A DNA stretch of 64,000 bases, from positions 110,037 through 174,036 of the forward strand of contig JBDRLL010000010.1 of NCBI GenBank assembly GCA_043813075.1. Direction: 5' to 3'. Every line of letters starts with the position of its first letter. The stretch's first letter is position 1. Positions 1-64,000 of this stretch are shown one piece after another. The translations under genes were made by a program, and so were the position numbers. This DNA comes from Candidatus Altiarchaeota archaeon. Its GTDB lineage: Archaea > Altiarchaeota > Altiarchaeia > IMC4 > SCGC-AAA252-I15. Below the pieces are notes generated by a model, which had not been told where the DNA came from, did no database searches, and was given only the letters and a program-made list of their open reading frames with translations.

Positions 1-981
1 CGCGGGCTTGTAGGGGAATTCGCACCCCCATTCTGTGAGATAATCCTGCGCCAACCTGCTTTTCTCCCTGTATCCGTCTACCACAGGCTTCAGGAATGAG
101 AGCTTCGGGTCGTCATCAAGTATTGCGTTTATGCCTGCCTGTATGCCCCTGCTAGCCCCTGCACTAAGGTTCCTGAAGTAGAAGCCGACCATCTCGTGTG
201 CCGCGAGTATCTCAGGGGATACTCTTATGAACCCCATCCTCACGTCAGGCTTGATTATCTTCGAGAATGATGACACAAGACTGACCTTGCTGTTTATCTC
301 CTCGCCAAGGCTTGCTGGAGAAGTGTATGGCGTCCTGTCCCTGTCGAATATGATGTACTTGTATGGCTCGTCAGTGATTATCTGGAGGTCGTTGGAGACA
401 GCCCAACCGCACATCTTCCTCAACTCCGACTCTTCCACGAGAGATCCCGTCGGATTTGCGGGAAGGTTTATGTAGACTCCAGCAGTCTTGTCGGTCAATG
501 CGTTGGAGGCGTTTTCCTCGATGAACCTGCCGTCCTCAAAGAGTGATACTGGCACTCCATTGTTCCCCGAGTGGGCTATCATGTTGTGTATCGTGCCCCA
601 GCACGGCGTCATGACGAGTATGTCGCTGCCCTGCTTGAATATCGAGAAGATGAACTGAAGCGCCTGTGAGGCCCCTATGGTGACGTACATCCTGTTGACG
701 TCCTCCTCTGTCAGTATGGCTCCGAAGTTGGATTCCATCTCAACTATGCTCTTCCTCAAGTATTCTTCGCCGACGAAGGGCGGGTAGCCTGGCAGGCCCT
801 TAACCTCCTGCTCGTAGACTGCTTTAGCGTATTTCTCAAGGATATCCTTTGGTATGGGGTCTGGTATCCCTATCGTCATCATGTTAACAGCTCCTGACTC
901 TTTCGCCACATTCACCCAGTACCTGATCGGGTCTGGCACAATCCTCCCTAAGTTGTCAGTCAAATCCATTTTACCCCTCAT
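1..981 (-). CDS. Fold-type I (class I/II) PLP-dependent aminotransferase, C-terminus cut by window edge
   Basis: Absent from the ORF track because it runs off the window. My reverse-strand translation from the ATG at 979-981 gives MRGKMDLTDNLGRIVPDPIRYW...INLPANPTGS...SLVSSFSKIIKPDVRMGF. These are the NPxNPTG and SxSK(PLP-Lys)...R.G motifs. The frame is open to position 1 (327 codons). The start lies 1 nt after the pfk stop. Confidence 0.8.
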   Translation of the reverse strand, partial: MRGKMDLTDNLGRIVPDPIRYWVNVAKESGAVNMMTIGIPDPIPKDILEKYAKAVYEQEVKGLPGYPPFVGEEYLRKSIVEMESNFGAILTEEDVNRMYVTIGASQALQFIFSIFKQGSDILVMTPCWGTIHNMIAHSGNNGVPVSLFEDGRFIEENASNALTDKTAGVYINLPANPTGSLVEESELRKMCGWAVSNDLQIITDEPYKYIIFDRDRTPYTSPASLGEEINSKVSLVSSFSKIIKPDVRMGFIRVSPEILAAHEMVGFYFRNLSAGASRGIQAGINAILDDDPKLSFLKPVVDGYREKSRLAQDYLTEWGCEFPYKPA

Positions 982-982
982 T

Positions 983-2005
983 CTAGCCGAAGAACTTCTC
1001 CGCCAGCTCATACCAGTAGTCGTCGACGCGTTTTTCCTTAACCGCATCCTTCAGGGGGACGGTGACTATCTCATCGCATTTCAAGCCCACCATGAGTCCG
1101 AACTTCCCTTCAGAGACTAGTTCAACCGCCTTAACGCCGAATCTTGTCGCGAGTATCCTGTCAGACACCGTAGGGATCCCACCCCTCTGGGTGTGTCCGA
1201 GTATTATAGCCCTAGTGTCGAACCCTGTTATCCTCCTTATCTCGTTTTTCAGCCAGTATCCCACTCCCCCGAGAGTATGGTATCCGAAAGCATCCTCCTC
1301 CTCCTCTTTTGTTATCGCCTCCTTCCCTTTCTCGTGGGCGCCTTCCGCGACAACCATTATCGTGAAGTTCCTCCTCTCGTGCCTCTTCCGTATTATCCCG
1401 CATACCTCGTTGATGTCAAACGGCTTCTCTGGGATAAGTATTATGTCCGCGCCACCGGCGATGCCTGACATTACTGCGATCCATCCTGCGTTACGCCCCA
1501 TGACTTCCACTATCATGACTCTGTGGTGGGATTCTGCTGTAGTGTGGACCCTGTCTATAGCCTCGACGGCCACGTGGAGTGCGGTGTCGAATCCTATGGT
1601 CCTCTCGGTGCCCACTATGTCATTGTCTATGGTCTTGGGTATCCCGACGATGTTGGCTCCAGCCTCGCTCATGTCGTTTGCGGCACTGAGAGTGCAGTCG
1701 CCGCCGATGACAATCAATGCGTCAAGACCAAGCCGTTCATATCCTCCCACAAGGTCTCTGGTCTTAATGTCCCTCTTGAACACGTTGGACGGCGTGGAAC
1801 CCAGTATCGTACCTCCCTTCACTATCAGGCCCCCCATGCAGTCCCTGTCCAAGGGCATGGTGTCGCCGTCTATAAGGCCCTTCCAACCGTCTCTTATGCC
1901 TATGAACTCCATGCAGTGCTCGTTTATCCCTGTCCTCACTACCGCTCGTATCGCTGCGTTGAGTCCTGGGCAGTCTCCCCCGCCTGTTAGCACTCCAACC
2001 TTCAT
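983..2005 (-). CDS. pfkA: 6-phosphofructokinase, PfkA family (phosphoryl donor ATP or PPi undetermined)
   Basis: 340 aa. MKVGVLTGGGDCPGLNAAIRAVV, IGGDCT and GIPKTIDNDI are the diagnostic PfkA-family motifs. Confidence 0.9.
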   Translation of the reverse strand: MKVGVLTGGGDCPGLNAAIRAVVRTGINEHCMEFIGIRDGWKGLIDGDTMPLDRDCMGGLIVKGGTILGSTPSNVFKRDIKTRDLVGGYERLGLDALIVIGGDCTLSAANDMSEAGANIVGIPKTIDNDIVGTERTIGFDTALHVAVEAIDRVHTTAESHHRVMIVEVMGRNAGWIAVMSGIAGGADIILIPEKPFDINEVCGIIRKRHERRNFTIMVVAEGAHEKGKEAITKEEEEDAFGYHTLGGVGYWLKNEIRRITGFDTRAIILGHTQRGGIPTVSDRILATRFGVKAVELVSEGKFGLMVGLKCDEIVTVPLKDAVKEKRVDDYWYELAEKFFG

Positions 2006-2012
2006 CCTAAGT

Positions 2013-2948
2013 CTAAAATTCCTCCCTCGCGTCCTTCGCTGTCTTGAATATCTCCTCGAGGTTGTCTATAAGCTCATCGTTGCCGATGTATATGGGCGTC
2101 CTCTGGTCGAGTTTCTTGGGCTTGACGTCGAGGAGCGACTGGCTGCCGTTGCTGGATTTACCCCCAGCGTTCTCAGCTATCAACGCCATCGGACTGCCCT
2201 CGAACACGAGCCTTAGCTTGCCTGAGGGTTTGTTCATGAATGACGGGTATCCGAAGAAGCCGCCGTGGTGTAGTATCTGGTTGAAGTCGCCGACAAAGGA
2301 GCCGCCGTACCTCAGTTTGAGGCCTTCGCTCCTAAGCAGCCTGACGAAGAACTCGAATTCAGGAATCCACTTGTCCGGGTTACCGCCCACCCCGTATATC
2401 TTCGCTTCAGGCATCTTCATGTCCTCGTGGAGCAGCATGAAGTTCTGATGGCATTTGCTGCATTTCACGAACTCGTAGACCTTGCCGTCAAACGTCAGGA
2501 CCAGGCTGGTGAGCGGTCCGTATAGCTTGTACAATGCGGCAACCTGTTTTCTCCCTTCCACCGGAAGTTTAACGTCCTTGTATATCCCCACTATGGTGCC
2601 GAACAGGTTGTTGCTCTTCACGTTCGAGGAGCCGTCCAACGGGTCCATGGTGACTACGAAGGATCCGGTGCCGTCTTCCGAGTCGACCGGGCCGTCCAGT
2701 TCCTCTGAGGCTACCGTCTTCACGACGCCTGTCTTGAACAATTCTTCCATAAGGAAGTCGTTGGTCCAGACGTCCAGCGCCTTCTGGTCTTCACCGTAAA
2801 TGTTCTTGGTCCCAGCGTCGCCGAGCCTGTGTGGGAACTCGTTGCTGACGTGTATCGACAGGTTGCTGAAGTCTAAAATCAGTTTGCCTAATTCCTCGTC
2901 ATCGCAGTTTTCCGATAGAAAATCCTCAAGTTTTACTTCTCCATGCAT
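2013..2948 (-). CDS. fbp: Fructose-1,6-bisphosphatase class 1
   Basis: 311 aa. MDPLDGSSNV metal-binding motif, GKLRLVFEGSPMALIAENAGG and GGSFVGDFNQILHHGG are typical of FBPase class 1. The stop is 8 nt upstream of the pfk start, so likely the same operon. Confidence 0.85.
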   Translation of the reverse strand: MHGEVKLEDFLSENCDDEELGKLILDFSNLSIHVSNEFPHRLGDAGTKNIYGEDQKALDVWTNDFLMEELFKTGVVKTVASEELDGPVDSEDGTGSFVVTMDPLDGSSNVKSNNLFGTIVGIYKDVKLPVEGRKQVAALYKLYGPLTSLVLTFDGKVYEFVKCSKCHQNFMLLHEDMKMPEAKIYGVGGNPDKWIPEFEFFVRLLRSEGLKLRYGGSFVGDFNQILHHGGFFGYPSFMNKPSGKLRLVFEGSPMALIAENAGGKSSNGSQSLLDVKPKKLDQRTPIYIGNDELIDNLEEIFKTAKDAREEF

Positions 2949-2998
2949 GTTAACACCAGTGGTTTAACTATATGTAGTGTAATTTAAATCCATCCTTC

Positions 2999-3568
2999 GT
3001 GTATTATTACATGCCAACGACTACTGACAGTAAGGACGGTTCTTTCCAGCGTGTTAAGCGTATTCTCGACGAGCGGTCTGGTGATGCGGCGACTCGCGCT
3101 AGGGTGGAGGAGGCCGCGAGCTCTGGGAATATAAAGGGTATAGACACTTCTTCCATGGTCATGAAGGGCGGTATACTGGTCCCCAAGCAGGCTGTCGGGA
3201 GGCTTCCTTTGAAGCAGCAGTGGGAGGAGGAGGCTCGGGCAGAGCTTAGGTCAGGCAACACCCTTGTTGAGGGTTTTGACGGCAGCGTCGAAGGCGGTGT
3301 CGGATACTGGGCTAGCGGTAACGAGTTGTTCCAGGCTCAGGTGAGGCAGGAGCCTGCTGGGGGTGCGAAAGTCACTATCTCCACTAAAGACCCGCGTTTC
3401 GACGGTTTTGTTGGGGAGGTATCGTGGGGTGATGAGAGCCGGTATGCATTCTTCAGCAAGTTCGCTGGCGTGTCGTCGTGCACTGTGGACATGCCGCCAG
3501 ATTTATTCACTAAAGGCGAGAGGCATAACCTCCTGTTCTCAGACGTCCGCAAGCCTGGGACGAAGTAG
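2999..3568 (+). CDS. Hypothetical soluble protein
   Basis: 189-aa ORF in an otherwise uncovered interval. I recognise no motif. The likely start is the internal MPTTTD. Confidence 0.4.
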   Translation: MYYYMPTTTDSKDGSFQRVKRILDERSGDAATRARVEEAASSGNIKGIDTSSMVMKGGILVPKQAVGRLPLKQQWEEEARAELRSGNTLVEGFDGSVEGGVGYWASGNELFQAQVRQEPAGGAKVTISTKDPRFDGFVGEVSWGDESRYAFFSKFAGVSSCTVDMPPDLFTKGERHNLLFSDVRKPGTK

Positions 3569-3585
3569 CATGCAACACTATTCTG

Positions 3586-5010
3586 TTACGGCAATCTTGT
3601 GGTCTTAGCGGCCATATCTGTGCGTGCGGTATTCTCTACGATATCGCATAATCTCTCCATCTTGCCGGCGTTCCTGAACAATTCTCTCTCGCAGAAGGAT
3701 GCGTGTTTTCCTGAAGGGAGATTCGCGTGTAGTGTGCATGTGGAGACGAGGCCCAGGTCGATGTTATCCAGCTCGTGGAACCTGCCTATGAGTATGCTGA
3801 ATATGCCCGGGAATTTGAGTTTCATAGGGCGTCTTCTTACTACAGAGCGTATCACGTCAATGCTTGAACTCAATAGCACCCTCCTTAAGATCATGTCCTT
3901 GATAATCCCCCGTAGGAATTCCATGTAGGGGGCGTTTGCTATGAGTCTGATGGTGTTGAGTGTTTTTGACTGGCCCATGTTCCTGTTTATGTCATCCAGT
4001 CTCTTATTTATCGCATGTAGGTCCAGTGTTTTTCCCAGGGCCTTCATCTCCCTGCCGTTTGTCAGTACGTAGCACCTGATCTCGCATTCAGGGACTCTGA
4101 GGCCTTTTCTCCCAGATATTTTTCGGATGATCTCAAAGAAGTTGTAGGCGAAGACTGTGGATTCTATGAAGTCATCGTCTGTTAGGTCAGATGCTTTCTG
4201 GATTTCCTCGATTATCTCTGCTTGCGTTAGGGTGTTGTCTTGCGGGCGTCTCCCTATGTTCCACACGCTATTGAAGTCTAGGACGCACACGTCCTTGTAA
4301 TTGGATGACGAGAATTTTATGAAATCGCCTATCTGATCGTCGTTTAGCCCCTTTATCACGAGGACAAATGGCATTATCGGTATCCTTTGTTTTTTCAGGT
4401 TTTCGACAGCATGGTTTTTAACGTCCAGCAGGTCTTCACCCCTTATCTGGATGCATTGTTGCCTGGAGAATGAGTCGAACTGTAGTATGACCATGTCTAA
4501 ACCTGCTTTTTTCAGAGTCTCGACGTAATGCATGTCCTCAAGTTTCTTCCCGTTTGTGAACAGTATGGCGTCAAATCCCCTTTTTTTGATCTCTTTTATT
4601 ATCTCTGCGAGATCGTCTCTGACAGTGGGTTCGCCGCCTATGAGATAGATCCGTGAGCCCTTGAATCCGTCAAGCATCTGGATTATCCCATCATACGTTA
4701 GTTCATCCTGACATGCATTCTCATCCGATTCTGCGAAGCAGTACGGGCATTTCTGGTTGCACCTGTATGTGATGAAGAGTTCCAAGGCTTCAGGGTAGGA
4801 GCTATGCCTGGACTCCCTGAAAAGGTTTCTAAGCGCATGATAGTGTTTTGGCTTCTCCCACATGTGCAGTGCTTTGAAATCACCATGCTTATCACATTTC
4901 TTTGCAATAAAAACCCTCCCCGACTCTTCAACGACTATCGCATCTATGATTTCTAAGCATTCCGGACAGTAACTTTTCGTATCATCCAACTTCTTCATAA
5001 TGCAACCCAT
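3586..5010 (-). CDS. Radical SAM enzyme, Tes/GDGT-MAS-like architecture (paralog A)
   Basis: 474 aa. N-terminal knuckle CPECLEIIDA...KKCDKHGDF, radical-SAM triad CNQKCPYC, GGEPT SAM-binding motif, and C-terminal CEIRC plus STCTLHANLPSGKHASFC cysteine motifs. It aligns along its whole length with ORFs 20034-21401 and 21388-22713. Confidence 0.75.
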   Translation of the reverse strand: MGCIMKKLDDTKSYCPECLEIIDAIVVEESGRVFIAKKCDKHGDFKALHMWEKPKHYHALRNLFRESRHSSYPEALELFITYRCNQKCPYCFAESDENACQDELTYDGIIQMLDGFKGSRIYLIGGEPTVRDDLAEIIKEIKKRGFDAILFTNGKKLEDMHYVETLKKAGLDMVILQFDSFSRQQCIQIRGEDLLDVKNHAVENLKKQRIPIMPFVLVIKGLNDDQIGDFIKFSSSNYKDVCVLDFNSVWNIGRRPQDNTLTQAEIIEEIQKASDLTDDDFIESTVFAYNFFEIIRKISGRKGLRVPECEIRCYVLTNGREMKALGKTLDLHAINKRLDDINRNMGQSKTLNTIRLIANAPYMEFLRGIIKDMILRRVLLSSSIDVIRSVVRRRPMKLKFPGIFSILIGRFHELDNIDLGLVSTCTLHANLPSGKHASFCERELFRNAGKMERLCDIVENTARTDMAAKTTRLP

Positions 5011-5057
5011 ATAGTATTATAGCGAAATATTTAACTATCATCTTTCCTGTTGATTCC

Positions 5058-6165
5058 ATGAAAGTGCTTGTTTTTGTGGGTGGGGGCGGAGGCCTTGGGA
5101 CAGCAAGCAGGTCTATTGCTCTCGGCGAAAAATTCATCGGCCAGGGTTTTGACGTGGTCTTCGGTTCTTTCGGGAGATCACTCGATTTTATCAGGCGCCA
5201 GGGATTCGATGCCGGCCGGGTTTCAGCTGAAATGGGTTTTGTGTTGTCTGATGGGCATCTATCCGAAAGAGACTCCACCCTCCAGTATGTGAGGAACATG
5301 TTGTTGTTCAAGATGCGTTCACTGGCTAAATTCATCGCCAGGGAAAACCCTGATCTTATAGTGTCCGACTCCTATCTGCCTGGTGCGGTGGCCTCAGTGT
5401 TGAATGGCAAGCCCACATACCCTTTGATGAACATACTCCACAGGGAAGTATACGCGTCACGTGAGAACGGTTTCAATGTGGGGTGGCAGACTGGTGTGGG
5501 CTGTATGGGACCTTGTGTTTTCAAGGTCTGTGAACGTGTTAATCCCTGACTTTCCCCCTCCAAACACGATATGCGGGGAAAATCTTGTGTGCACTCCAAA
5601 GTTGGCTGCAAAACTCTTGTATACCGGACCATTGATACGCGCCAGCAATGAGGACAGCAATGATTCCCCGGCGTGTGATGTGCTTCTTGTTTTGAACACC
5701 GGATTCTCCAGTTCGTTGATGCGTGAAATAATCGAGACGATGGATGATGCGCCTGACCTAACATGCCATGTGGTCGGCTCTCAAGCCGGAGATTGGCCTA
5801 ATTCCGGAAGTTTTCAGAACATTGGCCTAACGGATAACGTCCTCCAGCATATAGTCAATTCTAAGGTTGTGGTTTCGACTGGCGGGCATACCACCATTTG
5901 CGAGTCAGTCTGCAGTGGAAAACCGATTATGTGCTCTCCAATATCGAACCATAATGAGCAGGAAAACAATATCCGATTTCTTGAGGTGAAGAAACTCGGC
6001 ATTAGACTGTCTCAGGATGCGTCCCACCAGGTAGTATCTGATGGGATACGATGTCTTTTGGAGGGTGGGGAGTACAGGCTTAATTGCGGTAAATTCAGGG
6101 GTGAATACCGTCAAAACGCGGGCACATACTTTTCACGGTTGTTGAAGTCCATTAATTCATTATAG
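5058..6165 (+). pseudogene. GT-B glycosyltransferase (MurG/GT28-like, MJ1255-type) split by a +1 frameshift
   Basis: ORF 5058-5549 gives the N-terminal Rossmann half (MKVLVFVGGGGGLGTASRSIALGEKF). ORF 5461-6165, in the next frame and open from 5431, gives the rest (VLIPDFPPP..., VVSTGGHTTICESVCSGKPIMCSP...EQENN). The two frames overlap at 5431-5549, and a GGGG run lies at 5479-5482. Confidence 0.65.
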
Positions 6166-7558
6166 CCTTTACTGCCCCGAACCTGCCGGCATACCTTTTC
6201 ACGTCCACCCATCCTCTAATCTGCCTTAGATTTCGGAAGATGGTCTTAGGCCTTAGGAAGAATTCTCTGTAGAACTCTTTCCTGCGTTTTATCAGGTATT
6301 CCCTTGTCAGGCCTTCTGGTATGAACACCGGTTGCCATGAGTTTAATTGCGTCAGATCTGTGTTGTCGAAGGTCCCGTATCTCTTGTATGTCTCGTATAG
6401 TCTTGTGTTTGGGAGTGGTGTCATCATTAATACTGATAGTTCTGTCAGTGGGAGCGATTTCGCAAATCTTATCGTCTCCTCTATTGACTCGTGTGTTTCG
6501 GAGGGGTTGTTTATCATGAAGCATGCTTGCGTGTATAGTCCCGCCTGGTCGCTCCATTCGATGGCTTTTCTCGTATCATCTAGGGTGAATCCTTTTTTTA
6601 GCGTATCAAGTATCCTCTGGCATCCGCTTTCTGCCCCATAGAATATGTGCCACATGCCAGCGTCCTTCATCTTCACTAAAAGGTCTTTTGTCACAAGGTC
6701 TGACCTGGTGCAGCACCTCCATGCCAAGTCGATTCCCCTCTCATTAATCAGTTCACATATCTGCCCTATCCTTTTATTGTCTAACGTAAACGTGTCTTCT
6801 GTGAAGAAAATCTCCCTTGCTCCATAGTCTCTAGCCAATGATTCCATCTCATCCACCACCCTCTCGGCGCTGTTCTGCCGGTATTTGCGTCCAAACACGC
6901 TTTGGTCGCAGTATATGCAGTTGTACGGGCATCCCCTGCTGGTGACCATTGTCGTGGAAGGTAGCCTACGGTAGTTCTTAGATTCTGGTATGTACCTCCT
7001 GATGTCTGGAAGCAGGTGTCTTGCTGGAAATGGCAGGGAATCCAGGTCCTCGATAATCCTCCTTGCGTGTGTCTTCACCACATTCCCGTTTTCCCTGAAT
7101 AATATGCCATCCACCCGCCTCAAGTCACCGTTCCCCTCAATAGCGTCCACTAGTTCCAGCATCGTTTCTTCTCCCTCGCCTATCACTCCAAAGTCAAAAC
7201 ATTCGTTGGATATGACTTCCTCAGGATTTGCTGATATGAACGGGCCGCCAATAATGATTTTTATGTCGTCATCCGATTCTCTAATGCTTTTCGCAATCTC
7301 TAGCGTGGTGTAAAATGTCGCCGCCACGCATGTCAGCCCAACAATGTCCGTATTGTGTTTAACCACATGGGATGTGATCTCTCCAGTGTTCAGTCCTTCA
7401 AATTCAGCATCGATTATCCTGACATCATTCCCGTCTTCCTCGAGGACTGCGGCGAGATAGCATAGTCCCAGTGGCGGTTGCTCGCCCCTGCTGCCCAAGT
7501 ATCCTGTGCCATAAAGCCTCTCCAAGTCTACTGGTGGGTTTATGAACGTTACGTTCAT
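6152..7558 (-). CDS. B12-binding-domain (class B) radical SAM enzyme, paralog 1
   Basis: The ORF is open to 7906, but homology with 9420-10841 begins at MNVTFINPPV (ATG at 7556-7558). PPLGLCYLAAVLEEDGNDVRIID is a cobalamin-binding-type N-domain. TSRGCPYNCIYC is the CxxxCxxC triad. Confidence 0.8.
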   Translation of the reverse strand: MNVTFINPPVDLERLYGTGYLGSRGEQPPLGLCYLAAVLEEDGNDVRIIDAEFEGLNTGEITSHVVKHNTDIVGLTCVAATFYTTLEIAKSIRESDDDIKIIIGGPFISANPEEVISNECFDFGVIGEGEETMLELVDAIEGNGDLRRVDGILFRENGNVVKTHARRIIEDLDSLPFPARHLLPDIRRYIPESKNYRRLPSTTMVTSRGCPYNCIYCDQSVFGRKYRQNSAERVVDEMESLARDYGAREIFFTEDTFTLDNKRIGQICELINERGIDLAWRCCTRSDLVTKDLLVKMKDAGMWHIFYGAESGCQRILDTLKKGFTLDDTRKAIEWSDQAGLYTQACFMINNPSETHESIEETIRFAKSLPLTELSVLMMTPLPNTRLYETYKRYGTFDNTDLTQLNSWQPVFIPEGLTREYLIKRRKEFYREFFLRPKTIFRNLRQIRGWVDVKRYAGRFGAVKAIMN

Positions 7559-7598
7559 GGATATATCTTTCGAAATCGTCTTATAATACTCTTGTTGA

Positions 7599-9419
7599 AT
7601 GATGAAATTCCGCCGGTTTATCGAGTTAATGAACCCATTCAGCCTCTCTTCTAGGCTAACCTCATCAGACAGCATTCCCGTCTTGTTTATGGCATTACTA
7701 GCATTATTGTTGGTAGTATCCCAGATTACTGAAAAACCAGTTGACATGACGTATGCCTTTTTTTGCTGGTTTAGCGGTTTTCTTGATGACTTCTTCCGGC
7801 AGTTTACCGGCTGGTCTGCTGGTAGCATCTGCACCGGGAAAGAGGGGTTGGTTAAGGGCGCATCATTCTTCGTGTGGGCTGTCGGATTCCTATTGTGCGT
7901 GATCACTGCAAATGGGCTTAGGAAAAACGGCCTCCCAAGAAATTCGTTTGTTAACCTGCTTACTGTCGTATTAATCGCCGTCTTTATTGCCCGCGTGTTC
8001 GGGCTTTATCTGACGACCTCCCACTCGGACGGTTATGGCGATGAATACTTCTGGATTCACGGGGCATACTTCTACAACCTGTTTTTCGTAAAAAACGATT
8101 TTTTCAACGAGGACTGGCACAATTTCATATCCTATGAGGCTCCTCCTGTGAGCAGATATGTTATCGGTTTCGCACTGGATCGCATAAACCACAGGATAGT
8201 TGAGACTGGTGGCGGCCTGACCCTCTTCCAAAAGGCTTGTTTTGATGTTATGTGCGGTAATCTACGTGATAGCGCAATGGGTTATCCGGGGGATGCTAGG
8301 TTGATGGGTTACTGTGATTCTGTTCTACTGCAGTTGAAGGAGCCTGTTGTCCAGCGTCTTGATAAGGTGGACTATGATGTGGCTAGGCGGGTGATGTTAC
8401 TGTTTGGCGTCTCAACTTCTTTGTTGTTGACTCTATTGTGTTCCCACTATCTTAACCGTGTTTTTTCGGGTTTGCTTGCGGCAACGGTGTTTCTCAGCAA
8501 CGGGATTACCATACCTACGTTCCAGCTTGTTCTCCTTGACGCGATGTGCTGCTTCTTCATCCTCCTCTCCTTGATTTCGTTAATAGAGTTATCCGGCAAG
8601 CTAAGGAGATATTGTACTACCAATTCCTCCAGTAGTCTGGGTGGTAAGCGGTTGTGGGAAGTGGCTGTTTTATCCATAGTAACTGGTTTCCTATTGTCTT
8701 TGGCTGTTGGGACGAAATTTATCTCCGCTTACCTGGTCGTTACCGTCGTTGTGGTTTTTATCGTAAAAATGTTTTTTGAACATGGGATGGTTGGGCCGGG
8801 CCATGGAGAGCATAATCGTTTGCTGAGGATGGCCTCTCTTATGGGCGTTTTTGTCTTGGTCTTCACGTCCGCTTTCGCATTCTTTGTGCTGATGAATCCC
8901 TTCATTTACCCCAGTCCTATAGGTAATACCCTGAAGTTGTTCAATAATCGGCTTGATTCAATGGCACTCCAGGAGAGGGTGGTGGGCGAGGTTAGCATGC
9001 CCCACATGATATTGTTTGGTGAATTGGAGACAAAGCAGATAATAAAGGATGTGAGGATACGGTCGTTATCACATAGGCTGCGGCTGCTCTATTCGAAGGG
9101 GCTGTTGCTTAACCACAGGTTTCAGGTTCCATTCTACGAGTTGATTTATGTGTTCCTGATTCTTGCGGGATTATCCCACATAATCAGAGAATCGTGTGGT
9201 GAGCTATCTGAGGGCTTTTTCGGGAATCACTCGGTAGTGACCGCATTCATCATCTTAACATTCCTTGTGAACGGGACGTTTATGAACTCTGACTGGGACC
9301 GGTATTACACTTATTTTGCCGTATGCACCTGCATGATGCTCGCATTTGGGGTTGAGGTTGTGTTGCGTTCAGCGGACGTTTATCTTCATAAAATCGTAAT
9401 CAGCATGTGGGAAGAATAA
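7599..9419 (+). CDS. Polytopic membrane protein, GT-C-like (paralog of 15413-16957)
   Basis: 606 aa with more than 10 hydrophobic segments. The acidic first-loop segment DGYGDEYFW and FFVKNDFFNEDWHNFISYEAPPVSRYVIGFALD align with FFKKRDLSHEDWHSPLVYDQPNLGKFVLGFSLD of the paralog. The true start is uncertain. Confidence 0.6.
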   Translation: MMKFRRFIELMNPFSLSSRLTSSDSIPVLFMALLALLLVVSQITEKPVDMTYAFFCWFSGFLDDFFRQFTGWSAGSICTGKEGLVKGASFFVWAVGFLLCVITANGLRKNGLPRNSFVNLLTVVLIAVFIARVFGLYLTTSHSDGYGDEYFWIHGAYFYNLFFVKNDFFNEDWHNFISYEAPPVSRYVIGFALDRINHRIVETGGGLTLFQKACFDVMCGNLRDSAMGYPGDARLMGYCDSVLLQLKEPVVQRLDKVDYDVARRVMLLFGVSTSLLLTLLCSHYLNRVFSGLLAATVFLSNGITIPTFQLVLLDAMCCFFILLSLISLIELSGKLRRYCTTNSSSSLGGKRLWEVAVLSIVTGFLLSLAVGTKFISAYLVVTVVVVFIVKMFFEHGMVGPGHGEHNRLLRMASLMGVFVLVFTSAFAFFVLMNPFIYPSPIGNTLKLFNNRLDSMALQERVVGEVSMPHMILFGELETKQIIKDVRIRSLSHRLRLLYSKGLLLNHRFQVPFYELIYVFLILAGLSHIIRESCGELSEGFFGNHSVVTAFIILTFLVNGTFMNSDWDRYYTYFAVCTCMMLAFGVEVVLRSADVYLHKIVISMWEE

Positions 9420-10841
9420 ATGAAAATCACGCTTCTTTATCCGAAAAAATCCGATGAATACGTGGGATACCTGCCCTCCCCTCCTTATGGTCTGCTATGC
9501 CTTGCGGGAGTCTTACTCCGGGAAGGCCATTCTCCAAATGTTGTTGACTTGAACTTTGTGGGTGAGTCGGAGGCTATTGGTCGTATTAACGGCTCTGATG
9601 CGGTAGGCATCTACGCATCAATCGACGTATACTGGGAGGCGTTAAGGCTGGCTAAGGTGTCGAAAGGCTGCCGCAAGTTCGTTATCCTTGGCGGGCCGCA
9701 GGTCACTGCCTTCCCTGGGATGGCTCTTGATTGCCCTGACGTTGATGTTGTTGTTCTGGGCGAGGGTGAGGCGACGATAATTGATTTAATCGGCTGTTTG
9801 GTTGAGGGCGGGGATTTGTCGGTGGTTGATGGCATCGGTTTCAAACGGGATGGTGCTAAGGTTTTCACCCGGAAAAGGGGTTTTATCAGTGATATTGATG
9901 CGTTGCCTCTCCCCCCGTTCCACCTGCTTCCCATACAGGATTACTTGGCTTATTGGCGTAAAAACTATGGGTACACTGCCATCAACATTGTCACCAGCAG
10001 GGGATGCCCGTACAACTGCATATACTGTTCCAAACAGACATTCGGGGGTTTATACCGTGCCAGATCGCCAATCAGTGTCGTGGACGAGATGGAGCATATC
10101 AATGGAGCTTATCATCCTAGCGTTATCGTTATCCAGGACGACCTCTTTCTCCTCGACAGGAGGCGGGTCATCGGCATTTCCAAGGAGTTGATTGCCAGGG
10201 GACTGGCGGTGAGTTGGGTTTGCACTGCAAGAGTTGATATGGTTGATGGGGAAGTTTTGGGGTGGATGAGGAAGGCTGGTTGTGTTATGATAAACTATGG
10301 TGTTGAGTCTGGCTCTGAAAGGATGCTGGAGTATCTCGGCAAGGGCACACATAGGTCTCAGATAGTTTCCGCGTTCAAGCTGACAAAGGATGTTGGAATA
10401 AAAGCTGGCGCGTTCATAATGATCGGGATACCCGGTGAGACTGTTGAGGATATCGGGGAGACGGAGTCTCTGATACGGGAGATACGCCCTGACTGGATGA
10501 ACGTCACGTTCTTCACGCCCATACCCGGTAGTCGTGCTTGGTCTGAGCTGGTTGGCGGCGAGGACTTTGGTGGGGAATTTGTGGTGGATTTTAACTTCAG
10601 GACGTTCAGTCAGAGATACAATTTTTCGAATATGAGCGAATCAGAATTGAATAATGCTCGGGCAAGGATTAGGAGGGATCATTTCCTCAGGTCCGTATTA
10701 TACCGGGTGATTAATGCCATCCGAAGGCCCAGTATCATGTTCTCCTATCTCAGGAAGCTTATGGTCTTCCTGTCTTCGGGTGGTGGGTTCCGATTGAACA
10801 CGTTTGTAAAGAGTAATCTTACCTGGTTTTACAAGGATTGA
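9420..10841 (+). CDS. B12-binding-domain (class B) radical SAM enzyme, paralog 2
   Basis: 473 aa. YGLLCLAGVLLREGHSPNVVDL N-domain and TSRGCPYNCIYC triad. The ATG directly abuts the TAA of the upstream GT-C-like gene. Confidence 0.85.
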   Translation: MKITLLYPKKSDEYVGYLPSPPYGLLCLAGVLLREGHSPNVVDLNFVGESEAIGRINGSDAVGIYASIDVYWEALRLAKVSKGCRKFVILGGPQVTAFPGMALDCPDVDVVVLGEGEATIIDLIGCLVEGGDLSVVDGIGFKRDGAKVFTRKRGFISDIDALPLPPFHLLPIQDYLAYWRKNYGYTAINIVTSRGCPYNCIYCSKQTFGGLYRARSPISVVDEMEHINGAYHPSVIVIQDDLFLLDRRRVIGISKELIARGLAVSWVCTARVDMVDGEVLGWMRKAGCVMINYGVESGSERMLEYLGKGTHRSQIVSAFKLTKDVGIKAGAFIMIGIPGETVEDIGETESLIREIRPDWMNVTFFTPIPGSRAWSELVGGEDFGGEFVVDFNFRTFSQRYNFSNMSESELNNARARIRRDHFLRSVLYRVINAIRRPSIMFSYLRKLMVFLSSGGGFRLNTFVKSNLTWFYKD

Positions 10842-10858
10842 GTGCGTTGATTCTCGAT

Positions 10859-11593
10859 CTACCCTACCTTTAATCTTTCGGTCGGAGGGTATCTGGTCAG
10901 AAAATCTTCTATGAAAAGCTTATACTCCTCCGTCAACTCTCCGGAGGATATCCGTATTAACGTATCCCCATGCCACCATCCGTAGTAATGCATTATGTAG
11001 GGGTCTTTGCCTTTAATCATCGAGGATCCTTCTTCTGTCTCACCTATTACGTCGTCATTCGTGTAGAGTGATTCGTAATATTCCTTCTCTCTAGTGCCTA
11101 ATATGACTCCAATGCGGTCATCCTTGCCTTTTTTATAGATTATGTGGATCCACTCATTCCCGTCTGACGTATTCACGATGCTGACAAATTCAAATGAGTA
11201 TCCTAACGTCAAGTTGTCTTTGACTATGTATCTGCTGATTTTTTCATTGAATGTCTGATTCGGTTCGAATGCGCCTAAGTAGGTTATATTATCCGCGTCA
11301 TTGTAGTATCTATTCCACCTTACTGCCCCTGGTCTGATGGTTGTTGTGACCAGCTTCTCGATTTTTATGAACTCACTGCTAGGCAACACAATCTTTATCG
11401 TTGTTGTGGTTGTTGCTTCTGGCTCTACTTGTGTGGGGCTTAGATAGTAGTATGCTATCAGTATGGCGGCTGCGAGTAATACTATGATCACTGTTCTACT
11501 ATCGGTTTTTCTGTCTTTTGGCCTAACCCCCTCCACTATCACTGGGCTTCCCTGACCTTCATCACCCCAGAATTCTTCCTGGTCGCTCATCAT
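10859..11593 (-). CDS. Single-pass membrane-anchored protein, unknown family (paralog of 23609-24277)
   Basis: 244 aa. One TM segment (VIIVLLAAAILIAYYY), a TTTTT linker, and C-terminal FLTRYPPTERLKVG matching FINKYPPTKRLRV of the paralog. Confidence 0.6.
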   Translation of the reverse strand: MMSDQEEFWGDEGQGSPVIVEGVRPKDRKTDSRTVIIVLLAAAILIAYYYLSPTQVEPEATTTTTIKIVLPSSEFIKIEKLVTTTIRPGAVRWNRYYNDADNITYLGAFEPNQTFNEKISRYIVKDNLTLGYSFEFVSIVNTSDGNEWIHIIYKKGKDDRIGVILGTREKEYYESLYTNDDVIGETEEGSSMIKGKDPYIMHYYGWWHGDTLIRISSGELTEEYKLFIEDFLTRYPPTERLKVG

Positions 11594-11645
11594 AACCTGT
11601 TTACTATCTTTCCCTCCACTGCTTATATACCCTGCTCCTCGTTTG

Positions 11646-13853
11646 TCATGTTGTTGTTTTGGTTATGTTGTATATCCATATTGAGTATCCTATATTGTCC
11701 ATTGGCTCGTGTTTTCTAAGCCATTCATAGCAGTAGGGGTCTCCGAATTGCCCTGTCCTACTGGTGGTGCTGACAGCCAGCAAGCCTTCTACAGGGCCGC
11801 ATTCAATCCCTGATTTTTTCTGTGCTGACATTACGTCCTGGTTGTTCGGCATTGACGTGTACCTTATCCCGTGTTCTTCTATTCTTGCGGTGCCGAAGTA
11901 TGCTAGTTTTATCTCCTTGATATCGTTCTCATCCATGTACCTTTTGAGTCCAGGCAGGTCTTGGCCCCAGTCGATATTGGAGTCTGAAGCGTATTTGTAG
12001 CCGTTCTCCGGACCTCCTATCGCCTGGTTAAAGTATGATATGTAGTGCGGGTGGTATATTAGTGTTGGGAGTATGGATAATGCGACAATCAGGTATGCGA
12101 ATCTCCTTGATGTCCGGCTCTTATTTAATAGCGCTTTCAATGGTTCTGCTAATAGCAGGTATATCAACGGGAAGATGAATAACACAAGTCTTATCCCCGT
12201 CAGTATTGTCGAGGAAATGATTATCATGCATGCGATAATGATGTTCAGTATAAGGTAAATCCTGAACGAGGATAATTCCTGGTTGGTTGCCCCCCTTTTT
12301 TTTTGCTTAGAGAAAAAGTAGAATATCGACAAGAAGGACAGTATTATAACGCCTTCCGGCGTTTTTATCAATAGTGTGGTTGCCCAATAATCCAATCTAT
12401 CCCTGATGCTGACGGGCTCCCTTTTCTTTATTGCCTCGTCTTTCACCAAGCCCGGTTTTATAGCCCCTATTACGCTATTCGATAGTAATGCATTCTTTAT
12501 ATAGCCTGCGTGCCCCACGTCCATGTGGATCTTTGTTCCGAATAACATGTACAGGTAATAGTCCGATAATGGGACCTTGAGTTTGACGATATTATCCCTC
12601 AATCCATTATCCAACCTCTCATCCTGGAAGAAGCGGACATCCTTTATTATGTATTCCCCCCAGTTATGGAGCCAGTCATAATTCATCTCATTGAAAAAAT
12701 ATCCTGCGTTCACAGTCGTCCCAGCGAATAAGACAATCATCACGTACGGCATGAGGCGCCTTAATAACGGCAAAAACCAAGATGCAGTCCTGAAGAAAAC
12801 CTTTTTTCTCGTGTCAGAGTATAGAATCCAGGATAACGTCAGCAATGAAGCGTAGGCTATTATCCTCTTGTCACCGCCATTGTATACTGCCACGCAACTA
12901 AGGGCGATAAAAACCAGGAGGCTGATAAGCAGAATCAAATCCCTGGCTCGGATCTCCTTAAATGCCCCTGCTCTAATGGCTGGCCTGGATTTACCAATCT
13001 TCCTGGGAAGAACAAGGAGTCTACTGACGGCATTAACAGACCTTCTAAGACCCCATATACCGAATCTCACGGCTATTATCGAGGAATACAGTATGACCAG
13101 GTATATGCTGGATACCTTGCTGAGTAGCGCTAGTCCCAGTGTGACTCCCGTAATAACGCCCGCGAGCACGCTCTTCTTCTCCATGAACCTGGTGAAATAG
13201 TAGAAGGATATCAGGTTGAAACATACGGGGGCAATATCAGTTGTGGCTAGCCTGGCGTGAGCCAATATGTTCGGGTTTAACGAGAATAGTGTTGTTATCA
13301 AACAGGCCGTCTCGAATCCGTAATACCTTTTTGCGAATATGAACAGGTATGTGCTGCATAATATCAGTAGCAAGAGCGTTGAATATCTGGAATAGTACAA
13401 AAGGTTGTAGGGCCTGTATTCCTCTGCGTATAGGAATTTTTGGCTGAATTTTTCTGGATATTCCCTCCTCAATTCCTCTATGCCGTATAATCCTCTTGGG
13501 GGGTAGACTGTCAGATTTTCTTCATCCACCTCAAACAGTTCTTTTCCAGGGAAATCTCCTGTTAAATCATAAATGTAGAATGGTATGCTGCTAACGTAAT
13601 ATGATAGTGGAGGGTGCACTACTACCGGGATGAAGCTGGTGTAGTTAATCCAGGGTTTGTCCCACTGCTTAACCATGTAATAACCCGTCCCAATATAATA
13701 CGCCTCATCCCACACCGCTGATTTTTCCCTTATGCTTGTAGTGCCAATCAGCAGGATGACCATGGATAGCGAGGTTAAGAATATGAAATCCCTTCTGACT
13801 CCACTACTCTTCTTTATATCTGACGTAGTCCTTCTTCTGGAGGCCATGATCAT
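11646..13853 (-). CDS. GT-C glycosyltransferase, PMT_2/ArnT-like (GT39/83-type)
   Basis: 735 aa, polytopic. First-loop WDEAYYIGTGYY acidic motif typical of PMT/ArnT-type enzymes. The large C-terminal part contains NIDWGQDLPGLKRY. Confidence 0.7.
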   Translation of the reverse strand: MIMASRRRTTSDIKKSSGVRRDFIFLTSLSMVILLIGTTSIREKSAVWDEAYYIGTGYYMVKQWDKPWINYTSFIPVVVHPPLSYYVSSIPFYIYDLTGDFPGKELFEVDEENLTVYPPRGLYGIEELRREYPEKFSQKFLYAEEYRPYNLLYYSRYSTLLLLILCSTYLFIFAKRYYGFETACLITTLFSLNPNILAHARLATTDIAPVCFNLISFYYFTRFMEKKSVLAGVITGVTLGLALLSKVSSIYLVILYSSIIAVRFGIWGLRRSVNAVSRLLVLPRKIGKSRPAIRAGAFKEIRARDLILLISLLVFIALSCVAVYNGGDKRIIAYASLLTLSWILYSDTRKKVFFRTASWFLPLLRRLMPYVMIVLFAGTTVNAGYFFNEMNYDWLHNWGEYIIKDVRFFQDERLDNGLRDNIVKLKVPLSDYYLYMLFGTKIHMDVGHAGYIKNALLSNSVIGAIKPGLVKDEAIKKREPVSIRDRLDYWATTLLIKTPEGVIILSFLSIFYFFSKQKKRGATNQELSSFRIYLILNIIIACMIIISSTILTGIRLVLFIFPLIYLLLAEPLKALLNKSRTSRRFAYLIVALSILPTLIYHPHYISYFNQAIGGPENGYKYASDSNIDWGQDLPGLKRYMDENDIKEIKLAYFGTARIEEHGIRYTSMPNNQDVMSAQKKSGIECGPVEGLLAVSTTSRTGQFGDPYCYEWLRKHEPMDNIGYSIWIYNITKTTT

Positions 13854-14089
13854 GTTATGTCCTTAATTTAGGAGACTTCCGGGAAATATTAGCTTACTGC
13901 GGGTGGTATGCTCGATGGAATGTCAGATAATCCATCTGGAACCTGGACTTCCAGACATTCATCAGCGTCCGCTTTGATGCCGGCCTGATGGGATCAGAAG
14001 TCCTAAGCCATGGTAAAGAATAATCTAACCCTGTTATAAGCATTTCACCCAATGTTTTAATATCATAAGGCCATAATATTACCCTCAAA

Positions 14090-15016
14090 ATGTTTGACGC
14101 TAAGAAGTTCATCGAGGAGAGTGTCGGGGAGATACGCGGTCAGATTGGGGGTCGTAAGACTGTTATAGGATTGTCTGGCGGTGTCGACAGCAGTGTGGCG
14201 GCCGTACTCGTGCATAAGGCTATCGGGGATAATCTCGTCTCCATCTACGTTGACACGGGTTTCATGCGTAAGGGCGAGTCTGATGAGGTCAGCGGGATAT
14301 TCGCAGGCCAACTGCATCTTAACTTCCGGCTGGTTGACGCCGGCAAGGAGTTCATAAAGGAATTGAATGGCGTCTCAGACCCAGAGGAGAAGAGGAGGAT
14401 TATAGGCCACAAGTTCATAGAAGTCTTCGAGCGGGAGGCTAAATCTGAGAAGGCGGTGGTGCTTGTTCAGGGCACGATAGCCCCAGACTGGATTGAGACG
14501 CAGGGCAAGATAAAGAGCCATCACAACCTGACCCTCCCCGGCGGGATGACTCTGGATTTGTGCGAGCCTTTAAGGGACTTGTACAAGGATGAAGTCAGGA
14601 TTGTCGCCCGCGAGCTCGGCCTGCCTGAGAGCATAAGCGAGAGGGAGCCTTTCCCAGGGCCAGCGCTCGCCGTCAGGATTGTGGGGGAGATAACCCCTGA
14701 AAGGCTGCGTGTTGTGAGGGATGCGGATGCGATAGTCCGTGAGGAAGTTAGGAAGGGTGGTGTCGAATGCTGGCAAGGTTTCGCAGCCCTGCTTGAGGGG
14801 CGTGTGACTGGCGTTAAGGGTGACAGCAGGGACTACGGGTACATGATTGCGGTGCGTGTCGTGGAAAGCCTAGACGCGATGACCGCGAACGCTAAGGAAG
14901 TTGACTGGAGTGTTTTGAGGCGGATAGCGGACCGGATACCCCGCGAGATACCTGAGGTGACCCGCGTCCTGTACGACCTCACTAATAAGCCTCCGGCCAC
15001 AATAGAGTTTGAGTGA
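14090..15016 (+). CDS. guaA: GMP synthase (glutamine-hydrolysing) subunit B (ATP pyrophosphatase)
   Basis: 308 aa. PP-loop GLSGGVDSSV and C-terminal KPPATIEFE. The length is that of the archaeal split subunit. Confidence 0.9.
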   Translation: MFDAKKFIEESVGEIRGQIGGRKTVIGLSGGVDSSVAAVLVHKAIGDNLVSIYVDTGFMRKGESDEVSGIFAGQLHLNFRLVDAGKEFIKELNGVSDPEEKRRIIGHKFIEVFEREAKSEKAVVLVQGTIAPDWIETQGKIKSHHNLTLPGGMTLDLCEPLRDLYKDEVRIVARELGLPESISEREPFPGPALAVRIVGEITPERLRVVRDADAIVREEVRKGGVECWQGFAALLEGRVTGVKGDSRDYGYMIAVRVVESLDAMTANAKEVDWSVLRRIADRIPREIPEVTRVLYDLTNKPPATIEFE

Positions 15017-15021
15017 TAATA

Positions 15022-15228
15022 ATGGGCAACGGAAACAGGGAGCTGATTACCGGCGGAGTCATAGGCGGGCTAGTTTTCGGCGGTAAGGTGATAACAGGGA
15101 TGTTGTCTCCAATATGCCTCGCCGGTTCTGCGATGTTTCTGACTGTTGGCGGTGTCAAGAAACTGTATCCTGACAAGAGCCTTTCGCTTAGAAAGCGTGT
15201 TAAACTAAGGTTTGCTGAGAATGGGTAA
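15022..15228 (+). CDS. Small Gly-rich membrane protein (tandem paralog 1)
   Basis: MGNGNRELITGGVIGGLVFGG...SPICLAGSAMFLTVGGVKKL. The ATG at 15022 is 5 nt after the guaA stop. Confidence 0.5.
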   Translation: MGNGNRELITGGVIGGLVFGGKVITGMLSPICLAGSAMFLTVGGVKKLYPDKSLSLRKRVKLRFAENG

Positions 15229-15409
15229 GGGCGATACTGAACTCGCGGTTGGAGGGGCTCTGGGCGGTCTGGCTGTTGGTGAAGTCCTGGTTCTGGGTGT
15301 CGCATGCCCTCTTTGTGTTGTCGGCGCAGCAGTGCTCCTGGCTGCCGGCGGCCTGAAGAAGGTCCGGACAAAGGTCGGGAAATCATGCGGCAGTCGCAAG
15401 ATTAAGTGA
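15221..15409 (+). CDS. Small Gly-rich membrane protein (tandem paralog 2)
   Basis: MGKGDTELAVGGALGGLAVGE...ACPLCVVGAAVLLAAGGLKKV. Its ATG overlaps the preceding TAA (ATGGGTAA). Confidence 0.5.
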   Translation: MGKGDTELAVGGALGGLAVGEVLVLGVACPLCVVGAAVLLAAGGLKKVRTKVGKSCGSRKIK

Positions 15410-15412
15410 GCA

Positions 15413-16957
15413 TCACCTCCCTATCCTGTCCCTGAACCACAGGTATTCCTTCACCACCCTCTCAATGCCTAGTGATATGAGTACTGGTATGAACATCGCG
15501 AAAGGCAGGTAGTATCTAATCCAGTCTATGTGAAATACTGAGCCTACTGTCAGTAGGACTATGAGTATCAGCATCCCAAGTATGCTGTAGTCTCCCACAA
15601 ACCCGCCGGCAACCTCGGTTCTAATGCCCCTGAAAAGTCTCAATGCCCCGAAGTACACGAAGAGCAGGTGGAATGCGTAATAGGCGGGGGGTGTTGGAAA
15701 ATAGTCTGAGTCAAGCAGTATGCCCCTGAAAAACAGGTAGAATACCCTCTTAACCAAAAAGTCTATCCTGGTGGGCTCAGGCTCTATGTTGTGTTGCATC
15801 CTGATTAGCCTGACTCTATGCAATATCATGTTGTAGGTGTTTCCAACCGGGTCGGAGTAGAGGTACGGGTTGAGGCAGACGAAGGCGAATGCAAAGGATG
15901 ATGACACCAGCAGCCCGATTATTGCCGTGTTGATTATCCTGGCTTGGGGGAGGCGTCTGCCTGCGGCCAACGCTTTTATGCTGCCGATTAACGCATACCA
16001 TGCAAGGAGGGTGAAGATTGTCATGATCATGAAAGCCGCGCTGAATTTCACGCTCAAAGCCAATCCTGTTGAGACGCCGATCATAGAGGAGATTAATGCT
16101 GCTTTAAGGGTTACTCTTCCCTCCTCCTGGGTGGCCCTCATTTTTTCAAAAAGTTTGAATGCGAGTATCACTGTTATGAGGGAGAAAAAGCAGTATATCA
16201 TGTCCGGCAGGACCATCTGTGATGTGGGGGTTGTTATCCCGTTAACCAGGAATATCTCGCCGCCTATGAACGATGCTATCCTGCTTTGGTGGATCATGTG
16301 GCAGATTATCATGACGAGAACTGCTGAAATCACCGAGAACGCGAATATTGTCTTTCGTGCCGTGATATAGTCTTCATAGCTTATCCGGGTTATTTCTGTT
16401 CCCTTCACGTAATCCATCATGTACTCAAGGTACTTTATGTCGTCGTCTACCTCAGAGTAACCCCTTTTTCCCGTCTCATTCGAGATGCCCTTGAGTGTCG
16501 GGAAATAATACAGCATTGTTGAACTGTTATGCCATGATATCATCCCGCCGCTGGAGTTGACGACCTTGTGGTTGAAGACGTCCAAAGAGAATCCGAGCAC
16601 GAACTTGCCTAGGTTCGGCTGGTCGTATACCAATGGACTATGCCAATCCTCGTGGGAAAGGTCTCTCTTCTTGAAAAACAGGTAGTACATGTACGTGTTG
16701 TGCATCCAGGATATCTCATCGATATGCCGTATCCTGTATGCCGGAAATTCGAACAGTTCCCTGGTGTTCTCCACGAAGCCTATATTCTTGAGGTAGAATC
16801 CATGATCCTCCCAGTAAACGCCATCGCTTATGTGAAATACTGTCGCTAGGAATAGGATTACGAGAATCACGTCGATGAGCCTGTCATTGAGCCTTCTATG
16901 CGTATCTGTCTTGTCTTCCACGATACATCTTATTAGTCCATAAAAATTAATATTCAC
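15413..16957 (-). CDS. Polytopic membrane protein, GT-C-like (paralog of 7599-9419)
   Basis: 514 aa. SDGVYWEDHGFY acidic loop; alignable with 7599-9419 throughout (FLVNGITTPTSQMVLPD vs FLSNGITIPTFQLVLLD). The track start is a GTG; an alternative GTG lies at 16921. Confidence 0.6.
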   Translation of the reverse strand: MNINFYGLIRCIVEDKTDTHRRLNDRLIDVILVILFLATVFHISDGVYWEDHGFYLKNIGFVENTRELFEFPAYRIRHIDEISWMHNTYMYYLFFKKRDLSHEDWHSPLVYDQPNLGKFVLGFSLDVFNHKVVNSSGGMISWHNSSTMLYYFPTLKGISNETGKRGYSEVDDDIKYLEYMMDYVKGTEITRISYEDYITARKTIFAFSVISAVLVMIICHMIHQSRIASFIGGEIFLVNGITTPTSQMVLPDMIYCFFSLITVILAFKLFEKMRATQEEGRVTLKAALISSMIGVSTGLALSVKFSAAFMIMTIFTLLAWYALIGSIKALAAGRRLPQARIINTAIIGLLVSSSFAFAFVCLNPYLYSDPVGNTYNMILHRVRLIRMQHNIEPEPTRIDFLVKRVFYLFFRGILLDSDYFPTPPAYYAFHLLFVYFGALRLFRGIRTEVAGGFVGDYSILGMLILIVLLTVGSVFHIDWIRYYLPFAMFIPVLISLGIERVVKEYLWFRDRIGR

Positions 16958-16961
16958 CTAG

Positions 16962-18494
16962 ATGATGTTGCACGCCACAAATTCCAGATCATTCTCCGTC
17001 TTGCTCTGCATTATACTCTCATTTAACCTCATCAACTCCATGTTCCACGTCTTAAACGCCGAATTCGATCACGACGAATTCCAGCACATGCACATAGCCT
17101 GGAACATACTGGCTGGTAAAGTCGTGTACCGGGATTTCTTCGACCACCATGGCCCCCTATTCTCAATGCTTAACGGATTCTTCCTCAGGCTGCTGGGCAT
17201 TGAAGCATCAGTATCCACTCTCTTTTACCTCAGGGCAACCAGCCTCCTGTACATGTCACTGACACTGTATCTTACGTTTAGGATAGCCTCCGAAGCCTTA
17301 GAGTCAAGGCAGGCAGGCCTTTTGTCGGCGGCAATACTCTCCGGGCTGCTCGTATTCCAACTCAAGTCAACCGAGTTTCGGCCTGACGTCCTCCAGTCTG
17401 TCCTATGGCTTTCAGGACTGTATGTCGTTCTGATGGATTCTGGTGGGGGCTGGAGGAGTCGCCTCTTCCTGGCGGGGATTCTGTTTGGTGGCGTGGTGAT
17501 GACCACAATGAAGGGTGTTGTCGGCGTCGCATCAGTCATACTCTACTACCTCGTAGTTTGTCTAAGGGGTGTCCAAGAATGTGGGCAGTGCACCCGGAAT
17601 ATCCTGTCACTGATTTCAGGCATGCTCGTAGTGTTCCTACTGTTATGCATATACTTCCTCTCTTACGGCGCTCTAAGCGAATTCATCTACTATAACACAT
17701 GGTTTAACCTTCATGCGTTCATGAACCATAATAACGATAATTTCTCGAGCATCATGTTATTCCTCATGGAAACCCAGCCCCTCTTCGTGGCCGCCGGCCT
17801 TGGAGGCCTTTTGATGTTGGGTTGGGGACTTATTATCCCAGGCTCCCGCGGTCCTGGCTATTCGAGGAGGCTGTTGCTGTTCACGTCCTCCCTGGTTGCT
17901 GTTTTTTCCGCGCCACTTGGATTGTATCCGCAGCATTACCTCCTCATACTGCCCCTGTTGTCTGTCACTTCCGCATACGCCTTCCTCTGGCTTAAGCAGG
18001 CTCTTGAAGACGTTAATTCCACTGGCTTCTTATACGTCTTCTCCCTGTTCTTCTTTTTTGCCAGCATGATATTCGCTTCAGTCAGCTATACCCCCTATGC
18101 TCCTTCAGACATCCTAATCAGTCAGGTTGAGCTCACCGAGTTCATCCTCCGGAACACTTCACGCGATGAGCCGGTGCCTTTGCTCGTGTGGAACAATTGC
18201 GGCGGGTTCGTATTCAACGAAGACATCCAGTACTACTGGTCTTCCAGCATGGATATGGAGGATGTCTTTGAGATGGATGAGGGTTATGACGTTTTTGGCG
18301 AGCACCTGACCCGTCTCATGGGGGAGAAAAAAGTTAGGTATGTGCTGTCAGAGGATGTTGACACTTCACGCTACGACCAATGGTATGTGGGACACATTAT
18401 ATACCGTGGTACGCCGCCTGAGACAAGGAGGTATGTCGCGGAAAACTTCCATCAAGGCGAAAACCCGTGCCTATGGATACGTAATAACGCGTGA
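16962..18494 (+). CDS. GT-C glycosyltransferase, PMT_2/ArnT-like
   Basis: 510 aa, polytopic. N-terminal loop EFDHDEFQHMHIAWNILAGKVVYRDFFDHHGPL is a typical acidic DxDE-type loop of ArnT/PMT_2 proteins. Confidence 0.65.
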   Translation: MMLHATNSRSFSVLLCIILSFNLINSMFHVLNAEFDHDEFQHMHIAWNILAGKVVYRDFFDHHGPLFSMLNGFFLRLLGIEASVSTLFYLRATSLLYMSLTLYLTFRIASEALESRQAGLLSAAILSGLLVFQLKSTEFRPDVLQSVLWLSGLYVVLMDSGGGWRSRLFLAGILFGGVVMTTMKGVVGVASVILYYLVVCLRGVQECGQCTRNILSLISGMLVVFLLLCIYFLSYGALSEFIYYNTWFNLHAFMNHNNDNFSSIMLFLMETQPLFVAAGLGGLLMLGWGLIIPGSRGPGYSRRLLLFTSSLVAVFSAPLGLYPQHYLLILPLLSVTSAYAFLWLKQALEDVNSTGFLYVFSLFFFFASMIFASVSYTPYAPSDILISQVELTEFILRNTSRDEPVPLLVWNNCGGFVFNEDIQYYWSSSMDMEDVFEMDEGYDVFGEHLTRLMGEKKVRYVLSEDVDTSRYDQWYVGHIIYRGTPPETRRYVAENFHQGENPCLWIRNNA

Positions 18495-18505
18495 TCATGC
18501 CCTGT

Positions 18506-19996
18506 TCATTTCAGCACACCGTATACAGTGATCTTACCGTCTGAGACTATCCTCTCCAGGTGGCTGAAGTCAGTGATATTGGCGTGCCAACCCTGCTGGT
18601 GCACCACATAGTCCACCCCGTACTGGTCTATTATCCTGTTGAAGTCTTTCTCTCTCGAGGGTATCTGCACTGCCCTAGCGTTGAACACGTAGTTCACGTA
18701 ATACGGGAAGTTGGCCATCACAACGTCTTCTTCCCCAACCCTGCCTTCGAGCATCACGAGGGCAGGGTATATGCCATCAAAGGTGTTGGACATGAAGTAG
18801 ACTGCTGAAGTGATGTTGATCAGGACCATGAGGCAGATGGAGGTCACGTAAGTTATCCTCCCAATCCTGTCCCTGTATAACTTGAATTTATCCACGAAGA
18901 AGAGCTCAAAAACAATCGCGGACGCTATGGAGAAGAATGGGACCAGCGGATAAAGGTATCTGACCCTGCCGAATGTTGTTGAAGTCATCAGGAAACTGAG
19001 GATGAAGTATGCGAGTATGCTAGCCCAAAATTCCCTCCTACCTGCAACGCGTTTATACAAGTCCCTCACCATAAGCAACCCCAGGCCGAAGACAAGCGGG
19101 TTGGGGGTGAAGAACACGCACCCTCCCACCAGGTTTATGCAGTTCATAAGAACCCAGACGCAGGTCTCCGTGTTTATCCTGCCCAGTATCATACTCCCTA
19201 TCGATTCGTTTATCTCCAGTCTTGAGAATAATTCATCCTCCCTCATCGGTATTAGGAATCCTATGGCGTGAAAGTGGTTGTAGAAGGGGTTTCCAGTGCT
19301 GGCGTAATTTCGGTACAGCCATGGCGAGGAGACAACCAGTGCGACGAGGACGACAGTCAATGCCCTGCCGACCCCATTCCTAGCCCCTGCCTTGAGGGAG
19401 TAATAGATGAATACTACTGGTATGAGCACGAAAGCGGATATCCTGGTTAGGTATGCTAGTCCTAGGGCAACCCCTGTTATGACAAGCCCCCTCACGCCAT
19501 CAAACTTAATCATCAGGTAAAGCGTCAGCAGAACAAAGAAGCTGAAGACCGTGTCTGAAAGAACCTGGGGCAGGTAAGTCAGCGCGTAGACGTTCCCTGA
19601 ATAGAATACCGCGGAGACGATTGAAATCCTCCCCGACCCTGTTAACTCCAGTGCGATAATATACACGAGCCCCGCTATCAGGCTTTCGAAGAGGATGTTG
19701 ACAAGCTGCGCGCTATAAATGCCGGGGCCGAATATCCTGAATGATAATGCCGTCAAATACAGGTATACCGGCTGCCGGAAGTAGTATGTCATGGGGAATG
19801 AGTCAGACCTAAGTATCAGAGGCCATATAACGTCTACCACCAGGCCCCTGCCCTCGTAGATGCTTTTCGCGATTGCTAGGTGGTGGTATGAGTCGTAATA
19901 CAGATTCCCAATTATCGCGTATTTCCAGACCAGTATCAGCCTGAAAACCAGGTTCAATGCCACAATAAGCAGGATTATCTTGTGGTTGCGCTTCAT
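18506..19996 (-). CDS. GT-C glycosyltransferase, PMT_2/ArnT-like
   Basis: 496 aa, polytopic. YYDSYHHLAIAKSIYEGRGL loop follows TM1. It lies directly downstream of the two tandem radical-SAM genes. Confidence 0.6.
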   Translation of the reverse strand: MKRNHKIILLIVALNLVFRLILVWKYAIIGNLYYDSYHHLAIAKSIYEGRGLVVDVIWPLILRSDSFPMTYYFRQPVYLYLTALSFRIFGPGIYSAQLVNILFESLIAGLVYIIALELTGSGRISIVSAVFYSGNVYALTYLPQVLSDTVFSFFVLLTLYLMIKFDGVRGLVITGVALGLAYLTRISAFVLIPVVFIYYSLKAGARNGVGRALTVVLVALVVSSPWLYRNYASTGNPFYNHFHAIGFLIPMREDELFSRLEINESIGSMILGRINTETCVWVLMNCINLVGGCVFFTPNPLVFGLGLLMVRDLYKRVAGRREFWASILAYFILSFLMTSTTFGRVRYLYPLVPFFSIASAIVFELFFVDKFKLYRDRIGRITYVTSICLMVLINITSAVYFMSNTFDGIYPALVMLEGRVGEEDVVMANFPYYVNYVFNARAVQIPSREKDFNRIIDQYGVDYVVHQQGWHANITDFSHLERIVSDGKITVYGVLK

Positions 19997-20033
19997 CTCT
20001 TCTCTTTATTATGCTGATTCACGGAAAAATACC

Positions 20034-21401
20034 TCACTCTCCAGAGGTTCTGGTATTGTCGCAGGACCTTCTCATATTCCTTAGGCAGAATGACTCTGGT
20101 CGGCCGGCCGGGTTGTCCGCGTATAGGGTGCAGGTGTCCGTGAAATCCAGGTCAATGTTGTGCCTGTCATGGTATCTGCCGAGCATGATGCTGAGTATGC
20201 CTCCCGTATTCGAGGATGATGGCGGCTTGCCCAGCATGGATTCAACCGCGAGCTTAAGGCTCTTTAAGGCGAATGGTCTAGCATGCCTGTTGGACAAGAC
20301 GCCCGCCAAAATCTTAAAGAACGGGAATTTCCTCATAAGCCAGAACCTACCTGCCAATGATTCGCCCTCAATCATCCCATTCAACTCCAGTAGTCTACTG
20401 TTGACCTCCTTCAAGTCAATGATCCTGTTTATCGGTACTGGAACGTTGTCTACCACGATACTATAGCATCTTACCTCGCATTTCGGGCTTCTCCTGCCAG
20501 AGCCGCCGAACACCTTCCGCAGCACTTCGAAGAAACCATAGCTGAAGCGGGTGCTATCAATGAAGTCTTCCTCGCTTATGCCGTAATGCCTGTATAATAT
20601 GTCTATCATATGGGAGTGGGAGAAGACGTCTGGATCGTATGGGCCGTTAAGGTCCCACATGCTCTGGAAGTTGACGATTCTCACAGTCCTGCTGTTCTCC
20701 ACAGCATAGTCTGTGATCTTCTTCACCTGGTCTTCATTCACACCCCTCCTGATTATCGCGTTAATCTCAGTGGTCACGTTCAATTCAACCAGGTTTTCCA
20801 GCGTCCTCATCTTATGATCGAGGACGTCACTGCCATAAAGCATCTTGCATTGTTCCCTGTCAAAACTGTAGAATGATAGTATCACCAGGTCAACGCCTGC
20901 ATCCTTCAAGCCAGCCACATAATCAATGTCCCTCGTCCTAACACCGTTGGTGAACAACACCACGTTCTTACCCTTGTCTTTCACGGCCTTGATTATCTCA
21001 GGCAGGTCTTCCCTCAGTGTTGGCTCTCCCCCGCAGAGATACACTGAGGATCCTCTGAAGCCATCAATCCTCGAGATGATATCCTCCACGCTCGGCTCAT
21101 CATCTAATGTCCCTCCTGTTTGCGCGAAGCAGTGGGGGCACCCCATATTGCAGTCGAGCGTCACGTCTATCACTAGGCCGTCAGGGTCTCCGGACTCCCC
21201 CCGCCCCAGTAGGCTGCTCATATTCCAATACAGTCCAGGGCTCTCGTAGAAGTGAAGGGCCTCAAACTCGCCGTGTTCCCCGCATTTCTTGGAGATCCGC
21301 ATCCTACCGTCCTTCTCGAATACTATTGCGTCAATCTCCTTCCTGCAGGTCGGGCACAGGCTCCTCGTCTTCCTGGTTTCCATATCTTCATCCACCATCA
21401 T
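20034..21401 (-). CDS. Radical SAM enzyme, Tes/GDGT-MAS-like architecture (paralog B)
   Basis: 455 aa. SLCPTCRKEIDA...KKCGEHGEF, CNMGCPHC, GGEPT, CEVRC, DTCTLYADNPAGRPESFC. An alternative start, METRK, lies at 21383. Confidence 0.75.
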   Translation of the reverse strand: MMVDEDMETRKTRSLCPTCRKEIDAIVFEKDGRMRISKKCGEHGEFEALHFYESPGLYWNMSSLLGRGESGDPDGLVIDVTLDCNMGCPHCFAQTGGTLDDEPSVEDIISRIDGFRGSSVYLCGGEPTLREDLPEIIKAVKDKGKNVVLFTNGVRTRDIDYVAGLKDAGVDLVILSFYSFDREQCKMLYGSDVLDHKMRTLENLVELNVTTEINAIIRRGVNEDQVKKITDYAVENSRTVRIVNFQSMWDLNGPYDPDVFSHSHMIDILYRHYGISEEDFIDSTRFSYGFFEVLRKVFGGSGRRSPKCEVRCYSIVVDNVPVPINRIIDLKEVNSRLLELNGMIEGESLAGRFWLMRKFPFFKILAGVLSNRHARPFALKSLKLAVESMLGKPPSSSNTGGILSIMLGRYHDRHNIDLDFTDTCTLYADNPAGRPESFCLRNMRRSCDNTRTSGE

Positions 21402-22713
21402 TCATTGAATATATGTGGTCCATGTCCAAGTCCTCCAGTCTCTTCCTTCCAGTCGAGAATATGTTGTTCTCGCAGAACGTCAATGTACCCCTCTCAGAGT
21501 CGGAGTATAGGTTGCACGTGTCTATGAGATTATAGTCTGCGTTGTATCTGGTCTGTGATGGGTTCACCACGATACCTATCATGCCTGGCACATTGTCTTT
21601 GAACTTTCCACCAAATAGTATCGCATTAAGGAAGCTGGCGGACAATCTTACCATGATTGGGATGAGTCTGGAGTCAAACAATATCCTCCGTTTCATAATG
21701 TTCAGGAATAGGCTGGGGAAGGAGTTGCTCTCATTCAAGGCAGTCGTCATCCCCTCCAAATCCAGCATCCTATTCAATGGGGTAAAAACACCTTCTCTCA
21801 CATGGGCATAGCATACCGCCTCGCATAATGCAATACCTTTCCTGTCCACCCTCACCCTGCTTAGGAAGCTGGTGAGTGTGACATCAAACATTGTGTTGGA
21901 GATGAAATCATCTTTAGTGATGCCCAACTCGCTTATCCTGCTGAATATGTCATCGTTCCTAACAAATTTCCTGTCGAAGCCGGCAGCTCCTTCCGGGGAT
22001 ATGGGGCAGAACAATACCGTCCTCATCCCGTCTGACATTTCACCTGCGAGCTCTAATATGGGCTTCACCTGGCTTTCATTCAAGTCCTTAACGATAACCA
22101 CGAAGAAGGACAGCCATATGCTCGTGCCTTCAAGCGATTTCATAGCCTTCCTCTTGACGTCCAACAACCTCATGCCCCTCATCCTCTCGTTAATCCCGTC
22201 GTCCATGGAGTCCAACTGCAGGAGCACTCCATCCAGCCCCGCCTCGTCAAGCTTCCTTGAGAGTGTTTCATCAAGCAGCAGTCCGTTCGACAAGAGTATG
22301 ACCCCGAAGCCCCTTTCCTTCAGGCTCCTGACGATATCCGGCAAGTCCTCCCTCATCGTGGGCTCGCCACCGTACAACAGGATGTTCCCCCCACCCCACA
22401 TCCCAGCCTTCCCGATTATATCCTCAATCACCGGCTCTTTTTTCGCGGTGTTGAAGCAGAATGGGCAGTTCATATTGCACTTGTCTGTAACGTCTATCGT
22501 CATGTCCTTTATCGGAGGGTTCAGCCAAGCATCAGAGATTCTCAGCATGTTCTCGTACATATACGGGTCGTCCCATGCATGAGGGCATTCAAAAATACCG
22601 TGGTCAGCGCACTCCCTTGACACGATGACAACGCCATCCTTGATGCTGATTTCACCGTCAAGCTTCTTCAGGCAGACCGGGCATAGACTTCTCGTTCTGA
22701 CAGGCTCCATCAT
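21388..22713 (-). CDS. Radical SAM enzyme, Tes/GDGT-MAS-like architecture (paralog C)
   Basis: 441 aa. SLCPVCLKKLDG...RECADHGIF, CNMNCPFC, GGEPT, CEAVC, DTCNLYSDSERGTLTFC. Confidence 0.75.
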   Translation of the reverse strand: MMEPVRTRSLCPVCLKKLDGEISIKDGVVIVSRECADHGIFECPHAWDDPYMYENMLRISDAWLNPPIKDMTIDVTDKCNMNCPFCFNTAKKEPVIEDIIGKAGMWGGGNILLYGGEPTMREDLPDIVRSLKERGFGVILLSNGLLLDETLSRKLDEAGLDGVLLQLDSMDDGINERMRGMRLLDVKRKAMKSLEGTSIWLSFFVVIVKDLNESQVKPILELAGEMSDGMRTVLFCPISPEGAAGFDRKFVRNDDIFSRISELGITKDDFISNTMFDVTLTSFLSRVRVDRKGIALCEAVCYAHVREGVFTPLNRMLDLEGMTTALNESNSFPSLFLNIMKRRILFDSRLIPIMVRLSASFLNAILFGGKFKDNVPGMIGIVVNPSQTRYNADYNLIDTCNLYSDSERGTLTFCENNIFSTGRKRLEDLDMDHIYSMNDGG

Positions 22714-22775
22714 ATCGCCTTTATTTACCTTTTATTTGATAAAATATTACTGTCCTGACGTTCAGGTGATTTTTA

Positions 22776-23603
22776 GTGGATATTTTAGCGTATCTCACAG
22801 GATTTTATCGGATAAAAGATTGGGTCCACCTCCTAGGTCTGGGTTTCATAGGCCTATCCTACTCCAGTCCCTTCCCCCCTGATGATGGGGCCATACTGGC
22901 GTGTGGCATAGTGTCATCACTATACCTTGCATTCGGTTACTCATCAAACACTCTATTCGAGGAGCACATGGGGAAATCATTAGGCTGCCGTCAGCTACTC
23001 CTCTCAATGCTGCCAGCCGCAGTCGGCTTGGCATTCTCCTATCATCTCTCACCCCCACTGGCTTTCCTATACTCCATTGGGGTTCTGTTTGGCATACTCT
23101 ACTCTGCCCCCCCAGTAATGGCGAAAGGCATGCCTGTAATCGAATTGTTCTTCAACTCACTACTATTCACCCTGATATTCCTGTTCGGCGTTGTGTTGGG
23201 TGGCGGTTCTGCGAGCAGTGACGTCCTGTTTTTCTCAGCATTCATCTTCATCATGGTCATCCCATTCCAGCTCGTGCAGGAACTCACGGACATGGACCAT
23301 GACGCGTCAAAGGGCATCAAGACGACTGCAGTGCATATGACGCCCAAGGCAGTCAGGCTTATGATGGTTGCGGCCATACTCGTTATCCTACTGTTCTCAG
23401 TGGTCATGCCGCCGTGGGTTGGGTTGGACTGGAGATTCACGGTGGCCACCATCCTGTTCGGATTATCGTTTCTGCCTTCAACTAGAATGCCATCTGCCAG
23501 TGGGAATGCGGACTATGGGCGATTAAGGATTGGCCTTAGATACGCTGGCATCGCATATGGTCTGTTGCTGGTATTACTGCTCTCTATTAAGCAGGGTTTT
23601 TGA
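22776..23603 (+). CDS. UbiA-superfamily prenyltransferase-like membrane protein with an atypical first Asp-rich motif
   Basis: 275 aa, about 8 TM segments. LYSAPPVMAKG and the second motif DMDHDASKGIKTTAV (DxxxDxxxGxxT) fit UbiA. The first-motif position reads SSNTLFEEHMG instead of NDxxDxxxD. GTG start. Confidence 0.55.
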   Translation: MDILAYLTGFYRIKDWVHLLGLGFIGLSYSSPFPPDDGAILACGIVSSLYLAFGYSSNTLFEEHMGKSLGCRQLLLSMLPAAVGLAFSYHLSPPLAFLYSIGVLFGILYSAPPVMAKGMPVIELFFNSLLFTLIFLFGVVLGGGSASSDVLFFSAFIFIMVIPFQLVQELTDMDHDASKGIKTTAVHMTPKAVRLMMVAAILVILLFSVVMPPWVGLDWRFTVATILFGLSFLPSTRMPSASGNADYGRLRIGLRYAGIAYGLLLVLLLSIKQGF

Positions 23604-23608
23604 CTGAG

Positions 23609-24277
23609 TCATACGCGCAGCCTCTTTGTCGGAGGGTATTTGTTGATGAAGAAATCCTTTATCTCAGACAGCCTGCCTTCTTCCGGTAGCGTGGTGACCT
23701 GCATCAGGCGGTCTTCACTAACCCACGTGTATCCTGGCATTCCAAGCTTGCTTACTGTCTTAGCGATCATGTTGTCGAATTCTGGTTTAATCTCCGTGTT
23801 GACGGCGTTTATATGGTCCTCGTAATACGTGCCTTTCGTGCTTACTATGAAGTAGTACTTCTTACCGTCAACATCATACTCTGCCACCACAAACTCGAAT
23901 CCGGTGTTTGTGTCCTCATCACCCTCCACGTAGAATATCCCCACGAACATAAGTCCTGCGGGAAGCTTATCTTCTATTATATATCTGGTTAGAAAGTCCT
24001 TCTCAACATCACTGGTCTCGCCAGTGTCCTCCAGGCTACTGCCCCTATAAATCATCTTCCTCACTGGCATAACATCTGAATCGACTGAATTATTGACTCC
24101 AGACTCTGTCGTGGGGGCTGATACGAACGTATATGCTATTATGAGTACTGCAACGACTCCCACAATGACCAGCGGCATCTTGCTGGATGAACTACCATCG
24201 CTTATCTCCCTGCCTTCAACGATTGTCGGTATGTCAATCCCCACGGTAACATCACCCTCTACTGGTATTCTATTCAA
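23609..24277 (-). CDS. Single-pass membrane-anchored protein, unknown family (paralog of 10859-11593)
   Basis: 222 aa. TM segment LVIVGVVAVLIIAYTFV and C-terminal FINKYPPTKRLRV. Confidence 0.6.
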   Translation of the reverse strand: MNRIPVEGDVTVGIDIPTIVEGREISDGSSSSKMPLVIVGVVAVLIIAYTFVSAPTTESGVNNSVDSDVMPVRKMIYRGSSLEDTGETSDVEKDFLTRYIIEDKLPAGLMFVGIFYVEGDEDTNTGFEFVVAEYDVDGKKYYFIVSTKGTYYEDHINAVNTEIKPEFDNMIAKTVSKLGMPGYTWVSEDRLMQVTTLPEEGRLSEIKDFFINKYPPTKRLRV

Positions 24278-24361
24278 TCTGATTGTTTAAAAAGAATAGT
24301 GTCCATCCCCAGCGAATCCTGTATTGCACAGCTTATTGGTTGATGTGGATTACTGTGAAAT

Positions 24362-25480
24362 CTAGCTGAAACCCCTCTTAATCCTGTCGAAAATGCTGTC
24401 GCCAATCTCGCCCTCCATCTCTGAAAGCTTTTCAATCAACTCCCTATGCTTCTTAGAGACTTTCTCAGGCACCCTGACCACGGCCCTTACGTGCTGGTCC
24501 CCCCTACCAGAAGAGTGTATGTGGGGTATCCCCAGGTTCTTCATCCTGAATACTGTGTGTGACTGCGTGCCCTGCGGTATCTTAAGCCTCGCTTCTCCCT
24601 CAAGCGTCGGCACCCTCACCTCAGCACCAAGAACCGCCTGACTGTAGGTGACTGGTAGTTCACAGTATATGTCGTCACCATGCCTCTCGAAAAAATCGTC
24701 TTTAGAGACGTGTATCACAACATACAGGTCTCCCGTAGCCCCGCCAAAGACTCCTGCATTGCCTTCACCCTTAAGCCTCAAGTGATTACCCTCTGAAATA
24801 CCTGCGGGAACATCAACTTCAATATCCCTCCTATTCCTCTCTAACCCATCTCCGTCGCATTTACCACACCTGTCCTTGATTATGAACCCACGGCCCTTGC
24901 AATTGCCGCATGTCTTTATTGTCGTGAAGAATCCGAAGGGCGTCCTCTTCTGTATCCTCTGCTGGCCGGTTCCATGGCATATGCCGCAATCCTCCTTTCC
25001 AGTGCCTCCCATGCCCCTGCATGCGCCGCATCTCTCGAAACGCTCTATCCTTATCTTCCTCTTAGTCCCAAAGGCGGCCTCTCTTAGCGTTATCTCTATG
25101 TCATACCGCAGGTCGGTGCCCCTGGCCTTCCCGTCGCCCCTCGCCTGCCTGAAGCCCCTGCTGAAGAACATGTCGAATATGTCGCTTCCCCCGAAGAGGT
25201 CTTCTATGTCTCCGAAGTGGGTGAAGTCCTGCCATGTGAAGCCCTGGCTCCCGAAGTTCGTTCCGGAATGCCCGAACTGGTCGTACTGAGCCTTCTTCCC
25301 GTCATCGACAAGAACCTCATACGCCTCGCTGATCTCCTTGAACCTCTCCTCAGCCTCAGGGCTCTTGTTCACGTCAGGATGGTATTTCTTCGCGAGCTTC
25401 CTGTAGGAGCTCTTTATGTCGCTCTTGCTCGCGTCTTTCCCGACACCCAGAACCTCGTAATAATCCCTCTTCCCAGCCAT
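24362..25480 (-). CDS. dnaJ: Chaperone DnaJ (Hsp40)
   Basis: J-domain DYYEVLGV...KYHPD and four CxxCxGxG zinc motifs ([32 protein letters not shown]). Confidence 0.95.
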
Positions 25481-25517
25481 CTTAGGTTTATGTATCCCTT
25501 ATATATGTATGATTTTT

Positions 25518-26675
25518 TTAAAGAGGCGTGAGCTCGGTTATCAAGGCATCCCACGTGGGGTATTCCTCCACAACCGCCGGCTTCAATCCCATCTCCCTGA
25601 TTTTTCCGGCCAGCTCCTCCGCAATCCAGGCGCCCGTCAGTATCCTAAGCCTTTCAGCGTCCACCTCAATCAGCGCCCCATCGACTCCATAATCCCTCAT
25701 CAGCCTACGCCTAACTGACTCGAGTCTTCTCTTAATCCTCGCCTTCCCCCCAACACTGATCCTGTCAAGTTTTTTGGCGTAGTCAAAGGATGGCATAGTC
25801 TCCTCAAGGTATACGGCACCCCTGATGAGGAGTCCGTCATCGGTTACTATGTCATACTCCCTGGAAACATTCCCCGCCCTTCGTTTCAACCGGTTCTTCA
25901 GTTGTACTCCATCCTTAAGTCTGACCGTGCAGTAGTGGACTCCCAGTCTCGTGTTCCTCAGGCAGTAATCCAGTATCTTTCCAGCCGCCTTCTCGCTTCC
26001 CTTCACTGCGAAAGACACGTCGCTCTCAGCAAAGTAGCCCCGTTTTTCTAATGGCAGGGCGTTGGTTTCAGACACTTCAAGCTGGTTTATGTTCAGGAAT
26101 TTGACACCCAGTTCGTCTATGGCGTGTATGAACGACTTCGTCTCCCTAACGCGTCCTGGTATCGCGGGTATCTCGCATCCCACATCCCACCCGTACTCCA
26201 GGGCATTCCTGGCGGCACCCAAGTCCGCGTTCCCCCCCTCAATGAAATCCGGATGGAATCGTATCTCATCAAGCCCTGCCTTATATAGTCTCTCAAGGTT
26301 TTTCTGGGTCGCGTGCCTGCAGGTCGTGTAAAGGTGTATGTGGAAGCCTTCCCCAAAATTCTTCTTCAAGAGCCTTATGTAATGCAGCGTCCTATCCAGC
26401 CTGCACAACGGGTCTCCCCCTGTTATGCCCGCGCCAAGCGAGTCGCATAGCCTCGCCTCCTCCAGCACGTCCTTGTCCCTCCTAACCCACCACTCGTTTG
26501 CTACGACAACGTCCCTACCCCTCTTTCGCTCCGATAGCGGACAGTACCAGCAGCTGCTTGAACAGACTCCCGTCGCAAGCAACACAAGCTTACCGCCCTT
26601 AACGCAGATACTGCAACCCTTAGGCAGTCTGCCTATGCGCTTGCTGTAGTATGGGGTCTCAACAATCTTTCGCAT
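25518..26675 (-). CDS. Radical SAM protein (PFL-activase-related, COG2108-like)
   Basis: 385 aa. CSSSCWYC CxxxCxxC triad and ITGGDPL. It sits between dnaK and dnaJ. Confidence 0.7.
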   Translation of the reverse strand: MRKIVETPYYSKRIGRLPKGCSICVKGGKLVLLATGVCSSSCWYCPLSERKRGRDVVVANEWWVRRDKDVLEEARLCDSLGAGITGGDPLCRLDRTLHYIRLLKKNFGEGFHIHLYTTCRHATQKNLERLYKAGLDEIRFHPDFIEGGNADLGAARNALEYGWDVGCEIPAIPGRVRETKSFIHAIDELGVKFLNINQLEVSETNALPLEKRGYFAESDVSFAVKGSEKAAGKILDYCLRNTRLGVHYCTVRLKDGVQLKNRLKRRAGNVSREYDIVTDDGLLIRGAVYLEETMPSFDYAKKLDRISVGGKARIKRRLESVRRRLMRDYGVDGALIEVDAERLRILTGAWIAEELAGKIREMGLKPAVVEEYPTWDALITELTPL

Positions 26676-26681
26676 GTTAAC

Positions 26682-27077
26682 CTACTTCTCGAATCTGAGC
26701 AGTTCACCAGTCTTGATTAAAACCTGTTTTTCAGTAAAATCTGTTGAAAAGATTTCCTTTAAGATCGAAAACAGGTTTACCCTAGGGCCGTCAGATTCCT
26801 GACCTCCCTCAGCCTTTATGTTAATCCCGATTTTATCGCCAGGATACGCGTGCTCCAGCACGTCATGATGCTTCTCCATCGACTTGGCGACGTACGTGAT
26901 GCCATTATGGACACACTTATAGCCCGGCTCGATCATCCCTGAAACAACCTCTCCAACGATTATCGTGCCGACACCAGCTATCCTATACGTCTTGTCGACA
27001 GTGAACTCCCCGAAACCTCTGGATGAACCAGACTCTGCATTAAGACGCCTCTCCACCTCATCAACAGATGAAACCAT
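26682..27077 (-). CDS. Stand-alone EF-Tu/EF-1alpha domain-2-like beta-barrel protein
   Basis: FTVDKTYRIAGVGTIIVGEVVSGMIEPGYKCV...AYPGDKIGINIKA matches the GTP_EFTU_D2 pattern. The ATG at 27075-27077 is 2 nt after the dnaK stop; the track start is an overlapping GTG at 27083. Confidence 0.6.
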   Translation of the reverse strand: MVSSVDEVERRLNAESGSSRGFGEFTVDKTYRIAGVGTIIVGEVVSGMIEPGYKCVHNGITYVAKSMEKHHDVLEHAYPGDKIGINIKAEGGQESDGPRVNLFSILKEIFSTDFTEKQVLIKTGELLRFEK

Positions 27078-27079
27078 GT

Positions 27080-29005
27080 TCACTTCTTCTCGTCTTCACC
27101 TACCTTGTAGTCTGCGTCAACAACGTTATCATCACTCCTGCCTTCATCCTCTTTCTTGGATTCTCCGCCCGCAGCCTGCTGCTCCTGCTGATACTTCTGG
27201 GCAGCCTCCTGATACATCTTGGTGAACAACTCCTGGCTGCTCTTGCTTAGTTCCTCGCTCCTGGACTTTATCCTCTCAACATCCCCTGATTCTATGGCCT
27301 CGCGGACTCCCTTCACCTTCCCCTCAAGATCCTCCTTCTGCTTCACATCAACCTTGTCGCCGACCTCCTTCAAGGCCTTCTCAACGCCATAGGCAAGAGT
27401 CTCGGCGTTGTTCACGGTATCCGCCTTCTCCTTCTTCTTCTTGTCCTCGTCGGCGTGCTCTTCAGCCTCCTTCTGCATCCGCTTTATGTCGCTGTCAGTA
27501 AGGCCTGATTTGGCGTGTATCGTTATGGCCTGCTGTTTTCCTGTCGCAAGGTCTCTGGCGGAAACGTTCAGTATCCCGTTAGCGTCTATCTTGAAGGTCA
27601 CCTCAACCTGCGGTATCCCCCGGGGTGCTGGTGGGATGCCGGTCAACTGGAATTTACCGAGGCTCTTGTTGTCCTCAGCCATCTCACGGTCTCCCTGCAG
27701 CACGTTGATTTCGACCGAGGTCTGGTTGTCCGCAGCAGTCGAAAACACCTGCTTCTTCTCGGTCGGTATAGTAGTGTTCCTCTCAATAAGCCTTGTGAAA
27801 ACCCCGCCAAGAGTCTCTATGCCCAGGGACAATGGCGTAACATCCAGTAATAGCACGTCCTTCACTTCCCCGCCCAAGACGCCCGCCTGTATAGCAGCCC
27901 CAACGGCCACAACCTCATCTGGATTAACGCTCTTGTTGGGTTCCTTCCCGAAAATCTTTTTCACAGTATCTACGACGGCAGGCATCCTAGTCTGCCCGCC
28001 AACCAGAATCACCTCGTCAATCTCAGACAGCTTCAGGCCAGAGTCAGCCAGAGCCTTCTTGCACGGTTCGATGGTCTTGTCAATCAGGTCTCCAGTCAGC
28101 TGCTCCAGCTTCGACCTGGTCAAGGTTATGTTCATGTGCAGTGGCCCGGACTCTCCCTGAGTGATGAACGGGAGGTTCACTTCAGTCTTTGTTGTTGAAG
28201 ACAACTCTATCTTTGCTTTTTCGGCCGCATCCTTCAGGCGCTGTAGGGTCATGTTGTCCTCCCTCAGATCTATTCCATTGTCCTTCTTGAATTCCTCTGC
28301 AAGCCATTGTATGATTTTGTAGTCGAAGTCGTCTCCGCCCAGGTGGGTGTTGCCGTTGGTGGACTTGACTTCAAAGACTCCGTCACCCACCTCCAGTATG
28401 CTTATGTCGAACGTACCGCCGCCAAGATCGTATACCGCAATCTTCTCCTCCTTCTTCTTGTCCAAACCGTAAGCAAGGGACGCTGCGGTAGGCTCGTTGA
28501 TTATCCTCAAGACCTCAAGCCCCGCAATCTTGCCTGCATCTTTGGTCGCCTGCCTCTGGCTGTCGTTGAAGTATGCTGGCACGGTTATGACTGCCTGTGT
28601 TATCTCCTCCCCCAGGTATGCTTCAGCATCTGCCTTCAGCTTCTGCAGTACCATGGCTGAAATCTCGGGTGAGGCATAGTCCTTACCGTCGACCTTGATT
28701 CTTATGTCGCCGTTTGACGCCTCAATAATCTTGTAGGGTATTGTCTTCTTGATCTCTTTCATCTCAGCGTCCTTGAACTTCCTGCCGATGAACCTCTTCA
28801 CACTGTATATGGTCTTATCAGGGTTTGTTATGGCCTGCCTCTTAGCCACCTGCCCGACCAGCCTCTCGTCGTCTTTTGTGAACGCAACTATCGACGGCGT
28901 TGTCCTGTTCCCCTCCGCGTTTGGTATGACCTCCGGCTTCCCAGCCTCCATCACTGCCATGCACGAGTTCGTAGTCCCCAAATCTATTCCCAGTATCTTA
29001 CTCAT
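27080..29005 (-). CDS. dnaK: Chaperone DnaK (Hsp70)
   Basis: 641 aa. [17 protein letters not shown] and [11 protein letters not shown] signatures. Confidence 0.97.
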
Positions 29006-29009
29006 AGTA

Positions 29010-29516
29010 TCACCCTTTTCTCGGTTTTATAATCTTTACTTTCGCAGGCCTCACGACCCTTGAGTGCAGCATGTAACCCTTCTGCAGCACCTCTGAGACG
29101 GTCTCCCCGTCAACGTCACCTTCTTCGGCCATCAGAGCCTCATGGTAGTTTGGGTCGAACTTGTCTCCAGAGGGGTTTAACTCTTCTACACCGTGTTTTT
29201 TAAGCAGGGCTTCCAGCTGTTTGAGTGTTAGTCTCACGCCGTCAATCACCCCGTCACCGTTATCCTTGTTGTCGAGTGCACGCTCGAGGTTGTCCTTCAC
29301 CTCCAGGAATTCTTCGACAATCTCCTGGTTAGCGTACCTCCTGCTATCCTCCTTATCGCGTTCAACCCTCTTCTTATAGTTCTCAAAGTCTGCCTGAACC
29401 CGCTGCAAAAGGCCTTTATACTCGTCCGCATCGGCCTTAAAGTCCTCTGTAGCCCTTTTCCCACCTGTTTTAGGGGTTTTCCTGTGGTGTTCCTCCTTAC
29501 CCATATGCTCCACCAA
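29010..29516 (-). CDS. grpE: Nucleotide exchange factor GrpE
   Basis: 168 aa. [16 protein letters not shown] and C-terminal [14 protein letters not shown] are typical of GrpE. It is 4 nt upstream of dnaK. Confidence 0.9.
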
Positions 29517-29614
29517 AAAGTGAGATAAACTATTGGTTTAGCTGTATATAAATCTTTTCCTTTTTGTGGTGGAGCACCATAAACCGCCGACTATTTTTTA
29601 AGAATTAAGACAAG

Positions 29615-29656
29615 ATATTTATCCAATCTTCCGGGCTGGTAGTCTAGTCGGTTATG
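29615..29656 (+). repeat. Direct repeat copy 1: 18 nt of upstream sequence plus the first 24 nt of tRNA-Val (partial 5' tRNA copy)
   Basis: atatttatccaatcttccgggctggtagtctagtcggttatg is identical to 29726-29767. It diverges after tRNA position 24. Confidence 0.9.
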
Positions 29657-29664
29657 CCGGAACC

Positions 29665-29683
29665 CCTTTTCCCACAGAAAAGG
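29665..29683 (+). other. Hairpin (7-bp stem, 5-nt loop) in the spacer after the partial 5' tRNA copy
   Basis: ccttttc ccaca gaaaagg; the arms are perfectly complementary. Confidence 0.6.
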
Positions 29684-29743
29684 TGTTTCAACCCCAAAAG
29701 AACATAATTTATAACCTAAAGCCACATATTTATCCAATCTTCC

Positions 29744-29817
29744 GGGCTGGTAGTCTAGTCGGTTATGACGTCGCCTTTACGAGGCGAAGATCCCCGGTTC
29801 GAATCCGGGCCAGCCCA
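29744..29817 (+). tRNA. tRNA-Val (anticodon UAC)
   Basis: Manual cloverleaf: acceptor GGGCTGG/CCAGCCC, D arm GTCT-AGTCGGTTA-TGAC, anticodon arm TCGCC-TTTACGA-GGCGA (TAC), T arm CCCGG-TTCGAAT-CCGGG, discriminator A. 74 nt, no encoded CCA, no intron. Confidence 0.9.
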
Positions 29818-29845
29818 CTCAGATAACAGCAATAGCATTCTGTGT
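29801..29845 (+). repeat. Direct repeat copy 1: last 17 nt of tRNA-Val plus 28 nt of trailer
   Basis: gaatccgggccagcccactcagataacagcaatagcattctgtgt is repeated at 29884-29928 with one mismatch (c/t). Confidence 0.9.
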
Positions 29846-29864
29846 CAACAACCGGCCAGGATAA

Positions 29865-29882
29865 GCAACTTGAAAAAGTTGC
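29865..29882 (+). other. Hairpin with GAAA tetraloop between the two 3' repeat copies
   Basis: gcaactt gaaa aagttgc; perfect 7-bp stem. Confidence 0.6.
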
Positions 29883-29883
29883 G

Positions 29884-29928
29884 GAATCCGGGCCAGCCCA
29901 CTCAGATAACAGCAATAGCATTTTGTGT
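29884..29928 (+). repeat. Direct repeat copy 2 (partial 3' tRNA-Val copy plus trailer)
   Basis: 44 of 45 nt identical to 29801-29845. It is followed by a T6 run at 29936-29941. Confidence 0.9.
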
Positions 29929-29932
29929 ACTC

Positions 29933-30640
29933 TTATTTTTTACCGCCTTTGCCTTCTGCCGTTGACTTGTAGACTGCCGCCAACGCCACCAGTATCATCC
30001 CAGTTATTATTGCCACGGCCACTGCAGGGCCTTTTTCACTGGGCTTCTCGTATGCTTTCTCGCAGTCATTGTCCATGTCATATGTCATGCAGTCCGGGTC
30101 GCATTTGCCTTCCGGTATGCCGTCGCAGTAGCCATCCCCCCCTCCAGACTTGCAGTCTTTCGGGCAGTTGCCGAAGTTCTCACCCTTCCCGCACTCCCTG
30201 TTCCCGCAGTAGTTTGACAGTCTCCTAACGTTTATCCCAAGTTCCTTATCGCCTGCTGGATTGTAGACCCGTATCTCAGAGGCACTGCTATAATAAGGCG
30301 TAGTAACCACTATAGTTGACTTATCGGCCTTCGAGACCGGTGGCATTGGTGCGGGCCGGATTTGCCTTCCAGTATCGTCGAATATGTCCAACGGCGGTGC
30401 ATACGAGACATCCCTTGGGAAGCTGAATCTCCCGGTGTAAAGAGTCTCCCCCCTGTATGAGACTACTTTAAGGCTGTAGTCCCCTTGGTAAGCCGGGCCA
30501 GCCCTTAAGCCGACCACCTCAACACCCCTCTCTACTATCTTGCCTTTATCGTATTTCAGGGTTATCCTAAAACTTTTCTCCGAGTCGCCTAATGCTCCCA
30601 ACACCAGGAAGACCGCCAACATAGTGGTTATTCGCCGCAT
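29933..30640 (-). CDS. Secreted Cys-rich protein with C-terminal TM anchor
   Basis: The likely start is MRRITTMLAVFLVLGALG (ATG at 30638-30640; the track ORF extends to 30691). Cys-rich module NYCGNRECGKGENFGNCPKDCKSGGGDGYCDGIPEGKCDPDC. C-terminal hydrophobic AVAVAIITGMILVALAAVY. Confidence 0.6.
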   Translation of the reverse strand: MRRITTMLAVFLVLGALGDSEKSFRITLKYDKGKIVERGVEVVGLRAGPAYQGDYSLKVVSYRGETLYTGRFSFPRDVSYAPPLDIFDDTGRQIRPAPMPPVSKADKSTIVVTTPYYSSASEIRVYNPAGDKELGINVRRLSNYCGNRECGKGENFGNCPKDCKSGGGDGYCDGIPEGKCDPDCMTYDMDNDCEKAYEKPSEKGPAVAVAIITGMILVALAAVYKSTAEGKGGKK

Positions 30641-30645
30641 TTTCT

Positions 30646-32142
30646 TCACCCCGAATAGCTGTTCAAGACTTGTGTGACATAGTGCTTGCAAACGTCATTG
30701 AAGTAGTAATTATGGTACTGGCTGTTCATGAGGCTCTGGTCTGCAGACCTCCACCAGTTGCTGTTGCTGCAGCCAGCGATACAATCATGGTCCGAGTCCA
30801 TCCCATCCCATCTGCTGCACTGGCTTGAGGATGCCACGCAATTCTTGTCAGCAGTCCCCTGCCAGTAGCCTGCGTAAGTGTACTCGTCCCTCAGGCTTAT
30901 GAACGAATGACCTGTCTCATGGATGAGCGTCCTCTCAACATCCTCCCTGTTCCTACCATAATTACCCCCGTTTATCATCAACGGGAAACTGTCCGTCAAA
31001 TACTCGTGGCCTATGCACACGTGCGCGTTCCCCCCGAAGTACGCGTGTGATATGAATCTTGGATTGACTGATAGCAGTACTGCCCTATCCCCTGTTGAGG
31101 AGAAGAACGGGCATTCCCTCGCTAGACTGGTTACCTGACCGTCTCTTACGCCGTCGTCTTCATCCATCACCCTGTCATAGTCCTTCTCCACCCTCCATAC
31201 CGCAATCTTATTGGAGCCCTTGTATGGGGGCACAGCATCACCCCCAACAAGCTGCTCCTTCATCTTGCTCGTAACCATCCTGAAGTCTGTCAGGCTGTTG
31301 AATCCGCTTCCCACAAACACGACGTCTAGCTTGCCCTGGGGGTTGTCGTCACCCCATATGAGTCTACAGTAGTTTACCTTCGGCAGGGTGGTTGTCGTAC
31401 TTGCCGGTCCTCCGCATCTCTGGTTGCTCTGGCAGTCCTGGTCATCACAGTCAACGTCTCCGTCACAGTCGTTGTCATAGCCATCATTGCATTTGCCCTC
31501 CGGGTTTTCCATCCCCCAGTCTATGCATTCCTGGTCGTCACAGTCAATGTAGCCGTCCCCGTCGTCATCCACGCCGTTCCTGCATTTTTTAGCGTCATTC
31601 TCGTTTTTCTTGCCTTTTACGCACGGCTTCTTTATCCGGCAGTCCTGGTCGTCGCAGTCGACGTCTCCATCGCAGTCGTCGTCCTTATTGTTCTTGCATT
31701 TCCTCTCTGCTATGCCTCTCACAGCGTTCAGGCAGTCTTGGTCATCGCAGTCTATGGTGCCGTCACCGTCATCGTCGACTTGATTCCTGCATTTCCTTGC
31801 CTTGTCCTCGCCCTTGACCCTTATTACGCACGCCCTCTTGTTTTTGCAATCAGTGTCCGAGCAGTCTACGAGCCCGTCGCAGTCCTCGTCCTTCCTGTTG
31901 CCGCACCTCTTCTCCGGATTGACTCCCGCAATCCTAATGCAGTCTGAGTCATAGCAGTCCACTCCCCCATCACCGTCGTCGTCAATGCCGTTGGTGCAGA
32001 GCCTTGTGTTGTCTTCCGCAGCGCAGTTAGGGCTGCATGCGTCTAGTCTAGCCGAGTCGACGGCGCTAGCGTAAAGGATGGCTAATGTCAGTAAAACTAG
32101 CGTGTTTCTCGTGAAGATTCTGGCGCATGAATTCATTTGCAC
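30646..32142 (-). CDS. Secreted zinc metalloprotease, M64 (IgA-peptidase)-like, with N-terminal triplicated Asp/Cys-rich modules
   Basis: 498 aa with a signal-like N-terminus. LIHETGHSFISLRDEY matches the HExxH...DEY signature I associate with peptidase M64. Three tandem units of about 69 aa carry C.N..DDDGDG..DC.D.DC and KC....D.DCDG.VDC.D.DC. Confidence 0.65.
   Translation of the reverse strand: MQMNSCARIFTRNTLVLLTLAILYASAVDSARLDACSPNCAAEDNTRLCTNGIDDDGDGGVDCYDSDCIRIAGVNPEKRCGNRKDEDCDGLVDCSDTDCKNKRACVIRVKGEDKARKCRNQVDDDGDGTIDCDDQDCLNAVRGIAERKCKNNKDDDCDGDVDCDDQDCRIKKPCVKGKKNENDAKKCRNGVDDDGDGYIDCDDQECIDWGMENPEGKCNDGYDNDCDGDVDCDDQDCQSNQRCGGPASTTTTLPKVNYCRLIWGDDNPQGKLDVVFVGSGFNSLTDFRMVTSKMKEQLVGGDAVPPYKGSNKIAVWRVEKDYDRVMDEDDGVRDGQVTSLARECPFFSSTGDRAVLLSVNPRFISHAYFGGNAHVCIGHEYLTDSFPLMINGGNYGRNREDVERTLIHETGHSFISLRDEYTYAGYWQGTADKNCVASSSQCSRWDGMDSDHDCIAGCSNSNWWRSADQSLMNSQYHNYYFNDVCKHYVTQVLNSYSG
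31414..32037 (-). repeat. Coding tandem repeat (3 units of about 69 codons) of Asp/Cys-rich putative metal-binding modules
   Basis: Residues about 36-243 of the M64-like protein. The units start near residues 49, 118 and 187. The DNA-level repeats are imperfect. Confidence 0.7.
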
Positions 32143-32261
32143 GTACCTGCTGTTTATTCATATGACTGCTCTGTTTATATCATGCTCCCTGGCAGTGCAA
32201 AACCAATAAAACAAAAAAATATTCTATATAATACAAAACATTTTTTTTTTTGCGTGTGGTT

Positions 32262-32846
32262 CTAAAGGCAGACCCCATCCTTGCATCCGTCAGAGCAGTC
32301 TTCGGTGGCGGGCGGCATGCTCATCATGGTCTGTCCGACGAACTTCCTGGACTCCTTACACTCCGATTCCGGGGTGCCCGGCTTCTTGCACAAATAACTC
32401 ACGCTCTGGAGGTAGACGTCACCCCTATAGCAGACCCTGACTTCCGCGGACTCGCCGCAGTCGCTGTTCACGCTGCACGCTATCTTTATGGTGGTCGTAG
32501 TGGTGGTCTCCATCATGGTCGTAGTCACCATCTTGACGGTGGTTGTCGTCGTCGCCAGCGTAGTTTCAGGGGACTTCACGGTAGTCGTGGTCGCAACCAC
32601 CTCGTCCTTGTCGCATATGCCGTTATAGTCCTCGTCAAGGCAGCAGCCAACCCCCACCTGGATGTACGGTGGCGAGCACATCAAAGTGGTTGTGGTCGCG
32701 CTTCCAGAACCACCGCCAAACCCGAACAAACCCTTAATGAAGCCGATAATCCTGGAGATAATGCCCTTACCCTCTTCCGCACTAACGGTGGCAGAGATGA
32801 TGATCATCAGGATAAGAGTCATTAAAACCCATCTCGCAAGACCCAT
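32262..32846 (-). CDS. Secreted Thr-rich / Cys-rich protein
   Basis: The likely start is MGLARWVLMTLILMIIISATVSA (ATG at 32844-32846). Long Thr runs (ATTTTL, VATTTTV, LATTTTTV, METTTTTTIKIA) and a Cys-rich C-terminal domain. The longer track ORF would overlap the divergent NUDIX gene. Confidence 0.55.
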   Translation of the reverse strand: MGLARWVLMTLILMIIISATVSAEEGKGIISRIIGFIKGLFGFGGGSGSATTTTLMCSPPYIQVGVGCCLDEDYNGICDKDEVVATTTTVKSPETTLATTTTTVKMVTTTMMETTTTTTIKIACSVNSDCGESAEVRVCYRGDVYLQSVSYLCKKPGTPESECKESRKFVGQTMMSMPPATEDCSDGCKDGVCL

Positions 32847-32880
32847 ATTACATATTACCCCGACTTTATAATAATAAAAC

Positions 32881-33279
32881 ATGTTTGACGCCAAGAAACC
32901 CATACTCACTGTTGACGCGCTCATAAGAAGAGGGGACTCCATACTACTGATAAAACGCGTTAACCCCCCATTCAAGGGTATGTGGGCGATACCGGGAGGT
33001 TTTGTGGACTACGGGGAGACCGTTGAACATGCTGTAGTCAGGGAGGCTCTTGAGGAGACCGGCCTTGAAGTCAAGGTCATCCGACTGACTGGAGTATACT
33101 CTGATCCTGCAAGGGATCCCAGGGGCCATACAGTCTCCCTAGTATACGAGTGCGTTATCACCGGCGGGATACTGTCTGCAGGAGATGACGCGGGGGATGC
33201 GGAGTACTTCAGTCTGGAGGATTTGCCTGACCTGGCTTTTGACCACAGGAAGATAATTGAAGACTATCGCAGTCTTTAA
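32881..33279 (+). CDS. NUDIX hydrolase
   Basis: 132 aa. Nudix box GGFVDYGETVEHAVVREALEETGL (Gx5Ex7REUxEExGU). Confidence 0.9.
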   Translation: MFDAKKPILTVDALIRRGDSILLIKRVNPPFKGMWAIPGGFVDYGETVEHAVVREALEETGLEVKVIRLTGVYSDPARDPRGHTVSLVYECVITGGILSAGDDAGDAEYFSLEDLPDLAFDHRKIIEDYRSL

Positions 33280-33656
33280 ATCAGGTGTGATTCGCAGCGG
33301 ATGCTGCATGAGCAGTAGTTGCCGCCATTCTGGTCGTACTTCATGCCATCATCGCATCTGAACACGCTTCCAGGAGACCTGCCCTCGCACTCACTGCCTT
33401 TGGAGCAGACCAAGCCGATTTCCGGCTGGCAGTACTCATTGCATTCGCAGTTGAAGCTGCCCTCAAGGTCTTCCTCCATCCGCTTGTCGCATATATAGCT
33501 GTCTCCGGGATTCTTGCCGTCGCATGTGTTTCCAGAGGAACAGACTGTTATAGCGCCTCCAGTGACTGAAGGCCGGCTGACCCTAACATAGCTCATAGCG
33601 AAAAGAGAGAAAACAATCGGTATGAGCATGAAGAGGATTATCCGATTGTCTTTCAT
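33276..33656 (-). CDS. Small secreted Cys-rich protein with an internal two-module duplication
   Basis: 126 aa. N-terminal hydrophobic signal/anchor, then CSSGNTCDGKNPGDSYICD...CECNEYC and CSKGSECEGRSPGSVFRCD...CSCSIRC. Confidence 0.55.
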   Translation of the reverse strand: MKDNRIILFMLIPIVFSLFAMSYVRVSRPSVTGGAITVCSSGNTCDGKNPGDSYICDKRMEEDLEGSFNCECNEYCQPEIGLVCSKGSECEGRSPGSVFRCDDGMKYDQNGGNYCSCSIRCESHLI

Positions 33657-33724
33657 GTTTATTAACGGGATAAATGAGTTTAAAAGCGTTTATAAGGCTT
33701 TTTCAGGGGTTTATGGCCTGTCTT

Positions 33725-33760
33725 ATGCTGCGTGAAAAAAAAGGGGTGGTTGCGGGGTGT
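33725..33760 (-). terminator. Putative terminator of gap: hairpin followed by a T8 run (minus strand)
   Basis: Immediately after the gap stop, the minus strand reads gcgggtgaaacaccccgc ... tttttttt. Oligo-T is the known archaeal termination signal. Confidence 0.45.
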
Positions 33761-33761
33761 T

Positions 33762-34775
<1,014 letters not shown>

Positions 34776-34881
34776 CTATGTATTTACCCGCTCCTCTAAA
34801 AATCCTTTATAACCCCTATTTTTAAGCATCTACTCCCAATATCTCCATACGAGGGGTGGTCTGGTATGAAGAGGCTGGGCA

Positions 34882-35577
34882 ATGGAGAGACTGGACGAGC
34901 TAGTGGAGTCAGAAGACAGCACATGGAAGGATATCCTTCACGAAGTGCTGAAGGGCATGGACCCCTGGGATATTAACCTGGCAGAGCTGGCAACCCGTTA
35001 TTCTAAGAGAGTCGATGAGATGCGGGAGATGAACTTCCGCATTCCGGCGAACGTCATACTAGTCTGCTCCGTGTTATTAAGGATGAAGGCTGACATACTC
35101 ACCCCCCGGCCGAAGGAATACACTGATTTTGCCACGTCATTCGACTTCATATTCAACAGCTCCTACCCTACCGCGGCGTTGGTCTCGTCTGAGACGGAGC
35201 CGTATCCCATATCCATAAAACCAACAAGGAGCCTGACCCGCCGGGTTACTGCTGAAGAGTTGATAGAAGCCATCCAGAGCGCGCTGACAGAACGGGGTAG
35301 GGCTAAGTCCAGGATGGTTGAAGTCAGGGATGATGGCGGCCGTGTGCGTGAGATTGTTATCGAGCCGGAAGTCAACATGCTCGTTGTTATAGAGTCAACC
35401 TACAAGCGTATTATGGAGATTCTGTCTGCGAAAGAGGTGGCTTTGTTCTCTGACATCGCAAAGACCCGTGACGAGATAATGTCAACGTTCCTGTCCCTGC
35501 TCCACCTGTCAAATGACATGAAGATAATGCTGAATCAGGAGCAATTGTTCGGGGAGATATATATAAAGCATATGTAA
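34882..35577 (+). CDS. scpA: Segregation and condensation protein A (kleisin)
   Basis: 231 aa. The N-terminal PWDINLAELATRYSKRVDEM region and the size fit ScpA. scpB is present at 49033-49644. Confidence 0.6.
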   Translation: MERLDELVESEDSTWKDILHEVLKGMDPWDINLAELATRYSKRVDEMREMNFRIPANVILVCSVLLRMKADILTPRPKEYTDFATSFDFIFNSSYPTAALVSSETEPYPISIKPTRSLTRRVTAEELIEAIQSALTERGRAKSRMVEVRDDGGRVREIVIEPEVNMLVVIESTYKRIMEILSAKEVALFSDIAKTRDEIMSTFLSLLHLSNDMKIMLNQEQLFGEIYIKHM

Positions 35578-35598
35578 CTATTTTTAGGCTGCTTTTTA

Positions 35599-36066
35599 AT
35601 GAGTAATACATTATATTGTAAACCAATTTTGAGTGTAAAAAAGATGACTGTTTTGAACTATCGGATAAGCAAGGTTGTCGGAGAGCGTCATGACAAGAAG
35701 GTTAAGAGTGTTGAAGTGAACGCCAATTCGACGATAATCTCCATCAAGAAGATGAATGACAAGAGGGTTGGTGATTATCTGCTGGTGAACTTCCGCTATG
35801 ACGTGGAATACGGTCCTGGAGTGGGATTGATCCAGATGGTCGGTAGCTTATGGTACACTAACCCAAAGCTGAATACCGTCTACAGCGAGGAGAAGGACCG
35901 GATTGAATTGAAGAAGGACGCTATGGTTGAGTTGTCAAACGCCATAATACAGGAGAGCATAATAGAGGCAATAGCCCTGTCAAAGAGGCTTGGCCTGCCA
36001 GTGCCACTCCAGTTGCCGACAGTGAATGTAAAGCAGGATAAGATCCGGTTTCCGAAGGCAAGCTGA
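35599..36066 (+). CDS. Hypothetical protein
   Basis: 155-aa ORF with no recognised motif. The likely start is the internal MTVLNYR. Confidence 0.4.
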   Translation: MSNTLYCKPILSVKKMTVLNYRISKVVGERHDKKVKSVEVNANSTIISIKKMNDKRVGDYLLVNFRYDVEYGPGVGLIQMVGSLWYTNPKLNTVYSEEKDRIELKKDAMVELSNAIIQESIIEAIALSKRLGLPVPLQLPTVNVKQDKIRFPKAS

Positions 36067-36074
36067 ATGCTAAA

Positions 36075-36257
36075 ATGGAGTCCGAAGGTCTCTGCGACGT
36101 CTGCGGAGCGCCCAACGCGACATACACGTGCATGCTCTGCGGAAAGAGGGTATGTCCTAGATGCCTTACCGTGGGTGGGGCATGCCGGTTGTGTGTTGAA
36201 GGGCGTGTTGCACCAGACTTTAGGGAGCCTGGACCTAAAGGCCCCATACTCAAGTAA
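36075..36257 (+). CDS. Small zinc-ribbon protein (four CxxC pairs)
   Basis: CDVC...CMLC...CPRC...CRLC within 60 aa. Confidence 0.55.
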   Translation: MESEGLCDVCGAPNATYTCMLCGKRVCPRCLTVGGACRLCVEGRVAPDFREPGPKGPILK

Positions 36258-36259
36258 TC

Positions 36260-37534
36260 CTATGGCCTGTATTGTATGACTGGGTCTGTCCCTGGGGGCA
36301 TGACTGTCATTATTTTCTTTGCTTGCTCCGGGTATTTTGATATGAACCTCATCTCATCTTCTGTTACAGGCTTCTGGGTGTGGACGTTCGCATATCTTAC
36401 TAGTTCCAGTATCTTTTTGGCGTGTTCGTCGTCCTTGAATTTTAGTTCGAACTTGCCTGCCACGTTCTTGAAGCCTTTTATCCCAGAGTATTCGCCTGTT
36501 GTTATGAGTCTGCCTGTCTCTACCTGCTCTATGTGTCCCCTACCCACCTCATGGTGGTCGTAGAGCTCGTAGTTCCGGTGGTCTTTAAGCGCGCCGTCCG
36601 CGTGTATGCCTGACTCGTGGGCGAACGCGTTGTCTCCTATGGCCGGCTGGTTTATGGGTATCGGCACCCGCATTGATATTGAGGCGTACCTGCATATCTT
36701 CCAGGACTGCGTGAGGTCTATCTTCTCAGCGAAATGGTATTTGCCTTCAAATCCGCTGGCCTTCCTTATTGCGAGTATTACTGAAACCAGGTCTGCGTTG
36801 CCTGCGCGTTCTCCAAGGCCGTTTATCGTGGTGTTGACGTATGCGTCCACACCCCCGTCTATCGCCGCCTTTGCCCCTGCGACAGTTGTGGCTACCGCCA
36901 TTCCCAGGTCGTTGTGGCAGTGGAGTTCTATTGGCATCTTGACTTCTTCAGCCAGTCTTTTTATCCTATCGTATATGCTGAACGGGTCGTCGTAGCCTAG
37001 TGTGTCGCAGTATCTGAGTCTTACCGCCCCTGCTTGTTTCGCGGCTTCAGCGAATTCTATTAGCCTATCTATCTCCGTCCTTGACGAGTCTTCCGCGTTG
37101 ACTCCCACCTCTTTTGCCCCGAGTTCCAGTGAGAGTTTTGTCGCGCTGGTCATGTTGTCGATTACGTCCTTCCAGACCATTTTGCCGCGGAATTTACCCT
37201 CAATCATCTGTCGTGAAGTGGATATGCTCAGGTTCAGGTATTTTATCTTGGGCGTCAGGCGGAACGTGTCTTTAACGTCCTTTTCTATCGCGCGTATCCA
37301 TCCTGAAAGCCTCATCTTGATGCGCCCCATCTCAGCCAGCTCCAGGTTCGCGTTCAGGTAGTTGGTCTCGTGCGGCGTGACTGGGAATCCGAACTCGCTC
37401 TGGAATACGCCCATGTCATTCAGATAAAGGTTTATCATGGTCTTCTCGAGCTTTGCGAGGCCTAGCCTGGACGTCTGCACCCCATCCCTGTTAGTAACGT
37501 CTATAACGTGTATCCTATTCCTACTCTTTGCCAT
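36260..37534 (-). CDS. HMGL-family Claisen-condensing enzyme (isopropylmalate/homocitrate/citramalate synthase-like)
   Basis: 424 aa. IHVIDVTNRDGVQT (a variant of DTTLRDGEQ), LHCHNDLGMAVA, NGLGERAGNADL, HESGIH. Confidence 0.75.
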   Translation of the reverse strand: MAKSRNRIHVIDVTNRDGVQTSRLGLAKLEKTMINLYLNDMGVFQSEFGFPVTPHETNYLNANLELAEMGRIKMRLSGWIRAIEKDVKDTFRLTPKIKYLNLSISTSRQMIEGKFRGKMVWKDVIDNMTSATKLSLELGAKEVGVNAEDSSRTEIDRLIEFAEAAKQAGAVRLRYCDTLGYDDPFSIYDRIKRLAEEVKMPIELHCHNDLGMAVATTVAGAKAAIDGGVDAYVNTTINGLGERAGNADLVSVILAIRKASGFEGKYHFAEKIDLTQSWKICRYASISMRVPIPINQPAIGDNAFAHESGIHADGALKDHRNYELYDHHEVGRGHIEQVETGRLITTGEYSGIKGFKNVAGKFELKFKDDEHAKKILELVRYANVHTQKPVTEDEMRFISKYPEQAKKIMTVMPPGTDPVIQYRP

Positions 37535-37704
37535 TTTGAAATATCTTCACATATATTGTCATTTTTTATTTAAATATCCATTTTTCATGGGATTATTTGA
37601 TTAAATATTAATTTTTTCCCAATAGAACGTGTGTCTTTTGATTTAGGGGGCTGGGGGCGGCGTTGACGAGGCTGGACTTTTATCCCGCTGAGGCTGGCGG
37701 GATA

Positions 37705-37971
37705 TTATTTGCACGCCACCCCCAGAAGCTTGCTTAGGGTGCTGGTCTTGCCGTTCTTCTTAAGGCGGTATAGTTTTATCCCGCCTATCTTCAATGTCTC
37801 CGCAATCTCCTGTTTCACAAGGACCTTCACTATCCTTGATGTCGTGGCTATCGGCACCCTCGACTTCTTGGAGAGCTTGTTCAAGTGGTAGAGTTCTGTC
37901 TTGTCCTTCATCAATGCATTCATTATCCTGATTATCTTGTCGTCTACTATGCCGTCCAAGACAGTCTCCAT
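37705..37971 (-). CDS. Small winged-helix DNA-binding protein
   Basis: 88 aa. LNKLSKKSRVPIATTSRIVKVLVKQEI looks like HTH plus wing. It lies upstream of the HMGL-family gene. Confidence 0.5.
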   Translation of the reverse strand: METVLDGIVDDKIIRIMNALMKDKTELYHLNKLSKKSRVPIATTSRIVKVLVKQEIAETLKIGGIKLYRLKKNGKTSTLSKLLGVACK

Positions 37972-38031
37972 TGAAATATATTAAATTCAAGTATATAAAT
38001 GTTATCAAAAATGGAAAATATACACCAAAAA

Positions 38032-38757
38032 TCATAAATCCTTGTCAAATATGGAATTTAGGGTTCCGAAGTACATTATCTCCCCGTTTTCCACCCCATA
38101 GGCCCTGAAATCCCGGATGTCTCCCCGCAGCAGCGGGGACAACAGCCTTTCCTGTGTCACATCAACGCCTTCTGTCAGGAAATTGAGGGACGGCAATACT
38201 ATCAGGTCCAGGCCCTCCCATTCCCCAGCGAGGAAGCTCTTGACCCTCTCGACCCTGCCTTCCTCCCTCAAGCCTATGCAAGGGTGCTCATGGCCGACAA
38301 CAATTGTTTCTATGCCGTCAGTGTCTTCCGGGATTTTATGGCCATGCACAAACAGTGTAGTGCCTAACCTGAGTTCTTCGACGACCTTCACACCCTTCCT
38401 GTCTGCTATGGGACCGATTACGGTGTCATGGTTTCCCCTGACGAGCGTCACGTCATAGTCCTTCAGCTCGTCGAGGAACTTGAGGACCTCATCCCATTCC
38501 TGCCTGCTTATCCCCCCGAACTCGTGTTTCAAGTCCCCGTTTATCACTATCCTCTCCGGCTCTACCATGCTGACTGCCTCCCTTATGTGGGATACGATGT
38601 CCGCGTACTGGAAGTGTGGCACTAGGACACCCTGCTTGTTCAAAGCCTCCTCATAGCCCAGGTGGGTGTCGGCGAAAGCCAGCGTACTGTATTCGTTGAC
38701 GTGGAGCGTTAGCCCCACAATATTGAACCCTGGTTTCAAGCTCATCAAGTCCATCAC
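38032..38757 (-). CDS. Calcineurin-like metallophosphoesterase, PdeM/MJ0037-type (Lhr-associated MPE)
   Basis: [29 protein letters not shown]. There is a 4-nt overlap with the upstream Lhr-like helicase gene. Confidence 0.75.
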
Positions 38758-41318
38758 GCAATCCTCTCCAGCAACGCTTCATGCATCCTCCTTATGAACT
38801 CCTGCCTGTCCTCAGTCCTCAGCACGTCCATGTAGCCCCTGCCTATCAGGTTAAGGGCGAATGGCGTTGGAATATCCGTGTTGATCTCATCCACCTCTAT
38901 GTCCCCCGAAATGATTTTCGAAAGCACTTCCTCAGCGTTCTTCACGTCCATCAGGTCTTCCATGACCTCCCTCCTAGCCTCTTCGAGTATGGGGAAGTGC
39001 GAGTCCACCTTCTTCACGAAACTCAGGAGTATCCTGCTGCCCATCTGCTGCTTTCCAACGCTCTTGGTCCTACCCTTATAGTTCCTCAACATCATCATGC
39101 TGCGTGTCGCACAGTGCCTGAACCTCCTCAGCAAGACTTCAGTCTTGTCTATCGACTCCACAAGAGTCTCCCTTAAGTTTCCGGGCCCAAGACTATTGAA
39201 GGCGTTCGCAGCCTGCACTTTGCCGCTCAGCGTGAGATAGAATCCGTTGTCTGACAGGCTTATCGCAACGTTCTTCCGCTCCTTCTTGGCTATCACATAA
39301 GCCACCGCGCGGGATAGCGCGTCATTAACCCTCCTCCCAAACAGGCTGTGGAATACTATGTACCTCTTCTTGAACGCCTGATTGTACTCTATCAATATCC
39401 TCCTGTCGTGGGGTATCATCGAATACTTGTACTGCTCCCTGAAGTACTCGTACACGCTCTCCACCGTGTTGGCGTCAGCGTAAAGATAATTGTGCAGCCA
39501 CCCGCACACCTCCCTCTTAGGGGAATCCATCCTCTCCTCCATAAGCCGCCTGAACCTCTGTATCTCAGACGCGAGACCGTAGCTTAGGGGCAGCGACTCG
39601 CTGAACCAGGAGGGGACTGTCGGCGGCCCCGCGTCCGGCGAAACCTGGCACGTCATGCCCCTGCAGTACTTGAACTTGTATATGCTCCCCCCCAGCACGA
39701 ATATGTCCCCCTTGCTCAGGCGCTCCAGGAAACCCTCATCCAGCTTCCCCACCTTATGCTCACCCACCTTGACTGTGACGTACGATTCGTCAGGTATGGT
39801 GCCTATGTTCATGGAGTATATGGGCCTCGCCATCCTCCCCCTCTTGCCGATCATTTTGGTATCCTCGTCTAGCCATATTTTTGCGTAGACGCTTCTCTGC
39901 TCCAGCTCGACGTATCCCCCCGCAAGGTAATTTATCACTGAATCGTAGTCTTCTCTCCTAAGGTTTCTGTAGCAGTAGCTCCTCCTGACCATCTCATAGA
40001 CGTTGTCCACGTGTTCGACGTTTGACACCGCTATCCCATATATCTGCTGTGCCAGCACGTCCAGGCAGTTTTCAGGTATGTTTATCTCGTCTATCCTGCC
40101 TTCCAGCGCATTCTTAAGCAGTACCGAGCATTCCACCAGGTCGTCCCGGTCCAGGACTATTATCCTGCCCTTGGATTTTTCATGCAACTGGTGTCCTGAC
40201 CTGCCTATCCTCTGGAGGGCTCTCGCAACGCTCTTCGGCGACCCGAGCAGCACGACAAGGTCTATGTATCCGATGTCTATTCCCAATTCAAGGCTTGTGG
40301 ACGAGACGACGACCTTAAGCTCGCCCCTCTTGAGCCTGTCTTCAATGTCCAGCCGGTGTTCCGCGCTTAGGGAGCTGTGGTGCGCCCCGATGTTCTCCAC
40401 GTATTTACCAGGGAACTTTGTTTTCAAGTGGTTTACCACCCTCTCCGTCCCAGACCTCGTGTTGGTGAAGATTAGCGTCGTCTTGTGCTGTTGTATAAGG
40501 TCGTCGAGCAGGTTGTAGAGTGCCTTATGCATCTCGTCCTGTGTTGCAGTCATTATGTTCGGCACGGGGCTCAGGACTTTTATGTCCAGCTCCTTTATGT
40601 ATCTGACGTCAACTATCCTGCAGTCCCTCGGCTCTCCCCTCTCGTATCCTACAACGTATTCAGCCACCTTCTCAAGGGGGTGTATGGTGGCGCTTAACCC
40701 TATCCTGGTGAACCTTCCAGCAAGGTTCTGGAGCCTCTCTACGCTTATGCTCAAGTCCACCCCCCTCTTGTTTTCCGCGAGGGCGTGAACCTCGTCCATT
40801 ATGAACCACTTGACGTCAGCAAGCCTCTGGCTGAACTTCGGGGACGCGAGCATTAGGGCGAGGCTTTCCGGGGTGGTTATTAGTATGTGCGGCGGTTTTT
40901 TCAGCATCCTGCTTCTGGCGCTCTGCGTGGTGTCTCCAGTGCGCACCATGACTCTTATGCCAAAATCTTTGTCTGACTGCTCTTCTATCTCCCTCAGCGG
41001 CTCGTTAAGGTTCTTCTCTATGTCGTTGTTCAACGCCTTCAGCGGAGAAACGTAGATGCAGTAAACCTTGTCCTCCAGGTCTCCGATGAGGGACCATGTT
41101 ATAAGCTTGTTTAGCACGCTCATGAAGGCTGTCAGCGTCTTCCCGCTACCGGTGGGCGCGCTTACGAGCGTGTTCCTACCCCTCATTATGTTGGGCACAG
41201 CATACAACTGCGGTTTGGCGAATCCGGTGAAACGTCCTGTGAACCAATCCCTGACGACCGGGTGCAGCTCCCTGAGTATCTCATCGTCGGTGTACAACTC
41301 CTTCTCGTGCTCTATCAT
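38754..41318 (-). CDS. lhr: Lhr-core-type DExH helicase
   Basis: 854 aa. SAPTGSGKT (Walker A), MDEVHAL (DExH), GRSGH (motif VI). The long C-terminal extension is typical of Lhr-core proteins. Confidence 0.85.
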
Positions 41319-41729
41319 CGACTTAAATAAACTAAAGACGTATATATAAACAGAGGGGTTGGAGGCTCAAACGTAAATCAAACACGGTCTGTGACCGCCC
41401 TCTCGAGTCCTTCAATGAAGGTGGACGGCGGGACAGGCAAAATATTTAACGGCAGAACCAACCCCTCACTCAAGATAACCCTCTAATCAGGCGTCAACGT
41501 CAATATTCTGCCCTAACCCGTCTTCTCCCTGCTTCCTCCTATGTTCAATGTTCAGCGGGCTTGGCTTTAGGGAGCTTCTCGGCGGCACGACGTTCTTCCT
41601 CATCAGGGTCTCCATGGCCCCCTGACCTCTCTAGCTGGCTGTGGTGGCGTTATCCCCTCAACCTTCCTGCCGTCCACTCTCCTGACTTCCATATGTTTAA
41701 ATATAACGTAATTATTAACAATAAACTTC

Positions 41730-42194
41730 TTGGGGTGGTATGTTATGGCAGAATTGATGAAGGGCGGCGACGTCGCCTCTACGGTAAAGAAACTCGTCTC
41801 CCTGGAAAATCAGGTCAAGGAATACAGCATCGACCTTACAGTGAACGAAGTATACGCGCTGGCAGGGCCCGGCAAGATTGATTTCAGTGGCAGGGAGTAT
41901 GAGGAGCCCCGGCGGGTGAAGCTGGAGCCTAAGAAGAGTCCGGAAGACGAGTACGGGTGGTGGGAGTTGAGGCCAGGCAAGTATCTTGTGACGCTGAATG
42001 AGGTGGTGGAGAAGGTTGACGGCATCGGATTCATCTCCCCGCATCCGCGCCTGCTGAAGGTCGGCTGCACGCATGCCACGCTATTCACCCTTGAGTGGGG
42101 CAGTGAATATGTGATTCCTTTGACTGTGGGAGGCAATGGCTTGGAGCTGAAGGAGAACTCCAGGATATCCAAGCTTTTGGTCTTGAAGCTCTAG
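41730..42194 (+). CDS. dCTP deaminase/dUTPase-fold-like protein (divergent)
   Basis: 154 aa. The size and beta-rich pattern (IDLTVNEVY..., RISKLLVLKL C-terminus) resemble archaeal Dcd/Dut proteins, but I cannot find the DxGxxG-type catalytic motif. Confidence 0.4.
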   Translation: MGWYVMAELMKGGDVASTVKKLVSLENQVKEYSIDLTVNEVYALAGPGKIDFSGREYEEPRRVKLEPKKSPEDEYGWWELRPGKYLVTLNEVVEKVDGIGFISPHPRLLKVGCTHATLFTLEWGSEYVIPLTVGGNGLELKENSRISKLLVLKL

Positions 42195-43015
42195 TCGAGT
42201 TCGCCTTCCCCCTTCAGGACGTCGGGGTCGACGCCTTTCTGGCGGTCTATCATGCCCTTCTTGCTGACGAAGGCGTGCCTTAGGTTCAGTATGCCCTTCT
42301 CGTATTCGAAGGGCTCCTGATCCTCGAAGATGAATGGGGTGTTCTTCAAGTCAGGTATCCTCATGAAGACGGGCGTCAGATGCCTTAGTGATATCTCCCC
42401 GAATCCTGGGAGCATGTGGGCGTCCTGATCCTGGAAGGTGTCCACCATGTGTATCACCCCGATGTGTTCTGCGACAGAATTGACTGCATCCGCCAGGGAA
42501 TTCACATCCCTGCTCCACATGTAATAGTGGCTTGTGTCAAAGCATAATCTGGCTCCCGGCACATCATCTATGAATGCGAGAAAGTCTTCCTTGTCTCTTA
42601 TATGGCTCTCCTCGTCCGGCCTGTTCTCAAAGCATGCGAGCATCCCGTAGTCCCCGCACATTCTCACAAGATCCTTCGAGTGTCTTATCATATCCTCCTT
42701 CTTGTCCCTGTCGGAACTGTGGAAGACTATCCTGTCGGAATGCAGTCTGGAGGCGAATTCGATAGAGCTTCTGAAGAGCTCATGACCTCTCTTAGTGCCG
42801 AGGTCTGCCATCTCACCGCGTGTCGGGAATGGCGCGTGCACCGAGAAGTCAGCACCGAAATACTCTCTTAACTCCAGCAGCTCGTCCACATCCCCCTGGC
42901 TCACCTCCGGGTATATGGGCGAGATGTGCACGTGGTCGCTGTACCGTAGGCACATTTTCACGGCGTCAACGACACTCAAGTCCGGGAACGCGTAGGTGGC
43001 GAGGCCTATCCTCAT
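42191..43015 (-). CDS. Xylose-isomerase-like TIM-barrel protein (sugar phosphate isomerase/epimerase or AP-endonuclease-2 family)
   Basis: 274 aa. FSVHAPF, IVFHS, CFEN, CFDTSHYYMW and IHMVD are conserved-position metal-ligand motifs of AP_endonuc_2 folds. Confidence 0.65.
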   Translation of the reverse strand: MRIGLATYAFPDLSVVDAVKMCLRYSDHVHISPIYPEVSQGDVDELLELREYFGADFSVHAPFPTRGEMADLGTKRGHELFRSSIEFASRLHSDRIVFHSSDRDKKEDMIRHSKDLVRMCGDYGMLACFENRPDEESHIRDKEDFLAFIDDVPGARLCFDTSHYYMWSRDVNSLADAVNSVAEHIGVIHMVDTFQDQDAHMLPGFGEISLRHLTPVFMRIPDLKNTPFIFEDQEPFEYEKGILNLRHAFVSKKGMIDRQKGVDPDVLKGEGELD

Positions 43016-43040
43016 GGAATACTATGTGTCCCAACGGTTA

Positions 43041-44120
43041 TTATCCTTTACTCTTCCCCCTCTCCTCCAGGTGTCTCCTTAGGAATCTCTCTATCGCATC
43101 CCTGTGGGTGAATTGGGTGACGACGTGCTGCATTTTACCGTGTCCAGGGTGTCCTGGAGTCTCAATCCACTCTACCCTTCCATATCCCTCAGTCAATATG
43201 CCCACGAACTCGTAGGCCTCCCCTTTTATTGTATCAACCCTCCTGAATACTGGGGACCCGCTGTCGCCGTTGAATGAGGATGTCGTCACTAGGGCGGATA
43301 TGCTGGGGTCTGTGTTCGGATCATCCTTCGCCTTGGGGTACATCCTCCTGATGTCCTCCTGTCTGTAGGGGATTACCATGCCGCGTTCCTCCATGATGCT
43401 CTTACCTGCAGGTAATATGCTCTTGCCGAGTGGAACCCTCTTGGGGTCGTATTCCTTCACGCCGTGCTGTCTGTAGAACTCCTCCATGCCCTCGTAGAAC
43501 TCGCTTCCCCCGTACACTAGATTGTACTCCTTATCGCTCACATTAACTCCGACAGGCCTTTCAAACCTGGATACTACCTCTCCTGGACTTGGCTTTTCTG
43601 GTGACATGCTGAACACAACTCCCCCTGGTTCGCCCTGTTCAAAATCGAATCTCTGTCTTCGGAGTAGCGCGAGGTCTGCTTTTTCATCGCGCGCGACAAC
43701 CTCGAATCTGCTCCTAAGCACTGCATACGTGCGTGTCACGCCAGGTTCAATCAAGTGTGTCTGTATGATAAGCTCATCGGGTTTCTCGTCTACCATGTGG
43801 TTTGCTGTGATGAAATAGACCCCCTTGTCATCAATCGCCATTGCCATGCCCCTCTTAGACATGATGGTGACCGGACCCTCCTTGCCTTCTACCTCTCTCG
43901 GACCCCTGACTTCAAAAAGCGATTTTTTTATGGTCTCCCTGTCTGTCCTGACTTTTCCAGGTGACGCTAGAAATTCTCTCAGTATCCTCTCCAAAGGATC
44001 CTGCTCTTCCCCCGGGGCCTTCAGGTTCTCGGGATGCTGTGCGCTGGCGAGAGCCCCTACTTGTGATGCGACCGCTCCTGCAGCAACTCTTATAAGGAAT
44101 TCTCTCCTGCTGATGGACAT
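43041..44120 (-). CDS. Tat-signal trypsin-like (S1-family) serine protease
   Basis: The likely start is MSISRREFLIRVAAGAVA, a twin-arginine SRREFL motif (ATG at 44118-44120). FITANHMV gives the His and NGDSGSPVF the Ser. Confidence 0.65.
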   Translation of the reverse strand: MSISRREFLIRVAAGAVASQVGALASAQHPENLKAPGEEQDPLERILREFLASPGKVRTDRETIKKSLFEVRGPREVEGKEGPVTIMSKRGMAMAIDDKGVYFITANHMVDEKPDELIIQTHLIEPGVTRTYAVLRSRFEVVARDEKADLALLRRQRFDFEQGEPGGVVFSMSPEKPSPGEVVSRFERPVGVNVSDKEYNLVYGGSEFYEGMEEFYRQHGVKEYDPKRVPLGKSILPAGKSIMEERGMVIPYRQEDIRRMYPKAKDDPNTDPSISALVTTSSFNGDSGSPVFRRVDTIKGEAYEFVGILTEGYGRVEWIETPGHPGHGKMQHVVTQFTHRDAIERFLRRHLEERGKSKG

Positions 44121-44224
44121 GTAATGAATACGGGAAATACTGCAATAAAAGCCCTCCATAAAGCGTCTTCACTTTGGTTTAGTGGCGGCTGCCGTCTTCA
44201 CCCCCCATCTCCCACAGGCCAGCG

Positions 44225-45511
44225 CTAATAACCCTTCTTCTTGTTTTTCGACTGCTTGTTGGGCGAGTGTGTTGGCGGATGCCTCTCTAGGGCAGCAGGT
44301 CCCGCACCTTCCCTAAGCGACTTCCCCTCTATCTCAGGCTTGATCTTCCCAGGGTCTATGCCGTAAGTCTCCAGCATGGTGGGTGCTATGTCCTTCCTAT
44401 CGCCGTTCCTCACTATTGTGGGGTCGTTGGCTGCCATAAAAGTGTATGCCGCGAACGCGTGTCCTGTCTGGCCTTCACTGAACCCGTGGTCTGAGGCGAC
44501 TATTATCATGGTATCATCCATCCCCTTGTCATCCAGTTTTTCCATGATCTTCCCCAGCCATCCATCCAACAGGATGAGGTCTCTAGTGTATTCCTCCGAA
44601 TTCTCACCGTAACGGTGTCCAGTGTAGTCTGGCTCCATGAAGTGGAAGAAGAAGAAGAATCTACCCCCGTCGTATCCTTCAATAGTATTCAGCGACAGTT
44701 CCCCGATTTCAGTCATGTTCCTGTATTCATCCCCCACCCACCTGTCTATGTTCCTACTAGTATGGTAATATGGCTGCCCTCCCCTATCCTCGAAAGCCAT
44801 CCTTATCCTCCTGAGTCTCGCGGTCACAGCCCGCCTCTTGTATATGTTGCTTGTCTTCTCCAGGATGGCATCCATTATCTTGTTTATGACGCCTATCCTA
44901 TCCTTCTTCCCTTTACCCAGTCTCTCCACTTCCTCCAGGAACTTCCTGTTGGTTATCCCATTCACCCTGGCCATATCCAACAGCATCTGCCTTCCATCCT
45001 CCAGTTCTCTGGCAGGCGTTGGGGGGGTGCTCCTCATGTTGTTCTTCTTTCCCGCTATCATGACCGTCTCTATGTTCTTGTCGCCAAAGCGTTTCTCAAG
45101 GCGTTCCAGTATGGTGTATCCCTCCGGTATGGCCTGGAATCTCTTGTTGCTGTATACTCCCGTCTTCCTGTAGCTGTATCCTGTGAGTATCTCCGCCCAC
45201 CCTGGTTTGGTGGAGTTCCCCCCGGTAGTGACGTTTATCGAGATTATCGCGCCTTTTTCGCTAAGCTTCTTAAGGTTGGGCATCTTACCCCCAGCATACA
45301 GTTCCATCAGATGGTTCCTCTGCACGCCATCCCAGCCGATCAGGATGACGTTCCTAAACTCATTCTTCGGCTTACTGACGCCTTCATCCTCGCTTAATTC
45401 GTTGACGCATCCGAGGACGAGTGCAGCCAATAATAACGCAAAAAAACATTTTTTTCTGCTAGAACTAGCGGCAGTAACACTTTTTTCCACGATATTCAAC
45501 CCGTTAATCAC
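44225..45511 (-). CDS. Alkaline-phosphatase-superfamily enzyme (nucleotide pyrophosphatase/phosphodiesterase-like), exported or lipid-anchored
   Basis: VILIGWDGVQRNH, HFMEPDYTGHRYG, IVASDHGF. The N-terminal hydrophobic segment ends in LVLGC. Confidence 0.7.
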   Translation of the reverse strand: MINGLNIVEKSVTAASSSRKKCFFALLLAALVLGCVNELSEDEGVSKPKNEFRNVILIGWDGVQRNHLMELYAGGKMPNLKKLSEKGAIISINVTTGGNSTKPGWAEILTGYSYRKTGVYSNKRFQAIPEGYTILERLEKRFGDKNIETVMIAGKKNNMRSTPPTPARELEDGRQMLLDMARVNGITNRKFLEEVERLGKGKKDRIGVINKIMDAILEKTSNIYKRRAVTARLRRIRMAFEDRGGQPYYHTSRNIDRWVGDEYRNMTEIGELSLNTIEGYDGGRFFFFFHFMEPDYTGHRYGENSEEYTRDLILLDGWLGKIMEKLDDKGMDDTMIIVASDHGFSEGQTGHAFAAYTFMAANDPTIVRNGDRKDIAPTMLETYGIDPGKIKPEIEGKSLREGAGPAALERHPPTHSPNKQSKNKKKGY

Positions 45512-46425
45512 ATTGCCTTCAGGGCTTTTATCCTGTTCTCTATCGGAGGGTGGGTGTTAAACAAGTCTGTTAATCGCATGCGCGTGGGGTCTGAGAGGAA
45601 CATGGGGGCCACAGCCTTGTTCACCTCGGTCTTCAAACCCTTCTTTGCTTCAGTCCCTATCTTCTCCAGCGCGCCTATAAGCCCCTGCGGGTATCTAGTC
45701 AACTCTACCGCACCGGCATCCGCCATGTACTCCCTCCTCCTGGAGATGGCCATCTGGACGAGCATAACTATTATGGGCGCTATTATCGATAGCGCAATCC
45801 CGATAACGAGCAATAATGTGTTTCCTCCGCCACGGTTCCTGCCTCCGCCCCCCATGCTGGAGTACCACATGCTCCTCAGGAACATCTGGGATATTATCGA
45901 CACGAGCCCCACCATCACCGCCACCAGCGTCACGAACCGTATGTCATAGTTCCTTATGTGGGTGAGCTCGTGGGCTATCACCCCCTGCAGTTCCTCCCTA
46001 GACAGCTTCTGCACGGCCCCGTCGGTCACGCAAACGACACTGTGCTCAGGGTCCCTGCCTGTCGCGAAGGCGTTTATGTCCGGCGAAGGCATGACATACA
46101 CTTCTGGCCGTGGCATGCCTCCCGCAATCGTCATCTCGTCGACTATGTTCCTCAGCTGCTGGTACTGGGGTCCATCCGCCTTTCGCGCTTTGACCGAGGA
46201 TAACGCGATTTTCGCGGAATTATAGTACGTGTACACTATGTATCCTATGTTGAATACTGTCGCGAACATGAGGAAGACGAACATGAATCCCGGACCGTAT
46301 ACGCGCGAGAATATCACTGACATTACGAGGGACAGGGCTGCGACAGAAGCAAAAACCACTATCATGAGCAGCCACGAGTTCCTCTTGTTCCTGGATATCT
46401 GGTCGTAGAAGCTGACTTTCTCCAT
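45508..46425 (-). CDS. htpX: M48-family membrane zinc protease HtpX
   Basis: HELTHIRNYD (HExxH) between TM segments. The likely start is MEKVSFYDQ (ATG at 46423-46425), just after the lemA stop. Confidence 0.85.
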   Translation of the reverse strand: MEKVSFYDQISRNKRNSWLLMIVVFASVAALSLVMSVIFSRVYGPGFMFVFLMFATVFNIGYIVYTYYNSAKIALSSVKARKADGPQYQQLRNIVDEMTIAGGMPRPEVYVMPSPDINAFATGRDPEHSVVCVTDGAVQKLSREELQGVIAHELTHIRNYDIRFVTLVAVMVGLVSIISQMFLRSMWYSSMGGGGRNRGGGNTLLLVIGIALSIIAPIIVMLVQMAISRRREYMADAGAVELTRYPQGLIGALEKIGTEAKKGLKTEVNKAVAPMFLSDPTRMRLTDLFNTHPPIENRIKALKAM

Positions 46426-46432
46426 CCTACAG

Positions 46433-47017
46433 TCATCCCTTCCTGCTGAAGTCCACCTTCGGAACTCCCTTCGCGGCCTCCTCAACCTCAAAGTAGTCCC
46501 TGTCCACGAATCTGAACACCCCAGCTATGATGTTGTTGGGGAAGCTCTGCCTCTTGGTGTCGTAGTTCAGCACCGAGTCGTTGTAGAACTGCCTCGCGTA
46601 CGCGATCTTGTTTTCCGTTGTAGTGAGCTCCTCCTGCATCTTCATGAAGTTCTGGTTGGCCTGCAGTTGCGGGTAATTCTCAGCCACAGCGAACAGGCTC
46701 TTCAAGGCTCCCGTAAGCAGGTTGTCTGCCGTCGCCTTGTCCTTCACGCTCTTGGCGTTAGCCATCGCGGCTCTCGCCGCAGTGACGTTCTCGAACGTCT
46801 CCTTCTCATGGGCTGCGTATCCCTTCACCGTCTCGATGAGGTTGGGTATCAAGTCGTTCCTCCTCCTCAGTTGGACGTCTATCTGGCTCCACGCGTTCTC
46901 GCACCTGTTCCTCGACTGGACGAGGCCGTTGTACACCAGTATGAGTGCGAGCACCATCATCCCGCAGAATCCGATTATAACCAATAATAATAGTCCTATT
47001 ATTCCTATGCCTATCAT
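46433..47017 (-). CDS. lemA: LemA family protein
   Basis: 194 aa. N-terminal TM segment, [32 protein letters not shown] and [13 protein letters not shown] are classic LemA motifs. Confidence 0.85.
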
Positions 47018-47059
47018 ATTACCACCTCCACAGATTATTACAAAAGGTTGTTATTAAAT

Positions 47060-49036
47060 CTATCCTGCCCCGCCTCCGCCGCCTCCGCCGCCTCCGCCTC
47101 CGCCTCCGCCGAAGCCGCCTCCGCCGGACGTGCTTGTGGCTGTGGCGAATGCGCTCGAGAAGCCGCCTACCGCGGAGCCGAAGGAGGATGCGCTGAAGCC
47201 CCTCCCGTATATCATGTTGGACTGGAATTCCTTGCCATAGTCCTTAAAGACTTCATCCATTACTTTCTGAACTATGTCCGCTACCCCCAGGGGTATCGAG
47301 TAGACGAGATACTTCTCCCATAATAATGTTGCGTCCGGCGGTATCTGCCTGAGGTTGCTGAAGTCTTCCATGAACTTCTTCAACCTCACCCACTTCTCAT
47401 AGTGGAGCGCCCCCTTCTCCGTCCTGTTTGGGAGGGCGTTGGGGAACACTATCGCGAGCGCGAATGCTTCCGCAAGGACAAGCACGAATGGAACCCATGA
47501 AAAGACGGCCGACAGGGCCATCACGATAATGGTCGCAATACCGAAGGGTTTGTAGCCGTTCTCTCTCGAGAAGAACCCCCTCTCCACCGCATCCTTTGAC
47601 ACCAAATCCTTCCAGTTGTTGAACCATTCCCGCGTCTGGTGCGGTCTTGACCTCAGGTAGTATTTAAGCTCCGTTAGTGTGACGATGTCTGGCGTGTTGT
47701 CCCTCACCCTCCTCTTGAATAGTCCCTCGAACCCGAAGTTCGCAGCCTTCCTGATTATCCTGAGCAAAAGCAGCTCGCTCTTAGGCAGGTTAGACCCGTC
47801 CTCACTTAGCAACCTTATCTCATAGTCTTCGCCGCCGAACAATCCCAGCGTCTTTTCCGTAGTAATCCTACTAATCCTAATGCTGCCTCTCAAGCACAAG
47901 TCCAAGAGTTCCGCGCCCATCATGCTCTGCCTCGGCTCCCTGCAGGTCTGGTGCATTAACGCATCGACTATCGCGGGACTGTAGTCGTAGGGCACCTCAC
48001 GCTCGTATATCGACTGGACCCCCACTTCAGGTTCTCTCCCGTAGATGTGCCATATTCCCGCGAAGGTTCCAGCCTCAAAAACCATGAATGCCACGGCATA
48101 TGTTATGTCGTCCGTGTTTATGCCGCTGACGTTGTTCACTAGCCCCACAATAACAAGCGAGACCAGTAATATCACCCCGAGTATAATCAGCTTACTCCAG
48201 ACTGCTGTCATCCTATTCCCCCAGGAAGGGTTCACTAATCTCAATATCGTAAGGACAATGCCTCCGAAGAATCCTATCCCCCATACCAGCAGGAATGATG
48301 GCAGGAAAATCCAGTTCATGAGCCAGTCGGTTTCAATGGGTGGCCTGTAGTCCTCCTCATCCCTTATTATCCCCTCTAGTCCCGGCCCGTTCCTGTTGAT
48401 GGCGTTCGTCGGGTTATCGAGCGCGTATCTCGGGAATACGGTCCGCACTTCTACCCAGCTTTTAGCCGGTATGTTGAACGTCTGGTAGATGACTTTCTGG
48501 TTGTCCACCATCATAATCCTCCCCTTCAGTTCAGGATGGCCCCACGTGTAGACTTCTTTCGAGTCCCCGACCTTCTCAGGAAGCATGACGTACCCTTCAA
48601 GGTCTTTTAAGGACTTGTCCCAGCCAGGCCCCCACATCTTCCAGTTGAGGTCGCACACGTCAGAATAGCATTCTATAGCATTCGTGAGCCTGTACTTGAT
48701 GGTGAACGTCTTAACCTGGCTGCTCGCACTGTAGTACCATCTGACCCTCTCGTATCCGCTGGCAGCGCTCAGCTCGTGCCTCAGCGGAGTGACACCATCG
48801 TAAACCTCTATGCCGCTAACACGCCAGACTCCCCTGTTGATGTCCCTGTACGCGTACGTGAAGGAGCCGCTGAACCTGAACGTGATGTTCTCCTCAACGT
48901 CTATGCTGCCGTCAGGGTTGACGTTCATTGCTATTAACGCCTTGTCCAAGTAATAGTCTTTCGCTGAGACTGGAAACGCTAGGAATAGGATAACGCCCAC
49001 GACAGCCAGTGTAAGCGCTATTCTTTTCATGCTCAC
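47060..49036 (-). CDS. DUF2207-like membrane protein with poly-Gly C-terminus
   Basis: 658 aa. Signal, then the KDYYLDKALIAMNVNPDGSIDVEENITF N-domain, multiple TM segments, and the C-terminal GGGGFGGGGGGGGGGGGGGAG. Pairing with LemA is common. Confidence 0.7.
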   Translation of the reverse strand: MSMKRIALTLAVVGVILFLAFPVSAKDYYLDKALIAMNVNPDGSIDVEENITFRFSGSFTYAYRDINRGVWRVSGIEVYDGVTPLRHELSAASGYERVRWYYSASSQVKTFTIKYRLTNAIECYSDVCDLNWKMWGPGWDKSLKDLEGYVMLPEKVGDSKEVYTWGHPELKGRIMMVDNQKVIYQTFNIPAKSWVEVRTVFPRYALDNPTNAINRNGPGLEGIIRDEEDYRPPIETDWLMNWIFLPSFLLVWGIGFFGGIVLTILRLVNPSWGNRMTAVWSKLIILGVILLVSLVIVGLVNNVSGINTDDITYAVAFMVFEAGTFAGIWHIYGREPEVGVQSIYEREVPYDYSPAIVDALMHQTCREPRQSMMGAELLDLCLRGSIRISRITTEKTLGLFGGEDYEIRLLSEDGSNLPKSELLLLRIIRKAANFGFEGLFKRRVRDNTPDIVTLTELKYYLRSRPHQTREWFNNWKDLVSKDAVERGFFSRENGYKPFGIATIIVMALSAVFSWVPFVLVLAEAFALAIVFPNALPNRTEKGALHYEKWVRLKKFMEDFSNLRQIPPDATLLWEKYLVYSIPLGVADIVQKVMDEVFKDYGKEFQSNMIYGRGFSASSFGSAVGGFSSAFATATSTSGGGGFGGGGGGGGGGGGGGAG

Positions 49037-49644
49037 TTCATGTTCTCGTACTTGACTACCTCACCTGTCTCAGCGTCCAGCTTAGTCTGGGCTGCCTCCT
49101 CTTCCTCCTCTGTCTCAGCCTCCCTCACAGCCTCCTCTGACTGGGCTTTTATGTCAGCCCTGACCAGTTCCTTGGAGTCGTTTATCCTAAAATACTTGTT
49201 GAACTTCGCGGTCGTCGTAAGTATCTTCGTGTGGCCTTCAGGCCTTCTCTCTATGAACTCCAGCTCCTCAAGCCGCTTCAAGTACACGTAAACCCTGTTG
49301 CCCCGTATCTTCACCACGTGCGACTGTTTGAGGGGCTGCTCGTAGGCTATCAACGCGAGGGTCTTCAGCATTGCCTTCGGCATGTCTGTCTCAGGTATCA
49401 GGTGAGTGACCTGGTCTTCCACGTCAGGCTTTATCCTCATGGCATAACTCTTCCCGGCCTTGAATACCTCTATCCCCCCGTCTCTCCTGGAGTATTCCCT
49501 AACAAGCTCGTCGGCAATCTCTCTGACAGCATTGACTTCAAGACCTCCGCATAATTCAGCGAGTTTTTCAGCGCTAAGGTTCTTCCCTGACACGAATAAT
49601 GCAGCCTCTATGAGTGCTTTCTCTGAAGCGGACATACTCATCAA
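49033..49644 (-). CDS. scpB: Segregation and condensation protein B
   Basis: EKALIEAALFVSGKNLSAEKLAELCG and a second winged-helix region. Confidence 0.75.
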   Translation of the reverse strand: MMSMSASEKALIEAALFVSGKNLSAEKLAELCGGLEVNAVREIADELVREYSRRDGGIEVFKAGKSYAMRIKPDVEDQVTHLIPETDMPKAMLKTLALIAYEQPLKQSHVVKIRGNRVYVYLKRLEELEFIERRPEGHTKILTTTAKFNKYFRINDSKELVRADIKAQSEEAVREAETEEEEEAAQTKLDAETGEVVKYENMK

Positions 49645-49667
49645 AAATATGAATCAAGGGTAATAAA

Positions 49668-49982
49668 TTACTCGACCCTGACTGCCGTCCCATAGGCAAG
49701 TATCTCGGCAGCGCCCTGCGTCACCTGGCTGGTCGTGAACCTCACGTTCACTACCGCGTTGGCCCCCAGCTTCTCAGCCTCATCTACCATGCGTTTCGTG
49801 GCCTCGTCCCTTGATTCGGTTATCATCTCCGTGTACTCCTTCAGTTCCCCCCCAAAAAGGTTCCTTATTCCCGCGATTATGTCCTTCCCGAACCATTTGG
49901 CCCTTATGGTGTTCCCCCTTACCAGTCCCAGGCATTCGACAATCTTTTTACCGTGTATCTGCTCCGTATTCACTAAAATCAT
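49668..49982 (-). CDS. YbjQ/UPF0145 family protein
   Basis: 104 aa. GLVRGNTIRAKWFGKDI...GANAVVNVRF is typical of UPF0145. Confidence 0.8.
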   Translation of the reverse strand: MILVNTEQIHGKKIVECLGLVRGNTIRAKWFGKDIIAGIRNLFGGELKEYTEMITESRDEATKRMVDEAEKLGANAVVNVRFTTSQVTQGAAEILAYGTAVRVE

Positions 49983-49985
49983 CTT

Positions 49986-51608
49986 TCAATCCTCCTTTGT
50001 TATCATCAACGGCGTCCTCGCTATGATGGCCGCCCCCAGTGCGAGTATTGCGGGTAGTGCTGGCAGGCAGCATAACCCCCCCTCACCATCATCATCCCCT
50101 CGCCCCTTCGTCGTGGGTTTTGGAGTGTCCAAGAGCTCGTCCATGTCGCGGGTTTTTTGTGTAGTGGTTGTGGCGGTTTCTACTGCCTTTTGCTTTGCTT
50201 TCATCTCAGCGTCTATCTCATCCTTCACTTCTTGAGGTATTGTCGTCGTGGTCGGTGGTTTTGGCACGTAGTTCCTGTTTATCTCATAGACTCTCACGTC
50301 GCCTATGTACTGGTTGCCCATTATAGTGTCCTGCTCCCAGTTCCACCCCACAACAACCTCCACGGCCCCGTCCAAGTCCAGGTCGCTGAAGCGTATCGCC
50401 ACAGCGTTAGCGTCACGCTCTTCATACGCCCTGCTGGAGCCCTGTATCTCTACAGTGTATCTCCAACTGCCCTTCAGTTTCCCGTTGTTGTCTAACACAT
50501 GGATGTACCTGCTGGTTCCGACTGCAACCTCCATCTTGCCGTCCCCGTCCAAGTCTGCAGATGATATGCTGTATATCGTTGAGGGAGTGTCTGACCCCCA
50601 GGACCATTTCTTGCCTCCTCTGCCGTCTAGTGCGATAACGTTCGAGCCTGAACCCACCAGGACCTCCCTGCTGCCGTCCCCGTCCACGTCTGCCGTATGG
50701 ACGCTTGAGACTAGGTTGCCTGTCTTGTAGCTCCACTCTTTAGCACCCTTGCTGTCGTATGATTCCACGCCGTTCTCGTATGTGCCGACTATGATGCTGT
50801 ATTTCCCTGGCTTCATCTCAGCTACTTCGACGACATTGCTTGTTAGTGCGGGCGTGTAGAGCCCTTTAGGTATGTTTGCCTCCCACATCTTCCCCCCCAT
50901 ATTGTCGATGCAGTAGATGTATGCGTCCAGGTATTTGCTGGAGACTGCTATGGTCTCCGCCTTACCGTCCCCGTTTATGTCCATGGATTTAACGTACTGG
51001 ACTTCGTACTTGCCTGTGTCATAGCTCCATAGTATGGGAGTCTTGTCTTTGGGGTTGTCTTTTATGACGCACACTTTTCTTGCCTTGGTGCCCATCACAA
51101 CGTTCTTGACGCCTGTCCCGTCTATGTCTGCCACGTCCACGCTGTGGGTGAAACCGCATTCCTTGTCGAAGTTCCAGTCGTCTATCGCATTGTCCTTTAT
51201 TACGTAGACGTATTCGGTCGGGGTTGATGATTTCTCCCGCTTAGACTCGATGGAGTTCATGACAATCTGGTTCCTACCGTCCCCGTCAAGGTCTGCCACA
51301 GCAAAGCTCTTAACATCTCCTGGAGTGTTGTACGACCATCCTCCGTTGTCAAGCACCTCCCAGTCTGTCGTGCAGTCAGCGCCCTTGTATATGTAGTTGT
51401 ATAGGATGCCGTTCTTGCTGGTTCCGACCAGTATGTTGGGCACCCCATCCTTGTCCACGTCAACGACCTGTATCAGGTTGATGAAATCGTCTGAAAGCGT
51501 TGAAACGCATGTTGGGTTAAGGTAACCGTCACCAGAGCCTTGTGAAACACCATTCTGAGCCAATATAAAAACAGCTAGCAGTCCGATAAAGTAAGATCCT
51601 TTATTCAT
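49986..51608 (-). CDS. Secreted FG-GAP (integrin-alpha-like) beta-propeller protein with C-terminal anchor
   Basis: 540 aa. Seven DxDxDG-type repeats (DVDKDGVPNILVGT, DLDGDGRNQIV, DIDGTGVKNVV, DINGDGKAETIAV, DVDGDGSREVLVGS, DLDGDGKMEVAVGT, DLDLDGAVEVVVG), Thr-rich linkers, and a C-terminal hydrophobic LCCLPALPAILALGAAIIA. Confidence 0.75.
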   Translation of the reverse strand: MNKGSYFIGLLAVFILAQNGVSQGSGDGYLNPTCVSTLSDDFINLIQVVDVDKDGVPNILVGTSKNGILYNYIYKGADCTTDWEVLDNGGWSYNTPGDVKSFAVADLDGDGRNQIVMNSIESKREKSSTPTEYVYVIKDNAIDDWNFDKECGFTHSVDVADIDGTGVKNVVMGTKARKVCVIKDNPKDKTPILWSYDTGKYEVQYVKSMDINGDGKAETIAVSSKYLDAYIYCIDNMGGKMWEANIPKGLYTPALTSNVVEVAEMKPGKYSIIVGTYENGVESYDSKGAKEWSYKTGNLVSSVHTADVDGDGSREVLVGSGSNVIALDGRGGKKWSWGSDTPSTIYSISSADLDGDGKMEVAVGTSRYIHVLDNNGKLKGSWRYTVEIQGSSRAYEERDANAVAIRFSDLDLDGAVEVVVGWNWEQDTIMGNQYIGDVRVYEINRNYVPKPPTTTTIPQEVKDEIDAEMKAKQKAVETATTTTQKTRDMDELLDTPKPTTKGRGDDDGEGGLCCLPALPAILALGAAIIARTPLMITKED

Positions 51609-51640
51609 GGTATAATATATGCCCTCCCTAAATAAAGCAC

Positions 51641-52219
51641 TTACATGCGGCTTGCAGTGAGGACGTACAGCTCCTCAAAGAAGAACCTCTTGCCTGCGAT
51701 CACCTGGCTCTTGAATCCTGTCTTACCGACCATCCCCCTGACGTAATCCAGGCCGTTAAGGCTGGAGACAAGCATCCTTATGTTGCCGCCTTCCTTCAGG
51801 AAGCTGCATGCCTCCACCACAAACCTCTCCAAAACTTCTACTCCGCCGGCTCCGCCGGACCACATCTCGCTCCCTTTCCCGTCGTCTACCGGCAGGTATG
51901 GTGGGTTGAACGTTATCAGATCGAACATTCCATCCACCCTGCTGAACAGGTCACTCTCACGGAACTCCGTGTTCTCAAAACCGTTCAAACCCGCGTTTAT
52001 ACTGGCCAGCCTGACGGCGTCTGGGTTTATGTCAACGCCTAGGACCCTCCCCGCCTTCCTGGCAGCCGATAATGCTATTATCCCTGTTCCAGTTCCCATG
52101 TCAAGCACTTCATCCCCCCGCTCGACATCAAGCTTCTCTGCCAGCAGGAAACTGTCTTCAGCAGGCTCGTAAACGCCTTCACCCGCCTCTATCCTCAGGT
52201 TTTGGAAATAAATAGTCAT
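51641..52219 (-). CDS. HemK/PrmC-type (Mtq2-like) N5-glutamine methyltransferase
   Basis: VLDMGTGTGIIAL SAM motif I and FNPPY catalytic motif. Confidence 0.8.
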   Translation of the reverse strand: MTIYFQNLRIEAGEGVYEPAEDSFLLAEKLDVERGDEVLDMGTGTGIIALSAARKAGRVLGVDINPDAVRLASINAGLNGFENTEFRESDLFSRVDGMFDLITFNPPYLPVDDGKGSEMWSGGAGGVEVLERFVVEACSFLKEGGNIRMLVSSLNGLDYVRGMVGKTGFKSQVIAGKRFFFEELYVLTASRM

Positions 52220-52233
52220 CTAGTGTATAACAT

Positions 52234-53079
52234 ATGGCGATGGATAGCTTATACGTGAGCCGGAATCTAAGGCTTGAGTCCACCAGCAGCCTCGGCGAGG
52301 CGGAATACGTCATCATTGGAATACCATTCGACTCTACCAGCACGAATAGGTCTGGCTCCAGGCACGCTCCCCTAGAGATTAGGCGGGAATTCCTGGGGCT
52401 GGAGAAGGAGGCTCCGGATTTAGGTGGTGGGAGCGTGTTTGACGTAAGCTTCTATGATGCAGGAGACGTTGACGTGGTCCCTGGTAATGCGGCAGAGACT
52501 CTGAGGAGGGTTGCGGAATCTGTCAGGGACCTGCGGGATGGTGGCGGCGACTTCAAGCCGATAGTCCTGGGCGGCGAGCACTTGATGACTCTTGGCGTAG
52601 TGAGGGCGTTGGGTGGGCAGGACTTCACAATCCTCAGCCTGGACGCGCACCTTGACTTGCGTGACGACTATATGGGGGAGAAACTCAACCACTCCACGGT
52701 GATGCGGAGGATAAGCGAGGAAGGGTTTGGCGTTAGGATATTGGGGGCCCGCAGCTTCAGCGCCGATGAAGCGGATTACGCAAAGTCCGCCGGAATCGAC
52801 TATTCTGGGGTGGCTGACTACGATCGGATACTCGAGGATGTTAAGGGCATGGGCGTTTACCTTTCCATAGACTTCGATGTTCTGGAGCCGCTCGCAGCTC
52901 CTGGAGTCGGGAATCCTGAGCCCGGCGGCATAGGGTTTAATAATCTCGAATGCGTAATAGACTACGTTAAGAGTAACTGCAGTGTGGTTGGCTTTGACTT
53001 CATGGAGGTTTCTCCGCCATTTGACAATGGTGTTACCGCCGTCTACGCTGCCAAGTCACTAATAAGGGCTTTGGTTTAA
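52234..53079 (+). CDS. speB: Agmatinase (ureohydrolase family)
   Basis: LGGEH, SLDAHLDLRDD, SIDFDVLEP and MEVSPP are Mn-ligand motifs of arginase/agmatinase enzymes. Confidence 0.85.
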   Translation: MAMDSLYVSRNLRLESTSSLGEAEYVIIGIPFDSTSTNRSGSRHAPLEIRREFLGLEKEAPDLGGGSVFDVSFYDAGDVDVVPGNAAETLRRVAESVRDLRDGGGDFKPIVLGGEHLMTLGVVRALGGQDFTILSLDAHLDLRDDYMGEKLNHSTVMRRISEEGFGVRILGARSFSADEADYAKSAGIDYSGVADYDRILEDVKGMGVYLSIDFDVLEPLAAPGVGNPEPGGIGFNNLECVIDYVKSNCSVVGFDFMEVSPPFDNGVTAVYAAKSLIRALV

Positions 53080-53080
53080 A

Positions 53081-53599
53081 ATGAAGGGGCATAAGGTCGC
53101 ATTGGGGGGGTCGTATTCCGGGAATACAGCGAAGCTTTTCAAGAGCCTCAGCAAGCATGGCGTCCTCCAGTTCAGCCTTGTCGGCAGGGAAGTCACCCTA
53201 CAGGTCAAGAGCGAGACCCTCGATGATGTTATAGCGTCTTTGAACAAGCTGGGCGTCGACAACATAAACATCCTTGAGTGGAAGAAGTACGGCACTACAG
53301 TAACCGCATCCGGGTCTGGAAGCGACAATGATGAGGTGGTGAACGTGTCTCTCATACCCTCCACCCTCGGCGAGGGTTTGCGCCAGCTTTCCACGCTACT
53401 GCGCGTCAAGATAGACGATAATGTCCGTGAAAGGCTTATACAGGAGATAGAGGAAACGCTCGTTAACGCGGGCGTCACCGACGTCTTGTACGTCCTCCAG
53501 GTGGACGGCGAGTCTAGCGAGGATGATTACGTTAACGCCGTCAGGGAGGCTTCACTCAACGCGCTATTCAATGCTGGCGGCATAATGGGCATAGAGTAG
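53081..53599 (+). CDS. Hypothetical protein, apparently translationally coupled to speB
   Basis: 172-aa ORF starting 2 nt after the speB stop. No recognised motif. Confidence 0.45.
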   Translation: MKGHKVALGGSYSGNTAKLFKSLSKHGVLQFSLVGREVTLQVKSETLDDVIASLNKLGVDNINILEWKKYGTTVTASGSGSDNDEVVNVSLIPSTLGEGLRQLSTLLRVKIDDNVRERLIQEIEETLVNAGVTDVLYVLQVDGESSEDDYVNAVREASLNALFNAGGIMGIE

Positions 53600-53602
53600 T
53601 GT

Positions 53603-55555
53603 TCACACTCCTGTCCTGAAGACTGCCAGCTCGTCGTCCATGTATGATGGATTCCCGAATGCCCTGTTAAAGTTGCCGACAACCTCCTTCTCGTTCTCCA
53701 GATGGTTCCTCTGGATGATGAAGTAGTCTATCCCGTATTTAGATGCGAAGTCCCTCGCGGTAAGGTTCCTCAATTCAAAGTCTATCACAGCCTGCATGCG
53801 CTCCACCCTATCAGGAAGCCTCGCGACGTTGCCACTGATGGTCTTCCTCCCGTGTATCGTCTGGTAGTATGGCGACATCTTACTTGGTATATGGTATACC
53901 ACAGTATCTCCCGGGTAGGATGCGATGTGCTCGTACTCCATATTGTAGTGCATTTCCACAATCGGGTATGGTGCTGCCATATACTCGAAGAGTATTAGTG
54001 CTGTGATAACAGCCAGCGCCCTCTCATCAATCTTCTTCTTGTCGATCATCCCCGCCATCGCGTACCCTGCGAGCACGATAACCGAGAGTGAGAGCATTAT
54101 AGCGTATCTCGCCGGCACCCGCGACATTGAAATCAACGGCAGTTCCATTATCAGCGAGTACGGGAGCGGCATGTTATCATCACTCAAATACGAGTACCCG
54201 TCCTCCTTCTTTACCAGGTGGATGCCGTAGACGTGCAGCACCGGCCCAAGAGACATTAATAGGAACACTATCGCAAGTATCGCCCACACACTCTTACTGT
54301 CTGTGACGTCCAGTATGTCGTGCAGCTTCTTCCCAGCCAGCTTCTCAGCCTTGAAGAGGGATAGGATGCTTAACGCAAGAATCACCCAGCCCACGTAGAC
54401 TACCTTCTCCGCCAGATAACCTGTGAAGCGCGCCTCTATACTCCTGAAGGTGTCTCCCATTACCGGGTGGTATGATGGTGGGGTCGCGAACGCAAGCAGG
54501 TCTGCTGAATGGACTACTGAAACAAGGTACCTGTCTCTCCTGGCGTAGGAGCCGTATTCCGATGCAATCATGTATATTAGCGGGCTGGTCAGCAGGATCG
54601 AAGCGAGCAGGAGCGTTTTAATATTCCCCACGAGCCTCCCGGATTTCAGAGCTGTCCTGCTATGGTATGCCTTATGGCCGACGACAATCAATGTTGTGAT
54701 TCCCAGCATCATCGCGTAAGTCAGCTCAGTGAACGCGGTGGCTGCGAAGAAGACTCCCGCTAGTATCCCATCCCTCCTGTCCCCCTTGTCTAATGACTTG
54801 AACAGGTGTAGTATGTAGAACGGCATCCACTGTGTCGAAACCAGGTTCAGGTGGCCGAGCATGTGGGCCATCCTGTAGGGTGTGAATGCGAATGCGATGC
54901 CGCACGCGAGTGCGACATCCTTCCTTGAAGTCAGGTGTTCCACCAGCTTGTATGTCCCGAGGCCGGACCATACGATGGCCAGCAGTATCATCGTATTGTA
55001 TGCTGTTATGAGGCCTAGTGTCGCCTGGACTGGTATGGACAGGACTCCCAGGATGAATGCGTAAGTGTCGAATACCAGTGATGTTCCCAGCGGGTGGAAT
55101 ATCCTGTCGCAGTAGAACGGGTTCTTGAGCCCTGTCACGCTCTCCTTAGCCCACCATAGGTTCCACATGAATTTGCTGGCATCCTGGTTGTCTCCAGGAA
55201 CATGGGTGGTGTAGTGGAATACCAGCGGGTATGTCATAACCAGTGCCAGCAGGGTGTATGTGACTGTTATCCTCAGCTCCTCCTTAAGCTCCTTCCTCCC
55301 GCCGATGAGCCTGTGGTATGCGGCCATAAATCCGATGGTGTATGCGCCGACAAGCGCGAGCGTTAGGATGCTGTTGTATGCTCCTTCAATGAGCGGCAGG
55401 CTGCTTACGCTAACCCCTCCCCACATAACGTAGTTGATGCTGTTCAACACTTTTTTGGTGGGGCTGCCGTACGCTACTATCACCAGTATTGCCAGCAGGA
55501 AACCCAGCTTAGTGAACCCCATATCCAGATTGTCTTTAACCTTCTTTCTCGGCAT
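53603..55555 (-). CDS. Large polytopic membrane protein, possibly GT-C-like
   Basis: 650 aa with more than 10 TM segments. The early loop GDNQDASKFMWNLWWAKESV is an acidic loop reminiscent of GT-C enzymes. The function is not established. Confidence 0.4.
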   Translation of the reverse strand: MPRKKVKDNLDMGFTKLGFLLAILVIVAYGSPTKKVLNSINYVMWGGVSVSSLPLIEGAYNSILTLALVGAYTIGFMAAYHRLIGGRKELKEELRITVTYTLLALVMTYPLVFHYTTHVPGDNQDASKFMWNLWWAKESVTGLKNPFYCDRIFHPLGTSLVFDTYAFILGVLSIPVQATLGLITAYNTMILLAIVWSGLGTYKLVEHLTSRKDVALACGIAFAFTPYRMAHMLGHLNLVSTQWMPFYILHLFKSLDKGDRRDGILAGVFFAATAFTELTYAMMLGITTLIVVGHKAYHSRTALKSGRLVGNIKTLLLASILLTSPLIYMIASEYGSYARRDRYLVSVVHSADLLAFATPPSYHPVMGDTFRSIEARFTGYLAEKVVYVGWVILALSILSLFKAEKLAGKKLHDILDVTDSKSVWAILAIVFLLMSLGPVLHVYGIHLVKKEDGYSYLSDDNMPLPYSLIMELPLISMSRVPARYAIMLSLSVIVLAGYAMAGMIDKKKIDERALAVITALILFEYMAAPYPIVEMHYNMEYEHIASYPGDTVVYHIPSKMSPYYQTIHGRKTISGNVARLPDRVERMQAVIDFELRNLTARDFASKYGIDYFIIQRNHLENEKEVVGNFNRAFGNPSYMDDELAVFRTGV

Positions 55556-55638
55556 CTATGAGTTATTGCACACGCCCTTTATTATTTTTCATCCGCACTC
55601 TCTAGCCTCTCTTTAACCAAAAAAACAAAATCTCAGAC

Positions 55639-57495
55639 GTGATGGACGCATTCCCCTACCCACGCGTGCGGCCGGGACAGAAGGAGTTCATAGCGGACGT
55701 TGAGGCTGCGTTGAAGGGCCAGGGCAACCTGGTCGCCCACGCTCCGACTGGCATAGGCAAGACCGCTGGTGTTGTCGCCCCCACACTCATGCATGCGTTG
55801 AAGGAGGGTAAGACTGTTTTCTTCCTGACGCCCAAGCACACCCAACACATCATAGTCGTCGACACACTCCAGCGGATAAAGGAGAAGATTAGGGCGGACT
55901 TTACTGTCATCGACATCATCGGCAAGCAGTGGATGTGCCCCCACCATATCAGCGACCTTTCTTCCCGGGAATTCAACGAGTACTGTAGGGCGAGGAAGAA
56001 GGATGAGGCGTGCACGCAATACAATAACGTACGCCGCGGGAAGCTTTCCGCGAGGGCGAAGGATCTTGTGGGAGAGTTGAAGGGCAGTGTGCTCCACAAC
56101 GAGGCATTGAAGAAGATGTGCCACAAGCACGACATGTGCCCCTATGAAATCTGCGTTGAGGTCGGTAAGAAGGCCGACTTCGTCGTCTGCGACTACTTCC
56201 ACGTGTTCTCCCCGTCGGTTAGGCGGGCTTTCATGGCCAAGCTGAACAAGCAGGTCTCAGACTCCATAATCGTCGTCGACGAGGCCCATAATCTCCCTGA
56301 CAGGGTGAGGAAGCTCTTGAGCAACAATCTCAGCGACTTCGCTTTGAAGCGGGCGGTCAAGGAGGCTTCATCACTCGGATTCCATGATCTCTCAGAGGAT
56401 ATTTCGTCTCTGAACAGTGTGTTGCGGAAGATGGGGAAGGGTTTGGGTGACGGCAGGGAGTCTTACGTGGGGAGGGATGATTTCATGAAACTTGTTTCAG
56501 AGTCTGTTGAAGCAGGCTACAATGACTTTACCGCCGACGTAGTGTCTCTCGGAGAGGAGGTGTTGAAGATTCCTGGACGCTACCGCTCTTTCTCCCGTGT
56601 CGTCGCACGCTTCCTGGAGTCTTGGAAGGGTGATGACGTCGGCTTCACGCGCATACTCCAGAAGTCCGGGCGCAACATCTCATTGAGCTACAAGTGCCTT
56701 GACCCATCAGTATCCTCAAGGGATGTATTTGACGAAGCCTCCTCCAGCATACTCATGAGCGGGACTCTCGTGCCATTGAGGATGTATTCCGACGTCCTAG
56801 GCCTCGATGAGTCCAGGACTGGGGAGAGGGCGTACACTTCCCCATTCCCCCATGAGAATCGTTTATCCCTTATCGTGCCCGGCGTCACGACAAAGTATAG
56901 CAGCCGCGGCGACCACATGTTCACTAGGTACGCCCGCATGCTGTCTGACATGATATCGAAGATTCCCGGCAATGCGGCGGTCTTCTTCCCAGCCTATCAC
57001 CTCATGAAGTCTATCATGCCCAGGGTTAATCCTGGCGTGAAGGAGTTTCTCGTGGAGCGGCAGGACATGCGGAAGGACGACCGGCGGAGGATGTTTCAGC
57101 GGCTTGTCAGCCTCCGCGACAATGGAGGCGGCGTGTTGTTCGGTGTGCAGGCCGGCTCGTTCAGCGAGGGTCTTGACTATGCCGGCAACCTGCTTGACGC
57201 GGTCGTGGTCGTCGGCCTTCCGTTGGAGCACCCGGATCTGGAGACTCAGGCCCTCATCGACTATTATGACTTCCGTTTTGAGCGTGGCTGGGACTATGGC
57301 TATATCTACCCTGCAATGAACCGGGCGTTGCAGGCGGCGGGCCGTTGCATCAGGAGCGAGACGGACCGTGGCGTGGTCGTCTTGATGGATGAGCGGTTCC
57401 GTTGGGGGAACTACCGGAAGTGCTTCCCCCAGGACATGGAGTTTGTTGTTAGTGAGACGCCTGAAAGGCATTTGGAAAAGTTTTTCAATAGTTGA
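55639..57495 (+). CDS. xpd: XPD/Rad3-family Fe-S DNA helicase
   Basis: 618 aa. APTGIGKT, VVDEAHNL, and four Cys of the Fe-S domain (CPHH, CRARKKDEAC, CPYE). Confidence 0.9.
   Translation: MMDAFPYPRVRPGQKEFIADVEAALKGQGNLVAHAPTGIGKTAGVVAPTLMHALKEGKTVFFLTPKHTQHIIVVDTLQRIKEKIRADFTVIDIIGKQWMCPHHISDLSSREFNEYCRARKKDEACTQYNNVRRGKLSARAKDLVGELKGSVLHNEALKKMCHKHDMCPYEICVEVGKKADFVVCDYFHVFSPSVRRAFMAKLNKQVSDSIIVVDEAHNLPDRVRKLLSNNLSDFALKRAVKEASSLGFHDLSEDISSLNSVLRKMGKGLGDGRESYVGRDDFMKLVSESVEAGYNDFTADVVSLGEEVLKIPGRYRSFSRVVARFLESWKGDDVGFTRILQKSGRNISLSYKCLDPSVSSRDVFDEASSSILMSGTLVPLRMYSDVLGLDESRTGERAYTSPFPHENRLSLIVPGVTTKYSSRGDHMFTRYARMLSDMISKIPGNAAVFFPAYHLMKSIMPRVNPGVKEFLVERQDMRKDDRRRMFQRLVSLRDNGGGVLFGVQAGSFSEGLDYAGNLLDAVVVVGLPLEHPDLETQALIDYYDFRFERGWDYGYIYPAMNRALQAAGRCIRSETDRGVVVLMDERFRWGNYRKCFPQDMEFVVSETPERHLEKFFNS
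57431..57495 (+). repeat. Direct repeat copy 1 (authentic 3' end of xpd)
   Basis: aggacatggagtttgttgttagtgagacgcctgaaaggcatttggaaaagtttttcaatagttga; compare 57574-57638. Confidence 0.85.
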
Positions 57496-57573
57496 TACTT
57501 CATGTGTCTGAGTCGTTGAGTGAACGTAGTGAACGAATGCGGCTCCCTGGTGTGAACTGACAGCGGCAGTTCT

Positions 57574-57638
57574 AGGGCATGGAGTTTGTTGTTAGTGAGG
57601 CGCCTGAAAGGCATTTGGAGAAATTCTTTAGCGTCTAG
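57574..57638 (+). repeat. Direct repeat copy 2: orphan copy of the xpd 3' end (19-codon remnant preceded by a stop)
   Basis: agggcatggagtttgttgttagtgaggcgcctgaaaggcatttggagaaattctttagcgtctag encodes MEFVVSEAPERHLEKFFSV*, versus MEFVVSETPERHLEKFFNS* in xpd. Confidence 0.85.
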
Positions 57639-57653
57639 TCCCTATCCTATCTT

Positions 57654-58052
57654 ATGTCTGTCGAGAAGCGTGTTGTTTCCGGTGGAGATGACTTGGTTGG
57701 CGGGGTTGAGTTGCGGAAGCCTCTCATACACATTGTGCGTCCGATTGAGGAGCATTACTGGCGTGATCTAGGCGACCGTATTGCAGTGCAGAAGCCTGTT
57801 GAACTCACCGTCCTTGACGACGACCCGTCTTTCAGGCAGCGTTTTCCGGACGAGCTTGTGGGTTTGTGCCGTGAATTGAGGGGGGAGGGTGTCAGGAAGA
57901 TTCATGTCTGCTATGATGCTGCCGGCCCTCACCATGAATTCATCTTTCAGATTGCTTCTGTCATGGGTTTCCGTCCGCACGGGAAGGGTGAGGGCAGGAT
58001 GTATGTTGAATTGAGTCGTTTGGACCGGTTCCTGGAGCGGGCAGGAAAATAG
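57654..58052 (+). CDS. Hypothetical protein
   Basis: 132-aa ORF with no recognised motif, directly after the xpd-end duplication. Confidence 0.4.
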   Translation: MSVEKRVVSGGDDLVGGVELRKPLIHIVRPIEEHYWRDLGDRIAVQKPVELTVLDDDPSFRQRFPDELVGLCRELRGEGVRKIHVCYDAAGPHHEFIFQIASVMGFRPHGKGEGRMYVELSRLDRFLERAGK

Positions 58053-58066
58053 ATAAAAAACAAGAC

Positions 58067-58093
58067 TATCTTATATTATATAAGATTATTTTT
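58067..58093. terminator. AT-rich palindrome plus T-run between convergent genes
   Basis: atcttatat t atataagat (9-bp arms) followed by tatttttt. It lies between the stops of 57654-58052 (+) and dapF (-). Confidence 0.4.
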
Positions 58094-58967
58094 TGTATTG
58101 GAAGTTTCCGGTGAATACTGTCTCCGCTGGCCCCGTCATCCTGACGTCAGTGAACCCACTGCCGTCTCCATCCAGGTTTATCTTCACTATGCCCCCCCTG
58201 GCGTGGAATACGAGCGTCCTGGAGGTGTCTGCCTTGCCTGCGAGCGCGCTGGCGACGGCGCTGGCGCATATCCCTGTTCCGCATGCGAGCGTCTCCCCTT
58301 CAACACCCCGCTCGTAGGTCCTTATCCTGAATTCGTTGTCTCCGACATCCTCAACGAAATGCACGTTTACCCCGTTTGGGAATGCCTTAACATAATGTCG
58401 GATGGTGCTTCCGTCGCCTAGCACGTCGGCTTCATCGACGTCGTCCACGAACAATACGGCGTGCGGGTTGCCCATTCCTACTGCAGTGATCACGTAGATG
58501 TTCCCGTCAACGTCGACTTCCTCCAGCACCATCGGCTCTGAAGGGTCGCCAATAGTGACTTGAGCGTCACCACGCTCCACCTGGGGGGCTCCCATCGACA
58601 CCATAACCCCCCTTACTATGCCGTCTGAAACCTCCAGTTCAAGCCTCTTCACTCCTGCAAGCGTCTCTACGCTAATAGACTCGTTTCCCACAAGGTCTTT
58701 CTCGTACGCGTATTTTGCGAAACACCGTATGCCGTTCCCGCACATCTCAGCTATGCTGCCGTCAGGGTTGAAGAAGTGGAATCTCGCGTCCTGGCTGGAA
58801 GACTTCTGCACAAAGATGACTCCGTCAGATCCAACCCCAAAATGTCGGTCAGAGACCATGGCCACGAACGACGGCTTCTCCTCCTCTGGAATGACCTCAG
58901 CCTCCCATTCGTCAACGACGATGAAGTCGTTTCCTGCCCCCTGCATTTTTGTGAACCTTACGTCCAT
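58086..58967 (-). CDS. dapF: Diaminopimelate epimerase
   Basis: MQGAGNDFIVVD, NPDGSIAEMCGNGIRCF and LACGTG (the two catalytic Cys motifs). Confidence 0.9.
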   Translation of the reverse strand: MDVRFTKMQGAGNDFIVVDEWEAEVIPEEEKPSFVAMVSDRHFGVGSDGVIFVQKSSSQDARFHFFNPDGSIAEMCGNGIRCFAKYAYEKDLVGNESISVETLAGVKRLELEVSDGIVRGVMVSMGAPQVERGDAQVTIGDPSEPMVLEEVDVDGNIYVITAVGMGNPHAVLFVDDVDEADVLGDGSTIRHYVKAFPNGVNVHFVEDVGDNEFRIRTYERGVEGETLACGTGICASAVASALAGKADTSRTLVFHARGGIVKINLDGDGSGFTDVRMTGPAETVFTGNFQYKK

Positions 58968-59026
58968 GTCGACTCAAACTATTAGATGGTTATTCAATAT
59001 AAGAAGTAATAATTAAGAACCAGACT

Positions 59027-61336
59027 ATGAAATGCCTACTGGATTCAGACTATGTGACGAGGGATGAGAAGCCTGTCATACGCCTCTACTACAAGTCTGG
59101 GAAGGGTCGTGAGATAGTGGAGGTCACTGACTTCGAGCCATACTTCTACGCCCTCTCAAACGACGTCGAGTCTCTGGCCGGGTTGGTGGGAAAGCTGGAT
59201 GGGGTGGTGAAGACAGAGAGAGTGTCGCGTATCGTGGATGGGCGTGGGATGGGCGTGCTCAAGGTGGTTGTGACCCAGCCCAAGGAGGTTCCCCGGCTCA
59301 GGGGTGAGGTTGCTATGACACAGGGGTGTAGGGGCGTTAGGGAGGCTGACATACCTTTCGCGAGGAGGTACATAACCGATTCCGGTATACTGCCGATGGA
59401 GAATGCTGAGAACGTTGAGATAAACGTTGCTGCCATAGACATCGAGGTGTACAATGCTAGGGGTGAGCCGGTCGCCTCCCGAGACCCGGTGATTATGATA
59501 AGCTACGCGGACACTAAGGGGCTTGAGCGAGTCTGGACCTATGATGTCGACGGCGTAAGACAGGATTTTGTTGAAGTCCTGGCCGACGAGAAGGCTATAA
59601 TCCAGAAGCTGGTTGACACTATACGTGAGCAGGAGGTGGACATACTCACTGGATATAACACAGACAACTTCGACTTCCCCTACCTGAACGACCGCGCGGA
59701 AAAACACAAGATCGAGTTGAACATGGGGTTTGAGGGCCAGGCTATACGCATAGAGCGTAGGGGCATGAACAACGGGGTCCGCATAACGGGCAGGCCTCAC
59801 GTCGACATGTATCCTGTATGCAGGTCTGTCTTCAACCTGCCCCGTTATACTCTGGAGGACGTGTATGCGAGCATGTTTGGGGAGGAGAAGATAGACGTCA
59901 AGGCGGGTGAGATGCATGAGATATGGGATTCCAAGGACCCTGACAGGCTCGCGGAATTCTTGGAGTACTCTATGAGCGACGCGAAGTCGACGTTGATGAT
60001 TGCGTTGAGGATGCTTCCCCTCGAGTATGAGCTCTCGAAGGTGGTTAGGCAGCCGTTGTACGAGGTCTCTAGGATGTCATCCAGCCAGCGGGTGGAATAT
60101 CTCCTTGTCTCAGAGTCTTTCAAGCAGGGCAGGATCGTCCCGAATCGTCCTTCAGACGACGAGTATGCTGACAGGAACGACGGCAAGTACGAGGGCGCGT
60201 ACGTTGTGGATCCTGTGAGGGGGATACACGACAACATAATACTCTTCGACTTCCGCAGCCTGTATCCTAGCATAATCATATCCCATAACGTAGACCCCGA
60301 CACGTTGAACTGCTCATGCTGTTCTGGCGAGAACAAGTCCCCCACCGGAGACCATTACTGCATTAAGACTAGGGGGTTTATTCCCGGAGTGTTGGAGAAG
60401 CTGATTCAACATCGCATGGACGTTAAGAAGCGGATGAAGCAGGAGACGGAGGCTGCCCGGAAATCCCTTTTGGATGTGGAGCAGCAGGCGTTGAAGCTCC
60501 TCGCAAACAGCATGTACGGGTACTACGGGTTCCAGAGGGCGAGGTGGTATTGCAGGGAGTGTGCGAGCAGCATAACCGCGTGGGGGAGGGACTACATACA
60601 CAAGGTGATAAAGGATGCGGGTGAGAACGGTTTTAACGTCGTATACGGGGACACTGACAGCGTATACCTGACCCTACCTGACATGGAGGATACCGACGAG
60701 ATCATCTCCCGTTCAAAGGAGTTCCAGAAGAAGGTTAACGCGAAGCTTCCTGAGGCCATGGACTTGGAGTTCGAGGGATTCTATCCCCGCGGGGTGTTCA
60801 TAACAAAGAAGAGGTATGCGCTTATAGACTTGGACGGGAAGCTTAGCATCAAGGGCCTTGAGACGAGGCGGCGGGATTGGGCTGAAATTGCGAAGGAGAC
60901 CCAGAAGAAGGTTTTGGACGCGATACTCAAGGACAGGGATCCTGAGAAGGCTGCGGAGATCGTTAAGGGTGAGGTGCAGAGGATAAAGTCTGGGGAAGTC
61001 CCACTCAAGGAACTTACTATAAACACGCAGATGACCCGCAACATAGGCGGCTACGTTTCGGAAGGCCCTCATGTTACTGCAGCCAAGAAGGCGATGAAGG
61101 ATGGAAGGGAGTTCAAGCAGGGCGACATAATCACTTATGTGATAACCCGGAGGGGTGAGAGCATCAGCGACAGGGCTAGGCTGGTGGAATCCATAGGCGA
61201 GGGGGATTATGACCCTGACTACTACATAAACAACCAGTTGCTGCCCGCGGTCATGAGGATACTGGAGGCGTTGGGCTACACTGAGGATGAGTTGAAGGGC
61301 CTTGGAAAGCAGATGACTTTAGACTCTTTCAATTAG
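59027..61336 (+). CDS. polB: Family B DNA polymerase
   Basis: 769 aa. Exo I AAIDIEV, Exo II YNTDNFDFPYL, Exo III YSMSDA, Pol A DFRSLYPSII, Pol B KLLANSMYGYYG, Pol C YGDTDS. No intein. Confidence 0.95.
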   Translation: MKCLLDSDYVTRDEKPVIRLYYKSGKGREIVEVTDFEPYFYALSNDVESLAGLVGKLDGVVKTERVSRIVDGRGMGVLKVVVTQPKEVPRLRGEVAMTQGCRGVREADIPFARRYITDSGILPMENAENVEINVAAIDIEVYNARGEPVASRDPVIMISYADTKGLERVWTYDVDGVRQDFVEVLADEKAIIQKLVDTIREQEVDILTGYNTDNFDFPYLNDRAEKHKIELNMGFEGQAIRIERRGMNNGVRITGRPHVDMYPVCRSVFNLPRYTLEDVYASMFGEEKIDVKAGEMHEIWDSKDPDRLAEFLEYSMSDAKSTLMIALRMLPLEYELSKVVRQPLYEVSRMSSSQRVEYLLVSESFKQGRIVPNRPSDDEYADRNDGKYEGAYVVDPVRGIHDNIILFDFRSLYPSIIISHNVDPDTLNCSCCSGENKSPTGDHYCIKTRGFIPGVLEKLIQHRMDVKKRMKQETEAARKSLLDVEQQALKLLANSMYGYYGFQRARWYCRECASSITAWGRDYIHKVIKDAGENGFNVVYGDTDSVYLTLPDMEDTDEIISRSKEFQKKVNAKLPEAMDLEFEGFYPRGVFITKKRYALIDLDGKLSIKGLETRRRDWAEIAKETQKKVLDAILKDRDPEKAAEIVKGEVQRIKSGEVPLKELTINTQMTRNIGGYVSEGPHVTAAKKAMKDGREFKQGDIITYVITRRGESISDRARLVESIGEGDYDPDYYINNQLLPAVMRILEALGYTEDELKGLGKQMTLDSFN

Positions 61337-61531
61337 CCCCCAAGGCATTATGCGATGGCGTTTTGGATTGCAGGCGCATGGACGTCCATTCATGGCTTAT
61401 TCCACAGGAAAAAATCCTCCACTATGTCTTCGTGAAATTCGAAGGCGACGGAATCCATTCTGTCGGGAGGGTTACTGTCTTGGAAAAAGATGGTGCTCCT
61501 CCACGTGTGGAGGATTATCATGTATCAGCAT

Positions 61532-62380
61532 TCACTGCTTCACTAGGCTTTCAAGCTTTATCGTGAAGACTATTGTCTGCCCAGCAAGCTCGTGGTTGAA
61601 GTCGACGGTATAATTCTCCTCGTCAACTATGACCCTTGCAGGGCCGTATATCGTAACGACCTTGCCCTGTTGGGCGTCGACATATGCTATGAGCTCGTCA
61701 TCGGTTGTCGAGATGTTCACGTCCCCGAAGACAGTCTCAAAAGTGAGGCCCTCTGGCGGGTCGTGCCTGAAGTATACTGTCTCATTCTCGATTCCCGTAA
61801 CCGTCATAGGCCAACTCCAGAAGTAGTCTGTGCTGTTGGACACGTTGAATATCATGCCGACTTCAGGCTCCAAGCCCACTATCGACTCGAACGTCTCTAT
61901 CGTAGCGTTCTGCACCCTCTCGCTCACCTGCTTCTTGGATTCCGTCTTTATCAGCCTGGGGTCTGGGTATCCGTACGCTTCCTCGGGAGTCAGTGTCACA
62001 GTCTTCTCTTCCCCCACATTCATGCCTTTTACCGCGTTCTCGAATTCCGGGAGGAAAGCTCCCGCACCCAGCGTGAATGTTATCGGACTGTAAGTCCTCA
62101 ACGGGTTGTAGACCATAGCCTCCTTGGCCTTGTCTTCATAGCTAGTGTCGAATATGCTGCCGTTCGTGAACATGCCAACGTAGTTCACGCTGACGACGTC
62201 GTTGTCGTCTGCGACCCCGTTGTCGGCTGGCAGTGTTGTTGGACTAGTGGGTATCGCTACTGGGGTTTCACCACCCATGTCATACCCCTTCTGGAACAAT
62301 AGGACTGCGAAGGCGATGAACAATACTATTATGACCGCTACTATGAGCTTGTTTCCGCTGTCTGGCATTCTTTTTATCAC
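61532..62380 (-). CDS. Membrane-anchored FKBP-type peptidyl-prolyl isomerase (SlyD-like with IF insert)
   Basis: N-terminal TM segment LIVAVIIVLFIAFAVLLF. FKBP core VSVNYVGMFTNGSIFDTS...FTLGAGAFLPEFENAVKGMNVGEE. C-terminal HELAGQTIVFTIKLESL. Confidence 0.8.
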   Translation of the reverse strand: MIKRMPDSGNKLIVAVIIVLFIAFAVLLFQKGYDMGGETPVAIPTSPTTLPADNGVADDNDVVSVNYVGMFTNGSIFDTSYEDKAKEAMVYNPLRTYSPITFTLGAGAFLPEFENAVKGMNVGEEKTVTLTPEEAYGYPDPRLIKTESKKQVSERVQNATIETFESIVGLEPEVGMIFNVSNSTDYFWSWPMTVTGIENETVYFRHDPPEGLTFETVFGDVNISTTDDELIAYVDAQQGKVVTIYGPARVIVDEENYTVDFNHELAGQTIVFTIKLESLVKQ

Positions 62381-62445
62381 ACTCTTGATTCGAATCTGTC
62401 CAATACTTTGTATTTTAACCTTAATAAGTTAATTGTTTTCTTGCA

Positions 62446-63693
62446 ATGAAGTTCGAGCGTCCGAGGGGTACTAGGGATTTTCTTCCGGATGAGATGATGT
62501 CAAGGAAGTCCGTGGAATCCAGGATAACCGGTGTATTCGATTCTTTCGGATATCAGCAGGTGCTTACGCCGGTGTTCGAGCACACTGAACTATTCCACGC
62601 CAAGTCTGGGCAGGAAATATCCCAGCACATGTATGTTTTTGACGATAAGGGCGGTAGAAGCCTGTGCCTCAGGCCTGAGGCTACCGCGTCGATAGCGAGG
62701 ATGCTGGCTTCCGGGCTGAAGACGATGCCAAAGCCGGTTAAGGTATATTACTCCTGCCCGATGTACCGTTATGAGGAGCCTCAGAAGGGGCGTTACCGCG
62801 AGTTCTGGCAGGCTGGGGTTGAGTTGGTTGGCATGGATTCTCATGAAAGCGATGCTGAAGTCGTGTTGATAGCCTCCGAATGCCTTAGGACTCTTGGCGT
62901 GGAGCATAAACTAAGGGTCAGCGACCTTCGGGTGCTGAAGCATGTTCTCGCCGCATCGGGCCTCAAGGAGTCCGAGCAGGATAGTGTGATACACTTGCTG
63001 GACAAGGGCGACATTGAGGGTGTGAAGGCGAAGGTGAGGGACGAGTCCTTCTTCAAGATAATCGGCTTGAAGGGCGGGTTGGATGCTGTCGAGGCGGTGG
63101 AGAAGATTGTGGGCGAGAAGATAAAGACTATCACGTCCGGATTCAAGGGCATTCTTGCTCTGCTCGATTCTGTTGGCGTCGCGTATACCGTTGACTTCAG
63201 TATGGCCCGCGGCCTAGACTACTATACCGGCATGGTGTTTGACGTTAAGGTGGATGGTCTAGGAGCGCAGGACCAGGTCTGTGGCGGCGGCAGGTATGAC
63301 CGGCTCATAGGATTGTTCGGCGGTCCTGACACTCCTGCGGTCGGGTTCGCGTTCGGCTTTGACAGGGTACTGGAGTCGATGCACTTGCAGGGGATTGATT
63401 TGGGGCGTTCTTCGGTGGACGTCTACGTCATCGCGGTCGATGATAATGTGGGCGACAAGGCTTTTGAGATATCATCAATGCTCCGGAGGAGTCTTGGAGG
63501 CAGGGTCGTCGTGCATGGTCTAGCAAGGAAGAAGCTGAGCAAGGCTCTTGAGGTGGCCAGCAACATGTCTGCGAGTTATGCTGTCATAGTCGGCTCTAAG
63601 GAGCTTGAGGATGGTTCGGTGATACTGAAGGATATGTCTTCAGGCAGCCAGGAGAAGCTCGCTATCGCGGATATTGCGTCTAGGATTAAGTGA
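62446..63693 (+). CDS. hisS: Histidine--tRNA ligase
   Basis: 415 aa. Class II motifs LRPEATASIAR, YRYEEPQKGRYREFWQ, GGGRYD and GFAFG. Confidence 0.93.
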   Translation: MKFERPRGTRDFLPDEMMSRKSVESRITGVFDSFGYQQVLTPVFEHTELFHAKSGQEISQHMYVFDDKGGRSLCLRPEATASIARMLASGLKTMPKPVKVYYSCPMYRYEEPQKGRYREFWQAGVELVGMDSHESDAEVVLIASECLRTLGVEHKLRVSDLRVLKHVLAASGLKESEQDSVIHLLDKGDIEGVKAKVRDESFFKIIGLKGGLDAVEAVEKIVGEKIKTITSGFKGILALLDSVGVAYTVDFSMARGLDYYTGMVFDVKVDGLGAQDQVCGGGRYDRLIGLFGGPDTPAVGFAFGFDRVLESMHLQGIDLGRSSVDVYVIAVDDNVGDKAFEISSMLRRSLGGRVVVHGLARKKLSKALEVASNMSASYAVIVGSKELEDGSVILKDMSSGSQEKLAIADIASRIK

Positions 63694-63694
63694 C

Positions 63695-64000
63695 TTATTC
63701 TATCGGGCCCCAGAGGATTCCGTTGCTTACGTGCGGGAGTCCTGAAGCCGGATTGTTGTATCTGACTGTGACGTTAGCCCTGTAGTATTCGCCGGACTTG
63801 TCCAGTACCGGGCAGCCGGTGACTATGCCCATGTATGTGGCTGCAGGCCTCATCCTCTCTCCCGTGCCTATGGTTATGGGTCCGCTGCATTCGCCTTGTC
63901 CGCCTGATATCATGGACGCGTCTATTTCAGTGAGGTTGAGTATGGTGCCTCCCTCGTTTGTCAGCACCACAGTGAGTTCTCCTGCGGAGTCCAGCTTCCA
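63695..64000 (-). CDS. Hypothetical, probably exported, protein; N-terminus beyond the window
   Basis: The reverse frame is open to position 64000 (...WKLDSAGELTVVLTNEGGTILNL...). The track calls an internal GTG at 63970. No diagnostic motif. Confidence 0.4.
   Translation of the reverse strand, partial: WKLDSAGELTVVLTNEGGTILNLTEIDASMISGGQGECSGPITIGTGERMRPAATYMGIVTGCPVLDKSGEYYRANVTVRYNNPASGLPHVSNGILWGPIE

Follow-up and report, generated by a model that had tools for sequence, protein, structure and literature searches.

The window, that is, the whole stretch of 64,000 nt that was analysed, belongs to a 41-contig MAG of 1.8 Mb (the source genome, G000; other G numbers denote genomes of relatives and L numbers denote module loci). 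Near its end lies xpd, which encodes a Rad3/XPD-type helicase of 618 aa with orthologues in 32 of 41 relatives, followed by a second xpd 3' end, an orphan ORF and dapF (Table 1). The helicase terminates in DMEFVVSETPERHLEKFFNS and the second end, at 57576–57638, in GMEFVVSEAPERHLEKFFSV, each followed by a stop codon. A repeat search aligned 57431–57485 with 57574–57628 over 55 nt with 91% identity and a spacing of 143 nt. Both halves of the repeat core occur exactly twice in the window, where shuffled sequences predict none, and the core has only two copies in the whole 1.8-Mb assembly. The second xpd 3' end described in the first-pass annotation is therefore present, and the in-frame TAG claimed to precede it was found at 57573–57575. 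Over 56 compared positions, the copies differ at six, all of them transitions. Four are synonymous and fall, as had been claimed, in the E, K, F and F codons; the other two change a residue (D/G and T/A). The final two codons and the stop are unrelated in the two copies. Those of xpd (57487–57495) lie past the repeat and within the insert, and the last two residues are NS in copy 1 and SV in copy 2. The reading frame of xpd is complete, and the practical consequence for xpd itself is small. Since the offset of 143 nt is not a multiple of three, copy 2 is out of frame with xpd.

Table 1. Features at the xpd 3' end and at the duplicated tRNA-Val gene (positions within the window).
Feature	Position	Strand	Basis
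tRNA-Val with both ends duplicated	29597..29928 (tRNA 29744-29818)	+	Repeats, spacer hairpins
xpd (Rad3/XPD-type helicase), 618 aa	55639..57495	+	ORF list; Pfam DEAD_2, HBB, Helicase_C_2
Direct repeat copy 1, the functional xpd 3' end	57431..57485	+	Repeat search; pattern searches
Non-coding insert, 88 nt: new tail (..NS, stop), H1-like stem, linker, hairpin H3	57486..57573	+	Sequence, fold
H1-like stem GAGTCGT...GCGGCTC	57510..57545	+	Minimum-free-energy fold
Match to module model R1 (linker + H3)	57538..57572	+	cmsearch
Copy 2, the displaced xpd end with its own tail and TAG stop	57574..57638	+	Repeat search; comparison with relatives
Orphan 132-aa ORF between copy 2 and dapF	57654..58052	+	ORF list
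dapF, conserved convergent neighbour of xpd	58086..58967	-	Pfam DAP_epimerase; synteny xpd, dapF, polB

The sequence between the copies is probably a degenerate member of a family of two-hairpin modules. No gene or ORF was found within its 88 nt, and the cargo-bearing island that had been suggested was consequently not borne out. Two tandem AGTGAACG motifs lie inside the H1-like stem, and gtgaac occurs three times in the spacer, as claimed. The stem itself is weakly supported because its fold energy is no better than that of shuffles (z = +0.84). The linker reads CCCTGGTGT, and hairpin H3 (GAACTG-ACAGCGG-CAGTTC, 57554–57572) stops 1 nt before copy 2, its stem being kept through a compensatory G/C to T/A change. 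In a window-wide cmsearch, model R1 gave a full-length match of 7.2 bits (E = 2.4, rank 2), which is significant only if its location between the repeats is taken as a prior. The insert aligns over its 3' 38 nt with module copies elsewhere in the same genome (G000:C11) with a score of 27, which was reached by none of 1000 shuffles.

A module is about 55–60 nt long and consists of a variable hairpin H1, a linker with ..CGYGTGT and a hairpin H3 of the form NNACGG-AGCGAG-CCGTNN. The canonical form is found in the xpd spacer of G013 (51 bits). The two-hairpin fold recurs among the copies, and H3 is 99% paired, with compensatory changes and at least nine distinct outer-pair combinations. Genomes carry 0–11 copies, and the module 18-mer was found at 54 loci of genome_contigs, of which about 35 are archaeal. 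The sites are tRNA gene ends, some with stacked copies, and, in a few protein genes (xpd, trpE/trpG, polB), the 3' end or a junction. The reading frame of the module varies between sites. A direct repeat starts 0–8 nt after H3 in 17 of 33 testable copies, as compared with 20 of 2397 control positions; within Altiarchaeales, 20 of 42 copies have such an adjoining repeat. The flanking target repeats measure 15–96 nt without a fixed length, and the inserts measure 40–300 nt in all five xpd cases described below and at about 40 module sites. No Rfam covariance model matched at E ≤ 1 over eight loci, or at E ≤ 10 on the canonical G013 copy, and no description was found in the literature on the module sequence or on small elements with long duplications in archaea. 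The module is apparently an undescribed family of miniature insertions in archaea.

Elsewhere in the window, the tRNA-Val gene is duplicated at its 5' end (29597–29659 and 29708–29770) and at its 3' end (29801–29845 and 29884–29928). Each spacer terminates in a hairpin that abuts the partial copy. The parallel drawn in the first-pass annotation thus holds, as both loci have the same architecture of copy, short hairpin-ended spacer and copy. The window-wide cmsearch gave no R1 match at this gene, and its spacers are not the canonical module.

The orphan ORF downstream of copy 2 had been regarded as possible residual cargo. This was not borne out, since the ORF lies outside the repeats and is no part of the repeat-bounded insert, is an orphan, and is missing from the equivalent position in three relatives (G001, G002 and G013). 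It has no Pfam match, an exact-protein look-up had nothing on record, and a search of 5.8 billion proteins returned the protein itself only, so that the search for homologues on mobile elements yielded none. In G012 and G016, unrelated inserts, each about 1 kb long, occupy the junction of xpd and dapF.

A second xpd 3' end was found in five of about 34 xpd-bearing Altiarchaeales genomes, namely the source genome, G013, G024, G029 and G048. The comparison of xpd loci that had been proposed thus revealed the same copy-spacer-copy arrangement in four further genomes, and in all five the insert is surrounded by attL/attR-like target repeats of the kind by which integrative elements are recognised. 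The second end lies 40–95 nt past the stop. The left boundaries of the repeat differ between the five genomes, which therefore look like separate events. In two relatives, G013 and G048, it is copy 2 that adjoins the ancestral DNA downstream: the stop of copy 2 overlaps that of dapF in G013 (CTAG), and its flank in G048 matches the sequence downstream of xpd in G035. The spacers of family f5 (G024, G029 and G048) form an AT-rich hairpin that is not the canonical module, so that it does not follow that all five xpd cases belong to one family. When the XPD protein was used as a query in genome_contigs, no close relative was found, and a weak extra match to the xpd end in G001 (C174) was spurious.

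The origin of the two copies was approached through their codons. Mismatches at the first, second and third codon positions number 2, 2 and 12 in G013, 2, 3 and 9 in G024, and 1, 1 and 4 in the source genome. Third positions therefore account for 25 of 36 mismatches, against an expected fraction of 0.46 if copy 2 had decayed neutrally (p = 0.004). In G013, the GC3 of xpd falls from 492/583 ahead of the repeat to 20/35 between the repeat start and the stop (p = 2e-4). At this site and at the trpE site L083, host-rare codons mark the functional upstream copy, and the displaced copy looks native. The log-ratio of foreign versus native codon usage was +15.8 bits for G013 xpd, +6.1 for L083 trpE and +2.8 for G013 polB; it had the opposite sign in G024 (−4.05). 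The foreign codons upstream and the native displaced copy at G013 xpd and trpE suggest that the insert brought a replacement end. The earlier proposal of an element with a replacement end thus finds support in the foreign functional end of G013 xpd, while the test on the source genome itself (−0.28) has no power, as only four synonymous codons differ. Over 16 loci, repeat mismatches were not biased towards either end (mean position 0.54, p = 0.53), so that the crossover site could not be located. Nor was the identical block always the part of the repeat nearest to the module, an idea that failed when tried on 16 loci.

Several established mechanisms were tried and rejected. A simple tandem duplication (A-B-A-B) does not fit because the sequence past copy 2 is unlike the spacer; as the first-pass annotation had it, the locus does not reflect a replication slip but an insertion, which left a scar where xpd ends. 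An in-frame extension or readthrough of the stop codon was dismissed on the changing frame of copy 2 relative to xpd. A transposon or MITE was rejected in view of the unrelated ends of the module (5' variable, 3' formed by H3) and flanking repeats of 15–96 nt. Mobilisation of the Y1/REP type was rejected since the genomes G000, G012, G002 and G008, with 7–11 modules each, lack PF01797, which is abundant in G042, a genome without modules. A reverse transcriptase (PF00078) was present in 6 of 49 genomes and absent from the source genome and most module-rich genomes, and the 5' repeat of tRNA-Val includes the untranscribed promoter, both of which argue against SINE-like, target-primed insertion. 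A diversity-generating retroelement was discarded because only one of six differences falls at an adenine of the downstream copy and the reverse transcriptase is lacking. A C/D-box small RNA, a bulge-helix-bulge intron and a ribozyme were rejected, as there was no Rfam match and no consistent sense or antisense target relation. The integrase beside a module of G012 is part of another element, which lies across the tRNA from the module.

On balance, the xpd insert is probably a degenerate copy of a protein-less miniature element that carries a replacement end and was inserted by a Campbell-type or equivalent route. The mobile unit would comprise a copy of the target's end, filler and the module, 79–175 nt in total, and would recombine with the chromosomal target inside the shared segment. 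A small circular intermediate may take part, entering by a Campbell-type single crossover or by template switching to the same effect. From then on, the gene would be completed by the replacement end that the element supplies (copy 1), and the original end of the host gene would lie downstream as a dead copy (copy 2). The differences between the copies would be mostly synonymous because both had been working ends in different lineages until the event. We infer the circular or single-crossover intermediate, and also that the event in the source genome followed the same route. Double-stranded circles of 80–175 bp are physically awkward.

An unlikely alternative that nevertheless carries some weight is a plain insertion that duplicated its target site over a long stretch of variable length, through staggered breaks that were filled in or through template-switch repair. 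Both copies would then be native and identical at the outset, and their differences would have arisen in place. The lack of a fixed length among repeats of 15–96 nt agrees with this, as do the many identical or nearly identical pairs (e.g., 59/59 in G029, 48/48 in L125 and 46/46 in L133), and the six transitions of the source genome would fit damage to exposed single strands. Moreover, bacterial restriction-modification genes provide documented cases of "insertion with long target duplication" (PMC2853133). However, the share of synonymous differences is much higher than neutral decay of copy 2 would leave (p = 0.004), and the host-atypical codons of G013 and L083 lie in the functional rather than the dead copy. 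In G029, the conserved DKFF motif is encoded by the tail following copy 1, which would not be expected from randomly inserted DNA. The coding-like conservation could also be explained if copy 2 were functional, either as a micro-ORF (MEFVVSEAPERHLEKFFSV in the source genome) or through removal of the insert at the RNA level or ribosomal bypass. Its frame is open in G000, G013 and G024; in G013 it continues in frame after the xpd stop, with a GTG codon adjoining that stop; and the repeat begins at the ATG of the Met in DM[ED]F in G000 and G024, the only XPDs with this Met. At trpE/trpG of the source genome, an ORF read by eye opens at a pseudo-start, spans the element and copy 2, and reaches the ATGA of trpG. 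Such a function is very improbable, however: the frame of copy 2 relative to xpd is different in every genome and that of the module differs between sites, copy 2 is truncated or decayed in G029 and G048, Rfam gave no bulge-helix-bulge or ribozyme match, and the synonymous pattern is already explained by the codon-usage result.

It is also improbable, if less so, that the locus is the remnant of a conventional integrative element (a virus, plasmid or island with an integrase) that lost nearly all of its DNA and left the orphan ORF as cargo. Such elements are characterised by direct repeats at a gene 3' end together with a replacement end, those of 9–23 kb are well known to leave tRNA fragments in archaea (PMC9897764), and the xpd/dapF junction does hold the ~1 kb inserts of G012 and G016. 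On the other hand, the inserts are consistently small at the five xpd cases and at some 40 module sites, and the orphan ORF lies outside the repeats. At 32 module loci, neither a repeat partner further away nor a protein that recurs among the neighbours was seen. The module was not found linked to any integrase, reverse transcriptase or Y1 transposase; the assembly of the source genome gave no match to the tyrosine integrase PF00589, and integrase counts across genomes do not track module counts. The 47-nt core had been proposed as an attP in viral contigs, yet neither the 21-nt repeat core nor the module 18-mer matched any IMG/VR contig, so that no attP-like copy was found there. Neither a free form nor a pair of empty and filled sites from one population was found. 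An assembly artefact that joined the xpd ends of two co-occurring strains might be suspected in a 41-contig MAG whose copies differ like two alleles. This is hardly credible, as the same architecture is found in MAGs of different assemblers and studies and in a single-contig genome of 1.39 Mb (L100/G026), the spacer shares homology with modules at other sites of the genome and stops 1 nt short of copy 2, and the copies share no 31-mer able to mislead a de Bruijn assembler.

If the xpd insert is indeed a miniature element with a replacement end, small archaeal genomes carry mobile DNA much smaller than all integrative elements known. It would have no gene of its own and yet preserve host genes via a spare end, and would account for many of the incomplete tRNA genes and gene-end duplications that complicate the annotation of archaeal MAGs. 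Since the foreign end records its donor, it would mark DNA exchange between lineages. The very conserved hairpin ACGG-AGCGAG-CCGT would point to a recombination activity, of the host or acting in trans, that recognises it. A bolder reading, which is possible but doubtful, is that the module represents a new class of protein-less archaeal cassette, each copy of which carries one host gene's end as a short replica. The replica (a tRNA, xpd, trpE or polB end) would find its target by homology and replace the displaced end. Units of 80–175 nt could cross lineages, for example as small single-stranded circles, and be copied in by template switching, which would also yield the tandem stacks at some tRNAs. 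Compact archaeal genomes would owe some of their tRNA-gene fragments and recoded gene ends to these cassettes, a source that has so far escaped notice.

Among known systems, archaeal elements of the SSV1/pNOB8 type target tRNA or protein genes at the 3' end, for which they bring a replacement, and ICESt1 and ICESt3 of Streptococcus thermophilus integrate at the 3' end of fda, likewise with a replacement end. The present inserts resemble both in that direct repeats of the target flank the insert, an end supplied by the insert keeps the gene intact, a partial host copy is displaced, and tRNA genes and gene 3' ends serve as targets. Unlike them, they are only 40–300 nt long, have neither integrase nor gene, have repeats of 15–96 nt, and no full-size relative or copy in viral contigs was found. 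CIMEs, reportedly described by Pavlovic et al. in 2004, are cis-mobilisable, att-flanked derivatives of ICEs without recombination genes. They share attL/attR-like repeats and the lack of their own recombinase, and their tandem accretion resembles the module stacks at tRNAs. However, CIMEs are kilobases long and lie beside a recognisable parent ICE, whereas the module measures 55–60 nt and has no known parent. MITEs, REP/BIME sequences and Rickettsia palindromic elements are similarly small, non-coding, hairpin-forming and multi-copy, and their insertion in or beside genes is tolerated. The module differs from these by having neither terminal inverted repeats nor a short fixed target duplication, by showing no correlation with Y1 (RAYT/IS200), and by its precise H3 end and variable other end. 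The architecture of the inserts is that defined as insertion with long target duplication, i.e., a duplication of more than 30 bp and of variable length without a mobility gene (PMC2853133). It is shared in the duplication (55 nt at xpd), its variability, the lack of a transposase or integrase, and the frequent overlap with a gene 3' end. In the reported cases (Nobusato et al. 2000; Furuta et al. 2010; PMC2853133), the inserts are restriction-modification genes of bacteria, that is, protein-coding and without a shared terminal module, whereas the archaeal module is non-coding and one copy of the repeat is foreign in two cases.

The duplication of the xpd end is real. The two copies form a direct repeat of 55 nt that are 91% identical and lie 143 nt apart. 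Either half of the core has exactly two occurrences in the window, where none would be expected by chance, and two in the entire 1.8-Mb, 41-contig assembly of the window (G000; other G numbers denote relatives, C contigs and L numbered loci). Copy 2 translates as GMEFVVSEAPERHLEKFFSV*, directly preceded by an in-frame TAG, and its frame differs from that of xpd. The differences between the copies are transitions throughout (6/6), four of them synonymous, in the E, K, F and F codons, and two non-synonymous; the second xpd end with synonymous changes noticed in the first-pass annotation was thus borne out by repeat search and codon comparison. As to the spread of mismatches, 2 lie in the first 47 nt and 12 in the last 21.

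Features at the xpd end and elements of the two-hairpin module
Feature	Position	Description
xpd	55639-57495	XPD/Rad3-type helicase, 618 aa (ORF and Pfam domains)
Copy 1	57431-57485	Last 55 nt of xpd ahead of the final two codons
Spacer	57486-57573	88 nt between the copies
Copy 2	57574-57628	Displaced xpd end
ORF	57654-58052	132 aa, beyond copy 2 and external to the repeats
H1		Hairpin of 8-12 bp, variable sequence
Linker		8 nt, ends in GTGT
H3		Hairpin NNACGG-AGCGAG-CCGTNN

The G000 repeat begins at an ATG (57436-57438 and 57579-57581), so the first codon of copy 2 is a start codon. Among the XPDs listed, only those of G000 and G024 (G024:C13, L027) carry Met within DM[ED]F, where the rest carry F. 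The G024 repeat likewise begins at this ATG, and the resulting copy 2 micro-ORF is 19-21 aa long in both genomes. This could be due to chance, or it could hint at translation of copy 2.

An XPD C-terminus profile was run against 49 genomes of the same order (Altiarchaeales). Five of them (G000, G013, G024, G029 and G048), spread over two families, f1 and f5, have a second xpd end 40-95 nt past the xpd stop. The comparison of xpd loci among relatives that had been suggested earlier shows the arrangement recurring with differing repeat edges, the left edge lying at WGNY in G013, YSKC in G029, DM(E/D)F in G000 and G024, and TE.P in G048. Because these edges differ, the duplications in different genomes appear to have arisen independently at a shared hot spot. 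The gene order in the family is xpd, dapF (convergent), polB. In G013 the stops of copy 2 and dapF overlap (CTAG), and the flank of copy 2 in G048 matches DNA downstream of xpd in G035; this overlap and match identify copy 2 as the original xpd end, and the new DNA as the tail (the gene-end stretch after the repeat) plus the spacer, whether copy 1 is included or not. The copies in G029 are identical at 59/59 nt, followed by a decayed tail, and those in G013 differ at 1/24 and then at 15/59 positions; across 16 loci, mismatches showed no bias toward one repeat end.

Insertions in general gather at the xpd/dapF junction, which is a hot spot for them. In G016 (L107, G016:C68), xpd extends approximately 40 extra codons beyond the FFG end, and both G016 (L107) and G012 (L109, G012:C9) have about 1 kb of unrelated DNA between xpd and dapF. 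At G036:C92:5990-6300 (L025) lies a decayed 3' fragment resembling xpd, ..KRGWDYGYYYP..RERITWDKYRRCLP..DKFFEH, and the remaining xpd-like genes of G036 are long paralogues only.

A dead duplicate that decays in place is expected to have under half of its differences at third codon positions. The copy mismatches at first, second and third positions number 2, 2 and 12 in G013, 2, 3 and 9 in G024, and 1, 1 and 4 in G000, third positions holding 25 of the 36 (p = 0.004). Seven synonymous codon differences were scored at the trpE site L083, where no residue changes were seen by eye between the 13-codon copies, and six of the seven differing codons in polB of G013 are synonymous (by eye). GC3 of xpd in G013 is 84% (492/583) upstream of the repeat versus 57% (20/35) from the repeat start to the stop (p = 2e-4), and the shift sets in about 8 codons inside the repeat. 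Copy 1 of G013 uses codons that are rare in the host (TCT 0.06, TTT 0.13, ATT 0.08, ACT 0.06), and copy 2 uses common ones. The summed log-ratio, which is positive when copy 1 is host-atypical and copy 2 host-like, is +15.8 bits for G013 xpd, +6.1 for L083 trpE and +2.8 for G013 polB. Codon usage, the deciding clue, argues in these cases that the working gene end beside the insert is of foreign origin and the displaced copy native to the host. The value of -4.05 for G024 fits an older, decaying copy 2. The earlier proposal that the element carries a replacement end draws its support from G013 xpd, L083 trpE and G013 polB; the figure for G000, in which only four synonymous codons differ, is -0.28, which favours neither copy.

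The xpd spacer of G013 includes GCGTGTGCACGGAGCGAGCCGTGC, which also ends the 60-nt trpE/trpG insert in G000 contig C1 and lies beside tRNA genes at five further G000 sites. Among 185,579 species genomes scanned, the 18-mer GTGTGMACGGAGCGAGCC was found at 54 loci, about 35 of them in archaeal records; by our own estimate, the bacterial matches are about as many as chance predicts. Many archaeal loci come from the window's own order under assorted NCBI labels, and the remaining labels are Thermoplasmatota, Nanoarchaeia/Woesearchaeota and Methanosarcinales. NCBI labels overstate the number of phyla carrying the module (L063, L077-L079, L091 (JBDRAY01), L096 (AQSC01000051)); module-bearing records named ‘Methanobacteriota archaeon’ or ‘Euryarchaeota archaeon SCGC AAA252-I15’ fall in the window's own order. 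The conserved unit of the module is about 55-60 nt. Pairing within H3 is 99%, and the two outer pairs change together freely, with at least nine combinations observed. With a covariance model built on the 3' 34 nt, 0-11 copies per genome are detected in the order. No Rfam family matches the module, and no description of it was found in the literature searched. In DATLBS01, a GC-rich MAG labelled Thermoplasmatota (L071, L074, L085, L101), the module lies within a longer repeat, found at no fewer than four loci that have more than 100 nt in common on either side of the module; the module may here be the core of a larger repeat family.

Target duplication was scored as a direct repeat of the downstream flank starting at most 8 nt past the module, with its partner at most 400 nt upstream. 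Such a repeat was found at 17 of 33 testable copies in a cross-phylum sample, versus 20 of 2397 control positions, and at 20 of 42 copies in an order-wide sample, beginning 0-2 nt past H3 in 19 of these 20 and at 7 nt in one. The flanking repeats are 15-96 nt long, and the insert side opposite H3 is variable. The targets are 5' or 3' parts of tRNA genes, some with two stacked module copies, and the end regions of a small number of protein genes (xpd, trpE/trpG, polB and others). At G000:C1:1772-1961, outside the window, a canonical 60-nt module separates two 65-nt copies of the stretch that holds the trpE end and trpG start, and at G013:C13:28010-28043 (L097 4021-4039) a module at the polB 3' end is flanked by two ..GKQMTLGDW* copies. 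Read by eye from the printed sequence, an ORF in G000 runs from the duplicated trpG ATG across the module and the second trpE end to a stop at the ATGA of trpG proper; it may preserve translational coupling. The trpE/trpG junction is also occupied in G012 (L070/L125) and G002 (L083/L127). A perfect 63-nt direct repeat, 16 nt apart, lies at a two-ORF junction at G000:C9:17899-18040, where the module is absent.

The G000 xpd spacer matches the module model weakly (7.2 bits, E = 2.4 window-wide); the match spans the full model, is the second best of the window and stops at 57572, 1 nt short of copy 2. The 3' 38 nt of the spacer align to two copies in G000:C11 with a score reached by 0/1000 shuffles, and the H3 stem is kept through compensatory change (GAACTG/CAGTTC). 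The spacer is classed as a degenerate member of the module family, and the ‘gtgaac’ motif recorded earlier corresponds to the conserved linker/H3 arm GTGTGAAC and two partial echoes. The xpd spacers of the three f5 genomes have instead an AT-rich hairpin, CTTTCTTT..AAAGAAAG, adjoining copy 2, which is multi-copy in f5 genomes near tRNAs. The tRNA-Val duplications in the window, to which the xpd case had been likened, have short spacers ending in other hairpins; what they and the f5 spacers demonstrably share with the G000 xpd insert is the architecture. A tRNA at G000:C6:2940-3134 (L046 341-535) has a 123-nt intron at the canonical position that holds the AT-rich hairpin CTTTCTTTCCTAAAGAAAGAAAAGGG. 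Since ARAGORN yields only 14 tRNAs in all in G000 (89% complete), many of its tRNAs probably carry unusual introns.

The 132-aa ORF had been regarded as possible residual cargo, which its position outside the repeats does not bear out. It has no Pfam domain, its only match in a large protein collection is itself, leaving no mobile-element homologue there, and G001, G002 and G013 lack it at this position. It is either an independent insertion confined to its lineage or a spurious ORF, and does not belong to the element as cargo.

The mechanism, like the history specific to G000, we infer. The mobile unit would comprise a copy of the target end, filler and the module (79-175 nt), and would join the chromosome by a single exchange within the shared segment, either through a Campbell-type crossover or through a polymerase that switches to a small circular template and back; the latter would also give tandem stacks. 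No reverse transcriptase was found in G000 or most module-rich genomes, Y1 transposases and tyrosine integrases showed no correlation with the module (none of the latter was detected in G000), and no neighbour protein recurs at 32 module loci. No copy of the core or module turned up in IMG/VR viral contigs, a kind of sequence in which the first-pass annotation had suggested looking for an attP. The core interpretation of the first-pass annotation was partly right.

Three known kinds come closest. Integrative elements enter gene 3' ends or tRNAs and bring a replacement end, and CIMEs are their integrase-less derivatives; the xpd insert shares the att-like repeats and may share the replacement end but, unlike integrative elements, has no recombinase gene. 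Miniature palindromic repeats are similar in size and hairpins, whereas the xpd insert is without terminal inverted repeats or a fixed duplication length. ‘Insertion with long target duplication’, known from bacterial restriction-modification genes (PMC2853133), likewise produces a long, variable duplication without mobility genes, but the xpd insert has no coding cargo. The xpd insert misses defining features of each of these kinds, and is one example, located at a protein gene, of a type of miniature archaeal insertion that is widespread and apparently undescribed.
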